A DNA stretch of 11,106 nt. Origin: Candidatus Heimdallarchaeota archaeon. Lineage in GTDB: Archaea; Asgardarchaeota; Heimdallarchaeia; Heimdallarchaeales; Kariarchaeaceae. The notes below the pieces were generated by a model. The model had not been told where the DNA came from, searched no databases, and worked only from the letters and a program-made list of their open reading frames with translations. The position numbers were made by a program, and so were the translations under genes. The DNA lies in contig WAKA01000106.1 in assembly GCA_015523565.1 (NCBI GenBank), forward strand, positions 1-11,106, given 5' to 3'. This document shows, in pieces, positions 1-11,106 of the stretch. Each line of letters begins with the position of its first letter. Position 1 is the first letter of the stretch.

Positions 1-164
1 ACAATATTTGGAAAAATAACGATCTTAGAGAGTTCCTCGTTTGGATTGGATTGAAGGAGAAAAACACCGATAATCCAGAATGCAAGAATTTCAGGAGTAC
101 GAGGGTAATTAAGTAAGGCATCCATTTTTTTGTTGAAATCAGTGAACAGTTCCACAATATCCAT
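1..164 (-). CDS. Hypothetical protein, N-terminal fragment (runs off the left edge)
   Basis: Not in the ORF track. Manual translation from ATG at 164 gives MDIVELFTDFNKKMDALLNYPRTPEILAFWIIGVFLLQSNPNEELSKIVIFPNI..., 54 codons with no stop up to the edge. It diverges from the 381 gene across an AT-rich intergenic region. Confidence 0.6.
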   Translation of the reverse strand, partial: MDIVELFTDFNKKMDALLNYPRTPEILAFWIIGVFLLQSNPNEELSKIVIFPNI

Positions 165-280
165 ACAAATGACAGGCTTTAAGGACTGACATGATGACAC
201 ACAACATATGCGATTTTCGCACCAGATTCTCGAATGGATTTTTAAAGTGATTTGAATCTCATAAACAAATAATATTATAT

Positions 281-300
281 GAAGAAATAAACTTATAAGT
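281..300 (+). promoter_or_regulatory. Putative archaeal BRE/TATA promoter for the 381..998 gene
   Basis: Purine-rich GAAGAAATAAA precedes CTTATAAG. Positions 291-300 (ACTTATAAGT) form a perfect palindrome. Confidence 0.45.
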
Positions 301-325
301 GTCCTGAGAAATCTAGATCAGGACA
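300..325. promoter_or_regulatory. 8-bp inverted repeat TGTCCTGA-N10-TCAGGACA (candidate operator or 5' hairpin)
   Basis: Perfect inverted arms at 300-307 and 318-325, immediately downstream of the TATA-like box. Confidence 0.45.
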
Positions 326-380
326 TCAACATGTCGTAACAGGTAGTCCGAAGTTAAACCTGTCCAAATAGGTGAATATT

Positions 381-998
381 ATGCTTGACATGCTGCTCAA
401 AGTTGAGACGGAGATCCGGCAGACCATACGGAATGCACAAAACACTAGACAACTATTCAGGCACGAATCAGGAAGGCAATTGATGCTTTCCGAAGTCATG
501 GAACATGGTGTAACCGATGGACCAATTATTGGTGCATTGGCGATCTTTTATGCACCAGGACAATTCCTGACATTAGACAGGATCATTGCAAAGAATCAAC
601 AATTCAAGAAGCAAAGGCGCATTATTTACTATTTGGATTCCAGGACAGGACAAATCGGATCTACCTTGTTACTTGAGCTGTTGAAGATACAGGATGGAGA
701 AAAATTCAGCAAAGCGGAGTTTGTTCAAAAAATCGATAAGGATTACTTTGAGGACTTTACAGTATCATCAGGTGAAATCAATGAGGCGCTTTCACGAATG
801 TTCAGAAAGACAATGAAGAACTATTTTGGGATTAACGGTCGATTTTTCTCAAGGAAACCATTCTCAATTTATTTCAGGAAAATAAAGGTTGGAAAGAACA
901 CGTTCGACAAGAATGCTTATGAAATGAGAAAGCATGAAATTGACCATCAAGTCAACCAATTTATCAACAAGTTAAATGCAACTTTTTCGAAATCATAA
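381..998 (+). CDS. Hypothetical protein, possible C-terminal winged helix-turn-helix (OmpR/PhoB-type-like) DNA-binding domain
   Basis: ORF 372..998. ATG at 381 is preferred because GGTGA (371-375) sits 5 nt upstream. LLLELLKIQDGEKFSKAEFVQKI...VSSGEINEALSRMFRK resembles the three helices of a winged HTH and is followed by a basic beta-rich segment. The CDS is confident; the domain call is tentative. Confidence 0.75.
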   Translation: MLDMLLKVETEIRQTIRNAQNTRQLFRHESGRQLMLSEVMEHGVTDGPIIGALAIFYAPGQFLTLDRIIAKNQQFKKQRRIIYYLDSRTGQIGSTLLLELLKIQDGEKFSKAEFVQKIDKDYFEDFTVSSGEINEALSRMFRKTMKNYFGINGRFFSRKPFSIYFRKIKVGKNTFDKNAYEMRKHEIDHQVNQFINKLNATFSKS

Positions 999-1028
999 AC
1001 AAAAGCTGGGCAATTGTTTGGTCAATTC

Positions 1029-1056
1029 GTGTCTTGATTCAGACACATTTTTATTT
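1029..1056 (+). terminator. Possible terminator of the 381..998 gene, or promoter element for the GTPase
   Basis: GTGTCT(1029-1034)-6 nt-AGACAC(1041-1046) followed by ATTTTTATTT. Confidence 0.3.
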
Positions 1057-1096
1057 ACTCTCTCATAAATTATTGTAAAAGAGGAATGGTCAATAT

Positions 1097-2032
1097 ATGA
1101 GTGGAAAGCAATTTGTATTCAAAATTTTATTGACAGGTGATGGAGCGGTTGGTAAAACCTCTATCAGGGAACGGTACATGGGTAAAGGATTTACAGGAAG
1201 TTACTTGAAGACGATTGGTGCGGATTTTGCTTCAAAAAAAGTGCAATTTGGAGAGAATAGGGTCACCTACCAGATTTTTGACTTGGCAGGTCAGGATGCA
1301 TATGTTACTGCCCGTAAATCATTTTATAAGGGCGGGCAGGCGGCATTCCTTGTCTTTGACGTTCAAGATCCACAGACATTGACAAATTTAAGCCAATGGG
1401 TTGATGATTGCATAAATAATTCTGAAGGAACTGTCCAGACATTCATTATCTTAGGAAACAAGGCAGATTTGGTTGAGACTAGGCAAGTTTCCAATGAAAT
1501 GGCTGTTGAATTCATCCAACAATTGGTTGCAAAGACAGGTCTTACATTCTATTATATGGAAACCTCTGCAAAAACAGGAATGAATATCGACTTGGCATTC
1601 CAATTAATGGGGCAAAGGTTGCTGAAAAAGCATAATATTGACATAGAAGTTGAACTTCCTGACTCGGTCTATGAGATTGGTCCAGGTATGGGAAGCGGCA
1701 ATGTTGAAAAGGAAGTTGCAGAAGCTGTTGAGACAGTGGTACAAGCTTCAGATGCGTTGATTGGAGGAATTTATACAGAATCTGGCAAACTGAATGCAAA
1801 AGTTGAGCAATTGGAAAAAGCGGTGTTGAAATTGGCAAAGAAAACAGATTTGATTGACAAGAAACTGACAAAATTGGTAATGATTGTCAAGGGAATTGTG
1901 GCAGGGGAAAGAAAAGGAGATTTAGAAGGGCTAGATCAACCAACAAAAGTCGAGATAGAGGAAGAGGATGAAGCGGCAATCAAAGCCCAAAAACAAAAAG
2001 AGTTTGGAGTTCCACCCATCCCCAAGAAATAA
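1097..2032 (+). CDS. Ras-superfamily (Rab-like) small GTPase with C-terminal coiled-coil extension
   Basis: G1 GDGAVGKTS, G2/switch I YLKTIGADF, G3 DLAGQ, SFYKGG and LVFDV (RabF4/F5-like), G4 NKAD, G5 ETSAK. A tail of about 130 aa has a heptad repeat and no C-terminal Cys prenylation motif. GAGGA lies at 1081-1085. Confidence 0.95.
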   Translation: MSGKQFVFKILLTGDGAVGKTSIRERYMGKGFTGSYLKTIGADFASKKVQFGENRVTYQIFDLAGQDAYVTARKSFYKGGQAAFLVFDVQDPQTLTNLSQWVDDCINNSEGTVQTFIILGNKADLVETRQVSNEMAVEFIQQLVAKTGLTFYYMETSAKTGMNIDLAFQLMGQRLLKKHNIDIEVELPDSVYEIGPGMGSGNVEKEVAEAVETVVQASDALIGGIYTESGKLNAKVEQLEKAVLKLAKKTDLIDKKLTKLVMIVKGIVAGERKGDLEGLDQPTKVEIEEEDEAAIKAQKQKEFGVPPIPKK

Positions 2033-2036
2033 TAAA

Positions 2037-2819
2037 TTAAACAACAACAAAAGAGTACTTGATTTTGTCGACAATACTGAAATAATTCAATGAACATTCT
2101 ATTGCATTTTGAATCGTTTTTTGGCGAGTTGATCCATAAATTCGGAAGTCTTTTTCCACAATCGATGAAATTTCATTCATTTCAAGGACGGGGTAGTCGG
2201 GAGAAATGTCCAGCCAATTTGCCAAATGCCACAGGTTAATGGAACCGTTCCATAGAAGATTTTCTTTCAGGAATTCATTCATTGTAAGACTTCTTTGTGT
2301 GATTGCAGTATAAAGAAATTCCATGCTATATTTTTCAGATTTCATTGATAAATCCTTTAAAGCATGCTCGTTTTCAGAAAGAAAAATTAAGGGTCGTGTG
2401 TTTGAAGGGTCAAGAATCTTAAGAGTTTTATTCAATTTAAGTAAAAGAATTCTTTCACGGGAAGGGGTCGTATATGAAACCCAATGAATAATCTTCATAC
2501 CTGTATCTATGCCCACAAGCCATAGTTGATCCTTTACAAATGAGGCATTTACCAAGATTGGGTTTTTGGGGAAAGGGGCAATAACAGGAAGGGATTGTCT
2601 CATTAGAATAGATGCTTCCCTTAGACTGAGAAAAGCAGTTTGGACATCTATGCCATAATCCATTGAAATCTGAAATGGGTCAAGCTTGAGGTATTGTTTC
2701 AAGGAGATAATTCCATCAGCAATGAGAAGTTGTTTTGTCTCCAAGGGGAGGGATACAAGGGTATTTACACTTTCACTTTCAATTTTGGATTGAATGAGGG
2801 CTTTGGAGAAATAATTCAT
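2037..2819 (-). CDS. Helix-hairpin-helix plus degenerate RNase_H_2 (TM0106/YprB-like DEDD exonuclease fold) protein, probably inactive
   Basis: ETKQLLIADGIISLKQYLKLDP...YGIDVQTA resembles an HhH domain. The C-terminal part follows the TM0106 C-terminal pattern (LWLVGI, ERILL, PLIFLS, SINLWHLANWL) but lacks the acidic catalytic residues. ATG 2819 is preferred over TTG 2834 because a TATA-like box lies at 2841-2849. Confidence 0.6.
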   Translation of the reverse strand: MNYFSKALIQSKIESESVNTLVSLPLETKQLLIADGIISLKQYLKLDPFQISMDYGIDVQTAFLSLREASILMRQSLPVIAPFPKNPILVNASFVKDQLWLVGIDTGMKIIHWVSYTTPSRERILLLKLNKTLKILDPSNTRPLIFLSENEHALKDLSMKSEKYSMEFLYTAITQRSLTMNEFLKENLLWNGSINLWHLANWLDISPDYPVLEMNEISSIVEKDFRIYGSTRQKTIQNAIECSLNYFSIVDKIKYSFVVV

Positions 2820-2840
2820 TAGGAAACATTGCAAAGGTCA

Positions 2841-2849
2841 TTTAATAAA
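2841..2849 (-). promoter_or_regulatory. TATA-like box (TTTATTAAA) for a probably leaderless transcript
   Basis: Lies 22-30 nt upstream of ATG 2819 in a 38-nt intergenic gap. Confidence 0.4.
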
Positions 2850-2857
2850 GTCGGATT

Positions 2858-3613
2858 TTAGATTCCGAATTTTAAGCGGGCACCAAGTTCTTCAGGCAAG
2901 TGGCATTGGTGAACTTCCTCAATAACCTCCTCAATATTGTAAGAGACACGCAAAAGCTCTGTTTTTTTATTTTTTAAGTCAATAATGGCATATGCCGCCC
3001 TAAAATCATTGTCTCTTGGTTGACCGATAGAACCAGGATTTACAAATATCTTGCCTGTGGCAGAATGATGCTCTCCTTGTATGTGTGAATGCCCTACAAA
3101 AAGATAATCCGTTTTTGTGGCGGCAAGGGCATTTTCGATTGATTCAATGAACAGATTGGTTGTGGGACCGTAAACATAGTCAAAAATAGTGACAGGATGC
3201 CCATGAACCAAGGTTGCATTTCCATATGGAGTTTCCAATATGGTTTTCAAGGGGAGGTGCAACAGGAATTTTTTATGATCTTCACTGAGTAGGGGATTGG
3301 TAAATTTAAGACTTGCTTGGGCCGCAGGTCGAGCAATCTTGAATAGTGGGTTTGAAAGATCAACTGCGGCCCAGTCATGGTTTCCCATGACAGATATGTC
3401 AATCATTGGACGAACCGTGTTCAGAACCTCAACAGGACGGGTATAATATCCAACAAGATCACCTAGATTGATTACAGCGTCAAAATCTCTTTTTTCCATG
3501 TCTTCAATGACTGCCATAAGGGCAGGGTAATTAGAATGAATATCCGCAATGAGTGCAATTCGTTCATAATCCCGTTGTTCAACAGTCACCTCAAAAAGGG
3601 CTTCGTCATCCAT
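2858..3613 (-). CDS. Calcineurin-like metallophosphoesterase (Metallophos_2 / PPP-like, MJ0912-type)
   Basis: All metal-binding motifs are intact: DIHSN, GDLVGY, GNHD, HG, GHSH. The family signature NPGSIGQPRD is present. Confidence 0.93.
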   Translation of the reverse strand: MDDEALFEVTVEQRDYERIALIADIHSNYPALMAVIEDMEKRDFDAVINLGDLVGYYTRPVEVLNTVRPMIDISVMGNHDWAAVDLSNPLFKIARPAAQASLKFTNPLLSEDHKKFLLHLPLKTILETPYGNATLVHGHPVTIFDYVYGPTTNLFIESIENALAATKTDYLFVGHSHIQGEHHSATGKIFVNPGSIGQPRDNDFRAAYAIIDLKNKKTELLRVSYNIEEVIEEVHQCHLPEELGARLKFGI

Positions 3614-3625
3614 TTATATTTCAAA

Positions 3626-3646
3626 CTAGAATTCTAGATTTATTAA
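3626..3646 (-). promoter_or_regulatory. TATA-like box plus perfect 12-bp palindrome CTAGAATTCTAG upstream of the phosphoesterase
   Basis: TTAATAAA on the minus strand at 3646-3639, 26-33 nt before ATG 3613. The palindrome spans 3626-3637. Confidence 0.4.
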
Positions 3647-3659
3647 GGTTGGGGAATCT

Positions 3660-4421
3660 TTATTCATCTGAAAAAGAAAGGGTGAGTAAAATAACAGAAA
3701 CAAGTGAGATAAATGAGAGGAAAGTGAAAATTGCAAGGTCATATTCTTCCTGAATTGTGACATTGTCTGAAAATCCCAGATACATTCGCCAAAAGAGAAG
3801 GGTTCCAAAAGTGATTAAAATTGCCATGGAAATTGTTAAAGCAACAATCCTTAGATAAAACGATATCAGGACATTCCGTTCAATGTTAATATTTTGCCTT
3901 GCAATATCAAATTCAGTGAATTTTAGTCTGTCAATAAATCCCTCATATAATTTTTGTGCTTTTTCTGTTTGGGGAACCATTGAAAACGTATCACTGTCAC
4001 CTTTAGTGGAAAGGTAGAAGAGAAACACAAAGTATGCCAAAACAGACACCCAGATGACATCCAACAGCAATATTTCAAAAGGAATTTGCGTAAATGGATT
4101 CTGGGTCAAAGGAAAGCGGATACCTGAAAAATATTGTTCAACACTGGACACCATAGTCAAGAAAAAGACAAAAAGAAGCATCTGGGATCTTGAAATGAGA
4201 CTGAATTCCTTAAAATTGCCATTGAGAATTAAAAGAGCCAAAAGCAGGAGTGTGAAAATTTGAGTAATTTTGAACCCAAACTGGAGAATTAGGGAGACAA
4301 TAACCAATACCGACAAAAGGCGGTTCATTAGGGAAGAGAAAAAGAAGTGTTTGGGATTGGAGAAGATAAATCCCAGTTCATAAAAGACATCGTTTTCATC
4401 CATTTTTTGCATAGTCACCAT
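3660..4421 (-). CDS. Polytopic membrane protein of unknown function (about 6 TM)
   Basis: 253-aa ORF with multiple long hydrophobic segments. It overlaps the DUF58 stop, suggesting translational coupling. The start could also be ATG 4412 or 4403. Confidence 0.8.
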   Translation of the reverse strand: MVTMQKMDENDVFYELGFIFSNPKHFFFSSLMNRLLSVLVIVSLILQFGFKITQIFTLLLLALLILNGNFKEFSLISRSQMLLFVFFLTMVSSVEQYFSGIRFPLTQNPFTQIPFEILLLDVIWVSVLAYFVFLFYLSTKGDSDTFSMVPQTEKAQKLYEGFIDRLKFTEFDIARQNINIERNVLISFYLRIVALTISMAILITFGTLLFWRMYLGFSDNVTIQEEYDLAIFTFLSFISLVSVILLTLSFSDE

Positions 4422-5758
4422 CTCCTAAAAGCATTTTTCATTGCCCGATCCAGCACATCCACGATGGTTTCTTTTTCATTTTGGATATATGCATAAACCG
4501 CATTGAATCGTTTCATTTCTTGGCTGACATAAATTCCTCTAAAAACTTCATCAAAGATGATGTTGTTTGCTATGATGTTTTGGAGGATTTTTCCGTACTC
4601 TTCACCAGTATATGTTTTTGCCACATCAGTCAATCGTTTACGATAGGAAAAGTCAAATCCACGGACATCGACAAAAATCAGGTTGTTTTTCATCATGACA
4701 ATCTTTCTTAATAGGTTAAGGAATTGGCTGACGTTGTATTCCAAATCACCTATAAATATAAATAGCTTGTTTGTGATTTTTTCCTTTTCCAAAGTTTTGG
4801 CAAGAACATTGAAGTTTACATAGACGTCCTTTGCTGTTTCACTGTAAATTTCGCCCCAGATACGCAATTGTTGTTTCCTGCTTTTGGAGGGTTTGAAATA
4901 GAATTTCACATCGGTATCGAAAAAGAGGAAACCAACAGGATGTCCCTGTTCCAATATTCCAGAATAAATATCCATTGCAGTTCCGAGGACAAAATCAAAT
5001 TTCTGCCCCCTCATTGTCGTTCCTCCCTGTAATGCCACGATAACTTCCAATTGTTTTTCATCTTCAAACTCCTTTGAAATGAGTTTGCCTCGTCTTGCAA
5101 CGGCGGGCCAATAGATGATTTTGGAGGGATCTCCTCGAATATATTCACGTAATCCATGGAAATCTTCACCCATACCTTTCCTTCTTATTGCATACACATC
5201 AGTGAGACGGGAAAAAACTTCCTTGACCCGCAACTCATTGACATGTGCTTCAAGCCTTTTGGGATAGATACGGACAGGAATGGATGGAATAGTCGCAAGA
5301 GGGGTGGCAAATACACCAAAAATATCCATTTGGTGTGCAGTGATTGGCGAAATCTCAAAGTATCCTCGTTTTAGGGGTAGCAGAGGAATGTTGATTGTTT
5401 TTGTCTGACCAGCGGACAGGGAAAGCATGACAACATTTGATTGATTGACAGGAAAGATATCAGGAGGAAGCGTGATTTTGATTTTGACGCTTGGCAAAGA
5501 TTTTGAGCTTTTGTTCGTTATTTTCAGTTGGATTACTTCCAATTCACCACGATATAAAATCCCATGTCTTGCCTTGCCTGTAAAGGTAACATCAATTTCA
5601 GGTAAAAAGGACAGATAGACCACATATGCCAAGAAGTAAAACACAAAGATGGAAACCATGGCAACAGAAAGGTATGACTGAAGAATGTTTCCAATAATAA
5701 GCAGTGCCATGCTTAGTGCAATAATTATTATGCCTCTAGCCGTAAGTGTTGTTTTCAT
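4415..5758 (-). CDS. DUF58 (COG1721) protein: N-terminal TM hairpin, Ig-like domain, vWA-like domain
   Basis: Signature GEDFHGLREYIRGDPSKIIYWPAVARRGKLISKEFEDE; Ig-like segment ...LKITNKS...PLKRGYFEISP...DIFG. Directly downstream of moxR, with a GTGAT RBS-like site. Confidence 0.92.
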   Translation of the reverse strand: MKTTLTARGIIIIALSMALLIIGNILQSYLSVAMVSIFVFYFLAYVVYLSFLPEIDVTFTGKARHGILYRGELEVIQLKITNKSSKSLPSVKIKITLPPDIFPVNQSNVVMLSLSAGQTKTINIPLLPLKRGYFEISPITAHQMDIFGVFATPLATIPSIPVRIYPKRLEAHVNELRVKEVFSRLTDVYAIRRKGMGEDFHGLREYIRGDPSKIIYWPAVARRGKLISKEFEDEKQLEVIVALQGGTTMRGQKFDFVLGTAMDIYSGILEQGHPVGFLFFDTDVKFYFKPSKSRKQQLRIWGEIYSETAKDVYVNFNVLAKTLEKEKITNKLFIFIGDLEYNVSQFLNLLRKIVMMKNNLIFVDVRGFDFSYRKRLTDVAKTYTGEEYGKILQNIIANNIIFDEVFRGIYVSQEMKRFNAVYAYIQNEKETIVDVLDRAMKNAFRRW

Positions 5759-5768
5759 TTTGGATCAC

Positions 5769-6710
5769 TTAGATGGCAACTTCAGATTCTTGAAGGATTC
5801 TGTTGACTAGATCCCTGATTTTGACACGGGCAAGTTCAGCCTCATGAGAAAGTACAAGTCTATGGTTAAGAACATCAAAGGCAATATATTTAATGTCATC
5901 AGGTTCAACAAAATCCCTTCCATTCACAGCTGCAGTTGCTTTCCCCAATTGCATGAGGGCAAGGCTTGCACGTGGAGACGCACCAAGTTCAATATTTCGG
6001 TTATTTCGTGTGTTTGTGACAATGTTGAGGATATAGTCAATAATCTCCTCAGATATGTCCACCTTTGGAATATATTGTTGGATTTCAATTATTTTTTCCC
6101 GATTTGTCAAGGTTTCCACTGAAGGGTTGAGATCATGATGTTTAAGCCAAAGCATTTTCTTTTCCACATCACGGGTCGGGAAATCGATAAGTAGTTTAAT
6201 CAGGAAACGATCCTGTTGTGCTTCAGGGAGGGGATAGACACCTGCATTTTCAAGAGGGTTCTGTGTCGCAATTACCAAGAAGGGAGTGTCCAATTTTCTT
6301 GCCATTCCCTCAACAGACACTTGACGTTCTTGCATTGCCTCCAAGAGGGCGGATTGGGTTTTTGGGGGACTTCGGTTTATTTCATCACATAAGAGAAAGT
6401 TTGTGAAAACAGGACCCTCCATGAATTCAAATTCCATGACTTTTTGATTGAACACATTGACACCAGTAATATCAGAGGGCATGAGATCAGGAGTGAATTG
6501 TATTCTGTTGAATTTTAGACCAAGGATTTCCGCCAAGGTAGAAGCTGCAAGTGTTTTTGCAAGTCCAGGATTCCCTTCCAGCAATACATGCCCATTTGCC
6601 CATAAAGCGATCAGGATTTTTTTCAAGTATGTTTCATACCCAACCAATCTTTTCTTTGCCTCTTTCATCACAGATTCAGTGATTTGCTTTACCTCTTGAG
6701 AATTTACCAT
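5769..6710 (-). CDS. moxR: MoxR-family AAA+ ATPase (MoxR proper subfamily)
   Basis: Walker A GNPGLAKT, RIQFTPDLMPSDITG, Walker B LLCDEINR, PPKTQSALLEAMQE, ATQNP, YPLPEAQQDRF, GASPRA. ATG 6710 (MVNSQEV) is preferred over 6749 because the extra 13 codons span a TATA box. Confidence 0.97.
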   Translation of the reverse strand: MVNSQEVKQITESVMKEAKKRLVGYETYLKKILIALWANGHVLLEGNPGLAKTLAASTLAEILGLKFNRIQFTPDLMPSDITGVNVFNQKVMEFEFMEGPVFTNFLLCDEINRSPPKTQSALLEAMQERQVSVEGMARKLDTPFLVIATQNPLENAGVYPLPEAQQDRFLIKLLIDFPTRDVEKKMLWLKHHDLNPSVETLTNREKIIEIQQYIPKVDISEEIIDYILNIVTNTRNNRNIELGASPRASLALMQLGKATAAVNGRDFVEPDDIKYIAFDVLNHRLVLSHEAELARVKIRDLVNRILQESEVAI

Positions 6711-6731
6711 ACATCCAAAACAATTTGAACA

Positions 6732-6740
6732 TATATATAA
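6732..6740 (-). promoter_or_regulatory. TATA box (TTATATATA) for the moxR-DUF58 transcription unit
   Basis: Lies 22-30 nt upstream of ATG 6710 within an 86-nt AT-rich gap. Confidence 0.55.
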
Positions 6741-6796
6741 CTCACTCATATAAGCAATATTTTTTCGAATTAAATTTCACTGAATTGAAAGGTGTT

Positions 6797-8110
6797 TCAG
6801 AGCCAGAGAGCCATATTTTCATAAATATATTGGTTTATTTTCTGGTTGATTTCCCAAAGGGTTGAAACAGAACTGATTTGTTCCAAGGGTCCATAAGTGT
6901 TTTCCAAGGTTTTACGGAACGAGGTATCATGGATTGTTTTTTCAATTTTATTGAGAAGAGACAAGTTTGCAGTATGCAAAAGTCGATCTCCCATGATCTC
7001 ATACAAGATGTAATATTCTGAAAGAATGCGTTCTGCCCGTGTTGGATTTGAGATGAAGTCAGACCTGGATTTTTTCTCCCGCCAGATTTTTTTCCATTTC
7101 TTCCGGAAGTTTTTCAATTTGCCATATTGGCTTAATGCAAGTGTAAAGCCAATAATTGCAGTAGTGAGTGCAAATCCCTGACCAGAGCTTATGCCAATCC
7201 AAGCACTGATAATCCATGATGTCAATCCAGTTAGACTGTTGAATTGTGGAGAAAGATGCGTTTCATCAAAAAGTATCTCTTCAGCATTGACAAGTGATGC
7301 CAGATAGCTTATAAGAAGAAGTGAAAAAATCGCATTTCCATAAACAAATTCTGTTTCCCCTATTTTCCCTTTTTTTTGCCAGTAGATATTCAAAGGAAGG
7401 GTAGCATCACCAAAAGCCACAACAAGACCCTTTTCATAAAATTTCAGGACACCAATTGGCAAAGGACCAATTTTGTCCGTACTGTCAATTTTATTGTCAT
7501 CATCGACATCCAAGAATGCCGATCCATTTTTTTCAGTATATAACACAGGGAAGGTTGTACCAACAAGAAAACCACTTAAGTCAACAACAGCAGTTGCACG
7601 GTTCAATTGGATGGGATTGATTGCAAATCCTTCAATTAGATTGGAAATAAAATGTTCAAATACCATTGGCTTATCAGGAGCATTTGTATAGAGAAGAGGA
7701 TTTGTTTCACGGATTACACCATCCATGTAGGTTATTCCGAATGTACCAGCCACTGTTCTTGCATTTCCAAAGTCCTCAAAAATAAGAAGTACACCGCCGT
7801 TTTTCACAAAAGTGTTATACATTTGCAATTCAGCAGAAGTATATTTTTTATCCGATCCGATTATAACTAGGATTTTTGTATCAGAATCACGAAGATACAA
7901 AGGAGAGATGATTATTCTTGATACAGAAAGATTGAGGACGGATTCGATGGAATCTGCAAATTTAGAGGCACCAAAATCGTCAATTCGCATTATTGAATTT
8001 TTTGGACTGTAAGTTACAGTCCTTATGTTTGCAATTGCCAATATGAGAATCAATATAATGAATAGGGCAATCAAACTACGTTTTGACAAAAAGAATTTAG
8101 GGGGTTTCAT
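6797..8110 (-). CDS. DUF4350 / GldG-IFT52 (GIFT)-like membrane-anchored surface protein
   Basis: N-terminal TM, GASKFA, VIIGSDKKYTSAELQMYNTFVKNGGVLLIFEDFG, KGLVVAFGDAT..N, ILFDETH, a C-terminal TM followed by a basic stretch. GAGGTG lies 7 nt before ATG 8110. Confidence 0.8.
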   Translation of the reverse strand: MKPPKFFLSKRSLIALFIILILILAIANIRTVTYSPKNSIMRIDDFGASKFADSIESVLNLSVSRIIISPLYLRDSDTKILVIIGSDKKYTSAELQMYNTFVKNGGVLLIFEDFGNARTVAGTFGITYMDGVIRETNPLLYTNAPDKPMVFEHFISNLIEGFAINPIQLNRATAVVDLSGFLVGTTFPVLYTEKNGSAFLDVDDDNKIDSTDKIGPLPIGVLKFYEKGLVVAFGDATLPLNIYWQKKGKIGETEFVYGNAIFSLLLISYLASLVNAEEILFDETHLSPQFNSLTGLTSWIISAWIGISSGQGFALTTAIIGFTLALSQYGKLKNFRKKWKKIWREKKSRSDFISNPTRAERILSEYYILYEIMGDRLLHTANLSLLNKIEKTIHDTSFRKTLENTYGPLEQISSVSTLWEINQKINQYIYENMALWL

Positions 8111-9284
8111 TGATTTCCACCTCTTCAATTAGGTCGTCATTTTTTGCAATCACTAGATTTTCCAAATCATTCAGCAATTGCAAGACATGCTGTTTTGTAA
8201 GTTCCTTTTTTCCATATCTTGCCAAATAGAAGGTTTCAACAATGTCCTCCAAGGCGGCATTATTGATCTCGCCTTTTTCAAAGTGTTTTTGGGCATGTTC
8301 AAGGGGAGTTTCACCAATTTCACGTTTCAGTTTTGTAAATTTGGAAAATGCATTGTCAATTTTGTGATACGTTTCGATTATAAGTTCACGAGGAGAGTAC
8401 AGATCCATATTTGATTTAGTCCACTCAACAATAACCCATAAATGATCTTTGAAATTAATCAGCCGTTTCATTCTTTCTCTTTTTCTTTTTATTTCCTGTT
8501 CGCTTTGTTGAGGAGAAATAACTGTTGCAGGTTTGTCTATTTCAAAGGACATAGTTGTTTTCTTAATGAACCTATCCTTGTCAAGCCTTGAAAGTGCAGA
8601 AGGCAAAAATCCAACTGCAAAAAACATGAAGACAATTGAGACAAAGAAAAGAAACTGACGTATCGTGAGTTGATAGTTAAATTTGATTCCGAACAAATTG
8701 ACATTAAAGGAAATTGTCTCATTTAGTTGAATTTGTGGCATGTATCTGGACTTTGCGGGCAATTTTGTAAAATTCAACCCATTAAATTGAAACCATGAAT
8801 TGTTTTTGGGTTGGTTTGTCTTGGTGGTATGTTGTTTTGACGGTACGGATGCCGTGATTTTAGGGCGAGAGAATTTGTTGGTTTTACTGAAGGATGGGGT
8901 GGTGCCAATTCCAGAAGGAAGTGTCGTTGGAAGTGTATAATCAGGGGCAGAAGGTTGTGAAAAGGAAAAATCAGGATTACCTGCATTTAATGAAGAAATA
9001 CCCCAGTTTTGACCGTTGTTACCATCAACATTGGGTAATGCATCTGCTGGAATTGTCGGTAATTTATCTGCTGGAACTGTAGGAAGTTGACCATACCCGT
9101 AGTTGTCACCAAGATTTTGCGGTGGAGAAAATGGCTTATTACTCTCTGTATCGTAAACTGGTTCTGGTTCATATTCATTGTTTCCTTCTGTTTCACTTCC
9201 TCCTTGGAAATAATAGAGTAAACTGAGAAGTAAAAAGAATAAGATAACTATAAAAATAGTTCTTTTTGCATTTCCATTAGACAT
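8097..9284 (-). CDS. DUF4129-domain membrane protein with long Pro/Ser/Thr/Asn-rich extracellular linker
   Basis: N-terminal TM, low-complexity region, second TM, then PRELIIETY...GETPLEH...TFYLARYG, typical of DUF4129. GGGGTGA RBS upstream; 8-nt overlap with the upstream gene. Confidence 0.8.
   Translation of the reverse strand: MSNGNAKRTIFIVILFFLLLSLLYYFQGGSETEGNNEYEPEPVYDTESNKPFSPPQNLGDNYGYGQLPTVPADKLPTIPADALPNVDGNNGQNWGISSLNAGNPDFSFSQPSAPDYTLPTTLPSGIGTTPSFSKTNKFSRPKITASVPSKQHTTKTNQPKNNSWFQFNGLNFTKLPAKSRYMPQIQLNETISFNVNLFGIKFNYQLTIRQFLFFVSIVFMFFAVGFLPSALSRLDKDRFIKKTTMSFEIDKPATVISPQQSEQEIKRKRERMKRLINFKDHLWVIVEWTKSNMDLYSPRELIIETYHKIDNAFSKFTKLKREIGETPLEHAQKHFEKGEINNAALEDIVETFYLARYGKKELTKQHVLQLLNDLENLVIAKNDDLIEEVEINETP
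9034..9081 (-). repeat. Two tandem 24-bp intragenic repeat units encoding the LPT[V/I]PAD repeat
   Basis: 9034-9057 and 9058-9081 match at 20 of 24 positions; the peptide reads QLPTVPADKLPTIPADALP. Confidence 0.75.
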
Positions 9285-9903
9285 TGTTAAATTTCACCCC
9301 TAATGCGAATCCCACAGAAGCAAAAATACTAAGAGGGATTAAGACCAATAGAGTAAATATGAGAAAAATCAACCCAATAATGAAAAAGAAAGGATCCCTC
9401 AATAATTCTTGAAGGAAATCACCTACTGGAATTAAGAAAAGAAGTATTGCCATAAAAGCAAGAAACAGATAAATGATTAAACGGAAAATTGTTTTCATCA
9501 TTTGTATCAATATGCCTTCAGATTTTGTTGGACCGTTAACAATTCCAACCAAAAAGCCTGCCAAGATCCAAGCAGAGACAATTGTGAACACTTTGAAGTT
9601 TTCGAAATTTTCAATGTAAATAAAGATCATAAAGGAGATAAGTCCGAAGAAAGGATAATAGAGAGGATTTATTGTAAGCAAAATGTCACTGATAGAAGTG
9701 AATAATGTATTTGAGGGCGCATTGAAGAAAGTCCCTGTAAAGGAAAAAATTATCCCCAGGCCAATTATAATTAATGGAAGCCTAAATGCAGTGATTTCAT
9801 CCTCCTTCGGACTATATATTGAAAATTTTTTCGAGGGGTTAATTTGTTTTGCCCGTTGAAATATTGATTTTTTTATTCCATGTGTTTCATAATCCTTACT
9901 CAT
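9277..9903 (-). CDS. Integral membrane protein of unknown function (about 5 TM)
   Basis: Highly hydrophobic ORF. ATG 9903 has GGAGG 8 nt upstream and an ATGA overlap with the upstream gene's stop. Confidence 0.85.
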   Translation of the reverse strand: MSKDYETHGIKKSIFQRAKQINPSKKFSIYSPKEDEITAFRLPLIIIGLGIIFSFTGTFFNAPSNTLFTSISDILLTINPLYYPFFGLISFMIFIYIENFENFKVFTIVSAWILAGFLVGIVNGPTKSEGILIQMMKTIFRLIIYLFLAFMAILLFLIPVGDFLQELLRDPFFFIIGLIFLIFTLLVLIPLSIFASVGFALGVKFNNV

Positions 9904-11106
9904 AACCAATCCTCCCTATTGATTGACACTTGTGGGACAAAATCCACCAAAGAGTACCATTGGGAGATGATGCCATAACCCAAAAATCCAAAAGCAAATA
10001 AGTTTGGAATCATCCAGAATTCTCTCAAATTAAAACCGATTACCATAAGAACATAAAAAGAAAGCATTCCCAAATAAGAGGTGACATATCTCGAAACAAT
10101 CAGAAATAAAGGCAAGTCATCCCTGTTGGATCCCCACACAAAAAGGAATATAGATGAAAAGAAGGAAAACAAGAAAATAAGAATGATATACAAAATTTGA
10201 AACAAAAAGGCAAAAACCCCATCCTTACTCTTTAAGATGATTTGAGCGTTTTCAAAATTGATTAACGTAATAAATCCAAGAGATAAGAAATTTAATAGGG
10301 AAATAGAGATCAAGATCGATAAAATTAGGTAGAAGAAATTTCCTTTTTGAAATGTAGCATACCCTTTTGTCGTAAGTGCCCGTTCAGGGATTGGAACCAA
10401 GGGGGATTTACATTTTGCACAGAGCCTCCACAATGGGTTCAATGTCTGCCCGCAGTGGGGGCAGGTCATAACGACGGTATATTTGCAATTGGAGCATTGT
10501 CTTGTTGGTTCGTCCCAAATTTTGCCACAACTTGGGCATTCAGGGATTTTTGCTTGTCGGAAGGTTGGGAGTTTGAAATTGAATTGGATATCGGAAATTA
10601 CATTGCAATTATAGCAAATTGGGGCATCGGATTTATTTGGCAGATACTTTTTGGCAGAATGACAGTTTTCGCAAATTTCTGCCTCAATATTAAAAGAGAA
10701 AAAGATTAAGGCAATAATGAGAAAGTCAAATATTGGCTGAACAATAAAATAAGAAACGGACATGATTATAAATTTTAAAAGAATTAAAGAAAGCAAGGTG
10801 ACAATGGAATATATTATGGCAGTGTTGATTTGTTTTTTTTGGGGGAGAAACAGACGACCGTCTTTAATGAAATATTGCGAAAAATATCCAGTTACAAACA
10901 AGACAGCAGGAAGAGAATTGAAAAGATATAATTGAATTTGTATGATTAAATTTAATGAATTAATGTCAAGATCAATGGGGATAAACATTGATTGGATCAG
11001 TGCCTTTGTGAATTCGGCATATTCAATAAAAGCAAAAAAAGAAATAGACATTCCTGCAAAAAAGTAGACAGTAAATGATGCGACTTGTTCAAATGAAGAT
11101 ATAAGG
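9900..11106 (-). CDS. Polytopic membrane protein with three zinc ribbons (double-zinc-ribbon-like); 5' end outside the window
   Basis: Six CxxC motifs (CENC, CYNC, CPSC, CSNC, CPHC, CAKC) sit between TM blocks. The frame stays open upstream of ATG 11051 to the window edge (LISSFEQVASFTVYFFAG-M), so the true start probably lies beyond 11106. Confidence 0.85.
   Translation of the reverse strand, partial: LISSFEQVASFTVYFFAGMSISFFAFIEYAEFTKALIQSMFIPIDLDINSLNLIIQIQLYLFNSLPAVLFVTGYFSQYFIKDGRLFLPQKKQINTAIIYSIVTLLSLILLKFIIMSVSYFIVQPIFDFLIIALIFFSFNIEAEICENCHSAKKYLPNKSDAPICYNCNVISDIQFNFKLPTFRQAKIPECPSCGKIWDEPTRQCSNCKYTVVMTCPHCGQTLNPLWRLCAKCKSPLVPIPERALTTKGYATFQKGNFFYLILSILISISLLNFLSLGFITLINFENAQIILKSKDGVFAFLFQILYIILIFLFSFFSSIFLFVWGSNRDDLPLFLIVSRYVTSYLGMLSFYVLMVIGFNLREFWMIPNLFAFGFLGYGIISQWYSLVDFVPQVSINREDWL

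Follow-up and report, generated by a model that had tools for sequence, protein, structure and literature searches.

How pre-eukaryotic Rab-like switches find their place in the cell is a question raised by the Rab-like proteins of the Loki and Thor archaea. These proteins are described as having no extension past the G domain and no membrane-association or localisation signal (Surkont and Pereira-Leal 2016, PMC4915359; Tran et al. 2024, PMC10933270), and it is because they stop right after the G domain that the question of positioning arises. The window analysed here, an 11,106-nucleotide stretch of a Heimdall-group Asgard genome, encodes at positions 1097..2032 of the forward strand (open reading frame list and translation; stop codon 2030-2032) a Rab/Ras-like GTPase of 311 amino acids that has a C-terminal extension. 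We propose that the extension would act as a protein-protein assembly module, composed of an ordered stretch after helix alpha5, a Gly-rich hinge and an amphipathic heptad helix.

The encoded protein is a small GTPase of the Ras superfamily, with a Ras fold and a complete set of G1-G5 motifs, among them GDGAVGKT (G1), DLAGQ with the catalytic Gln66 (G3), NKAD (G4) and TSAK (G5). Residues 9-175 (1121..1621, + strand) match the Pfam Ras family PF00071 with an E-value of 2.2e-39 (cut-off 21.6 bits), the Ras score being 135 bits versus 45 bits for Arf; Roc and Arf are weaker matches, and the protein also matches the NCBIfam model small_GTP. An AlphaFold2 model built from a 69-sequence alignment has a mean pLDDT of 81.7, with values mostly of 85-97 in the G domain. 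Its best solved matches in Foldseek are Rab8, Rab1, Rab7 and Rab9, with target TM scores of 0.8-0.85 and 30-37% identity over about 175 columns that span the G domain only. By eye, the segments IGADF, FYKGG and LVFDV resemble RabF1, RabF4 and RabF5, and according to Vargova et al. (10.1101/2024.02.28.582541) no Asgard sequences are specifically sister to Rabs. The named relatives are annotated as Heimdallarchaeota, Kariarchaeaceae and Heimdallarchaeaceae. The Rab-like GTPase of the original prediction is thus found at 1097-2032(+) with the sequence and the Pfam Ras match expected of it, and it appears to be a functional-looking Ras/Rab-type switch of Heimdall-group Asgard archaea.

The C-terminal Cys motif that is geranylgeranylated in eukaryotic Rabs is absent. 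The sole Cys of the 311-aa protein is C105, within the G domain, and there is none in residues 176-311; reading of the tail sequence also found no hydrophobic run long enough to span a membrane, so the earlier statement that the protein has neither a lipidation motif nor a transmembrane anchor holds. In the family tails, no terminal Cys occurs in the 2-6 residues past the helix, with the exception of the zinc-ribbon cysteines of the long P0113-type forms. With a conserved heptad helix standing at the place of the lipid anchor of eukaryotic Rabs, the tail points to placement of the switch by protein contacts and not by lipid.

The extension begins with the stretch directly after alpha5 (residues 176-200, 1622..1696, + strand; LLKKHNIDIEVELPDSVYEIGPG...), as delimited by the AlphaFold2 model and the family alignment, and this stretch ends in the Gly-rich GPGMGSG (residues 195-201, nt 1679-1699). 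AlphaFold2 gives pLDDT values of 94 for residues 181-190 and 84 for residues 191-200, with a short strand at 192-194, and because of this high confidence and the strand, residues 176-200 probably add an ordered, family-specific element to the Rab fold instead of a floppy connection. L175/L176 are invariant and N180 is at least 90% conserved in the tailed family, across the whole of which the pattern LLKKHN-I-D-V-x-V-x-LP-x-G-x-x-x-I-x-PG is conserved. The parts that follow differ in their reach. Helix A (residues 203-226, 1703..1774, + strand; NVEKEVAEAVETVVQASDALIGGI), defined from the family alignment and the model, and the hinge GGIYTESG after it are near-invariant and confined to the subclade of the window protein (P0001-P0009); helix A is modelled as continuous with the coil, at the low pLDDT of 53-61 for residues 201-230. 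The heptad helix comes next (residues 232-268, 1790..1900, + strand), with five heptads supported by register, shuffles, pLDDT and family conservation. An acidic linker (residues 269-302, 1901..2002, + strand; AGERKG...EIEEEDE...KQKE; pLDDT 58-67), likewise confined to the subclade and variable in sequence and length among P0001-P0009, leads to the short C-terminal motif FGVPPIPKK (residues 303-311, 2003..2029, + strand), identified in the family alignment. An ending of the type [ED/N]FG[VI]P..PKK lies at the extreme C terminus of all nine subclade members and is absent from the remaining family; it is kept despite the variable linker before it, and it looks like a short docking peptide.

The strict part of the heptad helix, LNAKVEQ...IVKGI, occupies 36 residues (232-267, nt 1790-1897). 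With L232, L239, L246, I253, L260 and I267 at d and V236, V243, T250, L257 and V264 at a, ten of the eleven a/d positions are LIVMF, T250 being the exception; such a score was reached by one shuffle in 1000 when the whole tail was permuted and one in 5000 for the segment, which bears out the five heptads of 4-3 spacing read earlier at 1790-1897. The hydrophobic moment is maximal at 104 degrees; the corresponding 3.46 residues per turn is the value of a heptad repeat and not the 3.6 of a plain helix. AlphaFold2 models a single helix over residues 203-268, with pLDDT values of 80-86 over 231-270. The tail therefore has both hydrophobic a/d positions and a predicted helix of at least four heptads. 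Complementary g/e' charges are also present in the tail helices: in the window protein the pairs K235-E240 and K249-D254 give two attractive and no repulsive contacts. The 66-residue helix was also considered as SNARE-like, a reading that was dropped because a membrane anchor and a conserved ionic zero layer are both absent; it is further weakened by the first half of the helix, which is subclade-specific and of low confidence.

It is formally conceivable that the C-terminal helix folds back on its own G domain, packing there in one nucleotide state and being released in the other, as in Ran. Residues 176-200, which are conserved and confidently modelled and include the strand at 192-194, would be in keeping with such an intramolecular switch, and the window protein has an acidic stretch after its helix, as does Ran after its C-terminal helix. 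However, the single long helix of the model shows no sign of packing on the G domain, a variable linker of 20-60 residues separates the helix from the G domain, and neither the heptads nor the g/e charge pattern would be needed for packing of this kind. We regard such a switch as very improbable.

The tail sets this protein apart within its own genome. The genome of the window (3.57 Mb, about 90% complete) encodes some 25 Ras-family/Rab-like paralogues, of which only this one has the tail, the others ending 8-15 residues past alpha5. One paralogue of the same genome (L012:1054-2037, contig C177) is instead extended ahead of its G domain, by about 150 charged, helical-looking residues; the gene after it encodes a methyl-accepting-chemotaxis-like membrane protein. 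In a FastTree phylogeny of G domains only, which took in 33 tailed proteins and 20 short paralogues of the window genome, a branch with an SH-like support of 99 separates the 33 tailed proteins, which have short branches, from the short paralogues. Part of this clustering is built in, since the tailed rows entered the tree as the top matches of the query, and the tree mainly shows one slowly evolving orthologue group that is distinct from the paralogues.

We searched 200 further genomes sampled from the phylum for matches with an E-value of 1e-40 or better. An orthologue is present in every sampled genome of the order to which the window belongs (6/6 in family f1, 22/22 in f2, 1/1 in f3 and 2/2 in f4), a sister family of the class has longer forms of 414-590 aa, and the other families searched gave almost nothing. 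The original prediction had staked itself on conservation of the tail in orthologues, and the helix is indeed found in register across an orthologue family that is Heimdallarchaeia-wide. Nearly all of the best 120 homologues (43-85% identity) have a variable linker followed by a heptad helix in the same register as that of the window protein. Among species representatives of the order, all 29 with a readable tail have the helix; in their best 28-residue windows, 6-8 of the 8 a/d positions are LIVMF, and in 25 of the 29 the protein ends 4-10 residues past the helix. Across the family the extension is 70-135 residues long. Over 112 distinct family helices, LIVMF residues occupy 92% of a and 82% of d positions, K/R accounts for 57% of g, and e is 28% D/E and 29% hydrophobic. 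The same 112 helices contain 145 attractive and 7 repulsive g -> e'(+5) pairs, a ratio that describes a conserved pattern and not independent events, because the family members are related. From these sequence comparisons, the tail is a real and conserved feature.

Some relatives have longer tails. The tails of P0033-P0037 and P0113-P0120 are lengthened by extra heptads, and P0113-P0116 and P0120 (412-437 aa) have a much longer coiled-coil and acidic tail that ends in a four-Cys zinc ribbon (CPKCG...YCYRCK). Frames of 414-590 aa in genomes G119, G187 and G196 belong with these sister-family versions. The four-Cys zinc-ribbon tail of the sister-family GTPases may be a further means of localising the same G domain without lipid.

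It is our preferred reading, with a probability of about 0.45, that the tail helix is a coiled coil, most simply a homodimer. A coiled coil is favoured by the basic g and acidic e flanks, the beta-branched residues at a, the Leu residues at d and the polar Thr layer, and also by the relatives whose tails gain length through extra heptads and resemble only generic coiled-coil families in Pfam. Basic residues at g with acidic residues at e are the classical signature of a parallel coil, unlike the flanks of lipid-binding helices. The heptad helix would then most likely form a short, parallel, in-register coiled coil, for which a homodimer would be the simplest case, given that beta-branched Val occupies a, that Leu occupies d and that one core layer holds a polar Thr. 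Two G domains on flexible linkers would be joined by such a coil, which, aided by the basic helix end and, in the subclade, by FGVPPIPKK, might bring the switch to where it acts with no need for prenylation. We infer the self-pairing, the dimeric state and the localising role of the helix from its sequence, and self-oligomerisation of the tailed GTPase is plausible. The suggestion that the protein is a tether is rejected because the coil is too short: the 36 aa of strict heptads would span about 5 nm, and with no more than 4-4.5 heptads in most relatives, the coil falls far short of tethering coils. With so few heptads, a stable isolated dimer would be marginal for most relatives. A complex prediction with two copies of residues 198-275 and the family alignment scored 0.10-0.11 relative to a mark of 0.42, a result that has no bearing on whether the helix pairs.

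The end of the helix complicates the picture of a homodimer. Its last two heptads combine basic residues with a wide hydrophobic face: hydrophobic residues extend to e and g, the net charge is +3 to +5, and it was overlooked in the original prediction that this basic amphipathic face scores as lipid-binding. Because of the hydrophobic e/g positions and the charge, these heptads would repel one another if paired as a parallel homodimer; they would be better accommodated in a wider bundle, in the groove of a partner or on a membrane. The basic C-terminal half of the helix could therefore lie flat on the anionic archaeal membrane and anchor the GTPase in place of the prenyl tail of a Rab. The position of the helix close to the C terminus in those 25 of 29 species representatives would suit this role, as would the absence of any other membrane signal from the protein and the membrane proteins encoded by neighbouring genes, and archaeal-type lipids are reported to be permissive for adsorption of amphipathic helices (bioRxiv 10.1101/2024.02.28.582541). 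Across members, the best 18-residue windows have hydrophobic moments of 0.4-0.65 and net charges of +3 to +5, and a Heliquest-type discriminant (threshold 1.34), which is dominated by charge and not specific, is 1.73 in the window protein and above 1.34 in most members, compared with 0.93 for the GCN4 zipper. Against membrane binding, the conserved part of the helix is 28-36 residues long with a period of 3.46, its N-terminal half is acidic, the e flank of the hydrophobic stripe is acidic and not basic, and aromatic residues are rare, one Phe aside. Moreover, in the subclade of the window protein the strongly acidic linker comes after the helix, which therefore does not sit at the terminus. 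On this balance we consider a membrane-binding helix unlikely.

The genes around the GTPase bear on whether the heptad helix might instead pair with a different protein. Directly upstream, at 372..998 on the + strand, is a gene for a protein of about 205-208 aa that has no Pfam or NCBIfam match and a core that is weakly winged-helix-like, flanked by terminal helices. It occupies the same position in L031, L032, L034 and L070, orthologous loci with GTPase identities of 58-85%, and is two genes away in L037. The ~205-aa family has 51 homologues, every named member of which is from the Heimdall group, and many invariant residues, for example RRII..LDS and GEI.E..SRMFRKT. Its AlphaFold2 model has a pLDDT of 79.6. 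Foldseek found no match to it at an E-value of 0.001 or better, and an OmpR/PhoB-type winged-helix fold (VIA-align Z 4-6) was too weak a resemblance to be named; no roadblock or longin regulator appeared among the fold matches.

In Heimdallarchaeaceae-type (f2) genomes, the GTPase orthologue instead follows a different, coiled-coil protein of 229-243 aa and faces a zinc-ribbon membrane protein. On the other side of the GTPase in the window is a convergent gene for a 265-aa protein (2037-2834, - strand), without a Pfam match, whose stop codon is 4 bp from that of the GTPase; homologues with 29-34% identity stand at the same position in L032 and L034. Beyond it, Pfam identifies a series on the - strand at 2858..11106 that comprises a metallophosphoesterase, a transmembrane protein, DUF58, a MoxR AAA+ ATPase, DUF4350, DUF4129, a second transmembrane protein and a zinc-ribbon (DZR) membrane protein. 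This MoxR/DUF58 cluster adjoins the GTPase orthologue in two families of the order (f1 and f4), at L032/L033, L034 = L070, L038/L039 = L071 and L072 and partly at L031, and its adjacency is kept through inversions: in the window it runs convergently to the GTPase gene, whereas in L034/L070, L038/L071 and L072 both point the same way. In some genomes it forms a co-directional string of ten genes in which the GTPase gene is the last. It is not adjacent to the GTPase in f2 or f6 genomes.

This neighbourhood suggests candidates for a docking partner, firmly naming none. The heptad helix might zip onto a helix of another protein and so recruit the GTPase to a complex, the candidates being the upstream 205-aa protein encoded at 381-995, the Heimdallarchaeaceae coiled-coil protein and the cytosolic part of the MoxR/DUF58/DUF4350/DUF4129/DZR cluster. 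Pairing with a partner is hinted at by the coiled-coil protein gene that precedes the Heimdallarchaeaceae orthologue, which in L035/L036 is flanked by the DZR membrane protein and the 229-243-aa protein, and would also be in keeping with the conserved upstream neighbour and its free-looking terminal helices, with a MoxR cluster that keeps adjoining the GTPase through several rearrangements in f1 and f4, and with the hydrophobic e/g residues at the helix end, which suit a three- or four-helix bundle. Yet the neighbours vary by clade. The 205-aa family is linked to the GTPase in f1 and f4-like loci and is present in f2 genomes at unlinked positions, whereas for the coiled-coil protein the window genome offers no more than an unlinked homologue with 26% identity. 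A 250-aa coiled-coil protein is encoded on contig C213 of the window genome (L091:12972-13721). The two upstream families have no detectable homology to each other, and when the profile of the ~205-aa family was set against the proteins encoded upstream in L035 and L038, no relation emerged. In the 205-aa protein, the C-terminal helix reaches pLDDT 81-95 along with its core in the model and is thus probably not free. Between this gene and the GTPase gene, a pattern scan found a terminator-like hairpin (1029-1046) and a T/A-rich, TATA-like run (together 1029..1058, + strand; a consensus match only), and the two genes may be separate transcription units. Docking onto a partner of this kind is conceivable and, in our judgement, somewhat unlikely.

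Searches with the tail itself returned little from outside the family. When the tail (residues 176-311) was compared with 1.8 billion representative proteins, two weak matches to long coiled-coil proteins were obtained and no separate domain elsewhere; this blank carries little weight, because the representatives of the family itself were not returned either. An ESM Atlas feature search with residues 196-311 gave no usable match, a PDB sequence search with the tail gave nothing below E 0.6, and Pfam searches of the family tails gave only sub-threshold, generic coiled-coil families, with one exception. The exception, a match of the tail of one relative to UPF0184 (23.4 versus 21.5 bits), was read as compositional similarity and not homology.

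We return to the coiled coil, which can be extended into a fuller model. A parallel dimeric coil, its basic amphipathic end and FGVPPIPKK would dock a pair of G domains on the membrane beside a complex of the MoxR, DUF58, DUF4350, DUF4129 and zinc-ribbon proteins, the GTP cycle would control the complex, and the tail would be the archaeal counterpart of the hypervariable region and lipid anchor of Rabs. The whole of this model is quite unlikely to be correct. If it were true that a dimer docks on the membrane in this way, lipid-independent localising of a Rab-like switch would extend across the sampled Heimdall-group order. The tailed family is a concrete object for experiments on how Rab-like GTPases are positioned independently of lipid, and the conserved neighbourhoods yield a short list of candidate partners.

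The architecture can be set beside several known systems. [quoted passage not shown] Our literature searches found no description of this architecture in archaea. ARL13/ARL13B shares the order of its parts with the window GTPase, and the parts of ARL13 outside the G domain direct its localisation. In contrast, the G domain of ARL13 belongs to the Arf family and the protein is eukaryotic and much longer, whereas the G domain of the window protein is, by its sequence, Ras/Rab-like and not of the Arf family that an ARL13-type architecture would have. Because the G-domain families differ, ARL13 would be a convergent analogue and not a relative. In the large Rabs, Rab44, Rab45/RASEF and Rab46/CRACR2A, an EF-hand and a coiled coil precede the Rab domain (PMC7645795, PMC8303950), and the original prediction had correctly placed the coil on the N-terminal side. 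They share a Rab-type G domain and a coiled coil with the window protein, in which, however, the coil is C-terminal, there is no Cys tail, Pfam finds no EF-hand and the G domain begins at residue 9; the difference in domain order means that the label of large Rab does not apply.

Rag/Gtr GTPases have a C-terminal roadblock domain that pairs two G domains, and septins, a different class of GTPase, form filaments and are paired through their C-terminal parts. Both embody the same working idea of a C-terminal element that unites two G domains; no homology of the window tail to Rag/Gtr or septin tails was found in protein, PDB or Pfam searches. The C-terminal helices of MinD and FtsA and the N-terminal helix of Arf are 10-18 residues long and basic on both flanks. 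The MinD/FtsA type likewise combines a basic amphipathic helix with a nucleotide switch and no lipid modification. The tail of the window protein shares with it the positive charge and the high moment, whereas a length of 28-36 residues with heptad periodicity, the acidic e flank and first half, and the non-terminal position do not fit.

The Asgard Rab-like/RasL proteins, such as the Thorarchaeota Rab of PDB 7EZB, resemble the window GTPase in having complete G1-G5 motifs, a catalytic Gln and no prenylatable Cys. New in the window are the helix before the coil, the conserved FGVPPIPKK end, a different upstream neighbour and the nearby MoxR/DUF58 membrane cluster. In contrast to the Loki and Thor Rab-like proteins, the family of the window GTPase continues past the G domain for 70-135 residues and carries a conserved heptad helix there.
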